The translations under genes were made by a program, and so were the position numbers. Shown one piece after another: positions 1 to 60,674 of a stretch of DNA of 60,674 nucleotides. The stretch is taken from assembly GCA_023269965.1 (NCBI GenBank), contig JAGDXU010000003.1, forward strand, positions 1 to 60,674, in the 5' to 3' direction. Origin of the DNA: Candidatus Parvarchaeota archaeon. GTDB lineage: Archaea > Nanobdellota > Nanobdellia > Parvarchaeales > Parvarchaeaceae. The stretch's first letter is position 1, and the number at the start of each line of letters is the position of its first letter. The notes under the pieces are model-generated. The model was not told the DNA's origin, made no database searches, and worked only from the letters and a program-made list of their open reading frames with translations.

Positions 1-749
1 TAGATCATAGAGACATTGCCTGCACCATTATCAGAAAGCCAGAGGTTTCTCATGGGTATGAAATCAACCTCGAGGTTATAGCCTGCGGAGATGTTGTCTC
101 CTGCGGCATAGATTGGATAGTAGGTGACTCCATTGACTGTGACTGGATAGATCTGGAAGGCTGAATTGGGAAGGGATACGAAGGTCATGGATGAAGATGA
201 TGTTGTCTGGTTTATTCCGCTGTAGACTACTGTCCATGGGACGTTTCCTGGAAGATTATAGGCTGTGAAGGTATTCATTGGAGGGGCTGTGGAGGATCCC
301 TTTGCTGTTCCTGACAATGTGTATGGACCTGGGAAGGCTTGGTTAGGCTCTGTGTATGTCACTGTCAAGGTTATCGAATATGATGTTCCTGAGGATTTTG
401 GACATACTCCGAACAGAAGGAATTCCCTTGTCTGTCCTGGATTCATAGTTACTGATACAGGCTGTACTGATGATACTCCTGTTGATGATGTTGCGTTTAT
501 CTGTGATATTGAGATTGTATATCCCAAAGCATCTGAAAGCTTGACTACCATCTCTCCGTTTGATGCGCATGCTGCCGAAGCTGGCTGGAATCCTGTCATT
601 CCTGTCACTCCTGAGAAGGATAGGAAGGATGATGGTGAGAATATACCCATGCTGTACAGGACTACTGCCACTATGACTATTATTAAGATGGCCCAGCCGT
701 AGGTCATCATATATTCCAATGCTGATTGCGATCTATAGGATAAAACCAT
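1..749 (-). CDS. Class III signal peptide (archaeal type IV pilin-like) protein, 3' end cut by the window edge
   Basis: Hand translation of the minus strand from ATG at 749 gives MVLSYRSQSALEYMMTYGWAILIIVIVAVVLYSMGIF..., open to position 1. The QSALEYxxTYGWAILII motif is the typical archaeal class III prepilin N-terminus. The distal part (FTAYNLPGNVPWTVVYSGINQTTSSS) resembles the C-terminal domain of the giant proteins. It is absent from the ORF track because it has no stop in the window. Confidence 0.75.
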   Translation of the reverse strand, partial: MVLSYRSQSALEYMMTYGWAILIIVIVAVVLYSMGIFSPSSFLSFSGVTGMTGFQPASAACASNGEMVVKLSDALGYTISISQINATSSTGVSSVQPVSVTMNPGQTREFLLFGVCPKSSGTSYSITLTVTYTEPNQAFPGPYTLSGTAKGSSTAPPMNTFTAYNLPGNVPWTVVYSGINQTTSSSSMTFVSLPNSAFQIYPVTVNGVTYYPIYAAGDNISAGYNLEVDFIPMRNLWLSDNGAGNVSMI

Positions 750-916
750 ATATAAACGATAGAAGAAAGGGGTGGATAAATAGTTTACGGTTAGATGTTA
801 TACATATACATAATTCATGATAGTTACATATAGAGAGCAAAGCTTGTTATGAGGCCAATAGTAATAAAGGGTAAATATTAAATGCTTTTAAACATGGTCC
901 TTCATATGTATATATC

Positions 917-1741
917 ATGGACAGACAGCTAACTCTTGAGGAAGCACTTTTAAGGATAGTCGAAAATTATAAACCTCAGCAGAAAAAACCGTTCAAATAC
1001 AGCGTACCTACATATATACAGGGATATCAATTCAGGCTCGACTATGAAAAACTTATCTCCCCAAGGGAGGACATGTTCAAGTTCCACACCTATCACGTCA
1101 AAGACAACGGCGAGGTAGGGCACCTGTATTACTGCAAGGAGTGCAATGACATCGTATATTACAATCAAACGAAGAAAGGATTGGAATACGAGGGGAAGAT
1201 AGTGTTTTTCACGAATGATGAGATAGACAGCCTAAAGCAGAAGAAGGGGCTTCTCATAACAAATTTCTTCTATGACAAGCCTATAAAGCCGGAGATAGTA
1301 AAGGACAGCTACGCACTTGAACCTCATGTAGACAAGGATGAGGATGAAACTGCATGGAACAAGACTTTGTACGATGTCATCTTGGACTGGATGAAGACTG
1401 AGAATAAAAGGCCACTGGTCGTCGCAAAGATGTCAAGTGGGGGGTTCAAGAACGGGCCGGATATTGGTGTGATGTCTTACGACAAAACTAAAAACAGGGT
1501 GATGCTGAACATTATCTATTATTCAGATGAGATAAACAGCGTTAGTCAATATACTGAGGGGAAATATGACGCAAAGAAGCTCAAAGCAGCTGAGACTAAA
1601 CTCTTCGGGGAGATGAAGCCCCTAGAAGAAGAGTTAAAGACTCCGCAGATCAGAAGGATATTCGATATAATCTTAAGCAAGGAAGAACCTAAAAAAGAGG
1701 AAAAGAAAGAGCAGAGATCTGCGCTGGATAGGCTTCTTTGA
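917..1741 (+). CDS. Hypothetical protein with a Lys/Glu-rich C-terminal tail
   Basis: A 274 aa ORF with ATG start and no competing ORF. I recognise no family. It contains a possible CxxC (YYCKECND) but no second Cys pair. Confidence 0.6.
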   Translation: MDRQLTLEEALLRIVENYKPQQKKPFKYSVPTYIQGYQFRLDYEKLISPREDMFKFHTYHVKDNGEVGHLYYCKECNDIVYYNQTKKGLEYEGKIVFFTNDEIDSLKQKKGLLITNFFYDKPIKPEIVKDSYALEPHVDKDEDETAWNKTLYDVILDWMKTENKRPLVVAKMSSGGFKNGPDIGVMSYDKTKNRVMLNIIYYSDEINSVSQYTEGKYDAKKLKAAETKLFGEMKPLEEELKTPQIRRIFDIILSKEEPKKEEKKEQRSALDRLL

Positions 1742-1755
1742 GGCGAAAGGATTAA

Positions 1756-3204
1756 TCATCTGTACATGTCCCTGGCTTTCTCATCATTTTCCTTTGTTCT
1801 CTTTGTGAGCTCGGCGGCTTTGATGTAATAATCAACGTTTATGTTGTAATCATGACTGTCGGTGACATTCTTATTCGCAAGGTCGTAGGCAAAATTGCTC
1901 TCGGCTATTGAGGCCATCGACTCTATGTCCCTTCCACTGAACCCTTGCGTCTTTTCGGAGAGCTTTTCCAATTCTTCTCTGCTTAGGTTCTTCGCGTATT
2001 TGGATATTATATCTATCCTGTCTGGCTTGTCTGGCATTCCGAAATAGATCTTCGTCTTAAACCTGGACACAAGCGCTGGGTCAAGGTTATCCAGCAGATT
2101 GGTGCACCCTATTATCAGTAGATTCTTATTATCCTGGGAGCTTATGCCACTTAACTTCGTAAGCAGCGTGTTCAAGACCTTCCCGCTTTCAGTGCCATAT
2201 GTGTAGGTTCTGCTACCTAGTGAGTCTATCTCGTCTATGAAGAGCACAGTCTTACCGTGTTCATTCGAGTACCTCACTGCGCTGTCTATGGCGGCTTCCA
2301 TCCTCTTAGATGATTCGCTGTACCAAACAGAGTATATTTTTGACAGGTTCATGTACAGAAAATTGACCTTCTCGTCGTTGGCAATTGCCCTGGCCATCAT
2401 CGTCTTGCCAGTACCAGGCGGGCCATAAAAAAGAGCAGAATCTACATCTGTACTGATCGACATTCTGTTTGCACTCTTCACAGCTTCAAGCAGATCCTTG
2501 TATAGGAATGGAACAAATATCTCCCTCTTTACCCTGTCTTTTATCTCCTGATATCCACCAATATCAGAAAGACCCACGTTGCCCTTGTAGACCTCCACTC
2601 CAAGGTCAGCCAGTATCTCTTCTATGGTTTTCCTAACTACCTTCTTTCCATCTCCGGAGTTGGCATCTACATGGACTCGCCCACCCTCCTCTTTCGCATT
2701 GGTTTCATTGATCATCTTGTTTATCTTGCTCTCCACGAAATTTAGGACGACTTCATTGTTCAAGATCTTGTAAATATCCGCTACTAATTCTGGTTCCTTT
2801 AGGAGGGGCTTAAAGAAATTGGTCGACTGGTAGTCCTCCTTGTAGGCAGAGTAAACTGAAAGCGATAGTAGGTGGTAACCCTTCCCGTCTAAAAAATCGA
2901 AACTAATTTTATCGTTTTTATACTCTACCTCAGTCTTAACATCCCCGAATTTATCAGAAAGCTGCGATTTTATGTAATTTAGGGATTTGAGCAGAAGAAG
3001 AGAGATATCGTAACTTTCATATTTGTCCTCAACTTGATAGCTGTCTATCAAAGACAGAAATTCATTTTCAAAATTTATGGAAGTTCGAAGGATGTTCTCC
3101 AATTTGAAATTCTTTGACACGGCTTCTTTAATCGTATTGCTATGATTCGGCCTTTCAGATATGATTTGTTCAATCGAACGCTTTATTTCATACAAAGATG
3201 ACAT
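1756..3204 (-). CDS. AAA+ ATPase (classic AAA clade) with an unrecognised ~220 aa N-terminal domain
   Basis: Walker A is GPPGTGKT and Walker B is VLFIDEIDS. A second region of homology and arginine finger region follow (GCTNLLDNLDPALVSRF). There is a single AAA module. Confidence 0.85.
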   Translation of the reverse strand: MSSLYEIKRSIEQIISERPNHSNTIKEAVSKNFKLENILRTSINFENEFLSLIDSYQVEDKYESYDISLLLLKSLNYIKSQLSDKFGDVKTEVEYKNDKISFDFLDGKGYHLLSLSVYSAYKEDYQSTNFFKPLLKEPELVADIYKILNNEVVLNFVESKINKMINETNAKEEGGRVHVDANSGDGKKVVRKTIEEILADLGVEVYKGNVGLSDIGGYQEIKDRVKREIFVPFLYKDLLEAVKSANRMSISTDVDSALFYGPPGTGKTMMARAIANDEKVNFLYMNLSKIYSVWYSESSKRMEAAIDSAVRYSNEHGKTVLFIDEIDSLGSRTYTYGTESGKVLNTLLTKLSGISSQDNKNLLIIGCTNLLDNLDPALVSRFKTKIYFGMPDKPDRIDIISKYAKNLSREELEKLSEKTQGFSGRDIESMASIAESNFAYDLANKNVTDSHDYNINVDYYIKAAELTKRTKENDEKARDMYR

Positions 3205-3274
3205 AATTCACACCGACAAAAATATATGAAATTAGGTACTATTTATAGTTGAATTCTATGGGATCCATGTAGCT

Positions 3275-4096
3275 TCAAGACAGCAGATTCCTCGCTCTTT
3301 CCAGGTCTTTGAATGAGTGTATTTTGATCCAGTTGCCATTGCTAAGATAAGCTGAAAGAGATTCCTCCTTCGCAAGTATGGGGAGGAGATCGCCATGTAT
3401 CTTCCAGTTCATGTTGCCTGGCGGGATATAACGCAGCAAGGACGGCTCAAACAGCATGATGGATGTAGGCACCAGCTTGCTCTTTATTTTAGTCTCTATC
3501 TTCTTGTAGTTCGTTATCTTGTTTCCTCTTATCGTGATCAACGCATTTGTCTCATACTCCTCTGATGTTGTGTTCAGCACGGCTATTGAGGCAGTGCTGT
3601 TGTGAGAGTCATGAAAGTTCAGCATATCCTTCAGGTCTATGGAGAAAACCGAGTCGCCAGGCACAAAGAGCGTAGTGGAGGTTATATAATCTCTTAGCTT
3701 TTCCAATGCCTTCGCGTCGCCTATCACCTCATTGTCATCAAAATACTTGATATTCACGCCGAAGCCCTCGCCGTTCTTGAGAAGCGTAAAGGCACCCTTT
3801 AAGATCTCAGATTTACCGGATATGATGATGTTTCTAAAGCCGCCTTTTTTCACTTGTCCTATTATCTTCTCGATGATAGTTTCTGACCCTAGCTTGACTA
3901 GAGGGCTGTACAGATTAGTCCCCTCTATGACGAGGTCCCCACCACATAGAATAACCGCGCTTTTTTGAGACTCAAAGTATTTTTTGAGTATGCTCTCCAC
4001 CGCCTCGCTTTTTGATCTGTATGAGATATTGTCAACCAAAGAATCCAACTTGTCTATTATTTCGGGATCGACCGTGAACGACACTCGCGCTTTCAT
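3275..4096 (-). CDS. Ribbon-helix-helix (CopG/NikR-like) domain fused to a sugar-phosphate nucleotidyltransferase-like domain
   Basis: The N-terminus MKARVSFTVDPEIIDKLDSLV...RSKSEAVESILKKYF follows the RHH pattern. It is followed by AVILCGGDL...LFVPGDSVFSIDLKDMLNFH, which resembles the NTP_transferase fold. Confidence 0.6.
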   Translation of the reverse strand: MKARVSFTVDPEIIDKLDSLVDNISYRSKSEAVESILKKYFESQKSAVILCGGDLVIEGTNLYSPLVKLGSETIIEKIIGQVKKGGFRNIIISGKSEILKGAFTLLKNGEGFGVNIKYFDDNEVIGDAKALEKLRDYITSTTLFVPGDSVFSIDLKDMLNFHDSHNSTASIAVLNTTSEEYETNALITIRGNKITNYKKIETKIKSKLVPTSIMLFEPSLLRYIPPGNMNWKIHGDLLPILAKEESLSAYLSNGNWIKIHSFKDLERARNLLS

Positions 4097-4169
4097 GTTA
4101 TGTTATATATTGAAGGCGGAAGTATATAAAAGCTATGGAAATAGATTTGACAAATCCGAATTAAAAAGC

Positions 4170-4200
4170 TTTTTATACTTAAAAAACACCATAAATATGG
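4170..4200 (+). promoter_or_regulatory. Candidate TATA/BRE region for the psmB-aCPSF1 unit
   Basis: AAAGCTTTTTATACTT and CCATAAATATGG lie 25-50 nt upstream of the ATG at 4222, consistent with a short or leaderless archaeal transcript. Confidence 0.3.
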
Positions 4201-4221
4201 TATAAAGTTCTGAAAAAAAAT

Positions 4222-4842
4222 ATGGCAGCAAAGGAAACGGGAACAACCACAATAGGTTTGATATACAAGGACGGGGTCATACTGGCGGCCGATAGGAGGA
4301 TGTCAGCGGACCACATAGTTGCACACAAGAATGCTGAGAAAGTTCTTCCACTTAGCGAAAAAATAGGGATAACAACCGCCGGTCTGGTCGCAGACCTCCA
4401 AACGCTGGTCAAAGTGATGCAGGCGGAGATCCAGCTTCACAATATAAGAGCGGGAGAGGAGATGACAACAAGGGCTGCAGTTGGCCTGTTGAGCTCGATA
4501 CTTTTCAATAATAGGCTCTCATTAAACATATTCTACACCGAATTCATCGTCGGCGGATACGATACGAAGCAGGAGCTTTACGCTGTAGATGAGGTGGGTT
4601 CCTATACGCTTGATAAATACACTGTCACTGGAAGCGGTGGTGTGTTTGCTCTTGGCGTGCTAGAGGCTGAGTACAAGGATAACATGACGCTGGAAGAAGC
4701 GGTCAAGCTGGCGAACAAGGCAGTCAAGGCTTCCATTGCGAGAGATGTGTACACGGGCGAGGGTGTTGATATAGCTGTTATAGACAAGAAAGGCTACAGA
4801 AAACTCACAGATGAAGAGATAAATAAAATAGTCAGTCAGTAA
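4222..4842 (+). CDS. psmB: Proteasome subunit beta
   Basis: A short propeptide precedes the catalytic Thr motif ETGTTTIGLIYKDGVILAADRR. Length is 206 aa. Confidence 0.92.
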   Translation: MAAKETGTTTIGLIYKDGVILAADRRMSADHIVAHKNAEKVLPLSEKIGITTAGLVADLQTLVKVMQAEIQLHNIRAGEEMTTRAAVGLLSSILFNNRLSLNIFYTEFIVGGYDTKQELYAVDEVGSYTLDKYTVTGSGGVFALGVLEAEYKDNMTLEEAVKLANKAVKASIARDVYTGEGVDIAVIDKKGYRKLTDEEINKIVSQ

Positions 4843-4862
4843 GCTACTGGTTCTTATAATTT

Positions 4863-6770
4863 TTGAGCGGAGAACAAATGGGAGACATAAAGAAGGATAT
4901 AACGGACTTAATCGGAGATAAGTCACTCATAGAGGACATGAACTTCGAAGTATCAAACATAATAGTCTACACCAAGAACAGAAACTTCTTCCTTGACAAC
5001 ATAAACATCATAAAGAACGTGGTGAACACGATAAAAAAGAGGGTGGAGGTCAGGCTTGACCCCTCGCTCCTGCAGGATGAAAAAGAGACTGAAAAAGACG
5101 TTAGAAGCATAATACCTGAGGAAGCGGACCTGAGAGAGGTTTGGTTTGACAGGGACAGAAGTCTAATGACGCTGGAAGCCACAAGGCTGGAGATAATAAA
5201 CAAAAGAGGGAACGGGATAATAGACAAGATAAAGGAGAAGACAGGGTGGTCGATACAGCTGGCTAGGTCACCCATCATAAAATCGGATATAGTAAGAGCT
5301 GTACGCGGGATGATGTATAACAACTCAAAATTCAGGAGAACGCTCCTAAACTCGATAGGTGAAAAGATATACTACTCTAAGTACAATGTGGATGAGAATT
5401 ATTGGGTCAGATTCACAGCCCTTGGTGGATTCAGGCAGGTAGGCAGGTCGGCCTTACTTGTGCAGACACCTATAAGCAGAGTGCTCTTAGACGTAGGGAT
5501 AGACGTGAGCAACACGAGGGAGCCGTTTCCTAGGATAGACGCACCGGAGATGGATCTTTCAAAGCTTGATGCGGTTGTAGTGACACACAGCCATCTTGAT
5601 CACTGCGGATTCCTCCCCGTCCTTTACAAATACGGATACAAAGGGCCTGTATACTCGACCTTCCCAACAAGGGATGTCATGACTTTGCTGCATCTTGACT
5701 ATCTGAATCTGAGCAACAAGACCAATGAGAAGGCTCTGTTCGGCATAGACGACATAAAAGAGATGCTGAAGTACTCAATCGGGCTGTCTTACGATGAGGT
5801 GACTGATATCACGCCAGATATTAGGTTGACTCTCCACAATGCAGGTCACATACTCGGCTCGGCAATGATTCATCTAAACATAGGCAACGGCTTCCACAAC
5901 CTACTCTACACTGGAGATTTCAAGTATAACAAGTCGAAGACACTGAATAGAGCTGAAAACCAATTTGACAGGGTCGAGACACTCATAATGGAGAGCACTT
6001 ACGGCGGAGACAATGACACACAGCCATCAAGAGAAGAAGCGGAGCAGTTCTTCTTTGACATAGTGAAGAAAACCGTGAGCAAAAAGGGGAAGGTGCTTGT
6101 ACCTGTGCTCGGCGTAGGAAGGGCACAGGAGTTGATGCTGATGATAGAAGAGTGGGTGCGGTACGACATGCTTCAAAATGTTAATGTCATAGTCGATGGG
6201 ATGCTGTGGGATGTGACTGCGATATACACAGTCTACCCCGAATATATGAACTCTGAGACAAAGAGGAGAATAATCGAGTACAACAGCAACCCGTTCCTTT
6301 CGTCTATCTTCAAACATGTGGTCAGCGAGGAGGAGAGGAAGAAAGTGCTTTCCGAGGGTCCTGCCATAATACTGGCGACATCTGGCATGATGAACGGAGG
6401 GCCTTCGGTTTATTACTTTGCTAACCTATGCGAAGATGAGCACAACTCAGTTGTACTTGTATCTTACCAAGGCGCTGGGACACTTGGGAGAAAGCTGCAG
6501 AACGGTGATAAGGAAGTTGACATAGAATTCAATGGATCACTCAGGAGATTCCACGTTAACGCTTCGATTTATTCAATAGAAGGTTTCTCAGGTCACTCAG
6601 ACAGAAGGGAACTAGAGAGATATGTGTCAGAGATAAGGCCGAAACCGAGGAGGATAGTGCTTGATCACGGCGAAGAGAGCAAGATAATATCACTTTTGAA
6701 ATTTATAAGGGGCCGGGACAGGATAGACACAGTTGCACCCAGAGTGCTTGATGCTCTCAGATTAAAGTAA
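4863..6770 (+). CDS. aCPSF1-type beta-CASP ribonuclease (KH domains plus metallo-beta-lactamase)
   Basis: It has the HSHLDHCG metallo-beta-lactamase motif, an N-terminal KH-like region, beta-CASP C-terminal motifs, and ~635 aa typical of archaeal CPSF1. The track start at 4863 is TTG. An in-frame ATG at 4878 is the more likely start. Confidence 0.9.
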   Translation: MSGEQMGDIKKDITDLIGDKSLIEDMNFEVSNIIVYTKNRNFFLDNINIIKNVVNTIKKRVEVRLDPSLLQDEKETEKDVRSIIPEEADLREVWFDRDRSLMTLEATRLEIINKRGNGIIDKIKEKTGWSIQLARSPIIKSDIVRAVRGMMYNNSKFRRTLLNSIGEKIYYSKYNVDENYWVRFTALGGFRQVGRSALLVQTPISRVLLDVGIDVSNTREPFPRIDAPEMDLSKLDAVVVTHSHLDHCGFLPVLYKYGYKGPVYSTFPTRDVMTLLHLDYLNLSNKTNEKALFGIDDIKEMLKYSIGLSYDEVTDITPDIRLTLHNAGHILGSAMIHLNIGNGFHNLLYTGDFKYNKSKTLNRAENQFDRVETLIMESTYGGDNDTQPSREEAEQFFFDIVKKTVSKKGKVLVPVLGVGRAQELMLMIEEWVRYDMLQNVNVIVDGMLWDVTAIYTVYPEYMNSETKRRIIEYNSNPFLSSIFKHVVSEEERKKVLSEGPAIILATSGMMNGGPSVYYFANLCEDEHNSVVLVSYQGAGTLGRKLQNGDKEVDIEFNGSLRRFHVNASIYSIEGFSGHSDRRELERYVSEIRPKPRRIVLDHGEESKIISLLKFIRGRDRIDTVAPRVLDALRLK

Positions 6771-6801
6771 GAGATTAATTTAAGTATGATATACTGATTT
6801 C

Positions 6802-7380
6802 ATGGATAAGATGATAGTTTTGGGGCTCAGCGCACTTCCAGGCGGTGGGAAAGATTACATCGCTGACATGCTCGTGGATGAATATGGGTTTTATAAGATA
6901 ACACCTGGTGACATTGTCAGGGAGATAATGAAGAAGAAAGGCATCCCCATCACAAGGGAAAATGAGCAAAAAATACCAATCCTTTACAGAAAGAGATATG
7001 GTGAGTACTTCTTGATGAAGATGGTTTACAAGCGAGCGAAAGAATCCGGGAAAAAACTAGTAGCAGTGTCCGGAATAAGAACGCCAGGCGATTTAAGGTT
7101 TTTCAGGGAGAAATTAGACGGAAACTTCAAGAATATATCGATAGTGTGTTCAGCGAGGGTCAGATACAACAGGATCAGAGAGAGGAAGAGAGAAGATGCA
7201 CCGAAGAACTTCTCAGAATTCTTGAAGCAAGACAAAGCCGAGAGGAAGCTTTTCAAGCTGGATGAAACCAAAAAACTTTCGGATTTTACGCTTAAGAACG
7301 AAGGAAATGAAGCTCAGCTTCGTAAGAATCTAAAGAATATACTCAAAAAATCTGGGCTGGGCTACTTGTTGACTAAATGA
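6802..7380 (+). CDS. P-loop nucleotide kinase-like protein (UPF0200 / dephospho-CoA-kinase-like)
   Basis: It has a P-loop LPGGGKD near the N-terminus. Size and layout (GDIVRE...) resemble small archaeal nucleotide kinases. Confidence 0.5.
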   Translation: MDKMIVLGLSALPGGGKDYIADMLVDEYGFYKITPGDIVREIMKKKGIPITRENEQKIPILYRKRYGEYFLMKMVYKRAKESGKKLVAVSGIRTPGDLRFFREKLDGNFKNISIVCSARVRYNRIRERKREDAPKNFSEFLKQDKAERKLFKLDETKKLSDFTLKNEGNEAQLRKNLKNILKKSGLGYLLTK

Positions 7381-8042
7381 GCTTTGTCAATCACTAGAAA
7401 GCTCTTCGTTCCCTCGGACTTGATGGAATAGCTGTCCAGTACTATCCTCCTTTTGAATATTGGGGCGTCTAAAACCGCTGTTTCGGCTTCTCCCCCCTCA
7501 AATGCTAGGTGGAAATGATACTCTTCACTCAGTTTTTCTAATTTACTTAATACTTCGCGGTCTATCTCTTTTCCAAGCATGTCTTCAGTAAGCCCATCGG
7601 CAGAGACAGACACTATAACGACCTTAAATCCCTCATCTATCAGCTTATGCATGTACTGACGCACATTTGTGTGCCATAGCGGATTAATGACTTTCAGGCC
7701 AAGTCGCCCGGCTATGGCGCTCACTCTGTCAGATTGATACCTGCTTTCTATCGCACCTGTGACTATGCCGTCTATGCCATACTCATCCTTTGCGGATTTG
7801 ATCGCCAATTCTAGGTCATCCAGTTCCTTCTCCTTTATTGCCTCTGTGCTTGCTCTTATTAGAGGCAGCCCTAAAGCCTCGGACTGAAGCTCTACAAGAC
7901 TAGAAGCGACTGTATGGAACATGTATGAGTCCGGGTTGCTCGAGGTTATGTTTATCAAGCATCTAACTGTGTTTTCCTTCGACGCAAGGTACAACGAGTA
8001 AGTCGAATCCTTGCCTCCTGTGAAAAGAACGCCTAGTCCCAT
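7362..8042 (-). CDS. PP-loop ATP pyrophosphatase, diphthine-ammonia ligase (Dph6/MJ0570) family
   Basis: The N-terminal motif is VLFTGGKDST (SGGKDS-type PP-loop). Size is ~226 aa. Confidence 0.65.
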   Translation of the reverse strand: MGLGVLFTGGKDSTYSLYLASKENTVRCLINITSSNPDSYMFHTVASSLVELQSEALGLPLIRASTEAIKEKELDDLELAIKSAKDEYGIDGIVTGAIESRYQSDRVSAIAGRLGLKVINPLWHTNVRQYMHKLIDEGFKVVIVSVSADGLTEDMLGKEIDREVLSKLEKLSEEYHFHLAFEGGEAETAVLDAPIFKRRIVLDSYSIKSEGTKSFLVIDKAHLVNK

Positions 8043-8111
8043 ATTACATTATCTCATCAATTTTAAGATATAGATCAAACTTAAATATTTGATAGATATT
8101 CTAAATAGAAT

Positions 8112-8537
8112 ATGAACCTAATTTTGAGAGAGGGAATTATTGTGGCTGTAATAATTGTCGCATTGTACCTGGTGTTCTACGCCTTCGAAAACTTCAGTGG
8201 TTACCAGCCTCTTAACTGCAGCAATTTGACTTTCAGCTACTACGGACAAGTCAATGACTTCAGCATGAACATCTCAAATGAAAGCAACTTTGAGGTGGTT
8301 TATATCAAAAACTCCGCAAATCTGCCCGAGAATATTAGCTTGTACGTGGAAACAAGGAACAGCACTGGGATAGTGGTAAAATCACCTCCGCCATTCACAG
8401 TTCTTCCAGGCAAGGAAGCTTACTTTCAGTATTTGGTAAGCCCTCAAGCGGCTGGGGTCTACCAGCTGAATCTAGAGATATCAGCTAGATACGGCAGCTG
8501 TGAGAGATGTGAACCTGCCAGTCAAAGTCACGGTTAA
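8112..8537 (+). CDS. Small membrane-anchored or secreted protein with N-glycosylation sequons
   Basis: It has an N-terminal TM helix (IIVAVIIVALYLVFYAF) and several N-x-S/T sites (NFS, NCS, NLT, NIS, NES, NST). Confidence 0.55.
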   Translation: MNLILREGIIVAVIIVALYLVFYAFENFSGYQPLNCSNLTFSYYGQVNDFSMNISNESNFEVVYIKNSANLPENISLYVETRNSTGIVVKSPPPFTVLPGKEAYFQYLVSPQAAGVYQLNLEISARYGSCERCEPASQSHG

Positions 8538-8884
8538 TGGATGATATGGAAAAGTTTGGAACGATAGTGGATTGTGGGATAGATGAGATAAGCTCAATCG
8601 GAGAGACAAGGGTCAGAACCGCGGGAAAGGTAGTCAACGTGGACGACATAGGAATATTCATAATCGAGGGAGAAAAAGGCAGCAAGTTAGTGTGCATGCC
8701 ATCCCCCGACATGAAGGAGAAACCGAGCGTTTCAGACCTTGTTTTCATAACTGGAAAGGCAGTTAAGAGCGACGGAGGTGTCGAGCTTAGGATCGATGAT
8801 ATCCAAAAAATAAACGAAAATGACCTGAATAATTTCAATAAGTATTTAAAGATAAGACGAGAATTATTAGAACATGGAAGTTGA
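8537..8884 (+). CDS. Hypothetical protein, possibly a small OB-fold protein, translationally coupled to PCNA
   Basis: This 115 aa ORF has a start overlapping the previous stop and an end overlapping the PCNA start. The beta-rich pattern TRVRTAGKVVNVDD...VFITGKAV suggests an OB fold, but only tentatively. Confidence 0.4.
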   Translation: MDDMEKFGTIVDCGIDEISSIGETRVRTAGKVVNVDDIGIFIIEGEKGSKLVCMPSPDMKEKPSVSDLVFITGKAVKSDGGVELRIDDIQKINENDLNNFNKYLKIRRELLEHGS

Positions 8885-9614
8885 GATAAGCGACGTGGGC
8901 ATGTTCAGAGATGTCATGTCAGCCGTTGGCAGCCTCATGTCAGATGTTTCATTGGACTTCTTGCCAGAGGGGCTTGAAATAAAGGCAATGGATCCACCAA
9001 ACATAGCGATGGTCATATTCAACGCAAAAAAGGAAACGTTCTCTTCTTATGATGTTGACAAGAGCGTAAAGCTTTCTGTATCGCTTTATGACTTAAACTC
9101 TATACTTCGATTCGCAAAGGAAGGAAGCAAAGTAGTGCTTAAAGACTTGAAAGGTAGGATGCAGATAATAATCAAGGACAGAAATGAGATAGAGTTTACC
9201 GTGCCGCTGATAGATGAAGACTACACCGCGCAGAAGGTCCCGCAGCTAAAGATGACTGCAGAGATCACGCTGCTCAGTTCGATAGTAAAAAATGGCGTGA
9301 AGATGGCTTCTACAGTGGATGATTCAATGTATTTCGTGATAGATGAGGATAAATTCAGCATGAGTGCGAAGAACGTTGACAAGGAGTTCCTTCAGTCTTT
9401 TTCTATGAATTCAAATAAAGAGATTTTCAACATCAAGAGTGAAGGGCTCACTAAGGCGAAGTACTCTGTTGATTACCTCCAGAAGATGATTAATATATTC
9501 GACCCAGACAGGGAGATGAAGATGTCTTTCTCAAATAACTATCCTATAAAGCTGGAATACACGATCAAAGATGGGGCAACTTTGCAGTTCATACTGGCCA
9601 ATAGAACCGAATGA
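8874..9614 (+). CDS. pcn: DNA polymerase sliding clamp (PCNA)
   Basis: It is 246 aa. The N-terminus FRDVMSAVGSLMSDVSLDFLPEGLEIKAMDPPNIAMV and the overall two-domain layout are typical of archaeal PCNA. Confidence 0.88.
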   Translation: MEVEISDVGMFRDVMSAVGSLMSDVSLDFLPEGLEIKAMDPPNIAMVIFNAKKETFSSYDVDKSVKLSVSLYDLNSILRFAKEGSKVVLKDLKGRMQIIIKDRNEIEFTVPLIDEDYTAQKVPQLKMTAEITLLSSIVKNGVKMASTVDDSMYFVIDEDKFSMSAKNVDKEFLQSFSMNSNKEIFNIKSEGLTKAKYSVDYLQKMINIFDPDREMKMSFSNNYPIKLEYTIKDGATLQFILANRTE

Positions 9615-9648
9615 TCCTTTCAAAAGCCGGCCACGAAAGATTAGATAT

Positions 9649-10098
9649 CTAGTAGAATTTGAATGAGAGAAGATTCTCCTCATAAAGTTCTATCCTGTTT
9701 AGAAGGTCGTTGAGGCTTCCTTCGCTAACCGAGAGGATTCTGCCACCTGGAAAGTTTGATATTGACTGCCCATTGGCATACCTGGTGACCAGGAGGAAGA
9801 ATATCCTCTTACCTACAAAGTTTTTGATGTCTATCTTGAGGTATTCTCTCATCCTCTCGATTTGCTTTAAGGTGAAATAGTTCTCTATAGAGGGTGAGAT
9901 ATACTTGTGGAATTTGCAGTCGACACAGAATACTCTGCTGTCGTCAAAAGCTATCAAGTCTATCTGGTACCTCCTGCCAGTCTTGAAGTTGATGTTCCTA
10001 AGGACTTTGTAATTAAATGATTCAAAGACATCAGCAACCTTATTCTCGAAGTCCTTCCATGGTACTTTGCTCTTCTCATACTTTATATCCAGATACAT
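9649..10098 (-). CDS. PD-(D/E)xK nuclease superfamily protein (restriction endonuclease-like)
   Basis: YQIDLIAFDD...VFCVDCKF fits a D...(D/E)xK catalytic core. Size is 149 aa. Confidence 0.5.
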   Translation of the reverse strand: MYLDIKYEKSKVPWKDFENKVADVFESFNYKVLRNINFKTGRRYQIDLIAFDDSRVFCVDCKFHKYISPSIENYFTLKQIERMREYLKIDIKNFVGKRIFFLLVTRYANGQSISNFPGGRILSVSEGSLNDLLNRIELYEENLLSFKFY

Positions 10099-10201
10099 AT
10101 CGTTATCTAAACAACAGATATATTATAATCTAAAATCGGCAAGGACAACCTGAAAAATCGGATTCAAAAAGAATAAAAAAGGCAGCTACATTAGACTTCA
10201 A

Positions 10202-11458
10202 ATGAAAAGAAATTGGCTTTACACAATATTGCCGATATCGGCCATTTCAAACGGGCTGGCTGTGCTGATCCCGCTCTACATATTGGCTTTGAAGGGCGAC
10301 GTATTCGATGTGGGTGTGGCGCTGACTATCTTCAATTTAGTGGGCATACCCGCATCCTTGTTTTGGGGAGACTTCACCGACAGGATCAAGAGAAACAAGC
10401 TGATAATCGTGGTGTCTATAGTAGGAACTATACCGATACTTTTGATACTTTACTTTGTGGCTTTTATACCAAGCATAGAAGCATCGTATGGCGTGTATTC
10501 ATTCATAGCGACGGCCGCGTCGCCTGCGATAAATATCCTCATAATGAAGAGAAACCGGAGCAAGTCGCTTCCAAGATACTTCAGCGAGTACAGTGTGCTC
10601 TCCATTCTAGGTGGTTTCATCGCGCTAGTGCCAGGCATATTGCTGGACAGGCAAAACATATCTGAATATTTGATAATGCTCCTGATTCTGAATGTCATCG
10701 CATTGATACTCGCGCTTAAGCTGATAGAGAAAGACAAGGCCCACAGAATCAAACAGGCAGTGGCTATAAAAAAGAGCTTTTCGCTTCTGAATGCGCTGAG
10801 TACGACGCCTCACATACTCACAGGATACGCATTGATAGAGAGGATTAGAAGTGCTATCAAGATAAAAAGCGTGAGGAGAGTGTACCTTCTACTCCTGACT
10901 ATGGCCTTGTTCGATGCAGGGCTTGCTCTTTTTAACACGTCATATATACCGTTTCTAAACGATAGAGGGGTGGATTTTGCTGGGATATTTGTGATCAACA
11001 TAGCAAATTACATCGGGCAGCTTGTAGTCTATACCCTGTTTATGTACTTCACAAGGAGATTCAATTTGGCAGCTTACTACGAGGTGTCGACCCTTCTAAG
11101 AGGCGCGTCTTACTTCCTTGCCTTTGTTCCGTTTATATTCACGTCTTTCCTCTTCTTCTACACGAATGTGGTCGCCTACCTGTTCAGCGGCATAGCATAT
11201 GCAATGTTCAATGTAGCTTCGTCTGTAATGATGTACAACCAAATAAACAAACTGAGCAGGGGCCATTACATAGGAATTTGGTTCTCAATACTTTCTCTGT
11301 CTACGGTTGTGAGCTCATTTTTCTCTGGTGTGCTTTCACAGGTGTTCAACTATTACTTAACGTTCTCTATAGCAATAATCATAATGCTCGGCTCATTCAT
11401 CGCGTTCAGGAACATCAGGAGGTCATACAGCCCGGCTAGCATGACTTCAGTAGATTAG
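10202..11458 (+). CDS. MFS-type transporter
   Basis: It is 418 aa with about 12 hydrophobic segments in a 6+6 layout and a central basic loop. Confidence 0.65.
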   Translation: MKRNWLYTILPISAISNGLAVLIPLYILALKGDVFDVGVALTIFNLVGIPASLFWGDFTDRIKRNKLIIVVSIVGTIPILLILYFVAFIPSIEASYGVYSFIATAASPAINILIMKRNRSKSLPRYFSEYSVLSILGGFIALVPGILLDRQNISEYLIMLLILNVIALILALKLIEKDKAHRIKQAVAIKKSFSLLNALSTTPHILTGYALIERIRSAIKIKSVRRVYLLLLTMALFDAGLALFNTSYIPFLNDRGVDFAGIFVINIANYIGQLVVYTLFMYFTRRFNLAAYYEVSTLLRGASYFLAFVPFIFTSFLFFYTNVVAYLFSGIAYAMFNVASSVMMYNQINKLSRGHYIGIWFSILSLSTVVSSFFSGVLSQVFNYYLTFSIAIIIMLGSFIAFRNIRRSYSPASMTSVD

Positions 11459-12163
11459 CTTATAACGGACAAGTATCTGCCTCAAAACCACTGAGGTAAC
11501 CAAAGACAGAATGAAATAAGTCCAAAACCAGTTCAACTGGTTGCCTAGAAACGGTATCGAGAAAGGCAGGTAGAAAATAACAAGTGTGTTTGGAGTGAAA
11601 GTGAGTTTTGCTGGGCCCAATGTGTATGATTTGGGTGTGTTAGATCCTATTAATCCCGCTAAAGATACATTGTAGGTCTTATTTGAAGTAGAGAGGAGAG
11701 CGGTGCAGTCATTTGAATTGACTGTGGAATTAAAGTCTAGCGATTTGACTACCTTCAGGGTTGTATTGTATCCTCCATTCAAACTTATGCATTTATTAAC
11801 CGAAGAAAGTGAACCGTTGAATGTGCCTGATATCGAGAGAGGCAATGGCTGTCCGATCGCAATCGGCACCGTTGAAAGATAGAAATCCAATACAAAGAAT
11901 ATTATCAAAAAAGGAATAAATGTGACATAGGTGGGCTTCATGGTGTGCTTCATCATGGTGGCGTTGTGCTTCAATAGCTGGGACTGAAGCTCCATGAACT
12001 CGGGATCTGTTCTATTCTTGCCTCTCAACTGTGTCTGAAGCTCCTTTATCTTTATCTTAAGGTCTCGGATTAAATTTTGGTCGACCAAAAAAAGATAGGA
12101 TAGTTGCCCGGCTGCGCCTACAAGTATCCCCGTTATTATGACTATCCAAGCTTCCAGTAGCAT
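11447..12163 (-). CDS. DUF106 / EMC3-TMCO1-Oxa1-like membrane insertase homologue with an enlarged extracytoplasmic loop
   Basis: It has TM1, then a basic coiled-coil (IRDLKIKIKELQTQLRGK...MELQSQLLKHN), then TM2 and a C-terminal TM. It sits in the conserved position immediately downstream of secY. Confidence 0.65.
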   Translation of the reverse strand: MLLEAWIVIITGILVGAAGQLSYLFLVDQNLIRDLKIKIKELQTQLRGKNRTDPEFMELQSQLLKHNATMMKHTMKPTYVTFIPFLIIFFVLDFYLSTVPIAIGQPLPLSISGTFNGSLSSVNKCISLNGGYNTTLKVVKSLDFNSTVNSNDCTALLSTSNKTYNVSLAGLIGSNTPKSYTLGPAKLTFTPNTLVIFYLPFSIPFLGNQLNWFWTYFILSLVTSVVLRQILVRYKLIY

Positions 12164-12167
12164 CCAA

Positions 12168-13565
12168 TCACTCCATCGTCTCCCCAGTCAGTTTTTCCTT
12201 TATAGGCTTGAACTCCTGGGCATTTTCATTCATAAGAGACGTATAGAATTGATACACAATCATCACTATAAGTAGTATTCCTATCCCGGCTGTCAAGGTG
12301 TCAAGGAACGTCGCAAGGGCTGCGATTATGCCTGTTATTGCACCCCCAAGTAAAGAGAGTGGTATTATGTAACGCTTCAATATGTCAGTTAAGACCCTCT
12401 CATCCCTTCTAAATCCAGGCATAGAAAGGCCAGAGGATATCAGCTGCGATGCGACTGATTTTGGATCTTGGCTGCCAAGAAATATCCAAAGGTAGGAGAA
12501 GATCGCTGCACCTATCATCAACACAAGCGTATAGATCACCATGGACTCGATTTGCAGTGCTGTTATTCCAGTGGTTGTCGCGCTTATGTAAAGTTGTTGA
12601 ATATTAGGTGGGGACAAAAACGCCGCTATCCCGCTCACTGGAACCTGCTGCACTCCAAAAATAGTAGATTCAGTCGTGAACTTTCCCAGTATGGGTATGC
12701 CCAGATGATAGAGCTCTAGGCCAAAGAATTGCACACCTGCGACAAGGGAAACGACCAATACTATCGGGATTATGCTCGTGTAGAAAAGCGCAACGGGCCA
12801 CCTTATCGCGTAGCCTCTGAGCCTTCCAAACGCAAGTGGAAGTTCAACTTTTACGCCCTGAAGCCATATTGACACTGCGAACAATGCTACCGTCGATATT
12901 ATAGCTATGACTGGAAACAGCGCATCGAGGGGAACTCCAGACATCAACGAGCTTATTATAGATGGTATTGCCCCGGCCGGTGATATGAACGGGTTGAAGG
13001 TGGTGTTTATTAGCTGCAAGGATATCCCAGCAAGTATGAAGAGACTTATGCCTGAACCGATGCCCCACTTACTCGTGATTTCATCCATGAATATAAGAAC
13101 TATACCTGCAGCTATCAGCTGTACAAGCATAATAGTGGGGTAAAACCACCCTGGGCCAGCGGGAGCTATCGCGCCGCTGAAAACATAGACTGCATTCTCT
13201 ATTATCACAAATGCTATCGCTGAGATCTTCTGTATGCCTTGGAATATGACTCTCCCCTCCCTTGTGCTTGTGTCTATGTGTATTATATCAGTACCTTGAA
13301 GCATCTGTATGATTATGCTCGCACTGACTATTGGGCCTATACCAAGAGAAAGCAATGAACCGAAATGCGATGCAAGAAGGACCTGAAGGATCTCAAAATT
13401 CAGGCTGTAGGTCTTGCTCACTCCAAAAAGTGGGGTAAATGACATCACTATGAAAAGCAGGAGCATCACCAACGTCCAAAAAAGCTTTGTCTTGAGCGTC
13501 AATTTTACTTCTGGCACTGGTATTGAAGGCAAATTCGATAAGAAATTCTTCAACTTCTCATTCAT
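12168..13565 (-). CDS. secY: Preprotein translocase subunit SecY
   Basis: It is 465 aa with 10 TM segments. It carries the conserved SLGIGPIVSASIIIQML motif and follows uL15. Confidence 0.93.
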   Translation of the reverse strand: MNEKLKNFLSNLPSIPVPEVKLTLKTKLFWTLVMLLLFIVMSFTPLFGVSKTYSLNFEILQVLLASHFGSLLSLGIGPIVSASIIIQMLQGTDIIHIDTSTREGRVIFQGIQKISAIAFVIIENAVYVFSGAIAPAGPGWFYPTIMLVQLIAAGIVLIFMDEITSKWGIGSGISLFILAGISLQLINTTFNPFISPAGAIPSIISSLMSGVPLDALFPVIAIISTVALFAVSIWLQGVKVELPLAFGRLRGYAIRWPVALFYTSIIPIVLVVSLVAGVQFFGLELYHLGIPILGKFTTESTIFGVQQVPVSGIAAFLSPPNIQQLYISATTTGITALQIESMVIYTLVLMIGAAIFSYLWIFLGSQDPKSVASQLISSGLSMPGFRRDERVLTDILKRYIIPLSLLGGAITGIIAALATFLDTLTAGIGILLIVMIVYQFYTSLMNENAQEFKPIKEKLTGETME

Positions 13566-13568
13566 ATT

Positions 13569-13970
13569 CTACTCGCTTACTTCTCCGCCATTTTGAAGTA
13601 TGCTTTCCTTTGCCCGCTCTGATACCTTCCCGTGAACGGAAAGCTTCGGTCCCTGGCCTTTGAATTTTCCGCAGACTTTTGTGTACACTCCACTCTTGCT
13701 TAAATCGACCACCAGCTTTCCTTCTTTCTCTTCGATTATCCCTGCTTCCTTCAGCTTATCAAGATGAGACTGCAGATATGAGAGATTCAAAGGCATCTTC
13801 TTCTTTGTTTTTGTCTCCTTTATGTAGAACTTTATAGATGCGAATTTCTGCTGTCCTCTCTTCCCCCCGCCGGCCCTTCCTCTTCCGCCTCTGAGGCCAG
13901 CTCCACTCCTTGATCTCTTGCCTGAGCCTCTGCCTGCTGTCGAACTACCTCTTAATTTCCTGCTCTTCAT
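13569..13970 (-). CDS. rpl15: Ribosomal protein uL15
   Basis: It has a Gly/Arg-rich N-terminus (GRGSGKRSRSGAGLRGGRGRAGGGKRGQQKF) and lies between uL30 and secY. Confidence 0.9.
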   Translation of the reverse strand: MKSRKLRGSSTAGRGSGKRSRSGAGLRGGRGRAGGGKRGQQKFASIKFYIKETKTKKKMPLNLSYLQSHLDKLKEAGIIEEKEGKLVVDLSKSGVYTKVCGKFKGQGPKLSVHGKVSERAKESILQNGGEVSE

Positions 13971-13977
13971 ATTATAC

Positions 13978-14412
13978 CTACATCATCCTGTTCAATAAAT
14001 CGTTTATTTTCTCCTTTCTATAGCCAATGCCCCCTCCAACTTGAAAGGACGCATCCTTGCCTTTCCTGCCAAAGCCTCCTCTAGGTGGGTGTAGCCTAAA
14101 AACATTCTTCAACCCAATGTCCTGAAGCTTTGATTTTCCATCAAAAAATGAATCTATGAAAGCATTCAAATCATCGACCTTTTTGCCTTTTTTCTTTAAA
14201 GCCTTGCCTATCAATTTAGCCGCTGTATCTTTATCCAATTCGCCGTACGTAATGACCCCTTCTGCTTGACGGAGCAATCCCATCATTGCAGGGTTCTTGT
14301 CGAGTATGACAGCGTTGTTCTGCTTCTTTAGATTCAAGGCCACTACCGCACGCCTGATGCTTGCGTTAGCTCTTATGATCGACCTTATTCTTACCGCGCA
14401 AATCTTTTCCAT
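13978..14412 (-). CDS. rpl30: Ribosomal protein uL30
   Basis: AVRIRSIIRANASIRRAVVALNLKK is typical of L30P/L7e. Operon position supports the call. Confidence 0.9.
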   Translation of the reverse strand: MEKICAVRIRSIIRANASIRRAVVALNLKKQNNAVILDKNPAMMGLLRQAEGVITYGELDKDTAAKLIGKALKKKGKKVDDLNAFIDSFFDGKSKLQDIGLKNVFRLHPPRGGFGRKGKDASFQVGGGIGYRKEKINDLLNRMM

Positions 14413-14415
14413 ATC

Positions 14416-15144
14416 TCACTTCACACCTAAATTCTCAGCAACGCTCTTGCTGTATCTGAAAAGACTGAGCGAATGAAGCGCATCAAAGACGGCGTAGCCT
14501 AGGTTTATCCTTGTACCTGCTTTACCCTCTACCTTTGACCATACATCCTTTACTCCAGCCAGCCTCATTATTATCTTGATGTCATCCGCAACGCACAGGC
14601 CTATCCCCTTTGGCGCTGGAATCAACTCTACCCTCACTGAGCCGCTCTTCCCCCTCACTTTGAAGGGTATTGAGTGCGTTCCATGACATGTACACTCCCA
14701 GCTCCCACAGCCGAACTTTATCTTAATCATGTTCAATTTTGCCTTCTTTGCTGCCTTCTCCTTTGCTATCACAGACTCAAGCCCGCTTCCCTTGCCAACA
14801 CCTATATGTCCTCTTCCGTCTCCTACCACAGCTACGGCTGAGAAGTGCTGGGTCTTACCTTCGGCTGTGACTTTCTGGGTATTTTTGACTATCCTTCTCT
14901 TTCCTCCGCCTAGCTTACCCTTTGACTGCCCTATGTATAGAAATTCCGTCTTTAGATCCGGTATCAAATAGTCTACAATTCCTTCCTCGAGGATCGGGAG
15001 GTTCTTTGAGAATATCTCATCTATATCCTTTATCTCGCCTGAAAGTACTTTTCTACCGAGCTCTGTCCTAAAATTATAGGTCTTAGAGCTTTCCTTCTTA
15101 GTTTCTTCCACTGCTTCAATTTCCTTCTCAGGTTCACTTTCCAT
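14416..15144 (-). CDS. rps5: Ribosomal protein uS5
   Basis: The VVGDGRGHIGVGKG motif is present. Operon position supports the call. Confidence 0.92.
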   Translation of the reverse strand: MESEPEKEIEAVEETKKESSKTYNFRTELGRKVLSGEIKDIDEIFSKNLPILEEGIVDYLIPDLKTEFLYIGQSKGKLGGGKRRIVKNTQKVTAEGKTQHFSAVAVVGDGRGHIGVGKGSGLESVIAKEKAAKKAKLNMIKIKFGCGSWECTCHGTHSIPFKVRGKSGSVRVELIPAPKGIGLCVADDIKIIMRLAGVKDVWSKVEGKAGTRINLGYAVFDALHSLSLFRYSKSVAENLGVK

Positions 15145-15652
15145 ATTCGTTCAACTTTTTAAGCACATTATCAAACTCATCTTTCATGTTATTTATGGTT
15201 TTTCCAACAGCTGAAAACTGATTGCCTGTGACACCCTTGCTTGCGTACTCAACTATGTGCTTCCCGGATAGCCTGTCCTCTGTGATGTCAAATTCCTTGG
15301 TGTGCACGTCTATCCCTGCATCACTCGCTCCCTTCATGAAATAGTATATGAAGCTGTCTTTCTTCAGAGTCCTGGTCCCTTTGTCAAGTATGGCCTCTTT
15401 TGCGCTTGATTTCTTTCCAAGCAGGAAACCAGAGAGATAAGCAGCCGGTGAGTTCTTAAGACCGAAGTTCCAGCCGTATGACCTCAATTCCTTGCTGTAC
15501 ACCGAGGCCAATGTTTTGTCACCGCTCTCGCCATACTCTACTATCTGGCCTATGATCATACTGTTTGTCTTCCTTACTACAAGCCTCGGGAGCCTGGACT
15601 TAAGCATGCCAAGCCTAGCGCGGTAGTTAGTAGTCTTATTTTTTCTCATCAT
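15134..15652 (-). CDS. rpl18: Ribosomal protein uL18
   Basis: The N-terminus YRARLGMLKSRLPRLVVRKTN is typical of uL18. Operon position supports the call. Confidence 0.9.
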   Translation of the reverse strand: MMRKNKTTNYRARLGMLKSRLPRLVVRKTNSMIIGQIVEYGESGDKTLASVYSKELRSYGWNFGLKNSPAAYLSGFLLGKKSSAKEAILDKGTRTLKKDSFIYYFMKGASDAGIDVHTKEFDITEDRLSGKHIVEYASKGVTGNQFSAVGKTINNMKDEFDNVLKKLNEYGK

Positions 15653-16106
15653 AATTTGCTCCTTTACCTTTCACGGTTTCGCTTATATAATTTCTAAGGT
15701 GCGATACACTGTGGAAGCTATTACCCTTCACCTTTATATAGAGCTTCCTAAACGTTTTCTTGTCGATATTGCCCTTTTCCAACTGTGATCTTAATTCTGC
15801 TCTGAGCGCCCTAACCTTGTATCTCCAGTCGAATCCTGACCTTGCATGTGCCTTCCCTTTCCTGCTGCCCATCCCTCTCCTTCTTCCCTTTGATTTTTTC
15901 AGACTAAGCTCTCTGCTCCTGCCCCTAGATTGGAAGTTTTCATTCCTTTTCTTTATAACACCTTTGTCTATCAAGCTGCTGATGTCTTCCCTTGTTAATG
16001 CGCTCTTTATGTCCTTATACTTCGATGGGTCTATCCAGACTCTATTCTCGCCCACACCGAGTATTTCACTTGCTAATCTTCTCTGTGTCTTCAGTCCGCT
16101 TACCAT
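15636..16106 (-). CDS. rpl19e: Ribosomal protein eL19
   Basis: LKTQRRLASEILGVGENRVWIDP is the typical L19e N-terminus. Confidence 0.92.
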   Translation of the reverse strand: MVSGLKTQRRLASEILGVGENRVWIDPSKYKDIKSALTREDISSLIDKGVIKKRNENFQSRGRSRELSLKKSKGRRRGMGSRKGKAHARSGFDWRYKVRALRAELRSQLEKGNIDKKTFRKLYIKVKGNSFHSVSHLRNYISETVKGKGANYDEKK

Positions 16107-16425
16107 AGTTCAATACCTTTATTCCTTTTGTTTTACACTCATCCAATATCTTCTTTCTCTTCAGCGCTCCAATTGAGCCGGCTATTATCGCGATGTTCTT
16201 GTCTTTATCCAAGCCTGCTATATCCATCATAGACCTCACCAAGACTGGCTGCAAACCACTTATCTTGAACCTGCCCGAGCTGCTACCCTTAAAACCCTTT
16301 GATGGGATAGGCGCATGGCCCTTATGCCCCAGCCTGGTTCTGTTCTTCTTGCCTCTAGGCTTTCTCCATGAAAAGCCCAATCTTTTCAACTTGCTTGAAT
16401 CTCTTTTTTTAAACTCCATATTCAC
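16066..16425 (-). CDS. rpl32e: Ribosomal protein eL32
   Basis: KLKRLGFSWRKPRGKKNR is an L32e signature. Operon position supports the call. Confidence 0.88.
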   Translation of the reverse strand: MNMEFKKRDSSKLKRLGFSWRKPRGKKNRTRLGHKGHAPIPSKGFKGSSSGRFKISGLQPVLVRSMMDIAGLDKDKNIAIIAGSIGALKRKKILDECKTKGIKVLNYGKRTEDTEKISK

Positions 16426-16946
16426 TCCGGTTTCTTTACTATGAATATCCCATCCTTGAATACTCTTCTATCCTTGTTTTTTATTTGAACTTTTTTTTCT
16501 ATCGTGCCTGCGACCTGTCCAACCTTGTATTTGTCTATCCCCTCTAAGGTTATCTTTGTCCCCTGGACTTTCGCTTTCACATCGTTTGGAAGAGGTATCT
16601 CTCTTGCTTTCCTCTCGCCGACGAAGTTCTCAACCACCAGCTTGTTAGAGACAAGCTTCATCGAGGCTGGGAAATGTGTATAAACCAGCTCCAGCTCCGC
16701 CGTATAACCCTCCTTTACCCCCTTTACCATGTTCCGAACCTGCGCATTTAAAGCCCCAGCTATTGCCTTCTGATAGTCAGTGTCTTTCTTGCATTCTATA
16801 TATATTGTGTCTCCTTCTTTCCTTACAGACAGAAATGAGTAGACAATCTTCGCCCTCGCCTCTCCCTTTGGGCCGTTAACGATTATCTCTCCGCCTTCTA
16901 TCTTCACATCCGCGCCGTCAAGCTGTGTGGAAAATTTAGTAGACAT
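16422..16946 (-). CDS. rpl6: Ribosomal protein uL6
   Basis: It is 174 aa with a two-domain beta-rich pattern and lies between uS8 and eL32. Confidence 0.9.
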   Translation of the reverse strand: MSTKFSTQLDGADVKIEGGEIIVNGPKGEARAKIVYSFLSVRKEGDTIYIECKKDTDYQKAIAGALNAQVRNMVKGVKEGYTAELELVYTHFPASMKLVSNKLVVENFVGERKAREIPLPNDVKAKVQGTKITLEGIDKYKVGQVAGTIEKKVQIKNKDRRVFKDGIFIVKKPE

Positions 16947-17322
16947 AAGCTATAAGACTGCCTCCGATACCATTCTTCCTGGCCTCTGCATTCGTCATCA
17001 ACCCCTTGCTGGTTGAGAGTATGAGCATACCAAAACCTATCGCAGGTAGAAACCTTTCCTCATATTTCTGTATCTCATTCACCTTCACAGGGAGTCTTGG
17101 CCTGATCGATTTGCACTTATTGAGGTTCTCATTCATTGTGACCTTTATGAACCCACCCCTTGCATCGTTTATGACCTCATATTTGTCTATATACCCACCT
17201 TCTTTCATTATATCCAATATCTTTAGGATGAAATTTGACATCGGCGTTATTATACACTCTTTCTTGGCGGACACCTTCGAAGTGTACATAACATTCAAGG
17301 CATTTGAAACTTGGTCTGTCAT
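16936..17322 (-). CDS. rps8: Ribosomal protein uS8
   Basis: It is 128 aa. The N-terminus DQVSNALNVMYTSKVSAKKECII and the C-terminus GGSLIAYVY are typical of S8. Confidence 0.9.
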   Translation of the reverse strand: MTDQVSNALNVMYTSKVSAKKECIITPMSNFILKILDIMKEGGYIDKYEVINDARGGFIKVTMNENLNKCKSIRPRLPVKVNEIQKYEERFLPAIGFGMLILSTSKGLMTNAEARKNGIGGSLIAYVY

Positions 17323-17328
17323 ATTTGA

Positions 17329-17565
17329 TCAAACCTCCTTACCGTACTTCTTGAAGCCCATCTCTTTGCTGACCTCTTTGAAGCATTCTCTGCAGTAGTT
17401 TAAGCCGTGTATTTTTATGTGAGCTTCATGCCGATTGCACCTTACACACCTGTTCTTCCCCAGCCCATATGGTCTTTCCTTCGGCTTGTTGAACCTCATC
17501 ATTCTAGCCCGCTTGACAGGCTTGCTCTGCAATGAATCCAATATTCTCTCGTATGCGTTTTCCAT
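17329..17565 (-). CDS. rps14: Ribosomal protein uS14 (zinc-ribbon type)
   Basis: It has the zinc ribbon CVRCNRHEAHIKIHGLNYCRECF. The track ORF is 78 aa. An internal Met at 17502 (MMRFNKPKERPYG...) would give the usual ~57 aa protein. Confidence 0.88.
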   Translation of the reverse strand: MENAYERILDSLQSKPVKRARMMRFNKPKERPYGLGKNRCVRCNRHEAHIKIHGLNYCRECFKEVSKEMGFKKYGKEV

Positions 17566-17566
17566 A

Positions 17567-18094
17567 TCAATCCGATACCTGTAGATTATACTTTTTAGAT
17601 ATAAACTCTATGGCTTCCTCCTTTGTTATCCTATGGCTACTTCCAACCTTTCTTTTCACCCTTTTCCTAGATATGCTGAAACCCGGCCTTGAAAGTGTGA
17701 CAGCAGCTGACAATCCAACTATGCCGACAGTGTAATCATACTTGGCGCCAGGAATATGAACATATTCCGGTATGCCGAAGGAGAAATTTCCACTCTTATC
17801 AAACTTTGACTTGCTTAACTTCCTGTCTACGCCTTCAAGAAGCCTGCCAAGGATCTCCTCCGCGGCCTTGCCCCTAAGCGTCACAGCGGTGCCTATGTCC
17901 AATCCAGGCCTGATCCCCCACTCCGGTATCCTGCGCTTAGATTTTGTCTTGAACGGCTTAGCGCCTGATATGTTCCTCAGGAGATTCTGCACCTTTTCCA
18001 ATTCATCACCTGCTTTGCCTACACCTATGTTTAGCGTGACCTTCTCGATCCTTATATTACGCATCTTATTATCCTTGTTCATAACACCATACAC
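17567..18094 (-). CDS. rpl5: Ribosomal protein uL5
   Basis: MRNIRIEKVTLNIGVG is present. Operon position supports the call. Confidence 0.92.
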   Translation of the reverse strand: MYGVMNKDNKMRNIRIEKVTLNIGVGKAGDELEKVQNLLRNISGAKPFKTKSKRRIPEWGIRPGLDIGTAVTLRGKAAEEILGRLLEGVDRKLSKSKFDKSGNFSFGIPEYVHIPGAKYDYTVGIVGLSAAVTLSRPGFSISRKRVKRKVGSSHRITKEEAIEFISKKYNLQVSD

Positions 18095-18741
18095 GAATCT
18101 ATGTTCGCCTTTATCTTCCCTTCCTTCGTTTCCAGCTCCACTTCCCTGTCAGCTATCTCTCTTATCCTCCCGACCTTCCCGGCGTTCTTCCCCATGAAGA
18201 TTATTATCTCTTTCCCTTGCTCCATCGGCAGGACTTTTTCTATCTTCTTTGTATTTAAATCTATGATTATAGAGTCGTTCACGCTGACATTTTTCTCGTC
18301 CATCTTCACGTTGGAGCCGTCGCTTAATGATAAGATCTGGACACCACCTTTGTCGTAGTGCTTCGATATCACCTTGAGTTTCTTTTTCCCCGCGCCTTCA
18401 TCATCTGGGACGGAGATAAGCTTGCCCCTTTCATCAAGCCAAACTTTGAAGTTTTTGCCCTTTACAGAGATTAAATCGCCGAAACCTATCTCTCTCTTCC
18501 TGTCCTTTATGGTCTTCCCATCTACCTTTACATAGCCCTGCTTTATGAGGAAATTCGCTTCTCTTGCGTTGCTTGCTATTTTCATGATATCCCTCAAAAA
18601 TCCGGCCAGCGCTATTGAATACTGCTTCTTATGCGAACTTGGAAGCGGCCTGAAGTAATACTTGTATTTCTTCCTCGGTATGACCACTCTGCTTGTCACA
18701 GCGCTTCTCTTCACATGCTTCGACTCACCGTGCTTTACCAT
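18079..18741 (-). CDS. rps4e: Ribosomal protein eS4
   Basis: It has HVKRSAVTSRVVIPRKKYKYYFRPLPSSHK plus a KOW-like C-terminal region. Confidence 0.9.
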   Translation of the reverse strand: MVKHGESKHVKRSAVTSRVVIPRKKYKYYFRPLPSSHKKQYSIALAGFLRDIMKIASNAREANFLIKQGYVKVDGKTIKDRKREIGFGDLISVKGKNFKVWLDERGKLISVPDDEGAGKKKLKVISKHYDKGGVQILSLSDGSNVKMDEKNVSVNDSIIIDLNTKKIEKVLPMEQGKEIIIFMGKNAGKVGRIREIADREVELETKEGKIKANIDSCMVL

Positions 18742-19114
18742 ATTTCTGTATGCCCTTCTCCCTCAGCTTATCAGACATGTTCAGCTCCTTTATTAATAGA
18801 GCTGAAGGCCTGATCTTTATGGGTATCTTTGTACCTTTCTTGCTTGTTATCTTTGCGCTATCAACAGTAACTCTGAGCTGCTTAGTATAGACTTTCTCTA
18901 TCTTTCCTTCTGAACCCTTGAATTTGCCCCTCATGATAACCACGGTGTCGCCCTTCCTTATCGGGAAGGATCTTGTGTGGTACTGCTGCCTCAGCTCTTT
19001 TGACAGATGTGCAGAGAGCATCTTATGCTTTAAATGAAGCGGAGCATTGGCTCTATACTTCCTCTGCTTACGAGGCGATTTGCTCCCTTTCCAATGTTTA
19101 CTGAACTCTTTCAT
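18725..19114 (-). CDS. rpl24: Ribosomal protein uL24
   Basis: It has the KOW motif RKGDTVVIMRGKFKGSEGKIEKV. Confidence 0.9.
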   Translation of the reverse strand: MKEFSKHWKGSKSPRKQRKYRANAPLHLKHKMLSAHLSKELRQQYHTRSFPIRKGDTVVIMRGKFKGSEGKIEKVYTKQLRVTVDSAKITSKKGTKIPIKIRPSALLIKELNMSDKLREKGIQKYGKAR

Positions 19115-19542
19115 ACGATCTTAAAAGCCACCTTCGCTACATTTGGAAACCTTATTGATATCTCCCTTGGTATAGGCCCCTTTATCGTTGTGCCCAAAGG
19201 CTCATACTTGTCTGTTTCCTTCACAAGCACACATGCATTGTCTTCGAATGACAGCCTGAGGCCATTTAGCCTTCTGAACACCTTCTTCTGCCTTATTATG
19301 ACAGCTGGGAAAGTCTTATGGATCACATCTTGGTTTCCCTTCTTAACTACTATGAAAACAGTGTCACCAACACCACATCTGGGCTGCCTGCCTTTCACTC
19401 CGTGATACCCTCTGACGTTTATCACCTTAGCTATCTTAGCTCCGGAGTTGTCAGCCACCGATATGTAGCTTCCGACGTTTATGGGCTTGGATATCGCAGC
19501 CTTCATCGGCTTCAACCCTCCACCCTTCCTTCCTGTTCCCAT
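19111..19542 (-). CDS. rpl14: Ribosomal protein uL14
   Basis: VADNSGAKIAKVINV and the C-terminal pattern are typical of L14. Confidence 0.92.
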   Translation of the reverse strand: MGTGRKGGGLKPMKAAISKPINVGSYISVADNSGAKIAKVINVRGYHGVKGRQPRCGVGDTVFIVVKKGNQDVIHKTFPAVIIRQKKVFRRLNGLRLSFEDNACVLVKETDKYEPLGTTIKGPIPREISIRFPNVAKVAFKIV

Positions 19543-19543
19543 C

Positions 19544-19855
19544 TTATAATTTCCTCACTATCACGAATTTTTTCCACCTGCTGAGCGGCCTGGTCTCATA
19601 TATGACCACTCTATCATTTACCTTAGCTGATATGCAGTCCGGGTTATGCGCAAGCACCCTCGTCTTCTTTTCCCTGTAAACATCATATTTCTTCAGTCTT
19701 TCAAAGTTGATCCACTGGATGACTGCTGTCCTCTTGGATTTTGCCGAGACTACCACCCCCTCAAACCTGCTTCCATGCACCTTCAAGGTGCCATGATATG
19801 GGCAGTTCTTATCCTTACATTCTACATCTGGTTTAACCAGGTCATCGTATCGCAT
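19544..19855 (-). CDS. rps17: Ribosomal protein uS17
   Basis: It is 103 aa with CPYHGTLKVHGSRFEGVVVSAKSKRTAVI and lies upstream of uL14. Confidence 0.9.
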   Translation of the reverse strand: MRYDDLVKPDVECKDKNCPYHGTLKVHGSRFEGVVVSAKSKRTAVIQWINFERLKKYDVYREKKTRVLAHNPDCISAKVNDRVVIYETRPLSRWKKFVIVRKL

Positions 19856-20054
19856 ATTCCCACGGCCTCAAGTTTAATTCATCACCTCGGATTCTAATCT
19901 CTTTACCATTTAAGTATATAATGATTTTCCTACCTGCTTTTATAATCCTCTTCCTCCCTTTTTCCGTCTCCAACAGGAGAGTATTCTTAGTTTCATCTAC
20001 TACTTTCCCATTAATATTCAAATCCTCTATATATACATTTTTTCCGATTAACAT
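19842..20054 (-). CDS. rnp1: RNase P protein component 1 (Rpp29/Pop4), unusually short
   Basis: GKNVYIEDLNINGKVVDETKNTLLLET is the Rpp29 Sm-like core. It occupies the conserved position upstream of uS17. It is only 70 aa. Confidence 0.8.
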   Translation of the reverse strand: MLIGKNVYIEDLNINGKVVDETKNTLLLETEKGRKRIIKAGRKIIIYLNGKEIRIRGDELNLRPWEYAIR

Positions 20055-20139
20055 TAGACTTAGAGAGAAATTTCTAATTAAAATACTTTTAAAATTCTTA
20101 TAATTTTACATTTAAATCTATGAAGTCATTACTAATGAT

Positions 20140-20496
20140 ATGGATGATCTATTGCGGCTGGTATATGGGACACACCCAAAATCTGTGCGGCTTTATCCGG
20201 AGGCAAGAAAGGTGATAGACTATCTGCGGGAGAAAGGGTCTGTCAAGAGAGACGAATTGGCCAGTCTCCTCGGAACCGACTTAAATTCTTCGGCTGGAAA
20301 AAAGCACTTCTACACGATAGTATCGCCGATGTTTGACAAGATACTCGTATCAGAGAGAAATGGAAAGGAGGTCTACTACCATCTATCTTATGATCTCTTC
20401 AGGGTATACATAGACGGGATAAGAAGAAAATCGAAATATTATCTATTATCAAACCCGGAAAAAGAGAGCGATGAAAGTGAGGAGCATGAGCAGTAA
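20140..20496 (+). CDS. Hypothetical protein, probable winged-helix DNA-binding domain with an acidic tail
   Basis: ARKVIDYLREKGSVKRDELASLLG resembles a wHTH recognition region. Length is 118 aa. Confidence 0.5.
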   Translation: MDDLLRLVYGTHPKSVRLYPEARKVIDYLREKGSVKRDELASLLGTDLNSSAGKKHFYTIVSPMFDKILVSERNGKEVYYHLSYDLFRVYIDGIRRKSKYYLLSNPEKESDESEEHEQ

Positions 20497-21013
20497 GGGA
20501 GTGTCGTATTACACGGGCAGAGGAGACAAAGGATACTCATACACTTTAAAAAACAAGGTCAGCAAAGATTCAGATTTGATCCAGGCTGCAGGGGATGTAG
20601 ATGAATTGCAAGCTTTCCTCGGCTACGCTTGGGGGAAAACAAAGGACAAGAGGATCAGAACTATCATCGAACAGATAGTATATGACCTGTACCTGCTGAA
20701 CGCTGTAATCGCAGGCTTTGAAGGCAACGTATTCTCAGAGGGAAAAACGAAAGACCTTGAAAGGCTGATAGATCTTTACGCTAAGAAGATAAAGCCTATC
20801 AAAAGCTTTGTTTATCCATTTGGGACGGAAGCGGCCATCTTGATCAACATTTGCAGGACTTTAGCAAGGAAAGCTGAGAGATCGATTGTAAAGGTCACCA
20901 AAGACGGAGACATTTTAAGCTACATGAACAGACTGTCTTCCCTGCTCTATGTACTTTATAGATATGAGAACGAGAGAAACGGCTTCAAGGACAAAACTTT
21001 AAGGATCAAATAA
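20471..21013 (+). CDS. PduO-type ATP:cob(I)alamin adenosyltransferase family protein
   Basis: The N-terminal YTGRGDKGYS motif (compare TRTGDKGTT) is followed by a helical bundle of about 170 aa. The likely start is the Met at 20486. Confidence 0.7.
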   Translation: MKVRSMSSKGVSYYTGRGDKGYSYTLKNKVSKDSDLIQAAGDVDELQAFLGYAWGKTKDKRIRTIIEQIVYDLYLLNAVIAGFEGNVFSEGKTKDLERLIDLYAKKIKPIKSFVYPFGTEAAILINICRTLARKAERSIVKVTKDGDILSYMNRLSSLLYVLYRYENERNGFKDKTLRIK

Positions 21014-21521
21014 CCAAAGCAAGCGTCTTAAACCCTAGCTTCTTCCTTATCTTATCTGCAGCCTCTTTGGCTTCGTTGATGTGGTCATCGTTCACATATA
21101 TCTCAAATATTCTGTCCCCTGCGGAGACCTGACTAGCTAAGCCTATTGGCTTCCCAAATGATTTCTGCATACCTGCCGAGAACCTATCTGCGCCTGCACC
21201 TGTGGCAAGTTTATGCTCTCTTAGTATATGGTGAGGTATGCTTATGAGCTGTATGTGAAAATTTTCTTCGCCTATTGTATCAGTAAGATATTTGTTAGCG
21301 ACTATCCTTGCAGCCTCAAGCGCATTGTCTCTAACCTGAAGACTGGACTTAGAGATTATCTCCACTCTCCTGCTGAATGAATTGTGCATGTTCCCGGAGT
21401 GAAACTGCGTTATCTTGGTGTGCAACGCGAATTTAGTATAATTTTTCTCCTTGAACTTAGACTTGCGAGTGTAAGGCAGCTTCAATGTTTTGTAAGCTCT
21501 TCCAGGTCTTAGTTTGGACAT
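21006..21521 (-). CDS. rpl10e: Ribosomal protein uL16 (L10e)
   Basis: The N-terminus MSKLRPGRAYKTLKLPYTRKSKF is typical of archaeal L10e. Length is 171 aa. Confidence 0.9.
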   Translation of the reverse strand: MSKLRPGRAYKTLKLPYTRKSKFKEKNYTKFALHTKITQFHSGNMHNSFSRRVEIISKSSLQVRDNALEAARIVANKYLTDTIGEENFHIQLISIPHHILREHKLATGAGADRFSAGMQKSFGKPIGLASQVSAGDRIFEIYVNDDHINEAKEAADKIRKKLGFKTLALVI

Positions 21522-21580
21522 ATTCTCCTCAAAATTATATCCCTATTGACAATTCAGGTTTATATACTTTTTCGCCAAAA

Positions 21581-21663
21581 CGTCGGGAGTGGGATTCGAA
21601 CCCACGCAGGCTTTCGCCAACACGCTTAGCAGGCGTGCCTCGTAACCACTTGAGTATCCCGAC
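21581..21663 (-). tRNA. tRNA-Ser (anticodon GCT), no encoded CCA
   Basis: The hand-folded minus strand reads GTCGGGA-TA-CTCAAGTGGTTACGAG-G-CACGC-CTGCTAA-GCGTG-TTGGCGAAAGCCTGC-GTGGG-TTCGAAT-CCCAC-TCCCGAC-G. The long variable arm fits Ser. Confidence 0.9.
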
Positions 21664-21769
21664 TCACAAGAGATTAGAGTGCTCAAGCTATTTTAACTTA
21701 TTTGCTACATTTCTAGCTTGTAAAAGCGGCCAAATCTGATAAGTTAGAAGAATCACTATAAAAGAGGAA

Positions 21770-22037
21770 GGTAGGCTGCTCTGCTTTGAATTAACTACCC
21801 ATATAGAGGGTGGTAACATTTTCTCCATGCGATTTGTCTATAAGCTTGCACCCACTCAATTACAGTTGCTCCCTTCCGGGCCTGGCTGGGTTTTTAAGCG
21901 AATGCCCCCTATAGGACCGCACTTCGCAGATAGCTTTACCATCTTGTATGGGGTCATTAACCCTAGGCAGAGCTTTTACCCGCGCCTGAAGTCCATTTGC
22001 GCTCACAAGGAGGGACTAATTCCCCGGTTAGCCTACC
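21770..22037 (-). ncRNA. Signal recognition particle RNA (7S/SRP RNA)
   Basis: The minus strand contains CCAGCCAGGCCCGGAAGGGAGCAAC, the conserved SRP helix-8 region. The 5' GGTAGGCT (22037-22030) pairs with the 3' AGCCTACC (21777-21770) to close the molecule. The ends are approximate. Confidence 0.75.
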
Positions 22038-22160
22038 AATAGTTAACTTATTCAACTTCGGATAAATAGTTTATAGTTAACAATTTTGTTAACGATATGA
22101 TATTTTTATACATAATAGACTATGGTAAAGCGGCGATGTGCTTGTTGGTCCCTCTTAAAC

Positions 22161-23039
22161 TCACAAGAAGAAGAGCAGAAGGATTGAAGATATAACGGTG
22201 AAAACGCCGATTATTTGGGTGAACTTCAGACGCTCCTTCAAGAAAATGAATGAAAGAATTACAAGGGCTGGCAGGCTTATCTCCGATATCAGCGGCGAAT
22301 AGGCTGAATTGAAGATATACGCTAAGGAGAAAAGGACTGTACCAAATCCATTGAAGAAGCCCGCAAAAGCAACGGGTATTATTATGTCCTTAGACAGAAA
22401 GTAACGCGCAACATCTCTCCCTCTTGTCCTCAGGACGATAGAAAACAAAACCGAGAAAATAGCGGTGAATATAGAAAGCCACGAATAGTATATCAGTGGA
22501 GACAGACCTGATGGAATTGTGGAATAGAAGATGAGCCACATTATGACCCATAATATATTTGCTACAAGCGCAAAAAATACATACTTGGAGACTTTCATTC
22601 CTTTTACATTGCTGACTGAAAGAAGAACTACGCCAGCAAACATCACTATTGATGCAACAGAATCAACTGTGATTACGGAGTGCAAAAACAGGAGCGCAGA
22701 CAAGAACGAGAGCAATATAAACTGGGAGCCATTCACGGTTCCAACCAATGCTACCTTCTCGCGCTCTATGCTGAAAAAGAAGAAGTAGGCTGCCAAGCAG
22801 TATATGAAGCCGACTAAAGCTGCGTAAAGAGTCATGTCATAGCTCATGTATAGGCTTCGGGTTATTGACAATGTAGTTGCAACTGAGAATATAGATGAGA
22901 ACGCAAGATAGATCGGTAGAAAGGATTTATATGATATCCTTTTCCCTTTTCTACTCAAAGCCACCTTCGAAACTACGCTTATCAGTGCAAAAGAAGCTGT
23001 AGCAAGCGTTATAACGATCCAATAGATAGCAGAGAACAT
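22161..23039 (-). CDS. DMT/EamA-like transporter
   Basis: It is 292 aa with about 10 TM segments in a 5+5 arrangement. Confidence 0.55.
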   Translation of the reverse strand: MFSAIYWIVITLATASFALISVVSKVALSRKGKRISYKSFLPIYLAFSSIFSVATTLSITRSLYMSYDMTLYAALVGFIYCLAAYFFFFSIEREKVALVGTVNGSQFILLSFLSALLFLHSVITVDSVASIVMFAGVVLLSVSNVKGMKVSKYVFFALVANILWVIMWLIFYSTIPSGLSPLIYYSWLSIFTAIFSVLFSIVLRTRGRDVARYFLSKDIIIPVAFAGFFNGFGTVLFSLAYIFNSAYSPLISEISLPALVILSFIFLKERLKFTQIIGVFTVISSILLLFFL

Positions 23040-23068
23040 ATTGATTCAATCAAGAGGGGATGAACTGA

Positions 23069-23257
23069 TTAAATCTCCTTCAGATCTTTCATTAACCTCT
23101 CTTTTACATATGCCGTAACATTAATCAAACTGAAGAATTTCGCAATCTCGTAAGCAGTGTACAACCTGTCCTTCACGACTTTCTGCCGGTCTTTCTCCCT
23201 TTCTTTCGGGTATTTGGTGTAGCTGTGCACACAGAGAATAACGGCTTTTGGTGACAT
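23069..23257 (-). CDS. Small hypothetical protein (uncertain)
   Basis: This 62 aa ORF fills the gap between the EamA-like gene and the PRC-barrel gene. A competing overlapping ORF lies at 23121-23315. I recognise no family. Confidence 0.3.
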   Translation of the reverse strand: MSPKAVILCVHSYTKYPKEREKDRQKVVKDRLYTAYEIAKFFSLINVTAYVKERLMKDLKEI

Positions 23258-23308
23258 ATAGAAAATAGAATAAATAAGTATTTAAATATATAGACATTAA
23301 CTTAGAAT

Positions 23309-23590
23309 ATGGCATTAAAATTGAAAAGCGTTTCGAACACCTACGGGCTAAAGGTTTACACGGACTCTGGGTCCTTTTTTGGCGAAATAGATGAGGCTAT
23401 AATACAAGAGAATAGAATCGTCGGTTGGAGAATAAAGGCTAGCCCTTCATCGCACCTATCTAAGATGATAAGCGGCGCAAGAGGAGCTATAATTCAGCAT
23501 AATTTGGTTAGAGCAATAGACGATATCTTCATAATATCTAGTATAGTCACATCACCTTCGGAAGAAGCCAAAGAAGAAAAGACACAATGA
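23309..23590 (+). CDS. PRC-barrel domain protein
   Basis: GLKVYTDSGSFFGEIDEAIIQENRIVGWRI follows the PRC-barrel pattern. Length is 93 aa. Confidence 0.55.
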   Translation: MALKLKSVSNTYGLKVYTDSGSFFGEIDEAIIQENRIVGWRIKASPSSHLSKMISGARGAIIQHNLVRAIDDIFIISSIVTSPSEEAKEEKTQ

Positions 23591-23685
23591 AGTTTAAACG
23601 CGTTTTTTGATGCACCCTGTGAAAATGCATCGCAAGCATAGTAGTATATATATTCTTAGAAACACATATTATTTTTGCTGAGGAT

Positions 23686-25641
23686 ATGGAGAATAAAAAT
23701 TTGAAAAAACTAGAGCATAAAGCAAGTGAGAAGATTTTCAGTATAGACTTCGATACAACTGATGATATAAAGATATCAAACAAGATGATAGACCAGGTTA
23801 TAGGTCAGGATAAAGCCACTGAAATAATCAAAAAAGCAGCTATACAGAGAAGAAATGTGCTCTTAGTAGGTTCACCGGGAACGGGAAAGAGCATGCTTGG
23901 CCAGGCGCTGTCTGAGCTTCTACCTGCTGAAAAACTTCAAGATATTGTGACGCTGCCTAATCCAAAGGATGAGAACAACCCATTAATTAAGGTGTTCCCA
24001 GCTGGAGAAGGCAAAAAGTTTGTTGCACAGGCAAAGATGAAGAGCATGACCGGGATGAACAACGGCAACAGTATGACTATATTTCTTGGTGTATTGGTTG
24101 TGTTCTTTGTGGCTAGTTATATTGTCAGCATGATCGTCAGCACGCAGAAAAATGATATTCTTGCAGCCGCAGATCAAATATCAGGGACACTCTTCATAAT
24201 AACAATACTTATAGGTTTTCTGTTCGTGATATTGATGACGAGGTTAAGCAGGGTTAGGATAGCTCCTTTGACTCCAAAACTTCTGCTTGACAACTCTGGT
24301 GCAAAAACAGCCCCATTTGTGGACGCAACTGGGGCACATGAGGGGGCTCTGCTAGGAGACGTACTGCATGACCCATTCCAAAGCGGCGGCCTTGGAACAC
24401 CGCCACATGAGAGGGTTGTTTTAGGTGATATACATAAGGCAAACGGTGGTGTTCTTTTCATAGACGAAATAGCTGATATGACACCGGAGATGCAGATACA
24501 GCTTCTTACTGCCATGCAAGAGAAGAAGTCCGCTATAACTGGCAGGAGCGAAAGAAGCGCTGGGGCGATGGTAAAGACCGAGCCGGTTCCATGCGATTTT
24601 ATATTAGTAGGGGCCGGTAATCCTGAATCTATAATGAAGATGAGCCCCGCTTTAAGGTCTAGGATAAGAGGCTACGGTTATGAGGTATATATGGAAGACA
24701 ATATGCCTGACACTGTAGAGAATAGAAACAAGATAGCGATATTTGTAGCACAGGAAGTGAAGAAAGATGGAAAGATACCACCTTTCTCTAGAGAGGCTGT
24801 TGCCGAGATCGTAAAAGAAGCAAAAAGACGGGCTGACAAGAAAAATTCACTCACACTCAAGCTGAGAGAGCTTGGAGGCATAGTCAGGGTGGCCGGTGAC
24901 ATGAGCAGGGAAAAAGGCAAGAAGATAGTTGAAGCATCAGATGTGATAAACGCAAAAGAATATGCAGGGTCATTTGAACAGCAAGTTGCATCAAGGTTCA
25001 TAAAAGAAAAGAAGGAGTACGAGGTCATACAGGTGTCTGGATCGCATGTCGGCAAGGTCAATGGACTAGCCGTGATAGAGAACTCTGATTCAGGGCTTAT
25101 GCTGCCTATAGAAGCTATAGTGACCAAAAGCATGAGAAAAGGCGGTGGGGAGATAATAGCCACCGGAAAACTAGGCGAGATCGCTCAGGAGGCTGTGAAG
25201 AATGTCGGTGCAATAATAAAGTTGTACTCAAAGCAGCAGTTAAGCGACTATGATATCCACATACAATTCTTACAGGCTTATTCTGGGGTGGAGGGTGATA
25301 GTGCCAGCATAAGCGTAGCCACTGCCATACTTTCAGCGATAACTGGGATACCAGTGAAACAGTCTATTGCGATGACTGGCTCATTGTCAATACTTGGAGA
25401 GGTACTTCCAGTAGGCGGGATAACATCTAAAGTCGAGGCGGCTGTAAATGCTGGGATAAAAGAGGTTATAATCCCAGCTTCTAACTTCGGCGACTTGGTC
25501 CTACCAAACAACGCTAATATCAAAATCATACCGGTCAGCACACTTAGCGAGGTGATAGACCACGCAATGGAAAATGGGAAAGAGAAGACCAAGCTTATCA
25601 AAACTATAAAGGGCGCATTCAAGAAGAAGCCAGCGGTATAG
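23686..25641 (+). CDS. lon: Archaeal membrane-bound Lon protease (LonB)
   Basis: Walker A is GSPGTGKS. Two TM helices are inserted before Walker B (VLFIDEI). The C-terminal protease domain has catalytic Ser in [18 protein letters not shown]. Confidence 0.92.
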
Positions 25642-25656
25642 AGACAACAAATTTGA

Positions 25657-26349
25657 ATGGAAAAGAAGACTTATCTAAAGGTATTTGACCTAAAGACATT
25701 AGAAGCTCTGAGCAAACTAGAAGGAGACGGTTACATATCCAATCTTACCGGGCCTTTAAGCACGGGCAAAGAGTCTTATGTTTTCAAGAGCGTAGACTCC
25801 AATGGAAGAGAAGTCGCAGTGAAGATTCATAGGCATGACATAAACGCATTCAAGAAGATACCTACTTATCTTGTCCTCCGAGGCAGCAAATCCGGGGGCT
25901 TCATAAGGAGGATAAACACCTGGACCAGGTATGAATTTAATTTCCTCTCGAAAGCATTCAACATAGGGATAAGAGTGCCGGAGCCATTCAGGGTCTATGA
26001 GAATGTGCTTACCATGCAATTCATCGGCGAAGGAGAAACAAACGCTCCTCTTGCGGTGAAAGCAGATGATTTTGATCGAAGCCGGTGGTATGATGAGATA
26101 GTGGGCAGCATAGTTAATATGGGAAAAGCAGGCTTCATACACGGCGATTTGAGTCCCTATAATATAATGAACTTCAAGGGTGATCCTTATCTGATTGACT
26201 TTTCGCAGGCTTTGAAATTGTCACCTTCGACCCTTGATTATCTCAAGAGAGACATAGACAATATAAACAGCTGGTTCATAAGGCTCGGCTTCAGTGGGAC
26301 ATTAAGAAGCCAAGAGATTGTTAAGATGATAAACAAATCATATGAATAA
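25657..26349 (+). CDS. RIO-type serine protein kinase
   Basis: It carries STGKESYVFKS, VAVKIHR, HGDLSPYNIM and IDFSQA motifs. Confidence 0.88.
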   Translation: MEKKTYLKVFDLKTLEALSKLEGDGYISNLTGPLSTGKESYVFKSVDSNGREVAVKIHRHDINAFKKIPTYLVLRGSKSGGFIRRINTWTRYEFNFLSKAFNIGIRVPEPFRVYENVLTMQFIGEGETNAPLAVKADDFDRSRWYDEIVGSIVNMGKAGFIHGDLSPYNIMNFKGDPYLIDFSQALKLSPSTLDYLKRDIDNINSWFIRLGFSGTLRSQEIVKMINKSYE

Positions 26350-26656
26350 TGATACTAGGATAAAGATACTGAAAGCCCTCAGAGAGATACCTCACGGGAA
26401 AGTGACAACCTACAAAGCACTGGCAAAGAGATTTGATGTGACACCCAGGGAGATTGGGAGAGTCTTAAGTACAAATGACAGGCCAGAATATTATCCATGT
26501 TACAAAGTTGTAAAATCAAACAGGGAGGTAGGCGGATACACTATAGGCAATAAAAACAATGAGAAAACTAAATCAGAGAAGATCAAAAGACTGAAATCTG
26601 ATGGGATAGAAGTGAGAAATGGGCGTGTACATAAATCTGCTGTATTAAAAATATAA
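26342..26656 (+). CDS. Stand-alone MGMT/alkyltransferase DNA-binding-domain protein with a variant active-site motif
   Basis: IPHGKVTTYKALAKRF...YPCYKVVKSNREVGGY aligns to the Ogt C-terminal domain. It has PCYK in place of the canonical PCHR. Length is 104 aa, and the start overlaps the RIO kinase stop. Confidence 0.7.
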   Translation: MNNDTRIKILKALREIPHGKVTTYKALAKRFDVTPREIGRVLSTNDRPEYYPCYKVVKSNREVGGYTIGNKNNEKTKSEKIKRLKSDGIEVRNGRVHKSAVLKI

Positions 26657-26672
26657 AAAATTAAACAAAAAT

Positions 26673-27434
26673 TCAGTCAAGCCTGTAGATGAGCTCATTC
26701 TTTAAACGGTTGCCTTCCTTCCTAAATACGCCAACAGCATAATACGAGTCTATCTTACTTTTCTCCTCTTTGTCTTCCACCAAATCAGTCAGATTCTTCA
26801 TGCGCGCTTTTGAAATAGCTGTCAAGAGCAGCCACGATCCACTTTCTATCTTATCATTTTCCAGTATGTGTGATGATATGTAACTGGCTGATTCAATTTT
26901 GTAGTCAAACAAATTAGAGAGGTATATAAAGTACTTGTCTTTTGATTCCAGCCTATCTAGAAATTTGAATATATCTTCCCTGTGAAAGGTTATGCTGAGA
27001 TCATCTGAAAATTCTGGTTTAGACAGGTTGGTTTCTACGAATCCTTTGTAGAACTTCTCATTTCTGTTATGTGCTATATTTATAACATCGAAGTATTCCC
27101 CGTATTCAAAATCTAGATTTTCTCTGTATCCTTTTTTATCTGTGTTATTGAAACAGTACATTAGCTCAATCGCTTGGAATATCGCGCTTGGATTGGTGTC
27201 AACCAGGTCTATAGCAGCAAGCTTGTTATTCTTCTGAAGCTTGGATAATATGTAAAGGTTTGCTGTAAACCCGCCGGATATCCCTACATACCTGCCCAAA
27301 CCGCTTATGCCTTTAAGCTTTTCCTCTGCTGGCGTGATATCCTCATTAGATGTGTGGTAGACTACATTTACACCCATATCTTTATCCAGTATGCTTGCCA
27401 ATCCTGGACTCATGTTGTAAGTTATCTTGCTCAT
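26673..27434 (-). CDS. Hypothetical protein (weak Rossmann/methyltransferase-like motifs)
   Basis: This is a 253 aa ORF. YVGISGGF...AAIDLVD...IYLSNLF is only loosely reminiscent of class I methyltransferase motifs. Confidence 0.5.
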   Translation of the reverse strand: MSKITYNMSPGLASILDKDMGVNVVYHTSNEDITPAEEKLKGISGLGRYVGISGGFTANLYILSKLQKNNKLAAIDLVDTNPSAIFQAIELMYCFNNTDKKGYRENLDFEYGEYFDVINIAHNRNEKFYKGFVETNLSKPEFSDDLSITFHREDIFKFLDRLESKDKYFIYLSNLFDYKIESASYISSHILENDKIESGSWLLLTAISKARMKNLTDLVEDKEEKSKIDSYYAVGVFRKEGNRLKNELIYRLD

Positions 27435-27473
27435 GAAATGTATGATGAATAAAACTGCTATTTAAACCTTACG

Positions 27474-27908
27474 CTAATCTAGTTTAACTTCTTCCCACTC
27501 TACTCTCTTGTTTTCTATCGCATCTTTTACAAATCTTTCGCTCTTGCTTAGACTTGAGCTTCCTGTCTTTATCTCTATGAATCTTACATTTACCTGTCCC
27601 TTGCCTTCCGAGACTCCCTTTGAAAGTCCGTCAAAAACTATGTAGTCTATTGGATTACCTATGAACCTGGCATCAGATATATCATTTATCTTGCTGTATA
27701 TAACTGGAAAAAGCTGCTCACTAAGTTTTCCCTTAACAACGTACCTCTGTCTCTGCAATGCCTCGTCTAATTCTTTTCTCATTTCTTTTTCCTTCCATGA
27801 CTCAAATAATTTTGAGGCAGCCCTGCGAAGTATATAAAAGAGGACTATAGACGCAAGAATTGAAGACACTATCACACCGATTATTAAACCAACATAAAAG
27901 GCTTCCAT
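27474..27908 (-). CDS. Membrane-anchored Holliday-junction-resolvase-like (PD-(D/E)xK) nuclease family protein
   Basis: It has an N-terminal TM helix, a coiled region, and a core IDYIVFDG...VRFIEIKTGSSSLSKSE. This resembles the predicted endonucleases distantly related to archaeal Hjc. Confidence 0.5.
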   Translation of the reverse strand: MEAFYVGLIIGVIVSSILASIVLFYILRRAASKLFESWKEKEMRKELDEALQRQRYVVKGKLSEQLFPVIYSKINDISDARFIGNPIDYIVFDGLSKGVSEGKGQVNVRFIEIKTGSSSLSKSERFVKDAIENKRVEWEEVKLD

Positions 27909-28049
27909 CAGATAAACGATACAGACATCAAATATATCTTTTAAGTTATATCCCAGGTTTTATCATGAGGTATTAAACGAGCTAAACAATGAAACGTCTA
28001 TAATGACATTTTAAGTTGGCTGAAAGCACACATTTAATTTGACAAAAAA

Positions 28050-28135
28050 TGTCGGGGATGGGATTTGAACCCATGACCTCCGCCTATCCCAGATCATCTC
28101 ATGAGGGCGGCGTACTACCGCTGTACTACCCCGAC
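28050..28135 (-). tRNA. tRNA with CAT anticodon (elongator Met or Ile2) carrying a ~14 nt intron, no encoded CCA
   Basis: The minus strand reads GTCGGGG-TA-GTACAGCGGTAGTAC-G-CCGCC-CTCATG[AGATGATCTGGGAT]A-GGCGG-AGGTC-ATGGG-TTCAAAT-CCCAT-CCCCGAC-A. The intron sits at the canonical 37/38 site. G1:C72 and the anticodon stem argue against an initiator. Confidence 0.85.
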
Positions 28136-28629
28136 TATCTCTTATAGCCTATGTCTCTAAGAAATTTATGCCTTTTCTTACGGGCATTATCATCCTCTAC
28201 ACCCAATGGCTTCTTGCCGTCTATCACTCCAATGATCCCCCTTCCGTTCTCCCCGTCATCATATCCGACCACGGTTATGGGATTAGATGTTGCCACATAT
28301 AGACCAACGACTTCTTCAACTTCTTTTATCCTGTTTAATACGTTTATTGGATACCCCTCCTTCAGGATTATAACAAATATGTGGCCTGCACCTATCTTTG
28401 AAGATATGTCTATACTCTCCTTTATTAATGAGTCATCGTTTCCGTCGTATCTGATCAACCTATCCCCTGATGCCTCATTAAAAGCTATACCAAATTTCAG
28501 ATGCGGAGACGAAGAAGCTAAGCATTCATATAAGTCTTCGACTGTCTTTATGAAGTGCGATTGCCCTATTACTATATTCTCACCTTCATGTACATTTATC
28601 TTCACTTCAAATATTCCTTTGCTTTCCAT
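28135..28629 (-). CDS. Adenosine-specific kinase family (PF04008-like) protein
   Basis: The 164 aa protein has [15 protein letters not shown]...GAGHIFVI...GVIDG, a pattern I recall from the COG1839 family. The antisense ORF at 28151-28642 is low-complexity. Confidence 0.55.
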
Positions 28630-28673
28630 ATGTTATGGTTAATTATCAACGGATTAGACAAGACTAAACAACA

Positions 28674-31600
28674 TTATTCGCATTCATGTGGTATTTGGGA
28701 AACTGCCATGCACTCCTGGTACGAAAACGCGTATCCTATAGTTTGGGTTGAACCAGCCTGTAAACTACCACTTGCCGGAGCAGGGGAGTAAACCTGTGTA
28801 TATTCATAACCTGTTGGACATGATGGATGACTACTAGGGAAATAGCAGCCATTCGAAGCAGTGAATTGATAAGTTCCCGGAGATGTTGTAAACAAGGTAT
28901 ATGAGCTAGATGAAGATTTAGTATTACCATCATAAGTTAACCACCAATCTGCACCCGATGGTAACCCACTTTCTATAAATGTAGTTTCGACTGACTGCTG
29001 TGATGATGGCTTTGGAGGGTACAAAGACAGATGCGGCCCTGTTCCAGTGTTGACCTGATATATCGGGACTGGCACAACATTATAAGACTTTGGAGAGACT
29101 AAAAGCGTATAGCTTATGTTCCAAATCGTAGGCAAGTTGTAGGCCATATAATAATTAGAATAAACTGCATATGTTTGATTATTATTACCTTGGTAGATGC
29201 AGTTCACTATGTAACCATATAGTGCGCTGTTTATGCTGTTGCAGTCTTCATCGGATGAGATGTTAAGCTGAGTACCCTGCCCATTATATCCTGCAGAGAA
29301 GATTCTGCTGTTGCCGTTAGGGCACTTTGCATTCAAATTAGCGGCAACTCCACCTGAACTGTATAAGGAAACGGATGGAGGGCTGTTCACACTGCTATTC
29401 TTCACGCTATAGAACTGGACTGAATGAACGCCTTCATTCAGCCCGCCTAGAAGTAAGTATATCCCATTTGAGTAAATCGATGGGAGAGTATTACCATCAC
29501 ATAATTTACCTTCCCCAAGCGAGAATATGCCATTGTTTCCTTGGGTTAAGGATCCGGGGCAGTTGCCCTGAGTCCCACCGCTGAATATATTCATCGCATA
29601 GTCTAATTCACTCCCGTTCACAAAAGCAGGAACGCCGGATATTGCAAAGTAAGGATACTGGAGCAGTAATGTACTCAGCAAATCATAAGGATACAACGGC
29701 GATTCAAACATTGCAACAGATTCTATGGCAGATTCTAGAGGCTTGTAAGGGTAAAGTTGAGTGAATTCATTTATTAGCTCATGCTGTGAAACGGAGAGGC
29801 TGGTCATGTAGAAATCCTTCGTTTTCGCGTTGTTATTCCCAGGTATGTACACATTCAATGGAGAAGTAGAATTAATCACACCTAAACCAACGCCTACATC
29901 TGAAGCAGGGGAGTATTGTAGCACAAAGGAGGCATCCAACGTAGAATTCTTGGAGTTGGGGTATGCAAAACAATTGTACTGTGGATTCGGAGCCTGATAT
30001 GCAGATGCATTGACAGAAGCTGGCAACGCAGCACATGACAAGCAGCTAGCACCATACTGTGGCGAGTTCGAGGTCAATGTCTCGAGACTAGACGATTCCT
30101 GCGGAATATTTGAAACACATGACGATGGTGAATAAGTCAAGCTTTGATTACTGGAATAATCTCTTGGTGTTTGCGTGACGTTTTCACAAGCCAAGATGCT
30201 TCCAGATCCAGAATTGCACGAATAGGTGTACTGAAATCCGCCTCCAGAAGTAGTTGATTTAGAGATAGTTGGGGCACTTGTGTTGTAAGTGAACCTGCAA
30301 GCCTCACATGCGCCTACATCCGGCAGAATATTTGGATTCCCAGTAGTCGGTATATTATTGTCTGAAAATGTAAATGGAGTCCATGACCATCCATAATTAT
30401 TCACATTAGTAGCGATATTATTCGTTTTATTTTCGCATAAGAAAGTGGACTGGTTGAAAACTGTCGGCTCACTTTGAGTGAATGATATCTGGGTAGTGCT
30501 TAAACTCATATACACAGGTGATACACCAGTAGGATAATCAGGAATATAGTCGACGCCCCATACGCTTCCATTCGCACCTGTGACGCTGGTTGGGCAATTT
30601 CCATTTGAATAACTAAAACTGCTATAAAGATTTGGATCTGTAAGCATAGAACATTCTGAGGTGAAAGTCAATGGATTCTCATTAAGAGTACCTGGTGTAA
30701 TAAACGCAGGAGAGCACGTTGTCCCGCTCGTTGCCCCATCAGAATAGCTGCATCCAACAGGCTCATAACTCCAGCCACTGCATGAGCCTAAAACCTGTGT
30801 GGTGTTTGAGGCGTTAACGTAGGTTACTGACTCAGTCACATTTGCATAGCCGCTACAAGAAAACGATGCATCAACCGCTGAAGGTGAGGAAGTAGGTATT
30901 CTGCTGCCGCTAGAGTAGCTGAAAGATATACTTCGAGTAGACGAGACGACAGCACTATTAGATGAGAAGTTACCTGCATAGTAATGAGATATCGTTCCGG
31001 CAGTAGGGGCGCAACTGTAAGTGGAGTCTATGAGACATCCGCCGCCGGCAAGATAATTTGAACCGGTTGTTGCTGCTGTTGGAATGCACTCCAGGCTCTT
31101 AAATGAACCAGGCTGCGGGACAAATGAAACCTGGGATAGACAAGGCGTAAATGCGGCAATTGTAGTGTTTATTGGACAACTACTTATCATAACGCCACCA
31201 TTTGGATTGAATAGTGCTTCAGAGCTTGGGGAGGCTATGGAATTATTCATTATATAATTCTCCGGATTAGAATTATCATATGGTTGTAGTACTCCATTCA
31301 TATAGAACTGTGGCTCTGATAAAGTCGTATAAGTATAACCACTGTAACTGTAACTCTGATGTGGGGGTAGAGCACACAAACCGTAATAGGTAGTAGTAAA
31401 CTTATTCCCAGACGTGGTTTTGAAAGTTATGTTATAATTTCCAGGCTCGAATTGAAATCCTAATCCGGTCGTATAATTTTCATTAGAAGAAGATGAAGGC
31501 GGAAAGTTACTTGAATACGTTGCTGGAGCGCCATTGTAAAGGCAGTAAAAACTACCCTCATCCGACGGACTCAAAGTGACTGGCTGTTCTGTCTCAGAAT

Positions 31601-34600
31601 TAGAGTAAGTCTGGATCTGTTGTATTTGACTTTGCAGGTTCAGGCAGCTAGATCTAAAGTTGTTGATAAGGCTGGATTGAACTTCATTGTAATTTGTGAT
31701 TTCATGATAATACTTTACGGTTGAATATTGCGTACATGACGTCTGTATTGGCTTGCTGACATTCAATGTAATCTCATTATTGGTTTCTGCCAATGAGAAG
31801 TTACCATTAAGGGAATCACTTATAAAGAAGTCAACTGGATTGCCCTGACCATACACAGAGTCCAAAACTATATTTCCACCGTTGAAGAAGCAGTATGAGC
31901 TTATGAAATTCTCTGTTGGGTTGGTTATAAGATAAAGCTTGTTCAGATCGTAGTTTATCTGACCAAAGCCTGACATCTCATTATTTACAGTCTGGGATGA
32001 CGTGAAAGAAACATCGAAACAGTCCATAATCGGGCCACTTTGCATAAGGCTTATCGACACCGAGTTCGGCTCCACTGAAACATTATTTATCAACGTATTT
32101 CCTACACTCTCACCATATATCGTGGTATTACTAAGGCAAGGCCCATAGCTTGGTTTACACTCTGGTAAAAGATTGAAATCACCGTTTGTTGTCTCTATCT
32201 TGTAGTATCCATTGTATGCTGTGTAGTTCAGCCAATTCGAAGGATACTGCATGGATGGCTCTTCAGTGGCTTCTAATAGTGTATAATTGCTTTTGCCCAC
32301 AACTGGGACAAACATGTATGTACAGATGTTACTATTAGAGCCCACAACCTGATACGGTAGCTCCTGATATGGATAGCTACCATACTCGGTGATTCTAAGG
32401 AGATTACAAGATGAACCTAGCAAAGGCAAAGGCAGAGAAAACTGTATAGGCAAGCCAGAAGGAGAATTCGAAGGCAGGGATATGTTCTGCAAAGCTGATG
32501 GATTATCATCTATTATATTCGGAGACCTGGCTATGATACTTCCCTTAACAAGACGAGATGAAGTTATGTTTGAAAGGTAAATGCTCACTGGTGATACAGT
32601 TCCATCTCTATATAGGTAAGCAATCAGATCATAGTTGAAGCCATTATCAGATGCGCTTCCGGTGAAATAATTGGAACATGGAGAAGTGGATGAGGAGTTC
32701 AATACGCCACCAGTCACGATTTTACCCTCGAAGCAGGTTTCAATTTCAGGGTTTCCGTTGTTATAGGTTATATTGAAAAGTGTTACATTTTGTGAATTTA
32801 TCGGCTGCCCATTGTATGTTATATACAGCCTAGTGGCATTCAAGTATGTAACAGTGAAGCCAGAACCTACATCGCTACTGCCTAGGTACTCCCCATTTGA
32901 CGCATTCAACAACACAGCTCTTATGTAGTTGAATTGACTTGGTGTATTGCAGAAGATTTGGCCTGAGCCGAGGTTATACTCCCCGGGGGCTATCTGAGAA
33001 ACAGAACTGTCATTGAACAGGGTGCCATCGTTAACAAAGTTGCAGGAGAAAGGTGTCCCATTTATGTAATAAAGGTAAGCATCTACATTCTTATTCACAG
33101 TGGACAAAGGCGTATAAGAGAACCTGAAGGATACTCCATTTGCCAGAGAGACGCTGCTGTTAGGCATTATAATCGTAGTGTTGTAGTAACCTGTAACATT
33201 GTTCCCCCTTGAGAAGTTAGCGGCGACAACAAAAGCATTATTTTGTCTCGTGTTAGAGACATTTAGAGAGGATGCATTGTACATCGAAACTGTAAACGGC
33301 CCATCCTTAGACTTTATGATTATTGTATAGTTCTGATACGGAGTCGACTGACAATTATCGTTTATGATAGAATTACTAACGCCTACAACACCTGAAGAGT
33401 TTGTAGTCAGAGTCTGCGTAGAAAAGCTGCAACCGGCTTCAGGCGATATTATAACCTGTATATTGCTAAATGGATTAGGGTTCGTCAGAATCTTCATAGA
33501 TGCAAGTCTTAGGATACTTGGGTCATTCGAACCCGCATCCGCTATCATCTTGAACCCATATGAATCGATCGGCGGAGAGAACATGTCCGAGAACTTTATC
33601 CCGGTATTTGTGGTGGTATTGAAGAAGTAATAGCTGTAGTTCAAATTTGAATACAAATTGTTTTCTGGGCCGCTACCGAAGTACAAAAGCGCTTCCTTAT
33701 AAAATGAAGCCTCCGGGTTCTGGACGCTTGCACTCTGCACCTGGAATGAAGCAGTTGAACCAGGATAGTACGGCACATTATTATAGTTCAGCACGACTGG
33801 AGATGAGTAAGGCATAAATAGTATCCCCCTCCACCTATCGATAATCTCATTCTGATACGGTGAGGTCTGCCCATATACGTCCTTAAGCAGGTAATTTATG
33901 TTTGACGGGGAAGATGGTTGGACAGACCAGTAAACACTAAAATCATTCAGATTGTCCTGAGATGCGAAACAAGTCAACGTGGAACCCCTTATGTTCGAAG
34001 CTGATATGGATGGGTAATACCCTGTACCGTTTAATTTTGACACGGTAAGACCGAATGAAACATTAAGTTTCTGTATTGTGCTCTTCAATGCACTTACAGT
34101 GAAGTTGAGGCTGTTATTGTAAATTGAAACATTCGCGAAAGGCATGCTCGTAAGATTAAACTTGTATGACACGATGTACTGCCATACAGGCGAAGGTTCT
34201 CCACTGGACTGGTTTATGTACTCTTTATTGTGGATAAATGAGCTATTTTCTATCGATGATGCCACATAATTCGGCCCGTACTCATGATAGAATGTAACTG
34301 GACCGGAAGACCCGTAGAAACTGACATTGAAGGTGTTCCCAAAGAACACACTTATGTTATCACCGCTTTCCATCAGCTTCTTGAAAACAGGCATCGGTAT
34401 GTTTACAGTGAAAGAAGCTGTTCCGCCTGGCGATATGATAGGCACCTGTGTATCGCTTGAATTTGCAAAATCCATGAAGGTATTCGCAGACCTTATAGCC
34501 TTTCCATTGTAGTATATCCACATGCCAAGCAATGAGTTATTATAAGGCCCATTTATGTAGTTATACGGAGAATTCTGAAATATCTCTCCTATCGGCATAT

Positions 34601-37025
34601 CTTGAATTGGGTTGGAGGGGGTTGAGACATACATAGCTGTCTCAGAACCATTAATGTATCTTATCTGAAATACATTGTTGAAATTCGAGCTGGAAAGTTC
34701 ATCTAGGAAATTTTGGTACAGATGATACTGATTTGACGACGATTGCTGGGCTGAATAGAACATATTCGAGATGTTTGTATGATTGTATAAAACAACTAAA
34801 TAAGGAGAGGTTATATTATCATTACCAACGTTCTTTACAGTTATTATCAATGGAACAACAGAGCTGTTAGAGTTGAAAGCGGGGCAGTTGGAAACCCTCA
34901 TCATAAAGATAGTTGAATTGGCCAATGGGTCCGTTATGTTCTTTTGACCCCCGAATAATCCGCAGTATTGACCGCCGTTGTTGGCTACAACAATCGAATT
35001 TATCCAAGCGTCTGTGACATTGTAGGGAACTATTCCGTACCTTGTACATGTAGGGTCTCTTACGAATATACCATATTTAAAGTTCATGTAATTGCCTGAC
35101 TGCACGGAACTATCCACTGCCCCGCCAGGTAAAACAGTGTCAAAGCAATTCGTGTTATTGAACAGCGCGTTGCATTCACCTATGGCAACTGTGTAGTTCT
35201 CCAAAGATGTTGGTGGTATTACCCTAGTGTATCCTGGGGAGTTATACTGACCAGTATTTTGATTAAACGAATCATTGTAGAAACAGAAGCTATCCAAAAC
35301 TCTGGATTCAAAAATATTTAGCGCATTTTGAGTAGTAACAAATAAATTAGGATTATATCCCGGTGTATAAGGATTATATTGGAGATCATTCATATAAGTC
35401 TGTGGATTGCTCGTATACTCAAGATTACCTGGATTAGATAAGACCGTATTATAATAAGCTGCTGGTTTGCTGACTCTGCCGTTGTAATATGGAGGACTAT
35501 AGGTCGCGTGATAATCCCAGAGCCTATAAGGTGATATTGCATTCACACTGGATGCATTATTAAAGGTACATGAAGCCCCTTCATAACTTCCAGAGGGATA
35601 ATTGCATATTGGGAAAACCCCACTTACCTTGAAAACATTTGGTGTAGACCCTTGAGGAGTTTCACCGAGTAAGCCAGCAGCGATAGGATTTACAAGCAGT
35701 GAAAGAAGATCTGCAGGCAAAGTAGAGCCAACAACAGTAAGAGTATTGGGGAAGTAGCCTACCTGTAAATTAGGGACCGTATAAGCTGAAACGTTTGACT
35801 GTGTTAATGCGTAGGTTATATTAGGAGAGGCACCGGATTCGGTGTTATACGTCAATACAACATCCTTGCTCTCATACGCATACGCCACATCTCCTATGTT
35901 ACCGGTGTAGTTTATAGGTGTGCTGAAGAAATTAGAAACATTGTAGTATATCTTATCTCCGTGATTGCCAGGAGGGAAGTTAGCATAATTTAATCCAGGC
36001 TCAGTGAAATTGAAGGTAGAATCGAAAAAATGAGAAGCGGTTAACGAGAACATGCCCGATGCTTGATAAAATTCCTGTTCACCAAAAGGGTTAATTAGTC
36101 CCCCCATATCGAATGGAAGCAAAGCATACAAAGTCTGTACGCCACTGGGGACATTTGACGCTTCACCAACTGAGGATACGAATCCACTTAGGGTCTTAAT
36201 ATCTGGGACTGTATGATACACCAATGCTGAAGTAGCCTGCGAAAGATAACCGCGAGGGATGGGAAATGTACTGCCACATGAAACGGCTGGAACAATGAAC
36301 GTAGCTTCCCCAGTCGGATTAGCGCCTTCGGCACTGTCCAAAGGCACTGTATTAGTTGGATTGGTTGGAGTTTCGAAGAAAGGGAAGCTGTAGTTTATAG
36401 CAAATTGATCACCAAAACTGTAGGTGTTTATACTATTGTACCAATTTACAAAGTTATCAGTTTCATTATAAGCGTAAAAGGGAGTGCCCGCACCTACAAA
36501 GGAATTTTGCACGAAAAGAACTGAGCTAAGTTCACTTATTAAAGAGTTACCAGAGCTCTGCGGATACCCAAACCAGCCTTCAAATGAGAAAGTATCTACG
36601 GGATTTGCTGGTTCGTTAACATAAATACATGAGTACCAGCTTATACCTAAACCGCCCAAAGAGATCCACCTGCAGTATAAACCGATCTTAAGCTCTGTAT
36701 AATAATTACATTCACTACCATAGGCATTACCAGGTATGAAATATTCATTGTAGGGATATACATAAGCCACAGTCAAAAGATTTTCTGAAGTCTTTTCATT
36801 ATTAATGATGGTTTGCTGAGGTGATGGGTCAGGTGACTGCTGGAAGCTAGTTATGTGTTGATTGTTAGATACATATGTAGACATAGAATCATTGTTTAGG
36901 GATAGCGATTTATAATGGGATACATAAGAGAAAAAGAAGAGCGATACAACGACCAGAAGAGCAATCACTAAGATTAGATCCTTTCTTTTCCCTGCATCGT
37001 TTTTAGCTTCCATAATCTTTAACAC
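28674..37025 (-). CDS. Giant (about 2780 aa) N-terminally anchored, predicted heavily N-glycosylated surface protein with a C-terminal ESGLPS-type domain
   Basis: It is an uninterrupted 8.35 kb ORF. The N-terminus KRKDLILVIALLVVVSLFFF is a signal anchor. The remainder is N/S/T/Y/P/G-rich, K/R/D/E-poor, and has many N-x-S/T sequons and Cys. The track start is GTG at 37025, and the in-frame ATG at 37013 is more likely. Confidence 0.85.
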   Translation of the reverse strand: MLKIMEAKNDAGKRKDLILVIALLVVVSLFFFSYVSHYKSLSLNNDSMSTYVSNNQHITSFQQSPDPSPQQTIINNEKTSENLLTVAYVYPYNEYFIPGNAYGSECNYYTELKIGLYCRWISLGGLGISWYSCIYVNEPANPVDTFSFEGWFGYPQSSGNSLISELSSVLFVQNSFVGAGTPFYAYNETDNFVNWYNSINTYSFGDQFAINYSFPFFETPTNPTNTVPLDSAEGANPTGEATFIVPAVSCGSTFPIPRGYLSQATSALVYHTVPDIKTLSGFVSSVGEASNVPSGVQTLYALLPFDMGGLINPFGEQEFYQASGMFSLTASHFFDSTFNFTEPGLNYANFPPGNHGDKIYYNVSNFFSTPINYTGNIGDVAYAYESKDVVLTYNTESGASPNITYALTQSNVSAYTVPNLQVGYFPNTLTVVGSTLPADLLSLLVNPIAAGLLGETPQGSTPNVFKVSGVFPICNYPSGSYEGASCTFNNASSVNAISPYRLWDYHATYSPPYYNGRVSKPAAYYNTVLSNPGNLEYTSNPQTYMNDLQYNPYTPGYNPNLFVTTQNALNIFESRVLDSFCFYNDSFNQNTGQYNSPGYTRVIPPTSLENYTVAIGECNALFNNTNCFDTVLPGGAVDSSVQSGNYMNFKYGIFVRDPTCTRYGIVPYNVTDAWINSIVVANNGGQYCGLFGGQKNITDPLANSTIFMMRVSNCPAFNSNSSVVPLIITVKNVGNDNITSPYLVVLYNHTNISNMFYSAQQSSSNQYHLYQNFLDELSSSNFNNVFQIRYINGSETAMYVSTPSNPIQDMPIGEIFQNSPYNYINGPYNNSLLGMWIYYNGKAIRSANTFMDFANSSDTQVPIISPGGTASFTVNIPMPVFKKLMESGDNISVFFGNTFNVSFYGSSGPVTFYHEYGPNYVASSIENSSFIHNKEYINQSSGEPSPVWQYIVSYKFNLTSMPFANVSIYNNSLNFTVSALKSTIQKLNVSFGLTVSKLNGTGYYPSISASNIRGSTLTCFASQDNLNDFSVYWSVQPSSPSNINYLLKDVYGQTSPYQNEIIDRWRGILFMPYSSPVVLNYNNVPYYPGSTASFQVQSASVQNPEASFYKEALLYFGSGPENNLYSNLNYSYYFFNTTTNTGIKFSDMFSPPIDSYGFKMIADAGSNDPSILRLASMKILTNPNPFSNIQVIISPEAGCSFSTQTLTTNSSGVVGVSNSIINDNCQSTPYQNYTIIIKSKDGPFTVSMYNASSLNVSNTRQNNAFVVAANFSRGNNVTGYYNTTIIMPNSSVSLANGVSFRFSYTPLSTVNKNVDAYLYYINGTPFSCNFVNDGTLFNDSSVSQIAPGEYNLGSGQIFCNTPSQFNYIRAVLLNASNGEYLGSSDVGSGFTVTYLNATRLYITYNGQPINSQNVTLFNITYNNGNPEIETCFEGKIVTGGVLNSSSTSPCSNYFTGSASDNGFNYDLIAYLYRDGTVSPVSIYLSNITSSRLVKGSIIARSPNIIDDNPSALQNISLPSNSPSGLPIQFSLPLPLLGSSCNLLRITEYGSYPYQELPYQVVGSNSNICTYMFVPVVGKSNYTLLEATEEPSMQYPSNWLNYTAYNGYYKIETTNGDFNLLPECKPSYGPCLSNTTIYGESVGNTLINNVSVEPNSVSISLMQSGPIMDCFDVSFTSSQTVNNEMSGFGQINYDLNKLYLITNPTENFISSYCFFNGGNIVLDSVYGQGNPVDFFISDSLNGNFSLAETNNEITLNVSKPIQTSCTQYSTVKYYHEITNYNEVQSSLINNFRSSCLNLQSQIQQIQTYSNSETEQPVTLSPSDEGSFYCLYNGAPATYSSNFPPSSSSNENYTTGLGFQFEPGNYNITFKTTSGNKFTTTYYGLCALPPHQSYSYSGYTYTTLSEPQFYMNGVLQPYDNSNPENYIMNNSIASPSSEALFNPNGGVMISSCPINTTIAAFTPCLSQVSFVPQPGSFKSLECIPTAATTGSNYLAGGGCLIDSTYSCAPTAGTISHYYAGNFSSNSAVVSSTRSISFSYSSGSRIPTSSPSAVDASFSCSGYANVTESVTYVNASNTTQVLGSCSGWSYEPVGCSYSDGATSGTTCSPAFITPGTLNENPLTFTSECSMLTDPNLYSSFSYSNGNCPTSVTGANGSVWGVDYIPDYPTGVSPVYMSLSTTQISFTQSEPTVFNQSTFLCENKTNNIATNVNNYGWSWTPFTFSDNNIPTTGNPNILPDVGACEACRFTYNTSAPTISKSTTSGGGFQYTYSCNSGSGSILACENVTQTPRDYSSNQSLTYSPSSCVSNIPQESSSLETLTSNSPQYGASCLSCAALPASVNASAYQAPNPQYNCFAYPNSKNSTLDASFVLQYSPASDVGVGLGVINSTSPLNVYIPGNNNAKTKDFYMTSLSVSQHELINEFTQLYPYKPLESAIESVAMFESPLYPYDLLSTLLLQYPYFAISGVPAFVNGSELDYAMNIFSGGTQGNCPGSLTQGNNGIFSLGEGKLCDGNTLPSIYSNGIYLLLGGLNEGVHSVQFYSVKNSSVNSPPSVSLYSSGGVAANLNAKCPNGNSRIFSAGYNGQGTQLNISSDEDCNSINSALYGYIVNCIYQGNNNQTYAVYSNYYMAYNLPTIWNISYTLLVSPKSYNVVPVPIYQVNTGTGPHLSLYPPKPSSQQSVETTFIESGLPSGADWWLTYDGNTKSSSSSYTLFTTSPGTYQFTASNGCYFPSSHPSCPTGYEYTQVYSPAPASGSLQAGSTQTIGYAFSYQECMAVSQIPHECE
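28707..28832. repeat. Copy A of a 126 bp perfect direct repeat (3' end of the 2783 aa gene)
   Basis: It is identical base for base to 37049-37174 (offset 8342 bp). Near-identity continues to about 28892, including a second exact 38 bp block at 28855-28892. Confidence 0.95.
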
Positions 37026-45738: not shown

Positions 45739-45810
45739 CGCCCGAGACAGGATTCGAACCTGCAACACATTGGTTAACAGCCAATTGCTCTGCCGTTGAG
45801 CTACTCGGGC
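45739..45810 (-). tRNA. tRNA-Asn (anticodon GTT), no encoded CCA
   Basis: The minus strand reads GCCCGAG-TA-GCTCAACGGCAGAGC-A-ATTGG-CTGTTAA-CCAAT-GTGTT-GCAGG-TTCGAAT-CCTGT-CTCGGGC-G. Confidence 0.9.
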
Positions 45811-45811
45811 A

Positions 45812-47029
45812 TTACACTGGTTTCAATATGCTCTTTAACTTGCCATGTATAAATTTGTTTGCATCCTTGAACTGGTAGACCGAATCATAGATTATCCTGT
45901 CATCTGATAGGTATATATTCCTATGTTCTTTCAGGAACTTCGATAGATCATTGAAGTTAAGCCACACACTTGGCCCATAGACTTTCCTAAATTTTATTGA
46001 TGGGATATTGCCTATCTCTAACATCACCTTGATCTCCTTCTCTTTCTCTATGAGATTGTATGAATAAACTTCTATACCGTTCCTGGACAGATCCTCGACA
46101 ACGCTCTTCAGCTTACTTGATACTTTCGCAAGGTACACATCCCTTATTCCCTTTACACTTGACTTTGCTTCAAATATCCTTGTACCTCTAGATTTTGAGA
46201 TCTTCCTCATCTCTGCTTCCAGATTTTTGAGCTCGAAGAACCTCATGCTTGGCTTAAACATGAAGAGCTTAACTGCCAGCACAAACTTCGAGAGGTTCTC
46301 TAGACTCAAAGAACCGCAGACATTTCTTCTCTTGTTTGTAGGATCGATGATTATCAAATGATTATCCTTTGCACCTATGGCTTCTGCTGCTTCGCTTCTG
46401 CTCTTGTAGTACCCTTCAAGGTCTATGAACTCATTGTCCTTCCAGTTTAAAACTGAGTTAAATAGCCCACTTATACTTCCATACTTCAGTATAAGTAGCT
46501 CGAGAACATAGCCTGAAAAGCCATGCTTGTAAGTCTCAGAGCCATAGCAGTCATTTGCCTTGCAGAACCTCTTCAATATAACAATATCTTTCTTCTGAAC
46601 AGGGGAAGTATGGTTGTTAACGTAGTCTATATGAAGAACGGAAAAGTCTATGGAATTCTTAACTTCGTCTAATCTATCAAATTTTACCAGCGGGACAACC
46701 TCTACATTCACACCATCGATCCTGCCGACATAATACCTTCTTGTGCCCCTCTCAACTTGGAAATTCTTTGGAACTATCTGGCCCAGCAGACTTGTCTCAG
46801 CCTCTGACTTAAAGATCACAAAGATATCTATATCACTTTCCCCCTTTATCCAGGTACCTTTTGCAAACGACCCCGCAGTCTTTAACTCCGCCCCTATCTT
46901 TTTCTTTTCTAGGTTCTCCTCGAGCTTCGCTAGTATCTTTTCCTCTATGCTCTTCATCCTCCTGCTTTCAAAGAAGGACGGCACAAATCTCCTCCTGGCT
47001 TGGTTGAAAATCAAGTCTATCTTCTCCAT
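45812..47029 (-). CDS. cca: CCA-adding enzyme (archaeal class I tRNA nucleotidyltransferase)
   Basis: It has the GSFAKGTWIKGESDIDIFVIF nucleotidyltransferase motif. Length is ~405 aa. Confidence 0.88.
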   Translation of the reverse strand: MEKIDLIFNQARRRFVPSFFESRRMKSIEEKILAKLEENLEKKKIGAELKTAGSFAKGTWIKGESDIDIFVIFKSEAETSLLGQIVPKNFQVERGTRRYYVGRIDGVNVEVVPLVKFDRLDEVKNSIDFSVLHIDYVNNHTSPVQKKDIVILKRFCKANDCYGSETYKHGFSGYVLELLILKYGSISGLFNSVLNWKDNEFIDLEGYYKSRSEAAEAIGAKDNHLIIIDPTNKRRNVCGSLSLENLSKFVLAVKLFMFKPSMRFFELKNLEAEMRKISKSRGTRIFEAKSSVKGIRDVYLAKVSSKLKSVVEDLSRNGIEVYSYNLIEKEKEIKVMLEIGNIPSIKFRKVYGPSVWLNFNDLSKFLKEHRNIYLSDDRIIYDSVYQFKDANKFIHGKLKSILKPV

Positions 47030-47082
47030 AAAAACATATAACCTTCAAGATATATATTAGTATAAAATCATAGGTTAGGTTT

Positions 47083-49791
47083 ATGCCATTCGAGTTTCTG
47101 AGTGATAAGCTTCAAAAAACATTGAAAGAGCTTGGGTTCAGTGAGCCCACTGAGATACAGAGAGAAGCAATAAAGAAGATATCAGAGGGGAGAAGTGTCA
47201 TAATCAGTGCCCCCACCGGATACGGCAAGACTCTCTCCGCTTTCCTGCCCTTCATAGACAAGATAGATCCGTCTTCGAGGGGGATACAGATGCTCTACAT
47301 CACTCCGCTTAGGTCTCTAAATCGTGACATATTCAAGAATGTGATAGAGATAGGAAACAAACTAAGTATAGAGATAGACATAAGACACGGCGACACGAGC
47401 GCTTATGAAAGGGCAAACCAGGTCAGATTTCCGCCGCACTGCCTGATAATAACACCAGAGACTATGCAGTCGCTGTTCCTAAGCAAGAATATGGTTGAGA
47501 ACCTGAAAAACGTCAGGTTTGTGATAGTCGACGAGGTACAAAGTCTAATGGAGTCAAAGCGCGGGACTCAGCTAAGCGTTGGGCTCGAAAGACTTCGTAG
47601 GCTTACCTCCTTCCAGATAGTGGGGCTAAGCGCGACAATAGCAGACCTTGAGGAAACAAAGAGATACCTCAAGTGCACTGATTCTGTGCAGGCTACATCA
47701 ATCAAAGAGTATAAAATAGACGTGCTCTACCCTAAACTGGGCTCAGAGGAGGAAGAGATAGCCAAGGAGCAGTCAGTAAATGACATCGTCGCAAATGGAC
47801 TCAAGATAATAAGGGATACAGTCAAGGAATCTAAGTCCACACTTATATTCACAAACACTAGGGAGACCGCAGAGATGCTTGGCTCAAGGCTGAATCGATT
47901 CCTAAGCGACAGCAAGCTTGAAGTACACCATAGCTCTCTCTCAAAGGAGGTAAGAACAGACATAGAGAACAGATTCAAAGAGGGGAAGATAAATGTGGTC
48001 ATAGCGACCAGCTCGATGGAGCTGGGAATAGACATCGGGAACGTAGACATGGTCATCCAGTACATGTCGCCAAGGCAGGTGATAAAACTGATCCAGAGGG
48101 TCGGAAGATCTAACCACAACCAAACTGGCGTCTCTGAGGGGAAAATCCTCACCATAAATGTGGACGATTATCTAGAGAGCGAATCTATAAACTTAAATCG
48201 AAAAAATGGGATCCTTGAGAAGATAGACGTGCCAAGAAACAGCCTGGACATCCTATGCCATCAGATTGTTGGATGTGTAATCGATGGGATAGACAACAGA
48301 GATGAAATATTCAAATTAATAAAGGGCTCAACTGTATATTCATCGCTGGATAAGGAGGACTTTAAAAAAGCTGTAGAGTTCCTCATAGAGCACTTCATGC
48401 TTAGGGAGTACAATGGAAAGCTTGTGAGGACAAGGAGAGGCCTGATATTCTACATATCAAACATTTCCTCTATACCGGACACAAAGACATTCTTGGTGAT
48501 AGATAATCAGATGAATAAGAAGATAGGGACGCTCGATGAAGAATTCATAGCTGAGCACGGGACACCCAAGACGGCATTTGTAATGAAGGGGGAAACCTGG
48601 AAGATAGTGAATATAGAGGGGAGAAAGGTGAATGTGGTAAGGTCGGAAAGCTCGCTCGGGGCGATACCAGCTTGGGAGGGAGAGCTGATGCCGGTCCATA
48701 GGTTCGTGGCCGAGAAGGCAGCTGAACTTAGAAAGGAGTACGCGAGCAGATTCTCGGTGCTGAAGGAGCAAGACACAGACTTTATCATGCCTGACAGTAA
48801 AAATATCGTTATAGAGCGAGTTCAAGGATATGTGATAATACACTCGACATTTGGAAACAAGATCAATGAAGGCTTATCATACATTCTAAGTGAAGAACTG
48901 AGCAGCAAAATAGGGGAAAGTGTGCTGAGCAAGATAGATCCATATAGGATGATCATCAAAACTTTGCTGCCGCTAAATGAAATAAAGGAGATGATAGCGG
49001 GGATAAAGGATCCGGAGGAAGAGCTTCGAAACAATTTGCGCAAGACTTCACTTTATACTTACCGATTCATTAATGTAGCAAAGAGATTTGGAGTAATAAG
49101 CAGGGCCGCTGACTACACTAAACCTTACATAAGAAATCTCGTGGAAATATTGAAGGATACAATAGTCGACAAAGAAGTCTACAATGAGATCTTCAGAGAC
49201 AAGATAGATCTCGAGGGGGTAAAGGACGTAATAAGCAGGGTCAAAAAAGGGGAGATAAAGATACATATAAACGATGAAAACGCATCACCGCTCTCCTACG
49301 AGGGGCTGGAGGTTACATACGGTGGATCGATTGTAAGGCCCTCCGAAGCGAGAAAGACGCTTAGGGACCTTGTGAAGAGCAGGCTGAACGAGACAAGGCT
49401 CTACCTTCAGTGCTTGAACTGCGGCAACAGGATAGGGGAGCTGTATGCCTCTGATACTGATGACTTGAAATGTAAGAAATGCGGGGCAAAACTGATAACC
49501 TTCTATAAAACAAAGTACAAGGAGACATATGATCCTATAATAAAAAAATTCTTGAGGAAGAAGCCTCTGACAAAAACAGAGGGAAATATAATGGAAGGGA
49601 TAAAGCAGAATGCGGCCTTGTATTTGGCGTATGGGAAGAAGGCATGCATAGTCGGCTCTGCTTATGGTGTAGGGCCTAGAACTGCCAGCAGGATACTATC
49701 TATGTATGGTCGAGACGAGGACCTTATGATTGATAAGGTTATAGAGGCAGAGAAAAACTACATAGAAACAAAGGAATACTGGAACAATTAG
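47083..49791 (+). CDS. lhr: Lhr-type superfamily 2 helicase with a C-terminal zinc ribbon
   Basis: Motif I is APTGYGKT and motif II is VIVDEVQS (Q in place of H). HHSSLSKEVR is also present, with a long DEAD-associated C-terminal region and CLNCGN...CKKCGA. Confidence 0.8.
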   Translation: MPFEFLSDKLQKTLKELGFSEPTEIQREAIKKISEGRSVIISAPTGYGKTLSAFLPFIDKIDPSSRGIQMLYITPLRSLNRDIFKNVIEIGNKLSIEIDIRHGDTSAYERANQVRFPPHCLIITPETMQSLFLSKNMVENLKNVRFVIVDEVQSLMESKRGTQLSVGLERLRRLTSFQIVGLSATIADLEETKRYLKCTDSVQATSIKEYKIDVLYPKLGSEEEEIAKEQSVNDIVANGLKIIRDTVKESKSTLIFTNTRETAEMLGSRLNRFLSDSKLEVHHSSLSKEVRTDIENRFKEGKINVVIATSSMELGIDIGNVDMVIQYMSPRQVIKLIQRVGRSNHNQTGVSEGKILTINVDDYLESESINLNRKNGILEKIDVPRNSLDILCHQIVGCVIDGIDNRDEIFKLIKGSTVYSSLDKEDFKKAVEFLIEHFMLREYNGKLVRTRRGLIFYISNISSIPDTKTFLVIDNQMNKKIGTLDEEFIAEHGTPKTAFVMKGETWKIVNIEGRKVNVVRSESSLGAIPAWEGELMPVHRFVAEKAAELRKEYASRFSVLKEQDTDFIMPDSKNIVIERVQGYVIIHSTFGNKINEGLSYILSEELSSKIGESVLSKIDPYRMIIKTLLPLNEIKEMIAGIKDPEEELRNNLRKTSLYTYRFINVAKRFGVISRAADYTKPYIRNLVEILKDTIVDKEVYNEIFRDKIDLEGVKDVISRVKKGEIKIHINDENASPLSYEGLEVTYGGSIVRPSEARKTLRDLVKSRLNETRLYLQCLNCGNRIGELYASDTDDLKCKKCGAKLITFYKTKYKETYDPIIKKFLRKKPLTKTEGNIMEGIKQNAALYLAYGKKACIVGSAYGVGPRTASRILSMYGRDEDLMIDKVIEAEKNYIETKEYWNN

Positions 49792-49924
49792 ACAAGTTTT
49801 GCGTGTTTTCACTGAATATTCATCGGAAAAAGTCCAAAGATGTAAATAATTTGATATATATTACTACTATCTAGAACTTAAAAGAGTAAAACCATTACGA
49901 ATATAACTAAGTATACACATATAT

Positions 49925-51985
49925 ATGAATATGTCAATCGAAAAAATACTAAACCCAGAATCAATAGCTGTGATAGGCGCATCTAGGAATCCTAATAAAG
50001 TTGGAAGCGCGATACTTAAAAATATAAGGCTGACTTTCAGAGGAAAAATATTTGTAGTGAACCCCTTCGCAGAAGAGATACAGGGGATAAAGAGCTACAA
50101 ATCGATCACAAACATAAAGGATAGGATAGACGTTGCAGTCATATCGATACCAGCTGAAAAGGTACTGAAGGCACTTAAAGACTGCGAAAGGAAAAAGGTT
50201 AGCGCTGCGATCATAATAAGCGCCGGTTTCAAGGAGATCGGGAAGGCCGGAGAAAAGAGAGAGTCGGAACTTAAAGCATTTCTTAAAAACTCTAAGATAA
50301 AAGTGATAGGGCCAAACTGCCTAGGTGTGATAAACTTAGACCCGTTGGTCAATATGACTTTTGTGGATCCAAACACCAAGATTTTCAAAGGCACGACCGC
50401 ATTCATTTCACAAAGTGGGGCGCTGCTAAGCGCTATCGTAGACGACGCATCGGCAAACGATATAGGATTCAGCAAGATAATAAGCGTAGGGAATGCCGTA
50501 GACATAGACGAAGCAGATCTGATAGATTACCTTAGGGAAGACGAGAAGACAAAATCAATAGTCCTGTACTTGGAAGGGATAACAAACGGGGAAAAATTCA
50601 TGCGTAGCTTGAAGGAAGCCACGAAGAAAAAGCCGGTGATAATATTGAAGGGGGGAAGATCAAACAAAACATCCTCTGCAGTCATGTCGCATACAGGCTC
50701 CTTGGCCGGCGACTACAAAGCTTATGAACTTGCATTCGAAGACGCTGGTGCGATCACTGTGTCAAATGTGGACGATCTTTTCAATTTCATGAGAGACGCT
50801 TCAAAATTCGAGATTAAGACGGATGAGGTGATAGTGGTCACAAATGCTGGCGGAGGAGGGGTGATAACATCCGACCATATAAATGAGCAGGGGCTCAAAA
50901 TGGCTCAGATAGGTGATAAGACTGTGTCAGACTTGTCCAAGATTCTACCGCCTGAATCAAACCTGCATAATCCTATAGATATGCTCGGTGATGCCTCACC
51001 CGATAGATATAAGGATACGCTCAACGTTATCACTGAGCTTAACAAGCCGACTATAGTGATATTCTCACCTCAGGAGATGTCTATGCCGCTTGAAACAGCA
51101 AAGGTTATCTATGATATACAGAGCAAGAAACAGAATCTCCCGTTGCTCTCAGTTTTCTTGGGCGGCACAAACGTAGAGAAAGCCAGACGGTTCCTAATAG
51201 AAAGAGGCCTGCCGACCTATGAGTATCCAAACGAAGCAGTTGACATAATAAGTGGTCTCTATTTCTATTACTCCCATAGGTACCCATCATATGACAGGTA
51301 TAAGAAGGAAAAGGCAAAGGTAACAGCCTTCCAAGGCAAGAAAAACACGTTTGGAATGAACGCCAAAGTTGTATTTGACAGGGTAGGGATAAAAACGACA
51401 GCCGGCGTGGTTATCAACAAGGAAAGTGAGCTTAATAAAGCTACTGAAAAAATCGGTTACCCGTGTGTTTTGAAGATATCCTCAAATGATGTGGCACACA
51501 AGAACAAGATAGGTGGCGTCATAACCAACATAAAGGATTATTCTGAGCTAGAGAAAGCCTTCAAAAACTTGAGTCAGATAATAAAGGATGCAAGGTTGAA
51601 TGGCGCAAAACTTGAGCTTTATGAGGATGCGATCAATGGCAAGAGAAACCCGGTTGAAATACTCCTTGGAGGACACAGGGACCCTGTATTCGGGCCGATG
51701 ATCGCGATTGGAATAGGGGGAGTGCACGCGAACGAAATAGATGAAGTTGAATTTGTGCTCCCACAGATTTCAGATCAAAAGATAAATGAATTAAGTGGAA
51801 GCAAGGTTGGGAAACTTATAATTTCAGCTGGGGGAAACCAGGTATTCGATGAGATTGTAGGTTACGCTATAAAGCTAGGGAAGTTCATGGTAGCAAACAA
51901 AAACATAAAGGATATAGATCTAAACCCAGTGATAATAGCGGGAAACACCGCCATAGCAGCTGATTTCAAGATATTTGTTGAGTGA
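49925..51985 (+). CDS. acd: ADP-forming acetyl-CoA synthetase (fused alpha/beta, NDP-forming acyl-CoA synthetase family)
   Basis: It has an N-terminal CoA-binding domain (SIAVIGASRNPNKVG), a ligase-CoA domain (SQSGAL...MSHTGSLAG) and a C-terminal ATP-grasp domain. Length is 686 aa. Confidence 0.85.
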   Translation: MNMSIEKILNPESIAVIGASRNPNKVGSAILKNIRLTFRGKIFVVNPFAEEIQGIKSYKSITNIKDRIDVAVISIPAEKVLKALKDCERKKVSAAIIISAGFKEIGKAGEKRESELKAFLKNSKIKVIGPNCLGVINLDPLVNMTFVDPNTKIFKGTTAFISQSGALLSAIVDDASANDIGFSKIISVGNAVDIDEADLIDYLREDEKTKSIVLYLEGITNGEKFMRSLKEATKKKPVIILKGGRSNKTSSAVMSHTGSLAGDYKAYELAFEDAGAITVSNVDDLFNFMRDASKFEIKTDEVIVVTNAGGGGVITSDHINEQGLKMAQIGDKTVSDLSKILPPESNLHNPIDMLGDASPDRYKDTLNVITELNKPTIVIFSPQEMSMPLETAKVIYDIQSKKQNLPLLSVFLGGTNVEKARRFLIERGLPTYEYPNEAVDIISGLYFYYSHRYPSYDRYKKEKAKVTAFQGKKNTFGMNAKVVFDRVGIKTTAGVVINKESELNKATEKIGYPCVLKISSNDVAHKNKIGGVITNIKDYSELEKAFKNLSQIIKDARLNGAKLELYEDAINGKRNPVEILLGGHRDPVFGPMIAIGIGGVHANEIDEVEFVLPQISDQKINELSGSKVGKLIISAGGNQVFDEIVGYAIKLGKFMVANKNIKDIDLNPVIIAGNTAIAADFKIFVE

Positions 51986-52010
51986 TGTGCTTTCTATTTT
52001 GTAGAGAAAC

Positions 52011-53489
52011 CTACTTAACGTGGTTGAAGATATGCCCTCCATATTTGGGCTTGTAAACTATCTTCTCAAACTTCAAGTCTTCAATAGATCCTAATTTTAC
52101 ACCTATCTGCTTAGAAATCTCTAGGCTAGTGCTCGGCATAAATGGGTATATCAAAATGGAGAAAACCCTGATACCTTCAAGCAGATTGTAAAGTGTATCA
52201 CCCAGCTGCTTACCTCTAAGCTTCCATGGTTCTTTATCAGCTATGTATTTATTCAGAGACTTCACAAACTTCAACAGCTCCTCCAAAGCCTCGTAAAGCA
52301 TGAAGTTGTCCATCAAAGTCTCTATTTTTTCAATGTCTATCTGCTTAACAAGCTCATCGCCAGTCTCTTTGTATAATTCACCGTCTATCTCCTTGTAGAA
52401 TTTCTTGCACATAGATACCGTCCTTGAAATGAGGTTCCCTATGTTGGAGACGAGTTCACCGTTTATCTTTGAAATCAAAGCCTTTTCTGAGAAATCGCTG
52501 TCTTCCCCAAGCTTAGCGCTTCTTATAAGGAAATATCTTAATGCATCGGTAGAATACTTCTTCGCTATTTCAACCGGATCTACAACGTTTCCAAGGGATT
52601 TGCTCATCTTCTTCCCGTCTACTGTGAACCAGCCGTGCACCATCACTCTATTTGGAAGCTCCAGACCAGCAGACATGAGCAGAGCAGGCCAGATGACGGA
52701 ATGGAACCAGTTTATCTCCTTTCCTATAACATGAACGTCAGCAGGCCAGAAAAATTTGAAGTTCTTGCCATCCGGCCACCCCAGTGCGCTGATATAATTT
52801 GTGAGCGCATCCACCCAAACGTAGACAAAATGGCTCTTGTCAGGTCCGAATGGTATAGCCCATGAAACACTCTTTCTAGTGATATCTAAGTCTTTTACTT
52901 CTCCCTCAAGCCTGTTGGCCATCTCTGACATCCTAAAGTTTGGTATTATGAAATCCGGGTTCTCCTTGTAAAATTTCAATATCTTATCCTTGTACTTGCT
53001 AAGCTTAAAGAAATAAGCCTCCTCTTTCACTTTTTTAACTTCCCTACCACACATCGGGCATTTTCCATCAACAAGCTGTGAGTCTGTCAGAAAAGTCTCA
53101 TCAGGTACACAGTACCATCCTTCATACTCTCCTTTGTAGATATCACCTTTTTCATATATCCTATCTATGAACTTACCAACAGCTTCTTCATGCTCCTTGT
53201 CTGTAGTCCTTATGAATTTGTTGTATGAGATATCAAGAACTTTCCATGCTTCCTTGTATTTTTCAACGACTTCGTCCACAAACTGCTTTGGTTTTACGCC
53301 CCTCGCTTCAGCCGCCTTCTGTATCTTTTCACCGTGCTCATCTGTGCCGGTCAAGAAGAAAACATCGTCTCCTCTCAGTCTATGCCATCTAGCTAGGATA
53401 TCTGCTATTACAACGGTATACGCATGACCTATATGCGGCTTGTCATTCACGTAGAATATAGGTGTTGTGACGTAAAATTTTCCCATCAA
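52011..53489 (-). CDS. metG: Methionyl-tRNA synthetase (short form)
   Basis: It has the HIGH motif (PHIGHAYT), KMSKS, and a zinc knuckle CPMCG. Length is 492 aa, without a C-terminal appended domain. Confidence 0.92.
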   Translation of the reverse strand: MMGKFYVTTPIFYVNDKPHIGHAYTVVIADILARWHRLRGDDVFFLTGTDEHGEKIQKAAEARGVKPKQFVDEVVEKYKEAWKVLDISYNKFIRTTDKEHEEAVGKFIDRIYEKGDIYKGEYEGWYCVPDETFLTDSQLVDGKCPMCGREVKKVKEEAYFFKLSKYKDKILKFYKENPDFIIPNFRMSEMANRLEGEVKDLDITRKSVSWAIPFGPDKSHFVYVWVDALTNYISALGWPDGKNFKFFWPADVHVIGKEINWFHSVIWPALLMSAGLELPNRVMVHGWFTVDGKKMSKSLGNVVDPVEIAKKYSTDALRYFLIRSAKLGEDSDFSEKALISKINGELVSNIGNLISRTVSMCKKFYKEIDGELYKETGDELVKQIDIEKIETLMDNFMLYEALEELLKFVKSLNKYIADKEPWKLRGKQLGDTLYNLLEGIRVFSILIYPFMPSTSLEISKQIGVKLGSIEDLKFEKIVYKPKYGGHIFNHVK

Positions 53490-53583
53490 TAATCCTAATT
53501 TAGGACAAAATATAAACTTAACGCGATTTAGATAATAGACTTACGAGAGTAGCTCGATGGATCATTTCTCTTCTAGGGTAGAC

Positions 53584-54855
53584 TCACTGCTTTTTCACTA
53601 AGTCTATGCATCTGCCTGCGGCTATGGTGGAACCCATATCCCTTATAGCAAACCCTGCAAGTTGAGGGAACTCATCGCTCTTTTCGATTGAAAGAGGCTT
53701 AAGTGGCTCAAGCACTACTATTGCGGCATCTCCCTGCTTTATCGTCGCTGGATTCTCTTCTGCTGTCGCACCAGTCTTAGGATCAAGTCTTCTAAGTATC
53801 TTCTTTACTCTTACAGGGACTTGCGCTGTGTGAGTGTGAAGAACTGGGCTGTAACCTGCTGATATCGCCGTAGGGTGATAAAGAACGAGTATCTGAGCGG
53901 TAAACTCTGTTACCACAGTTGGAGGAGCAGAGACTGTTCCAACGACATCGCCTCTCTTTACCTGATCTTTCTCAATACCTCTTACGTTAAAGCCGATGTT
54001 ATCGCCCGGTATTGCCTGCTCAAGACTCTGATGGTGCATCTCTATCGACTTGACTTCTCCCTGCACGTGAGATGGTTCGAATATTATCTTATCCCCTGGC
54101 TTCATAACGCCGGTGACAACTTTCCCGACTGGGACTGTTCCTACACCCTGTATTGAGTATACATCCTCAACAGGAACTCTAAGTGGAAGATTGACTGGCC
54201 TTTCTGGTGTAGGCAGTGCATCTAGCGCCTCCAGAAGCGTTGGACCGGTGTACCAAGGCATCTTGTCGCTCTTCTTTGTTATGTTGACTCCCTCTTTTGA
54301 AGCAACAGGAATAACCAAGAAGCTGTCAGCGTTCGCATAGAGCGTCTTTGCCATCTTCAAGACTTCCTGCTTTACGGCATTGAATTTATTCTGATCGTAA
54401 CCTAGAAGATCCATCTTGTTTATGACTATCAAGAAATTCTTTATTCCGAATACTCTCGCGAGGTAGGTATGCTCCCTTGTCTGGGCCATTATACCTTCTT
54501 TTCCGTCCACTACAAGGACAGCTGCATCGGCCTCAGATGCACCTGTTATCATGTTCTTTATGAAGTCTACATGACCTGGTGCGTCAATTATCGTGAATTC
54601 ATACTTGCTTGTGTCAAACCTCTCATGACTAAGGTCTATCGTAACGCCTTTCTTCCTCTCTTCACCTGAGGTATCCAAGAAGTATGCAAACTCAAATTCT
54701 ACTTTACCTAAAGTAGCAAGCTCTTTCTCTATCTTAGCCTTATCCTGCTCGCTGAAGCTACCCGTCTCATAGAGTAGTCTTCCAACTGTAGTAGACTTCC
54801 CAGAGTCTACGTGTCCTATAAAGATAAGATTCATGTGCGGTTTTCCTTCTGCCAT
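53584..54855 (-). CDS. tuf: Translation elongation factor EF-1 alpha
   Basis: It carries GHVDSGKST, DAPGH and NKMD motifs. Length is 423 aa. An SD-like GGGGTGA lies just upstream. Confidence 0.95.
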   Translation of the reverse strand: MAEGKPHMNLIFIGHVDSGKSTTVGRLLYETGSFSEQDKAKIEKELATLGKVEFEFAYFLDTSGEERKKGVTIDLSHERFDTSKYEFTIIDAPGHVDFIKNMITGASEADAAVLVVDGKEGIMAQTREHTYLARVFGIKNFLIVINKMDLLGYDQNKFNAVKQEVLKMAKTLYANADSFLVIPVASKEGVNITKKSDKMPWYTGPTLLEALDALPTPERPVNLPLRVPVEDVYSIQGVGTVPVGKVVTGVMKPGDKIIFEPSHVQGEVKSIEMHHQSLEQAIPGDNIGFNVRGIEKDQVKRGDVVGTVSAPPTVVTEFTAQILVLYHPTAISAGYSPVLHTHTAQVPVRVKKILRRLDPKTGATAEENPATIKQGDAAIVVLEPLKPLSIEKSDEFPQLAGFAIRDMGSTIAAGRCIDLVKKQ

Positions 54856-54926
54856 ATTTCACCCCTATAACCAATTTAACACTGGTAATATGTATTCAAA
54901 TAGAATCATTTAGTATTTAAATATTT

Positions 54927-55448
54927 CTATCGTGCTCGTTCCTTGCCTATCGCACCGAATGCATAAAGCAGGATGACTATTAACAGGGGCACTTGGAAGA
55001 AAAAGAAGAGTGTATTCCAGGCTATCTCATACCTGAACTTTGAAAGGTAATTGTTGAATGCGCCAAAAAACATCCAAAAGTTTGCTGAACTTGCCGCTTC
55101 GTACACTATACCCAGCGAGATCGTCTTATACTTGTTTTTTCCCAGGAGTATTATGCACACTATGGAGAAAAGTTCGAGCAGGAAACCCAAAGTGTACCAT
55201 ATTATGCCCAGTGTGTAAAAATTTGAGTATAACAGAGGAAGTATTACAACTCTACGGATAGCAAAATCCTTGTTCCAATTCGCTACGCCGATAGCAAATG
55301 AGAAGAAAGCTATCAGCACATATTTCAAAGGATCCGGGATCTTGCTGATATATCGGTCTACTTTATCCCGTAGCTTTATGTGTCTCCTCAATGATTTAGT
55401 TCTGCTACCGACATGCGTCCGATTCAGCTGCATGACATAAAAAGTCAA
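54927..55448 (-). CDS. Hypothetical integral membrane protein
   Basis: It is 173 aa with a basic N-terminus followed by 4-5 hydrophobic segments. Confidence 0.55.
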   Translation of the reverse strand: MTFYVMQLNRTHVGSRTKSLRRHIKLRDKVDRYISKIPDPLKYVLIAFFSFAIGVANWNKDFAIRRVVILPLLYSNFYTLGIIWYTLGFLLELFSIVCIILLGKNKYKTISLGIVYEAASSANFWMFFGAFNNYLSKFRYEIAWNTLFFFFQVPLLIVILLYAFGAIGKERAR

Positions 55449-55454
55449 TTCTTA

Positions 55455-56441
55455 TTAATAAAATTTTACGATTATGCCACCAAATGAATTCAAAGTATAG
55501 AGAGACTCGTCTTGCTGGTTGAATATCACTATATCTGCTGAGGCCTTATCCAAAGCGGATACAAGGTCCTTATTTCGGCCTATGAAATCCTTTGAAACTA
55601 AAGCCTCCTCTGGGGGAACGGAACGGTTCAGTTTATCGTATATCTTTTCGATCCCATATACATATCTATTATCCCCAGACGAGATGCTCTTGATGTACTC
55701 ATCCATCTTCTTCTTCTGGTTAATTATAGAACGCTCCTTAAGTTTGTTGTTTATCACATCCTTCTCCATCAATTCCTTTAAGCCAGTATCAGCATACGAT
55801 ACAGTCTCATAGATGATACTGTCTATTCCTATCTTATCCTTGATCATTTCGTTGTATATCCCAACACCAGCAACTATGAATAGGTCCCAATCTTTTTTTG
55901 TTTCTTCCAGCAGTGCTTTCTCAAGTTTGTCGAAGAATAGCTCGCTCCCACTTGACTTGAATCTCTTCCCAGAAACGTTCTCTTTGATTTCACGCACCTT
56001 CCTTATCGAATAATTTGTCATAGAGTAGAATATCGCGTAGCCTGATTCGTAAACGCATACAAAAACCTTTGGGGAACGAAGGGAAGAGTTCTTTATAGCT
56101 TTTATCTGATAGTTGAGGAAACTCTTCTTCTGAAGCGTAAAAATGGTATCCAGTTCTATCGAGATAGTATGGTACCTATGTAAAGGGACATCTTCGTCCG
56201 AAGATTCGAATATTTTGCCAGATACGCTGAGAGATTCACCAGATAAGTCTACACGCTCTATGTCTATCCCCAGCCTCACGGTTTTTACCTCCTTCTCTTT
56301 GCCAAATTCTATCTTTCTCTTGGTTTGCGATACAATTTTATCGCCTGGCTCTATAACGTAACTTAAAACTACAAGATCTTCAATTGACTTGACTGAAGCT
56401 TTTAGAATACCCTCTGACGGCGAAAACTTGATTATTTTCAT
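55455..56441 (-). CDS. pelA: Pelota (Dom34) mRNA surveillance factor
   Basis: It is 328 aa. The N-terminus ...ASVKSIEDLVVLSYVIEPGDKIVSQTKRK and the three-domain eRF1-like layout support the call. Confidence 0.8.
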   Translation of the reverse strand: MKIIKFSPSEGILKASVKSIEDLVVLSYVIEPGDKIVSQTKRKIEFGKEKEVKTVRLGIDIERVDLSGESLSVSGKIFESSDEDVPLHRYHTISIELDTIFTLQKKSFLNYQIKAIKNSSLRSPKVFVCVYESGYAIFYSMTNYSIRKVREIKENVSGKRFKSSGSELFFDKLEKALLEETKKDWDLFIVAGVGIYNEMIKDKIGIDSIIYETVSYADTGLKELMEKDVINNKLKERSIINQKKKMDEYIKSISSGDNRYVYGIEKIYDKLNRSVPPEEALVSKDFIGRNKDLVSALDKASADIVIFNQQDESLYTLNSFGGIIVKFY

Positions 56442-57547
56442 ACAATCTCAATGATCGTGTATACAAAACCCAAGACCATGATTATTACGGTGAATGCCAG
56501 TGATATGTTCCCTCCAAAAACAGAGTATACTGTACTTATACCTTCTTTCTTTCTACTGATATACACCGCCAATAATACGGATATAGACAGTAAGGATAGG
56601 AACACGCCGCCTATTATGTTTATTATATTTGCAAAACCGAAGTTAAAGGCGGCTATTATGACTGGAAGCAGAACAGCTATCAACGCGCTTGTAAACCTGT
56701 TAACCTTAAAATCATAATAGAATGTGTCTGTTATAACAAGACCCATCGCCAAAAGAGGGGTTATCAGCATGAAGATAGTAGTCAGTAGAAAAAGCACGTT
56801 CAAGTACCCAGTTGCGGCATAATTAGTTGCCACCTGTGGGACACTGTTACCGAATGCCCCTAAGAATGAGAAAGAGAATAGAATGTATATTGATATTGAT
56901 ATAAGAAATGACACCAAAATCACTTTGACAAGCCTATTAACATCCCCCGACACTTCCTGCTTTATCTCTGGTATAACGGTGTAAGCTGTCAATGAGAAGA
57001 GGATTACACCGAAAGGTGAGAATATCTCCATTAGATTGGAGTGCATTATATTGTCGATGTTTATGTAATGAAGCACGGCAATCGAGACTACTATAAGTAT
57101 AATTATCTTTACAAAGAGGAGCGGTGTCTCAGACTGCTCGACGGCATTGAATCCTTTCAATATCAACGGAAAACTCAAGATGAAGAGCACTAAAAGCGAC
57201 AGGTAATATGGTATACCAAACAGCATTGATAAGGCAGACCCAAGTCCGATAAAGTACGCTATAAGCGCGCCTATTATCGTGACGAACTGCAGAACTAAGA
57301 CTAGCCCTTTGAACTTCTTTCCAAGCGAATCGCCTATCAATATAGGCAGCTGGTGCATCTTCTTCGATCTTAAAGACAGCTCCGCAGTGTATAAAGTTAT
57401 AAGGATAGAAGCGACCCCGATCACTACAAGCATCAGCAACCCGTAGAAGAAACCAGATTTTGACATAGCGTATGGAAGAGCGAGTATTCCTCCGCCAACT
57501 AGTGTGCCGACAACCGTGCTAACTGCAGCCAAGAAATTTTTATCCAT
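56438..57547 (-). CDS. Amino acid transporter (Aa_trans / aromatic amino acid permease-like)
   Basis: The N-terminus is VVGTLVGGGILALPYAMSKSGFFYG. It has about 11 TM segments. Confidence 0.6.
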   Translation of the reverse strand: MDKNFLAAVSTVVGTLVGGGILALPYAMSKSGFFYGLLMLVVIGVASILITLYTAELSLRSKKMHQLPILIGDSLGKKFKGLVLVLQFVTIIGALIAYFIGLGSALSMLFGIPYYLSLLVLFILSFPLILKGFNAVEQSETPLLFVKIIILIVVSIAVLHYINIDNIMHSNLMEIFSPFGVILFSLTAYTVIPEIKQEVSGDVNRLVKVILVSFLISISIYILFSFSFLGAFGNSVPQVATNYAATGYLNVLFLLTTIFMLITPLLAMGLVITDTFYYDFKVNRFTSALIAVLLPVIIAAFNFGFANIINIIGGVFLSLLSISVLLAVYISRKKEGISTVYSVFGGNISLAFTVIIMVLGFVYTIIEIV

Positions 57548-57683
57548 ACTAATTTAGATTAGAGGCAAATGCAATATTTAACTCTGTATTGGAACTAATC
57601 TGACTAGATTATTCAAGTGATATTCTGCATGGGAATAATGCCTGTCAATTATTAATATTCGACTTTCAATAATATCTATAGCT

Positions 57684-57756
57684 GCTCCTATAGTCTAGCG
57701 GCCAAGGACAGTGGCCTCTCGAGTCACAGACCCGGGTTCAAATCCCGGTGGGAGCA
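57684..57756 (+). tRNA. tRNA-Glu (anticodon CTC), no encoded CCA
   Basis: It reads GCTCCTA-TA-GTCTAGCGGCCAAGGAC-A-GTGGC-CTCTCGA-GTCAC-AGAC-CCGGG-TTCAAAT-CCCGG-TGGGAGC-A. Confidence 0.85.
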
Positions 57757-57893
57757 AGTAGATAAGTGGTTAATACCATTTATTAAAACTATTTGAGGTG
57801 ATATATATCCCATTTCAGTTCATTTGTCTACATACTGGACCGAATCGGAAAACATTAAAAACCTAGCCAGAAACAAAATTAATTGTATAATCT

Positions 57894-58925
57894 CTAATTA
57901 TAATTGAAATCTCCGTTTTTTCCAAAAGGAATCTTATGTTGATATCTATAATTAACCAGGAATTTAAATACATCTATGCCCTTTAAGTCCCAATTAAAAT
58001 GTTTTGTTAAGTTTTCTACATACTCATCATTATCAAAGCCCAAGTAATTTGTAATGCCATTCTCTAATATTTCTCTTGATATTTTAATTCTTAGATTTTG
58101 TTCTTCTTTTGGTAGACTTTTAAAGTATCTTAGCTTAGCGAGGTTGTATTTAAGCCACATTGCTCGCTCTTTAAAACTACTTAATCCCTTCGTTTTCAGA
58201 TTTTTGATTTCAAGCACTAAGAACGATATAAACCAATATATATGTATATTCCTAGAAATTGAATCTTCATCCCCATTAAACAATTTCTTTCCAATCTTTG
58301 CTAGTAAACTGTTATTATTTAAAACGAAATTTTTTATATAAAAGTTAGTTAATGGTCTTTCATAACTTTCTATTTCTAAATAGTTTTTAGTGATATAAAC
58401 TCTACCTTCTTTATTTGTTCCATGATCTATTAAATGTATACTCGGTTCAACCAATTTTCCTTTCAGTTTGAATTTTATCCCTTCGTGTATTATACCAGTA
58501 ACTTTATAAACTGAGTCTTTACTGAATAAAACCCAAGGTTTTATGTATCTTTCTTTTTCGTTTAATATATAAAAATCATAGAGAGGGAATGAAAATTTTC
58601 TTTCAATAATAAATTTTATTAAATTTTTATTAGGTTCTTCGTCAGCGTCTAACTTAAATACATATTTTGAGTGGCATTTGTCTATCCCATACTTAATCAT
58701 AGGATCTGAATAACCTGTTGGTAAAACTCTATAGATTTTTACCCTATTTAGTGATTTTGTTTTATTTATTAGTTTTTTGTATTCTAATTTATCAGAGCTG
58801 TCTACAATAACTATCTCGTCAACAGCGTCATAAAGTAAGTAGATGTTTCTTAAAATTCCATCAACTTCATTTCTATTAAACATTAACAAGGATACCGTTT
58901 TTCGATCCGAATTTAGTTTTTGCAT
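57894..58925 (-). CDS. Glycosyltransferase family 2-like protein
   Basis: VSLLMFNRNE...DEIVIVDSSD and KLDADE fit the GT-A DxD architecture. The gene is very AT-rich. Confidence 0.55.
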   Translation of the reverse strand: MQKLNSDRKTVSLLMFNRNEVDGILRNIYLLYDAVDEIVIVDSSDKLEYKKLINKTKSLNRVKIYRVLPTGYSDPMIKYGIDKCHSKYVFKLDADEEPNKNLIKFIIERKFSFPLYDFYILNEKERYIKPWVLFSKDSVYKVTGIIHEGIKFKLKGKLVEPSIHLIDHGTNKEGRVYITKNYLEIESYERPLTNFYIKNFVLNNNSLLAKIGKKLFNGDEDSISRNIHIYWFISFLVLEIKNLKTKGLSSFKERAMWLKYNLAKLRYFKSLPKEEQNLRIKISREILENGITNYLGFDNDEYVENLTKHFNWDLKGIDVFKFLVNYRYQHKIPFGKNGDFNYN

Positions 58926-59046
58926 ATTAAATATAAAACGGCCTTTAATTTATTATTTATAGATTATACAGTATAAAAGCGATATATAAAAATTTATTTA
59001 TTCTTCATATTTTTGATTAAACCCTAGGTTTAATAAATGAGATATA

Positions 59047-59781
59047 TCATATTTTAATTGCCACAAATGTTAATCTTCTGTCTTTTATACTATAATTTTT
59101 AAATGTATACGTTTTGTATATACTAAGCAATCTAAAACCATGCCTTGTAAGTAAAGTTTTAATTTCCTTTGGCCTATAAACTCTAATCTTAATTTTATTC
59201 TTTTCGATTAGTTTTTCCGAGTCGTAGAATAATTCTTCCATTAAAGAGAATCTATTGTCCCTTTTGTTAAGATAATTTATAGTGATCTCTTTTATTTTAT
59301 CATGGTAAGATTCATTTATAATTTTTCCCTTTGAAAGCTTCTGAAGGGTAAGATCACCATTGTATATTTCCATTAATAATAGTCCTCTATTTCTCAGGTT
59401 CCTATTAAAATTATCTAGTGTAATCTCGTTTTCTTTGTCACTCATATAACCAAAAGAAGAGAACCAGTTTATTACAACGTCGAAACTAAAATCGAATGAA
59501 GAACTACGCATGTCCCCAACGAAATAATTACTCTTATACTCTGGATAAGTTTGGATAGCTTTGTTTATTAGTTCATTTGAGATATCAACACCATAAACAT
59601 TATACCCAAGACTTCTTAGAATCTTATGATGCCTGCCGTATCCACAAGGAATATCGAGTAAATTTTTGTAAGTATCATTTAATTGCTTTGAGAATTTATT
59701 CAGTAATCTATTTATATATAATGCGTCTTTTTCGGTTCTGTATTCTACAGTGTCTATGTGCCACCTGTAAAGATCTTCCAT
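59047..59781 (-). CDS. Class I SAM-dependent methyltransferase
   Basis: Motif I is LLDIPCGYGRHHKILRSLGYNVYGVDIS. An acidic loop and post-I motifs follow. Confidence 0.8.
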   Translation of the reverse strand: MEDLYRWHIDTVEYRTEKDALYINRLLNKFSKQLNDTYKNLLDIPCGYGRHHKILRSLGYNVYGVDISNELINKAIQTYPEYKSNYFVGDMRSSSFDFSFDVVINWFSSFGYMSDKENEITLDNFNRNLRNRGLLLMEIYNGDLTLQKLSKGKIINESYHDKIKEITINYLNKRDNRFSLMEELFYDSEKLIEKNKIKIRVYRPKEIKTLLTRHGFRLLSIYKTYTFKNYSIKDRRLTFVAIKI

Positions 59782-59812
59782 TTAATAGATATTATAATTC
59801 TAATATTTATCC

Positions 59813-60400
59813 TTAAATTCTGTTATTTTGATAAGCCTCTATCTTACCATTTTTCACTAAGTAATATTTTATGTTTTTATAATTTGATTCATGCATAAAA
59901 TATCTTATGTTTTCTTCCCTGTCTTCGAATAAATTTACGTGATTATAATTTCTTGCGATCTTTATTAATTCATTTAGTTTCCATTCCTTTTCTGTCAAAC
60001 TTTGGTCTGGAAGCAGTATTAATTGCTTATATCTTAATCCATATGCATTGAGTAGCGACTCCGTTTCTTTTCTTAGAAATTCAGTCCTATAACTTAAAAC
60101 TATTAAATCTATATTCTCTATTTTGCTTAGTATATAAGCCATTACTGGTTCATTTGGTAATAAACTTTTACTGTAGATATCATAAGCTAACTTGTAAATT
60201 TCTCCCCTAAATTTTTGGTCTAAGTTTTTAGGGGTGGCCCCATTTGTTATTATGTATTTTAGCTCACTTATTACCTCATTTATCTTTTGCTTACTTGAGC
60301 GAAAATTCTCTTTTATGTAATTTATTGTATTTGATATCGCTTCATTAGTCAAAAATAAAGTATTATCGAAGTCAGATACTATCGCATATAATTTTTTCAT
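59813..60400 (-). CDS. HAD-superfamily hydrolase-like protein
   Basis: The N-terminal DxDxT motif is IVSDFDNTLF. Length is 195 aa. Confidence 0.6.
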   Translation of the reverse strand: MKKLYAIVSDFDNTLFLTNEAISNTINYIKENFRSSKQKINEVISELKYIITNGATPKNLDQKFRGEIYKLAYDIYSKSLLPNEPVMAYILSKIENIDLIVLSYRTEFLRKETESLLNAYGLRYKQLILLPDQSLTEKEWKLNELIKIARNYNHVNLFEDREENIRYFMHESNYKNIKYYLVKNGKIEAYQNNRI

Positions 60401-60674
60401 TCTAAGTATAACTAACTATTATTTAAATAATCTTATTATCAACAATAATTTAATAATAAATTAATAAATAACAAGGCATGTCAATCTAAGTTTATGGCAG
60501 AAATAAGGGTATTCATAAATGCGGGTTCTCCCCACAGTATAATATTTGAGAGATTATTTACAAAGGCTTAAGATAGATAGCCCTAACTGGCTACAGAAAG
60601 GCTCCTGAACAGCGGTATCTCTAGAAGAGGGATAAACTCTAGGGTGAATGATTAACCTTTTGACATTAATTAAG

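Follow-up and report, generated by a model that had tools for sequence, protein, structure and literature searches.

A predicted giant secreted protein encoded with pilin-like proteins in a conserved operon: a candidate pilus-linked adhesin of Parvarchaeales

Results

Organization of the locus

The stretch of DNA analyzed in this work (hereafter, the window) is a 60,674-nucleotide contig of Candidatus Acidifodinimicrobium (DPANN), a tiny symbiotic archaeon of acid mines, in which five genes, named here A, B, C, D, and E, lie on the reverse strand, the cluster sitting between tRNA-Asn and tRNA-Met. They form a conserved and tightly packed operon, A-B-C-D-E, whose junctions are mostly overlapping or a few bases long, E being the last gene. 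Gene E (28674..37025, reverse strand) encodes a giant, predicted secreted protein of 2783 aa if read from a GTG; the true start is probably the ATG located four codons downstream (37013, MEAKNDAGKRKD...), giving 2779 aa, since the closest orthologue (locus L003) begins with ME... at the equivalent position. Database copies are annotated with either length. The frame is open throughout and intact, as the preliminary description had stated in reporting an uninterrupted 8.35 kb ORF covering about one-seventh of the window (13.8%). The same description had presented E as a single-ORF surface protein; E does not stand alone, however, but closes an operon of overlapping genes whose other products have prepilin-like N-termini.

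Gene A (42209..44704, reverse strand) encodes a protein of 831 aa with the N-terminal prepilin-like signal MLNRRT/QVVIAIGILILALAFF (the slash marks the putative processing site), and gene B (41396..42205, reverse strand), the most conserved of the cluster, a protein of 269 aa whose start resembles that of a mature pilin (M-A-V-M-E5 and, after it, a hydrophobic helix). Gene C (40825..41415, reverse strand), present in 17 species genomes, encodes a pilin-like protein of about 190 aa (..KSKRG/QLTIIDLLVAPIVAIVL..) with four conserved Cys residues, and gene D (37019..40828, reverse strand) a pilin-like protein of 1269 aa (MNNKG/QANIIAVIGMILAVIF...), whose stop codon overlaps the annotated start of E. 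A candidate operon promoter, an A/T-rich, TATA-like stretch read by eye (AAAAGATTAATATTCTTATAAC), is located within the 40 bp upstream of the start of A (44705..44745, reverse strand). The cluster is flanked by core housekeeping genes in conserved synteny. No gene for an ATPase, a platform protein, or a prepilin peptidase was found in the window or beside any of the clusters seen, and no C-terminal transmembrane (TM) segment was found in A-E.

Pilin-like features of A-D

According to the rules proposed for archaeal prepilins, the residue at -2 is charged, that at -1 is Gly, Ala, or Ser, and the site at which processing occurs lies ahead of the H-domain, with Gln at +1 in EppA substrates (PMC4371748). 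The N-termini of A, C, and D are of this type, having a charged residue at -2, Gly or Ala at -1, Gln at +1, and then a hydrophobic helix of about 20 residues, and their motifs are invariant across about 20 genomes ([KR][KR]G/Q in C, [KR]G/Q in D, and [KR][AT]/Q in A). In this genome, A has Thr at -1, not Gly, Ala, or Ser, most of its orthologues having [KR]A/Q, and B has no leader but does have Glu5. A strict rule, [KR][GA] plus a hydrophobic helix, was passed by C and D only, among the 65 ORFs of the window.

No pilin or pilus family model of Pfam (PF04021, Class_IIIsignal, included) or NCBIfam matched A-D; the curated pilin N-terminal models (PF04021 and the TIGRFAM archaeal flagellin/pilin N-terminal domain) gave no match even at E <= 10, and the PDB sequence searches with B, C, and the N-termini of C and D matched no solved pilin. 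When A-E and the upstream gene were scanned against Pfam, NCBIfam, and PHROGs, the sole result was a weak match of B to the pseudopilin HpsB (E = 0.025). Since no pilin family model matches, it is by their N-terminal motifs and gene context that A-D look like pilin-like proteins.

Composition and N-terminal signal of E

Lys, Arg, Asp, and Glu account for 9.1% of E versus 25.8% across 44 other ORFs of the window, with 4-15 charged residues per 100-aa bin; the depletion previously claimed is therefore strong, although E is not almost devoid of these residues. The abundance of Asn, Ser, Thr, sequons, and Cys was confirmed: Asn, Ser, and Thr represent 32% of the protein, Cys residues are 58 (2.1% versus 0.4%), and N-x-S/T sequons are 79, that is, 2.84 per 100 aa versus 0.63; shuffled sequences of E's own composition would contain 60 ± 6, so the observed number is higher by about 3 SD. 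In the comparison of orthologues, invariance extends to 34 of the 58 Cys residues, while only 10.5% of positions overall are invariant, and 22 of the 79 sequons are kept in distant orthologues. Among the invariant residues, Cys, Gly, Pro, Asn, Tyr, and Trp prevail; Asp, Glu, His, Lys, and Arg are scarce, and the sole invariant His is H2530.

The only hydrophobic segment of E is LILVIALLVVVSLFFF (36930..36977, reverse strand), preceded by KRK, which agrees with the basic-hydrophobic signal anchor described previously and which appears to be a signal peptide or signal anchor of the Sec type rather than a prepilin signal; no second TM segment was found beyond it. The N-termini of the orthologues are variable, always basic and then hydrophobic, without [KR][GA]Q, and the class III signal peptide test on E and its orthologues revealed no [KR][GA] processing site before the H-domain. 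From these features, E is predicted to be extracellular, with a Sec-type N-terminal signal or anchor.

Charged residues are 8-9% in all the acidophile orthologues, 20% in the giant homologue of the neutral-pH Ca. Haiyanarchaeum, and 27% in another relative. As distant clusters with the same module have an ordinary composition, and composition tracks habitat, the scarcity of Lys, Arg, Asp, and Glu and the excess of Asn, Ser, Thr, and Tyr read as an adaptation of the whole extracellular module to acid (pH ~2-3) rather than as a pointer to some special function. The likeness to acidophile envelope proteins that had been pointed out for E holds as far as acidophily is concerned, an S-layer or envelope role being possible.

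Modules and predicted structure of E

The N-terminal region of about 510 aa (35382..36917, reverse strand) is the least conserved part of the body, with many indels among orthologues (identities of 0.09-0.33 with the distant ones and gap fractions as high as 0.6). Residues ~560-745 constitute a Cys-rich core domain (34791..35336, reverse strand; SFCFY...YTR.IPP...CNALFNNTNCF...VTDAWI...CG...CP.FNSNSS.VPLIITVKNVGN), the only part still detectable in the Haiyanarchaeum-type giant proteins (hhalign probability 97.4%, E = 1.2e-11 to the homologue P0024); the part of E alignable between orders measures only about 180 aa. The AlphaFold2 model of residues 545-1112 (20 sequences; mean pLDDT 62.6, pTM 0.68) predicts, with moderate to good confidence, a mostly β region made up of β-sandwich-like modules with few helices (34002..35099, reverse strand), where pLDDT is 70-92 across most of the segment residues ~100-420, with local dips. 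Foldseek searches with this model against PDB and BFVD retrieved no significant structural neighbor, the weak, non-significant ones being Gram-positive adhesins and pilins, integrins, and TCRs. The model of residues 1741-2779 (7 sequences) had a mean pLDDT of 33.7 and was unusable; about 85% of the length of E is without an assigned fold. A second strongly conserved block emerged from the orthologue alignment at about residues 2350-2650 (29064..29966, reverse strand).

The C-terminus carries one copy of a discrete module of about 95-110 aa (28692..29021, reverse strand; TTF.E.GLPSG..W.V.Y.G...SS...I.F...G.Y.F.V....C..Y.PSPSSGSL.AG....I.F...C), for which no match was found in Pfam, NCBIfam, or PDB. 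Its consensus looks akin to that of the thermopsin-associated C-terminal repeat of Sulfolobales/Thermoplasmatales surface proteins (V.F.E.GLP.G..W.V...G....I.F....G.Y.Y.V), presumably what had been recognized in the last ~100 aa when E was first described. Gene D, located upstream, ends in a copy of this module (37037..37363, reverse strand) that shares 72% identity with the one in E, and 126 nt are identical base for base between the 3' ends of the two genes (37049-37174 = 28707-28832), 8.3 kb apart, which indicates gene conversion; over the first half of the module, the two copies have diverged from each other. Within E, self-BLASTP returned the identity match alone, and TRF reported just a trivial 15-nt x2 repeat in its DNA. 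The reported absence of tandem repeats thus holds for this copy of E and not for its orthologues, which harbor from 0 to 8 tandem copies of the ~95-aa C-terminal module.

Similarity searches with E

Sequence searches of Pfam, NCBIfam, PHROGs, and PDB yielded no match for E, and a Pfam scan of seven orthologue segments at E <= 1 nothing consistent; the best result of the PDB sequence and profile searches (with E, its alignment, B, C, the C-terminal module, and the N-termini of C and D) was a HYDIN ASH-like entry at E = 0.13. In particular, the C-terminal β-propeller of PilY1/PilC, the N-terminal vWA domain, and DUF2341 are absent from E and the seven orthologue segments (Pfam/NCBIfam, E <= 1), as is Laminin_G_3 (LamG) from E (Pfam). 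The homology to a characterized S-layer or protease family that might have explained E was looked for and not found, no S-layer family matching in Pfam, NCBIfam, or PDB. An HMMER scan of 1.84 billion proteins retrieved only 18 relatives of E, and the literature searches no description of its gene family or of the A-E cluster.

Orthologues, selection, and distant clusters

More than 20 Parvarchaeales genomes, those of ARMAN-4 and ARMAN-5 among them, have an intact orthologue of E, 2,487-4,018 aa long, at an equivalent place in the chromosome, and the same protein, C-terminal module included, occurs in three independent assemblies. The gene order A (~800 aa), B (268), C (~190), D (~1140-1270), E (>2100-3300) adjoins the gene for the CCA enzyme in most of the loci whose flanks are long enough to tell (L001, L003, and L005, together with most of the 17 species genomes, again including ARMAN-4 and ARMAN-5); at the opposite end, an adenosine-kinase gene is found in the loci that extend that far. 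The dN/dS values of E (0.07-0.13) denote purifying selection; B and C evolve the slowest (0.02-0.06) and A and E the fastest (~0.1), a pattern of rates that fits an interaction protein placed upon a conserved scaffold. Within E, the highest values are those of the C-terminal module (0.3-0.4), and no positively selected segment was found, no sliding window of 150 codons exceeding 0.42. The codon adaptation of E is ordinary (CAI 0.72, a value that most of the reference genes, ribosomal and EF-1α, exceed), an index without discriminating power in this genome, and its GC3 is somewhat below that of the neighboring genes.

Two more distant clusters, of ordinary composition, were found in Ca. Haiyanarchaeum (locus L024, neutral-pH) and at locus L026, and the homology of A, B, and D to their counterparts (A' and D' of Haiyanarchaeum for A and D) was confirmed. 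In both, A'-E' directly follow small pilin-like genes. At L026, 10 of the 11 genes preceding the giant gene have signals of the KKG/Q, KKG/I, or KKG/A type, and one of these ten is the homologue of B (B''), which carries a full KKG/Q prepilin signal. The lectin-like LamG domain Laminin_G_3 is present in the remote homologues of E, P0024 (E = 1.7e-16) and P0025.

Discussion

Parvarchaeota (ARMAN-4, ARMAN-5, and their relatives) depend on hosts, have not been cultivated, and possess genomes of about 0.5-1 Mb. For this genus, only VirB11 and TadC have been reported for pilus formation, and no further proteins for cell-cell interaction were found (PMC7779479), while pili-like fibers and "Velcro-like" contact densities have been described in ARMAN cells (PMC4110969). 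Of a genome of this size, E occupies about 1.5% and the whole operon of five genes (16 kb) about 3%, and the operon is intact and under purifying selection in every genome examined. This large share of the genome and this intact retention make A-E a strong and concrete candidate for the attachment apparatus.

With its one hydrophobic segment, its conserved Cys residues and sequons, and a core modeled as β-sandwich-like, E looks extracellular, and structural or adhesive. The reading that we favor, with confidence and doubt in about equal measure, takes E for an adhesin, glycosylated and rich in disulfides, that would be displayed, in analogy with PilY1, by a complex of minor pilins resembling a type IV pilus. 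In such a surface structure of Parvarchaeales (ARMAN-type DPANN), E might be the large subunit at the distal end, where it would bind a host or a surface. According to this model, A-D would enter the membrane, undergo processing by a prepilin peptidase, and come together by way of their N-terminal helices, using the VirB11-type ATPase and the TadC platform of the cell, to give a short filament or a priming (tip) complex. E would be exported by the Sec pathway, fold outside the cell into a disulfide-stabilized, N-glycosylated chain of mostly β-sandwich modules, and dock on the A-D complex, probably by the single domain conserved across orders (residues ~560-745); the lineage-specific rest of the protein and the variable C-terminal modules would touch the host, for example, a Thermoplasmatales cell. 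The logic would be that of the bacterial minor-pilin/PilY1 tip complex. Class III signals also serve surface complexes other than filaments, such as the Sulfolobus bindosome, so that the present evidence fits "filament tip" and "pilin-anchored surface complex" alike. Archaeal type IV pilus (T4P) loci often encode large "adhesin" proteins with a signal peptide and many conserved Cys residues, for which the PilY1 analogy has already been proposed by Makarova et al. (PMC4858521), and in another ARMAN, LamG proteins are linked to T4P loci (PMC5498576).

A different function, which we consider unlikely, is that of main structural envelope protein of Parvarchaeales, E forming, much as SlaA does, a sheet of the S-layer or "outer wall" type, with A-D as membrane anchors or assembly factors. 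The low charge, the richness in Asn, Ser, Thr, and Tyr, and the many sequons of E do recall the S-layer glycoproteins of acidophiles, but E resembles no S-layer family, and a SlaB-like partner, with a C-terminal TM segment and a coiled coil, is absent. A wall protein would also agree with the universality of E in the order, its fixed locus in the core genome, the purifying selection along its whole length, the conspicuous ARMAN wall of unknown composition (PMC4110969), and the S-layer-like proteins noted inside archaeal T4P loci (PMC4858521). However, the last place in a tightly packed operon does not suggest the large stoichiometric excess that a wall needs, nor does the ordinary CAI, a test of little power here; moreover, a conservation limited to about 180 aa between sister orders, together with module copies varying from none to eight, would be unusual for a lattice-forming protein.

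It appears quite improbable that E is instead an effector acting against the host, membrane-anchored or secreted, such as a protease, a glycosidase, or a pore- or bridge-forming factor, rather than a passive adhesin. Giant DPANN proteins with enzymatic modules are known, such as the SPEARE proteins (PMC6642349, PMC10266531), and cytoplasmic bridges between ARMAN and host have been reported (PMC4110969). The portion of E without an assigned fold would leave room for a catalytic domain; yet no catalytic family was detected in E or the seven orthologue segments even at E <= 1, no PDB sequence matched E, and the invariant Cys, Gly, Pro, Asn, Tyr, and Trp, with few charged residues or His, point to a structural scaffold rather than to an active site.

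Lastly, E is a real conserved gene and not an assembly artefact, given its same-position orthologues in more than 20 genomes and the purifying selection acting on it: in spite of the perfect direct repeat at the 3' ends of D and E, of a kind that can confuse short-read assemblers, of the flanking tRNA genes, and of the slightly low GC3, the readings as a chimera across the repeated module, a decaying pseudogene, a chance frame, or a mobile or viral element are effectively refuted by conserved synteny with housekeeping neighbors, selection, three independent assemblies, a divergence in the first half of the module that no mis-join produces, and the absence of PHROG matches.

Returning to the adhesin displayed by a pilin-like complex, a broader proposal can be advanced, in which we place more doubt than belief: A-B-C-D-E might be a previously unrecognized, order-wide host-contact organelle of Parvarchaeales and Jingweiarchaeales, derived from type IV pili and made up of the giant pilin-like proteins A (830 aa) and D (1270 aa) and the leaderless pilin B, with the modular adhesin E (~300 kDa) as a cap. 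Such an organelle might be the basis of the fibers and "Velcro-like" densities seen by cryo-ET between ARMAN and Thermoplasmatales, and the variable parts and module number of E might set host specificity. In any case, the five genes are defined targets for metaproteomics, antibodies, cryo-ET, and comparisons of symbiont-host range, and they offer a clean natural experiment in acid adaptation, the same module having 20-27% charged residues in the two distant clusters, which are not adapted to acid, and 8-9% at pH 2-3.

Comparison with known systems

SlaA, the S-layer glycoprotein of Sulfolobales, is an extracellular, low-charge, Asn/Ser/Thr-rich protein of acidophiles, with dense N-glycosylation sequons and β-sandwich domains. 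E shares these traits (its extracellular location and β-sandwich domains being predicted), but it has no sequence similarity to SlaA, is twice its size, lacks a gene for a SlaB-like anchor, and is located in an operon with pilin-like proteins.

The giant and LamG surface proteins of DPANN, such as SPEARE of Nanohaloarchaeota and the LamG-like, PKD, and CARDB proteins of Micrarchaeon Mia14 (PMC5498576), are, like E, very large, secreted, encoded by tiny symbiont genomes, and presumed to have a role in host contact; a link to T4P loci is known for some of the LamG genes of Mia14 (PMC5498576), and Laminin_G_3 is carried by the two remote homologues of E mentioned above. On the other hand, Pfam detects in E none of the LamG, PKD, CARDB, protease, or nuclease domains, and the genes for those proteins are strain-specific and often located on genomic islands, whereas E belongs to the core genome and keeps its locus order-wide.

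The gene-neighborhood logic of A-E is also that of the archaeal T4P loci of Thermoproteales, Methanococci, and Thaumarchaeota that encode Cys-rich, large signal-peptide "adhesin or minor pilin" proteins (Makarova, Koonin and Albers 2016), a survey whose main text has no occurrence of DPANN, ARMAN, or Parvarchaeota (PMC4858521). The two share conserved Cys residues, fast-evolving lineage-specific components, and major pilin genes that stand alone at other places in the genome. In Pfam and NCBIfam, to the extent that these can show it, A-E match none of the families of that survey, however, and the Parvarchaeales cluster is detached from the ATPase/TadC genes and from small pilin genes.

Finally, with respect to the PilY1 tip complex (FimU/PilV/PilW/PilX plus PilY1; P. 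aeruginosa, M. xanthus), E has no sequence or domain relationship (no β-propeller, vWA, or DUF2341) and has about 2.5 times the size of PilY1, two of the "pilins", A and D, reach lengths of 830-1270 aa, and the A-E system is archaeal, has a class III/EppA-like Gln+1 signal, and has no machinery genes nearby. The analogy is one of organization only: in both systems, one operon encodes four pilin-like proteins and one much larger, non-pilin protein with a Sec signal, which in the PilY1 complex is the surface- or host-binding subunit, the role that E might play in Parvarchaeales.

Identity, Conservation and Composition of the Giant Gene

The giant uninterrupted reading frame singled out in the preliminary description was confirmed: gene E spans 28674..37025 (-) and, in the ORF listing, encodes 2783 aa from a GTG as a single ORF. 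Since an ATG lies four codons downstream (MEAKNDAGKRKD...), the called start of database copies gives 2779 or 2783 aa, and the closest orthologue (locus L003) has its N-terminus ME... at the position equivalent to this internal ATG, the true length is probably 2779 aa. A protein identical to E, annotated as “hypothetical protein” of Ca. Acidifodinimicrobium sp., is present in three assemblies; the representative MAG of this Parvarchaeales genus measures 0.47 Mb, with 80% estimated completeness and a GC content of 42% (PMC7779479), with which the window agrees. A word-indexed search of 5.8 billion proteins retrieved 8 relatives, to which a profile added 2, and HMMER, run with the central 1,200 residues of E against the full set of 1.84 billion representatives, returned 18 proteins, 13 of which are full-length orthologues of 2,557-4,018 aa. 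The dN/dS of close pairs is 0.07-0.13, and no sliding window of 150 codons exceeded 0.42; a PHROGs scan gave no match. The three assemblies, the intact orthologues and the low dN/dS exclude an assembly chimera, a pseudogene or a chance ORF, and E is thus an intact, real gene.

The charge-poor, Asn/Ser/Thr-rich composition with many Cys noticed at first sight also holds, K+R+D+E accounting for 9.1% of residues (vs. 25.8% in 44 other window ORFs), N+S+T for 32%, and the 58 Cys for 2.1% (vs. 0.4% in window ORFs). The 79 N-x-S/T sequons correspond to 2.84 per 100 aa, vs. 0.63 in the background, and exceed by ~3 SD the 60 ± 6 expected from shuffles of the protein's own composition. The only hydrophobic segment is N-terminal, no further one being found, and the signal is of the Sec type, unlike the prepilin-like ones of A, C and D. 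Comparison ties the composition to acidophily: all acidophile orthologues contain 8-9% charged residues and 28-36% N+S+T, whereas E', the counterpart in Ca. Haiyanarchaeum, contains 19.9% and 20.6%, respectively, A'-D' of the same locus 20-24% charged residues, and P0025, a remote relative, 27%. Given this difference (8-9% vs. 19.9-27%), composition tells the location (extracellular, low pH) and not the function of E; the composition is an adaptation to acid.

The C-Terminal Module

The absence of tandem repeats stands for E itself, in which self-BLASTP detected no internal repeats and a TRF scan of the DNA nothing meaningful, but not for the orthologues, where the C-terminal ~95-110 aa form a unit occurring in 0-8 tandem copies, which explains much of their length variation. 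This module, the fastest-evolving part of E (dN/dS 0.3-0.4), has no match in Pfam, NCBIfam or PDB; its consensus presumably resembles repeats in surface proteins of Sulfolobales and Thermoplasmatales, those of the thermopsin family included. In this lineage the module was copied onto D, the two copies being 72% identical as protein, and the 3' ends of E and D share, over a distance of 8.3 kb, a perfect direct repeat of 126 nt (28707-28832 and 37049-37174) within ~185 nt of about 95% identity; the 5' half of the common module is diverged. Such base-for-base identity over 126 nt points to recent gene conversion between the two neighbours, and a repeat of this kind might mislead short-read assemblers.

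The Five-Gene Cluster and Its Surroundings

E had been presented as a single-ORF protein; it is one intact ORF, but sits last in a cluster of five same-strand genes, after A (42209-44704 (-), 831 aa), B (41396-42205 (-), 269 aa), C (40825-41415 (-), ~190 aa) and D (37019-40828 (-), 1269 aa). Adjacent genes either overlap by 4-20 nt or are separated by a few bases, and the odd composition of E is common to all five. Their order and sizes are kept in most loci examined, locus L002 of Ca. Rehaiarchaeum deviating; one neighbour of the cluster is the CCA-enzyme gene, and the other, in loci that reach it, the adenosine-kinase gene. A search of 185,579 species genomes with gene C gave 17 positives, including ARMAN-4 and ARMAN-5, and a giant ORF lies downstream of C in every positive locus reaching far enough.

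The N-termini of A, C and D comprise a short basic stretch, a [KR][GA]-Gln motif and a hydrophobic helix of ~20 residues, the motifs being invariant in ~20 genomes; a strict rule ([KR][GA] plus helix) was passed by C and D alone out of the 65 ORFs in the window that reach 100 aa. B, better conserved than the other four genes, starts without a leader as M-A-V/L-x-Glu5 followed by a hydrophobic helix, like a mature pilin, and its homologue in L026 (5136-6044) carries a full KKG|Q leader; B could be a leaderless pilin bypassing the prepilin peptidase.

The GC3 of the cluster genes (28674-44704) is 0.36-0.48 vs. 0.45-0.57 in most neighbouring housekeeping genes, with similar overall GC, possibly through relaxed codon selection or amino-acid context. 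Upstream of A, a hydrophilic 276-aa protein (44779-45609) shows no TM segment and no family match; its homologues (235-274 aa) precede A in most Parvarchaeales loci examined, no copy being called for L005 and L014, and it is only a possible member of the A-E system.

Outside the cluster, the window harbors core housekeeping genes (SecY and a ribosomal-protein block, EF-1α, MetRS, PCNA, proteasome, FttA, Lhr, Lon and the CCA enzyme). The adenosine-kinase gene (28135-28629) shares one base, at its stop end, with tRNA-Met (28050-28135), and is mirrored on the opposite strand by a presumably spurious 163-aa ORF (28151-28642). Although this DPANN genome is very small, its ORF at 917-1741 encodes a Ku70/Ku80 β-barrel domain (E = 2.2e-16); Ku is uncommon in archaea. 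Just after tRNA-Glu (57683-57757), a low-GC island (57900-60400; 24-30% vs. ~42% elsewhere) includes a GT2 glycosyltransferase (57894-58925), a methyltransferase (59047-59781) and one ORF without assigned function. The island may be a set of glycan-biosynthesis genes gained by horizontal transfer and, if so, would be relevant to surface-protein glycosylation.

Distant Homologous Clusters

Three weak matches from the deep HMMER search (P0024, P0025, P0026), two of which possess Laminin_G_3, share with E a Cys-rich domain of ~170 aa. P0024 comes from the sister order Jingweiarchaeales, namely from the neutral-pH hyperthermophile Ca. Haiyanarchaeum thermophilum (PMC10134863), whose locus L024 encodes A' (674 aa), B' (278), C' (213), D' (824) and E' (2537), with A', B' and D' demonstrably homologous to A, B and D; two small PilA-like genes, together with genes for several small membrane proteins, lie immediately upstream of this cluster. 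In a third lineage (L026), twelve consecutive genes include a giant protein of 2087 aa, and 10 of the 11 genes ahead of it, the B homologue among them, start with textbook KKG|Q/I/A signals. These relatives strengthen the link of the cluster to pili. Residues ~560-745 of E are the sole part alignable between orders (hhalign probability 97.4%), from which we infer that they might dock E to conserved partners.

D' (L024 7536-10010) bears dockerin/EF-hand-like Ca-binding repeats (DANGDGVI..D), which match Pfam Dockerin_1 (E = 1.2e-4) and NCBIfam dockerin_GC (E = 3.9e-5) with scores that narrowly miss the curated cut-offs, and C' (L024 6931-7572) matches Dockerin_1 weakly (E = 0.04); the acidophile proteins have no such repeats.

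Discussion

The E family has no named relative; E, its alignment and segments of its orthologues had no sequence match in Pfam, NCBIfam or PDB, and no homology to a characterised S-layer or protease family emerged. AF2 gave a pLDDT of 33.7 for residues 1741-2779 (7 sequences), and of 62.6, with pTM 0.68, for residues 545-1112 (20 diverse sequences), where ~320 residues (segment ~100-420), predominantly β-strand with few helices, mostly reach 70-92 with local dips. Foldseek found no significant neighbour of this model; the best non-significant matches were tandem Ig-like domains of Gram-positive adhesins and pilins, integrin, TCR and α2-macroglobulin. Since 34 of the 58 Cys are invariant (vs. 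10.5% of all positions), invariant charged residues are very few, and 22 of the 79 sequons recur in no fewer than 4 of 5 distant orthologues, a structural or adhesive scaffold, glycosylated and held by disulfides, would fit better than an enzyme.

The reading best supported by our analysis, to which we give about an even chance, is that A-D are predicted pilin-like subunits displaying E, a large non-pilin adhesin. Its main rival, E as a structural protein of the envelope or S-layer, seems to us rather unlikely. That E is an enzyme or effector is very improbable in view of its invariant residues, even though about 85% of E lacks a fold assignment.

Both giant DPANN surface proteins and type IV pilus-attached adhesins were known before; a conserved five-gene module with pilin-like proteins of 830 and 1270 aa plus a putative leaderless pilin finds no mention in the literature searched. 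The cluster offers a concrete and testable candidate for the attachment apparatus long sought in ARMAN. Pili-like fibres and Velcro-like contact densities have been seen on ARMAN cells (PMC4110969), LamG proteins are tied to type IV pilus (T4P) loci in another ARMAN (PMC5498576), and Ca. Acidifodinimicrobium is reported to encode VirB11 and TadC, with no known interaction proteins (PMC7779479). If A-D display E, the organization of A-E is similar to that of the bacterial minor-pilin/PilY1 tip complex, and recalls the “large signal-peptide adhesin” components that have been suggested in further archaeal T4P loci (PMC4858521).

What the first reader, a model, noticed from the sequence alone, without database searches (positions are those of the whole stretch)
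28674..29010. Shared C-terminal domain of the two giant proteins with a 126 bp perfect direct repeat
**The repeat**
- The last ~105 aa of the 2783 aa and 1269 aa proteins are homologous.
- One reads QQSVETTFIESGLPSGADWWLTYDGNT...FTTSPGTYQFTASNGC...HPSCPTGYEYTQVYSPAPASGSLQAGSTQTIGYAFSYQECM.
- The other reads QQQSVETTFTESGLPSNSMWKVTYGSDS...FTTSPGTYQFTASDGC...HPSCPTGYEYTQVYSPAPASGSLQAGSTQTIGYAFSYQECM.
- At DNA level, 28707-28832 equals 37049-37174 exactly (126 bp, offset 8342 bp), followed by a second exact 38 bp block. The rest of the genes is unrelated.
- Synonymous-site identity this complete implies recent gene conversion or strong constraint on this module.

**The domain**
- The pattern TF.ESGLP.G..W.V matches a beta-rich module I recall as repeated in extracellular proteins of Sulfolobales and Thermoplasmatales, including thermopsin-like proteins.
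- As the common end of both giants, it could be a docking, anchoring or sorting module.
- The extreme C-terminal tails differ (AVSQIPHECE versus SPNDVDRTC).
Basis: seen in the sequence. Interest (0 to 1): 0.62.

Follow-up and report, generated by a model that had tools for sequence, protein, structure and literature searches.

The report
Shared surface-protein module homogenised by gene conversion
Two neighbouring giant cell-surface proteins of a tiny hot-spring archaeon each end in one copy of a very common archaeal beta-sandwich building block, and the copies are kept nearly identical because one repeatedly overwrites the other (gene conversion) - real and neatly documented, but an ordinary process acting on an ordinary module.

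Summary
Window 28707-28832 equals 37049-37174 exactly (126 bp), and 28855-28892 equals 37197-37234 (38 bp). Only the last ~117 aa of the two proteins are related.

The shared piece is one copy of an ~85-aa all-beta module (TFTESGLPSGxxWxVTY...PSPSSGxLxAGS). An exhaustive HMM search found it in 2,513 representative proteins, usually as 5-44 tandem copies. Named hits are from Parvarchaeota (ARMAN-5) and Thermoplasmata. No Pfam, NCBIfam or PDB family covers it.

The perfect identity is best explained by recent ectopic gene conversion, not by constraint:
- dS is ~0.9-1.7 in the 5' part of the module and 0 in the block.
- Independent assemblies show three haplotypes of the giant's copy, with 7, 1 and 0 differences from an invariant donor copy.
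- The paralogues are 80% identical, against 58% for an orthologue in a related MAG.

The duplication is not an assembly artefact, since independent contigs span each copy into unique flanks. The full 126-bp extent is seen only in the window.

I found no support for a docking or sorting role. There is no C-terminal anchor, and an orthologue carries six modules at the same position. The thermopsin link exists only as an annotation label.

Verdict: a new member of known kinds, of modest interest.

The parts
28707..28832 (-). 126-bp block in the giant's 3' end, identical to 37049-37174. This is the recipient of the gene-conversion tract. It encodes SHPSCPTGYEYTQVYSPAPASGSLQAGSTQTIGYAFSYQECM, the last three beta-strands of the module.
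   Evidence: Searches show the identity. Searches show that other assemblies carry 7 (28723, 28728-31, 28734, 28808) or 1 (28808) differences here. One search gives the strand positions.
37049..37174 (-). 126-bp block in the 3' end of the 1269-aa gene, the inferred donor copy. It is invariant in every assembly examined.
   Evidence: window, L001, L009 and L003 are identical across the block.
28855..28892 (-). Second exact block of 38 bp (= 37197-37234), encoding FTTSPGTYQFTAS. It probably reflects an older conversion or a conserved core.
28707..29000 (-). Module copy 1, at the C-terminus of the giant. It is an ~95-aa beta-sandwich module of the 'TFTESGLP...PSPSSG' family.
   Evidence: An HMM built only from 40 foreign modules matches giant residues 2678-2768 with E=1.7e-22. 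The exhaustive search is.
37049..37342 (-). Module copy 2, at the C-terminus of the 1269-aa protein.
   Evidence: The foreign-module HMM gives E=7.7e-23 for residues 1164-1254. The AlphaFold2 model has pLDDT 91 and nine beta-strands.
28674..37013 (-). Giant protein gene: 2779 aa from ATG 37013, or 2783 aa from GTG 37025. It has one N-terminal hydrophobic helix, 79 N-glycosylation sequons and 58 Cys, and is predicted to be extracellular.
   Evidence: Orthologues are L006 (71% over the first 1375 aa) and L007/P0026 (37% over the last ~850 aa).
37019..40828 (-). 1269-aa protein gene. The N-terminus MNNKG|QANIIAVIGMILAVIFALL resembles a class III (prepilin-type) signal. The protein has 33 sequons and 24 Cys.
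   Evidence: The same protein occurs on an independent JGI contig. The orthologue in L006 also ends in one module.
40825..44704 (-). Three upstream genes of the same tightly packed or overlapping operon: 831 aa (42209-44704), 269 aa (41396-42205) and 196 aa (40825-41415). Each has an N-terminal hydrophobic helix. The 196-aa protein carries KRG|QLTIIDLL, a prepilin-like motif.
   Evidence: None has a Pfam hit.
60..275 (-). Third, diverged copy of the module, inside a pilin-like ORF (N-terminus RSQSALEYMMTYGWAILIIVIVAVV) that starts near 749 and runs off the left edge of the window.
   Evidence: The foreign-module HMM gives E=6.3e-10.

Best explanation
**What it is**
- The two genes are the last members of a five-gene operon in a Parvarchaeales-like (DPANN) archaeon from an acidic hot spring.
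- The operon encodes N-terminally anchored, heavily N-glycosylated, cysteine-rich extracellular proteins.
- Each of the two giants ends in a single copy of an ~85-95-aa Ig-like beta-sandwich module.
- The module belongs to a very large, so far uncurated family of archaeal surface-protein repeats (consensus C-TTFTESGLPSGT-W-VTY-G...G-Y-F...C-Y-PSPSSG-L-AGS-Q-I-F).
- In this family it is a generic building block. It is strung in tandem and attached to pilin-like N-termini, C-terminal membrane anchors, beta-propellers or proteases. Its most likely role here is a structural or adhesive distal domain, not a sorting signal.

**How the identity arises**
- The two copies lie in the same orientation, 8.3 kb apart.
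- They exchange sequence by ectopic (non-allelic) homologous recombination without crossover, that is, gene conversion.
- The copy in the 1269-aa gene has repeatedly overwritten the 3' part of the copy in the giant.
- The latest tract produced the 126-bp perfect identity seen in this window. The process is ongoing in the natural population.

**Shown**
- Homology, family membership and predicted fold.
- The mosaic of dS values, polymorphic tract haplotypes, and paralogues more alike than orthologues.

**Inferred**
- The donor direction.
- The extracellular location and adhesive or structural role.
- The DPANN identity of the organism.
For: **Repeat and module**
- The repeat is real.
- Only the C-terminal ~117 aa is shared.
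- Family size: 2,513 representatives at E<=1e-3 and 971 at E<=1e-10, with top hits holding 5-44 copies.
- An HMM of 40 foreign modules hits both copies at E~1e-22.
- The AF2 model has pLDDT 91 and is all-beta.

**Conversion**
- In same-amino-acid codons, synonymous differences are 13/36 upstream of the block and 0/41 inside it (Fisher P=1e-5).
- NG86 dS is 1.7 over the first 108 nt and 0.93 over the first 168 nt. In the block it is 0 in the window and 0.10 in the JGI haplotype.
- Of 13 mismatches between JGI contig L004 and the window over 4,164 bp, 7 fall inside the 126-bp block (binomial P=3e-8).
- A third, intermediate haplotype occurs in ERZ1669250. Its contigs break exactly k=55 from the edges of a 101-bp shared node.
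- Copy 2 is invariant in all assemblies.
- Copy 1 vs copy 2 is 80% aa. Either copy vs the orthologous module in a Parvarchaeota MAG is 58%, although the bodies are 71-74% identical.

**Not an artefact**
- L001 and L009 span copy 2 into unique flanks on both sides, and L004 does the same for copy 1.

**Extracellular nature**
- Each protein has a single N-terminal helix.
- Sequon density is 2.6-2.8 per 100 aa, against 0-0.6 in cytoplasmic proteins of the window.
- The Cys counts are 24 and 58.

**Generic use of the module**
- The giant's orthologue has six copies.
- Fusion partners include YncE/NHL propellers, a protease pro-domain protein and a DUF2341 protein of ARMAN-5.
Against: - The fully converted state rests on one base, A at + strand 28808 linked to copy-1-specific bases at 28833/34. 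No public contig I could read shows it, so a consensus or polishing effect at that base cannot be excluded.
- The donor direction assumes there is no third donor elsewhere in the genome.
- The giant's C-terminus in the related MAG was not recovered, so the paralogue-versus-orthologue test is one-sided.
- Nothing here measures function. The module's role as a distal adhesive or structural domain is an inference from architecture.
- The fold search found no significant structural relative (best E=0.017, TM<=0.48), so 'Ig-like' is a description of topology only.
Confidence: 0.8

Rival explanations
1. Assembly artefact: the identical block, or the whole second copy, results from collapse, chimeric joining or polishing with reads from the other copy.
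For: - SPAdes contigs from two samples break inside the repeat (L002 starts at 28761, L009 ends at 28753, L005 starts at ~28725).
- One low-coverage contig, L003 (2.6x), jumps from the 1269-aa body through the block into the giant's tail. So assemblers do struggle here.
- The window's base at 28808 is not seen on copy 1 in any other data set.
Against: - Both copies are spanned into unique sequence on both sides by independent contigs from other samples (L001, L004, L009).
- The converted bases 28723-28734 joined to the giant-specific tail occur in two further assemblies, L002 and L003.
- At most one base of the 126 (28808) could be artefactual.
Confidence: 0.07
2. Nucleotide-level constraint: the 126 bp is kept identical by selection on the DNA or RNA itself (an embedded regulatory or structured element), or by extreme purifying selection on the protein together with codon bias.
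For: - The block encodes the most conserved part of the module family (PSPSSG-L-AGS).
- Copy 2's block lies just upstream of the giant's start codon.
Against: - Wild haplotypes of copy 1 carry 7 substitutions in the block, including Y>D, A>I and S>L.
- The block folds no better than shuffled sequence (z=0.20).
- There is no Rfam match.
- The orthologue's module differs at many of these codons.
- The sequence downstream of each copy is unrelated.
Confidence: 0.03
3. A dedicated docking, anchoring or sorting module: the common C-terminal domain targets both giants to the same partner or export/anchoring machinery, and selection for that shared interaction keeps the copies alike.
For: - Both giants, and the 1269-aa orthologue in a related MAG, end with exactly one module followed by a short Cys-containing tail.
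- The three share a lineage-specific Cys-bounded insertion (GC...SCPTG) absent from canonical modules.
Against: - There is no C-terminal hydrophobic segment or known archaeal sorting motif.
- The module family is ubiquitous and mostly internal and tandem.
- The giant's more distant orthologue has six modules at this position.
- The module evolves faster between orthologues (58%) than the protein bodies do (71-74%).
- Synonymous identity cannot be produced by selection on a protein interaction.
Confidence: 0.1

Closest known systems
Tandem Ig-like or beta-sandwich repeats of archaeal surface proteins, including proteins annotated 'thermopsin' or 'hypothetical' with several Ig-like folds in DPANN and Thermoplasmata (for example those described for Nanobdella aerobiophila, bioRxiv 10.1101/2023.10.27.564410)
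   Same: - An ~85-aa all-beta module, N-glycosylated and Cys-containing, in secreted or anchored proteins.
- The same sequence family by HMM.
- Named relatives occur in ARMAN-5 Parvarchaeum, Parvarchaeota and Thermoplasmata MAGs.
   Different: - Here it is a single terminal copy rather than an array.
- It has an extra Cys-bounded insertion and a short Cys tail.
- It is not covered by any Pfam or NCBIfam model tested.
- No thermopsin peptidase domain is present.
Concerted evolution of paralogues by intragenomic gene conversion. From my own knowledge, not tested here: tufA/tufB in enterobacteria, and archaeal chaperonin paralogues (Archibald & Roger 2002).
   Same: - Short identical tracts bounded by diverged sequence, with dS dropping to zero.
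- Paralogues more alike than orthologues.
- Tract polymorphism among strains.
   Different: - Only one ~100-aa domain of two otherwise unrelated genes is involved.
- The evidence comes from metagenome populations of an uncultured archaeon.
- The donor and recipient roles look one-directional.
Large signal-peptide proteins and minor-pilin sets of archaeal type IV pilus loci, predicted to be adhesins (Makarova, Koonin & Albers 2016, PMC4858521)
   Same: - A cluster of small and very large secreted proteins with prepilin-like N-termini and many conserved cysteines.
- An ARMAN-5 module protein in the same 90% cluster as a top hit is labelled DUF2341. The paper links that domain to PilY-type tip adhesins.
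   Different: - There is no secretion ATPase, TadC/FlaJ or prepilin peptidase in the 60-kb window.
- No pilin family model matches.
- The giant's own N-terminus looks like a plain signal anchor.

Membership tests
Archaeal 'TFTESGLP...PSPSSG' beta-sandwich surface repeat (unnamed; no Pfam or NCBIfam entry found) | Significant match to a profile built from other members, over the full length of the module | tested here: met
   An HMM of 40 foreign modules matches model positions 2-81 of 85. E is 7.7e-23 for the 1269-aa protein and 1.7e-22 for the giant. The reciprocal exhaustive search gives 2,513 representative hits.
Archaeal 'TFTESGLP...PSPSSG' beta-sandwich surface repeat (unnamed; no Pfam or NCBIfam entry found) | Conserved motif positions: F, E-x-G-L-P, W, G-x-Y, Y-x-P-x-P-x-x-G, A-G | tested here: met
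   In alignment A3, L17 and G82 are invariant. F12, E14, P18, W23, G46, Y75, P79 and G87 are at least 90% conserved, and all are present in both window copies.
Archaeal 'TFTESGLP...PSPSSG' beta-sandwich surface repeat (unnamed; no Pfam or NCBIfam entry found) | All-beta (sandwich) fold | tested here: met
   The AF2 model has pLDDT 91 and pTM 0.80, with nine strands and no helix. It is a prediction only. No solved relative was found.
Archaeal 'TFTESGLP...PSPSSG' beta-sandwich surface repeat (unnamed; no Pfam or NCBIfam entry found) | Occurrence in tandem arrays | tested here: not met
   There is one copy per protein and no further copies in either body. Family members typically hold 5-40 copies. 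This is an atypical architecture, not a failure of homology.
Thermopsin (peptidase family A5; Pfam Thermopsin, PF05317 by my recollection of the accession) | Presence of the thermopsin catalytic domain | tested here: not met
   Neither window protein has any Pfam hit at E<=1. No thermopsin model appears among the 25 most frequent of the 34 families matched by 57 module-bearing proteins. The 'thermopsin precursor' name appears only as a source label on a module-only fragment.
Archaeal C-terminal sorting or anchoring signals (PGF-CTERM and related archaeosortase signals; C-terminal TM anchors) | A C-terminal hydrophobic transmembrane segment preceded by a short signature motif | tested here: not met
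   A hydropathy scan finds a TM-like segment only at the N-terminus of both proteins. The tails are AVSQIPHECE and SPNDVDRTC.
Type IV pilin-like proteins (class III signal peptide) | [KR]-[GA] cleavage motif followed by a ~20-aa hydrophobic helix at the extreme N-terminus | tested here: inconclusive
   The 196-aa protein (KRG|QLTIIDLLVAPIVAIVL) fits. The 1269-aa protein (NKG|QANIIAVIG...) fits partly. The giant (GKRKDLILVIALL) does not. These are motif readings only. There is no Pfam or NCBIfam pilin hit, and the AF2 model of the 196-aa protein was unusable (pLDDT 43).
Type IV pilin-like proteins (class III signal peptide) | Genomic association with a prepilin peptidase, a secretion ATPase and TadC/FlaJ | tested here: not met
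   None lies in the 60-kb window. The neighbours are housekeeping genes. Stand-alone pilin sets are known in archaea (PMC4858521), so this does not exclude the class.
Ectopic gene conversion between paralogous segments | An identical tract with sharp boundaries inside otherwise diverged homologous sequence, including synonymous sites | tested here: met
   The runs are 126 bp and 38 bp within 83% identity. dS is 0 in the block and 0.93-1.7 upstream. Fisher P=1e-5.
Ectopic gene conversion between paralogous segments | Polymorphism of the tract among closely related genomes, with an unchanged donor | tested here: met
   Copy 1 has three haplotypes, with 7, 1 and 0 differences from the donor. Copy 2 is identical in four assemblies. 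The flanks are 99.7-99.9% identical.
Ectopic gene conversion between paralogous segments | Paralogues within a genome more similar than orthologues between genomes | tested here: met
   Copy 1 vs copy 2 is 80% aa. Each vs the L006 orthologous module is 58%, while the bodies are 71-74%. The test is one-sided, because the other genome's giant C-terminus was not available.

The most novel reading that the evidence does not exclude
The five-gene operon could be a host-attachment apparatus of a DPANN (Parvarchaeales) episymbiont. In this reading, pilin-like giant proteins are displayed on the cell or on a filament, and the shared C-terminal module is the distal, host-contacting tip. Segmental gene conversion between the two tips, and perhaps deletion of the 8.3-kb giant gene by crossover through the repeat (as contig L003 would suggest), would then generate strain-level tip variants (Y/D, A/I, S/L) and presence/absence variation of the giant. 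That would be a minimal cassette-type surface variation system in an archaeon.
Probability: 0.1. Interest if true: 0.65.

Novelty: new member of a known kind. Interest (0 to 1): 0.3.

Why it matters
- It gives a clean natural-population example of ongoing domain-level gene conversion in an uncultured DPANN archaeon. Nested tract haplotypes are recovered from independent metagenomes.
- It flags a very abundant archaeal surface-protein module that current Pfam and NCBIfam models do not describe. At least 2,513 clusters at 50% identity carry it, with up to 44 copies per protein. Curating it would improve annotation of the many 'hypothetical' or mis-named 'thermopsin' giant proteins of Thermoplasmata and Parvarchaeota.
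- It warns that this repeat breaks or mis-joins short-read assemblies at this locus.
- It does not reveal a new mechanism or a new kind of system.

Tried and rejected
- **Word-index homologue searches.** With the module alone nothing was found, and with the module alignment only 4 fragments. The exhaustive HMM search was needed.
- **Family libraries and PDB by sequence.** Pfam and NCBIfam scans of both giants, the isolated modules, the other cluster proteins and module-bearing hits found no family for the module. There were only sub-threshold cumulative hits to assorted beta-sandwich families. PDB sequence searches gave only a weak HYDIN match (5e-5), too weak to use.
- **Foldseek against PDB.** No significant match was found (best E=0.017, TM<=0.48).
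- **AF2 of the 196-aa putative minor pilin without an alignment.** The model had pLDDT 43 and was unusable.
- **Exact look-up of the giant's product.** It is not on record from either start codon.
- **Genome and metagenome scans for related loci.** Each returned one locus (L006, L009).
- **Reads.** Only Logan unitigs of three small runs were available, with no raw reads. They confirm the unconverted and copy-2 forms but cannot test the window's 28808 state.
- **RNA-element idea.** Rejected: there is no Rfam hit at the repeats, and the fold z-score is 0.2.
- **Extra degenerate module copies inside the giant bodies.** None was found.
- **A literature search for the motif string.** It found nothing.
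Full report
**1. The observation**

The window holds a single direct-repeat family, 28707-28939 vs 37049-37281, at an offset of 8342 bp. At that offset there are exactly two long runs of identity: 28707-28832 (126 bp) and 28855-28892 (38 bp).

The homologous stretch, 28707-29000 vs 37049-37342, aligns without gaps at 83% identity. Both copies lie on the minus strand. They form the 3' ends of two adjacent ORFs, 28674-37025 and 37019-40828.

BLASTP of the two proteins finds only the last 117 aa related (72%, E=1e-42). Nothing else is significant.

The giant more probably starts at ATG 37013 (2779 aa), which is where the JGI gene call on an independent contig places it.

**2. What the shared piece is**

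Neither protein, nor the isolated ~111-aa ends, matches any Pfam or NCBIfam model. An exhaustive HMM search of 1.84 billion representative proteins with the two copies returned many hits:
- 2,513 proteins at E<=1e-3, 971 at E<=1e-10 and 74 at E<=1e-30.
- The best hits have up to 44 matched stretches per protein.
- Among the top 150, a local re-scan found 1,363 module copies, typically 5-15 per protein.

The unit is ~80-90 aa, with consensus C-TTFTESGLPSGT-W-VTY-G...I-F...G-Y-F...C-Y-PSPSSG-L-AGS-Q-I-F...C.

A profile built only from 40 foreign modules matches three places in the window:
- The 1269-aa protein, at E=7.7e-23.
- The giant, at E=1.7e-22.
- A third, diverged copy at window ~60-275 (minus strand), at E=6.3e-10.

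The third copy sits in a pilin-like ORF (RSQSALEYMMTYGWAIL...) that runs off the left edge. There are no further copies inside the giants.

AlphaFold2 with a 43-sequence alignment gives a confident all-beta model of nine strands (pLDDT 91, pTM 0.80). Foldseek against the PDB finds nothing significant. The best matches (E=0.017, TM<=0.48) are assorted Ig-like, carbohydrate-binding and Gram-positive pilin sandwiches. PDB sequence searches give only a weak HYDIN match.

Module-bearing proteins use every kind of anchoring. Of the top 150, 7 have clear QxAxE-type prepilin signals, 56 have an N-terminal hydrophobic helix and 59 have a C-terminal membrane anchor. They also carry varied partner domains, such as NHL/YncE propellers.

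Source names, where they exist, place the hits in a few groups:
- Candidatus Parvarchaeum acidophilus ARMAN-5. These are 3.6-4.1-kaa proteins, and one cluster member is labelled DUF2341.
- Candidatus Parvarchaeota.
- Thermoplasmata/Thermoplasmatota MAGs.
- Labels include 'protease pro-enzyme activation domain-containing protein' (one Thermoplasmata hit), 'YncE family protein' and 'YVTN family beta-propeller protein'.

One module-only fragment is called 'thermopsin precursor, partial'. However, no thermopsin model appeared among the 25 most frequent Pfam families in 57 sampled members. The Thermoplasmata part of the recollection is right. Sulfolobales was not seen among the 20 clusters I looked up.

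**3. The surroundings**

The two genes close a tightly packed, partly overlapping minus-strand operon of 831, 269, 196, 1269 and 2779 aa (44704 to 28674). The five proteins share several properties:
- All five have an N-terminal hydrophobic helix.
- Two have prepilin-like motifs with Q at +1: KRG|QLTIIDLL in the 196-aa protein and NKG|QANIIAVIG in the 1269-aa protein.
- The giant looks like a plain signal anchor.
- The two giants have 2.6-2.8 N-glycosylation sequons per 100 aa, against 0-0.6 in cytoplasmic proteins of the window.
- They have 24 and 58 cysteines, and few charged residues.

These are hallmarks of extracellular proteins of an acidophile, by inference.

The flanks are housekeeping genes:
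- Downstream of the operon: an adenosine-kinase-like protein, an Hjc-like nuclease, RIO kinase, Lon and ribosomal proteins.
- Upstream of the operon: CCA-adding enzyme, Lhr helicase and ADP-forming acetyl-CoA synthetase.
- Elsewhere in the window: EF-1alpha, SecY, PCNA and a proteasome subunit.

There is no pilus ATPase, TadC or prepilin peptidase in the window.

The closest genome locus, L006, is a MAG titled Candidatus Parvarchaeota archaeon DRTY-9_201705_bins_4. It has the same gene order:
- Its 1269-aa orthologue (74% in the body) ends in one module plus a Cys tail.
- It is followed by the giant's orthologue, 71% identical over the first 1,375 aa.

A more distant locus, L007 (GCA_030044235.1), is syntenic with the downstream genes. 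It has the giant's orthologue (37% over ~850 aa) ending in six tandem modules.

The public runs that hold the sequence are hot-spring metagenomes. This agrees with the Tengchong Parvarchaeales study (PMC10134863), which does not describe this cluster.

**4. Why 126 bp are identical**

*(a) Mosaic divergence.* In codons that encode the same amino acid, 13 of 36 differ synonymously upstream of the block, against 0 of 41 inside it (Fisher P=1e-5). Nei-Gojobori dS is 1.7 over the first 108 nt and 0.93 over the first 168 nt. In the block it is 0.

*(b) Population polymorphism.* Independent assemblies are 99.7-99.9% identical to the window in unique sequence, yet they differ precisely in the block of copy 1.
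- JGI contig L004 has 13 mismatches in 4,164 bp. Seven of them lie in the block (28723, 28728-31, 28734, 28808; binomial P=3e-8) and change Y>D, A>I and S>L.
- The start of L005 (ERZ1669247) and a Logan unitig of run X1 show the same unconverted type.
- In ERZ1669250, contig L009 runs from the operon through copy 2 and the whole giant, and stops exactly 55 nt after the 28808 variant. Contig L002 starts with the last 55 nt of the block and continues into the giant's tail. This is the signature of a k=55 graph node of 101 bp shared by the two copies. Copy 1 there is converted at 28723-34 but not at 28808.
- The window itself has no difference.
- Copy 2 is identical in all four assemblies.

Copy 1 thus has three nested haplotypes against an invariant copy 2. 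This points to repeated conversion with the 1269-aa gene's copy as donor. Even the least converted haplotype has dS=0.10 in the block, against ~1 upstream. Older events therefore preceded the recent ones.

*(c) Paralogues versus orthologues.* The two window modules are 80% identical. Each is 58% identical to the orthologous module of L006, although the protein bodies are 71-74% identical.

*(d) Constraint is not the cause.*
- The block tolerates seven natural substitutions.
- It folds no better than shuffled sequence (z=0.20).
- It matches no Rfam family.

**5. Artefact check**

The duplication is real. L001 and L009 span copy 2 into unique sequence on both sides, and L004 does the same for copy 1. 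The converted bases joined to the giant-specific tail are present in two other assemblies, L002 and L003.

One point remains unverified: the single base at 28808 in the window's copy 1. No other data set shows the converted state on copy 1. The '126 bp' may therefore be '101+24 bp' if that base is a polishing effect.

Contig L003 (2.6x coverage) joins the 1269-aa body through the block to the giant's tail and downstream genes. It is either an assembler jump through the repeat or a genuine 8.3-kb deletion by crossover. I cannot tell which.

**6. Function of the module here**

Nothing supports a sorting or anchoring signal:
- There is no C-terminal hydrophobic segment.
- The family is generic and mostly internal.
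- The copy number at this position varies from one to six between orthologues.
- The module diverges faster between orthologues than the bodies do.

The window copies and the L006 orthologue share a lineage-specific Cys-bounded insertion (GC...SCPTG) and a short tail ending in Cys. This is compatible with a specialised distal tip, but it is not evidence for one.

My best reading is a structural or adhesive beta-sandwich at the membrane-distal end of two N-terminally anchored giant glycoproteins. Its similarity is maintained mechanically by recombination between neighbouring copies, not by a shared function.

**7. Comparison and verdict**

The module is a member of a large archaeal surface-repeat family that lacks a curated model. 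The process is classical ectopic gene conversion, or concerted evolution. The operon resembles the 'minor pilins plus large predicted adhesins' sets catalogued in archaeal type IV pilus loci (PMC4858521), but without the machinery genes nearby.

It is a new member of known kinds. Interest is modest (0.3). It is useful as a documented case and as an annotation gap, but it is not a new mechanism.

The most novel reading still open is a host-attachment apparatus of a DPANN archaeon, with its tip module varied by conversion and its giant gene lost by repeat-mediated deletion. I give that about 10%.

Noticed in passing
window 3-749, minus strand (module at ~60-275): A pilin-like ORF with a clear class III signal (MVLSYRS|QSALEYMMTYGWAILIIVIVAVV) carries a diverged copy of the same module and runs off the left edge of the window. 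Its N-terminus is nearly identical to that of hit P0088 (1012 aa).
   Followed up: partly
L003 (ERZ1669251 NODE_986, 4820 bp) vs window 37981-37049 and 28915-24820: This contig joins the 1269-aa protein's body, through the shared block, to the giant's tail and downstream genes, so it lacks the 8.3-kb giant gene. It is either an assembler jump through the repeat at 2.6x coverage or a real deletion variant produced by crossover between the copies.
   Followed up: partly
window 28674-44704, minus strand: This is a five-gene operon (831, 269, 196, 1269 and 2779 aa) of N-terminally hydrophobic proteins with no database family. Two of them have G|Q prepilin-like motifs. There is no pilus ATPase, TadC or peptidase anywhere in the 60-kb window.
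   Followed up: partly
window 37013-37025: The giant's ORF can start at GTG 37025, overlapping the stop codon of the 1269-aa gene, or at ATG 37013. The JGI gene call uses the ATG, giving 2779 aa rather than 2783 aa.
   Followed up: yes
L007 1-7802 (GCA_030044235.1, JASHWD010000005.1): The giant's orthologue is called as two ORFs (ending at 4005 and starting at 4089), which may indicate an interrupted gene. It ends in six tandem modules instead of one. The downstream synteny (adenosine-kinase-like and Hjc-like genes) is conserved.
   Followed up: partly
hits P0001-P0150: A module present in at least 2,513 clusters at 50% identity, with up to 44 copies per protein, has no Pfam or NCBIfam model. 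Sources name the proteins 'hypothetical', 'thermopsin precursor', 'YncE family' and so on. It is a candidate for a new curated domain family.
   Followed up: partly
window 917-1741, plus strand: A 274-aa protein has a Ku70/Ku80 beta-barrel domain (E=2e-16), suggesting a Ku-type end-binding protein in this small archaeal genome.
   Followed up: no
window 21769-22038 (minus) and 28050-28135 (minus): Archaeal SRP RNA lies at 21769-22038 (100.7 bits). A tRNA-Met abuts the start of the adenosine-kinase-like gene just downstream of the giant.
   Followed up: no
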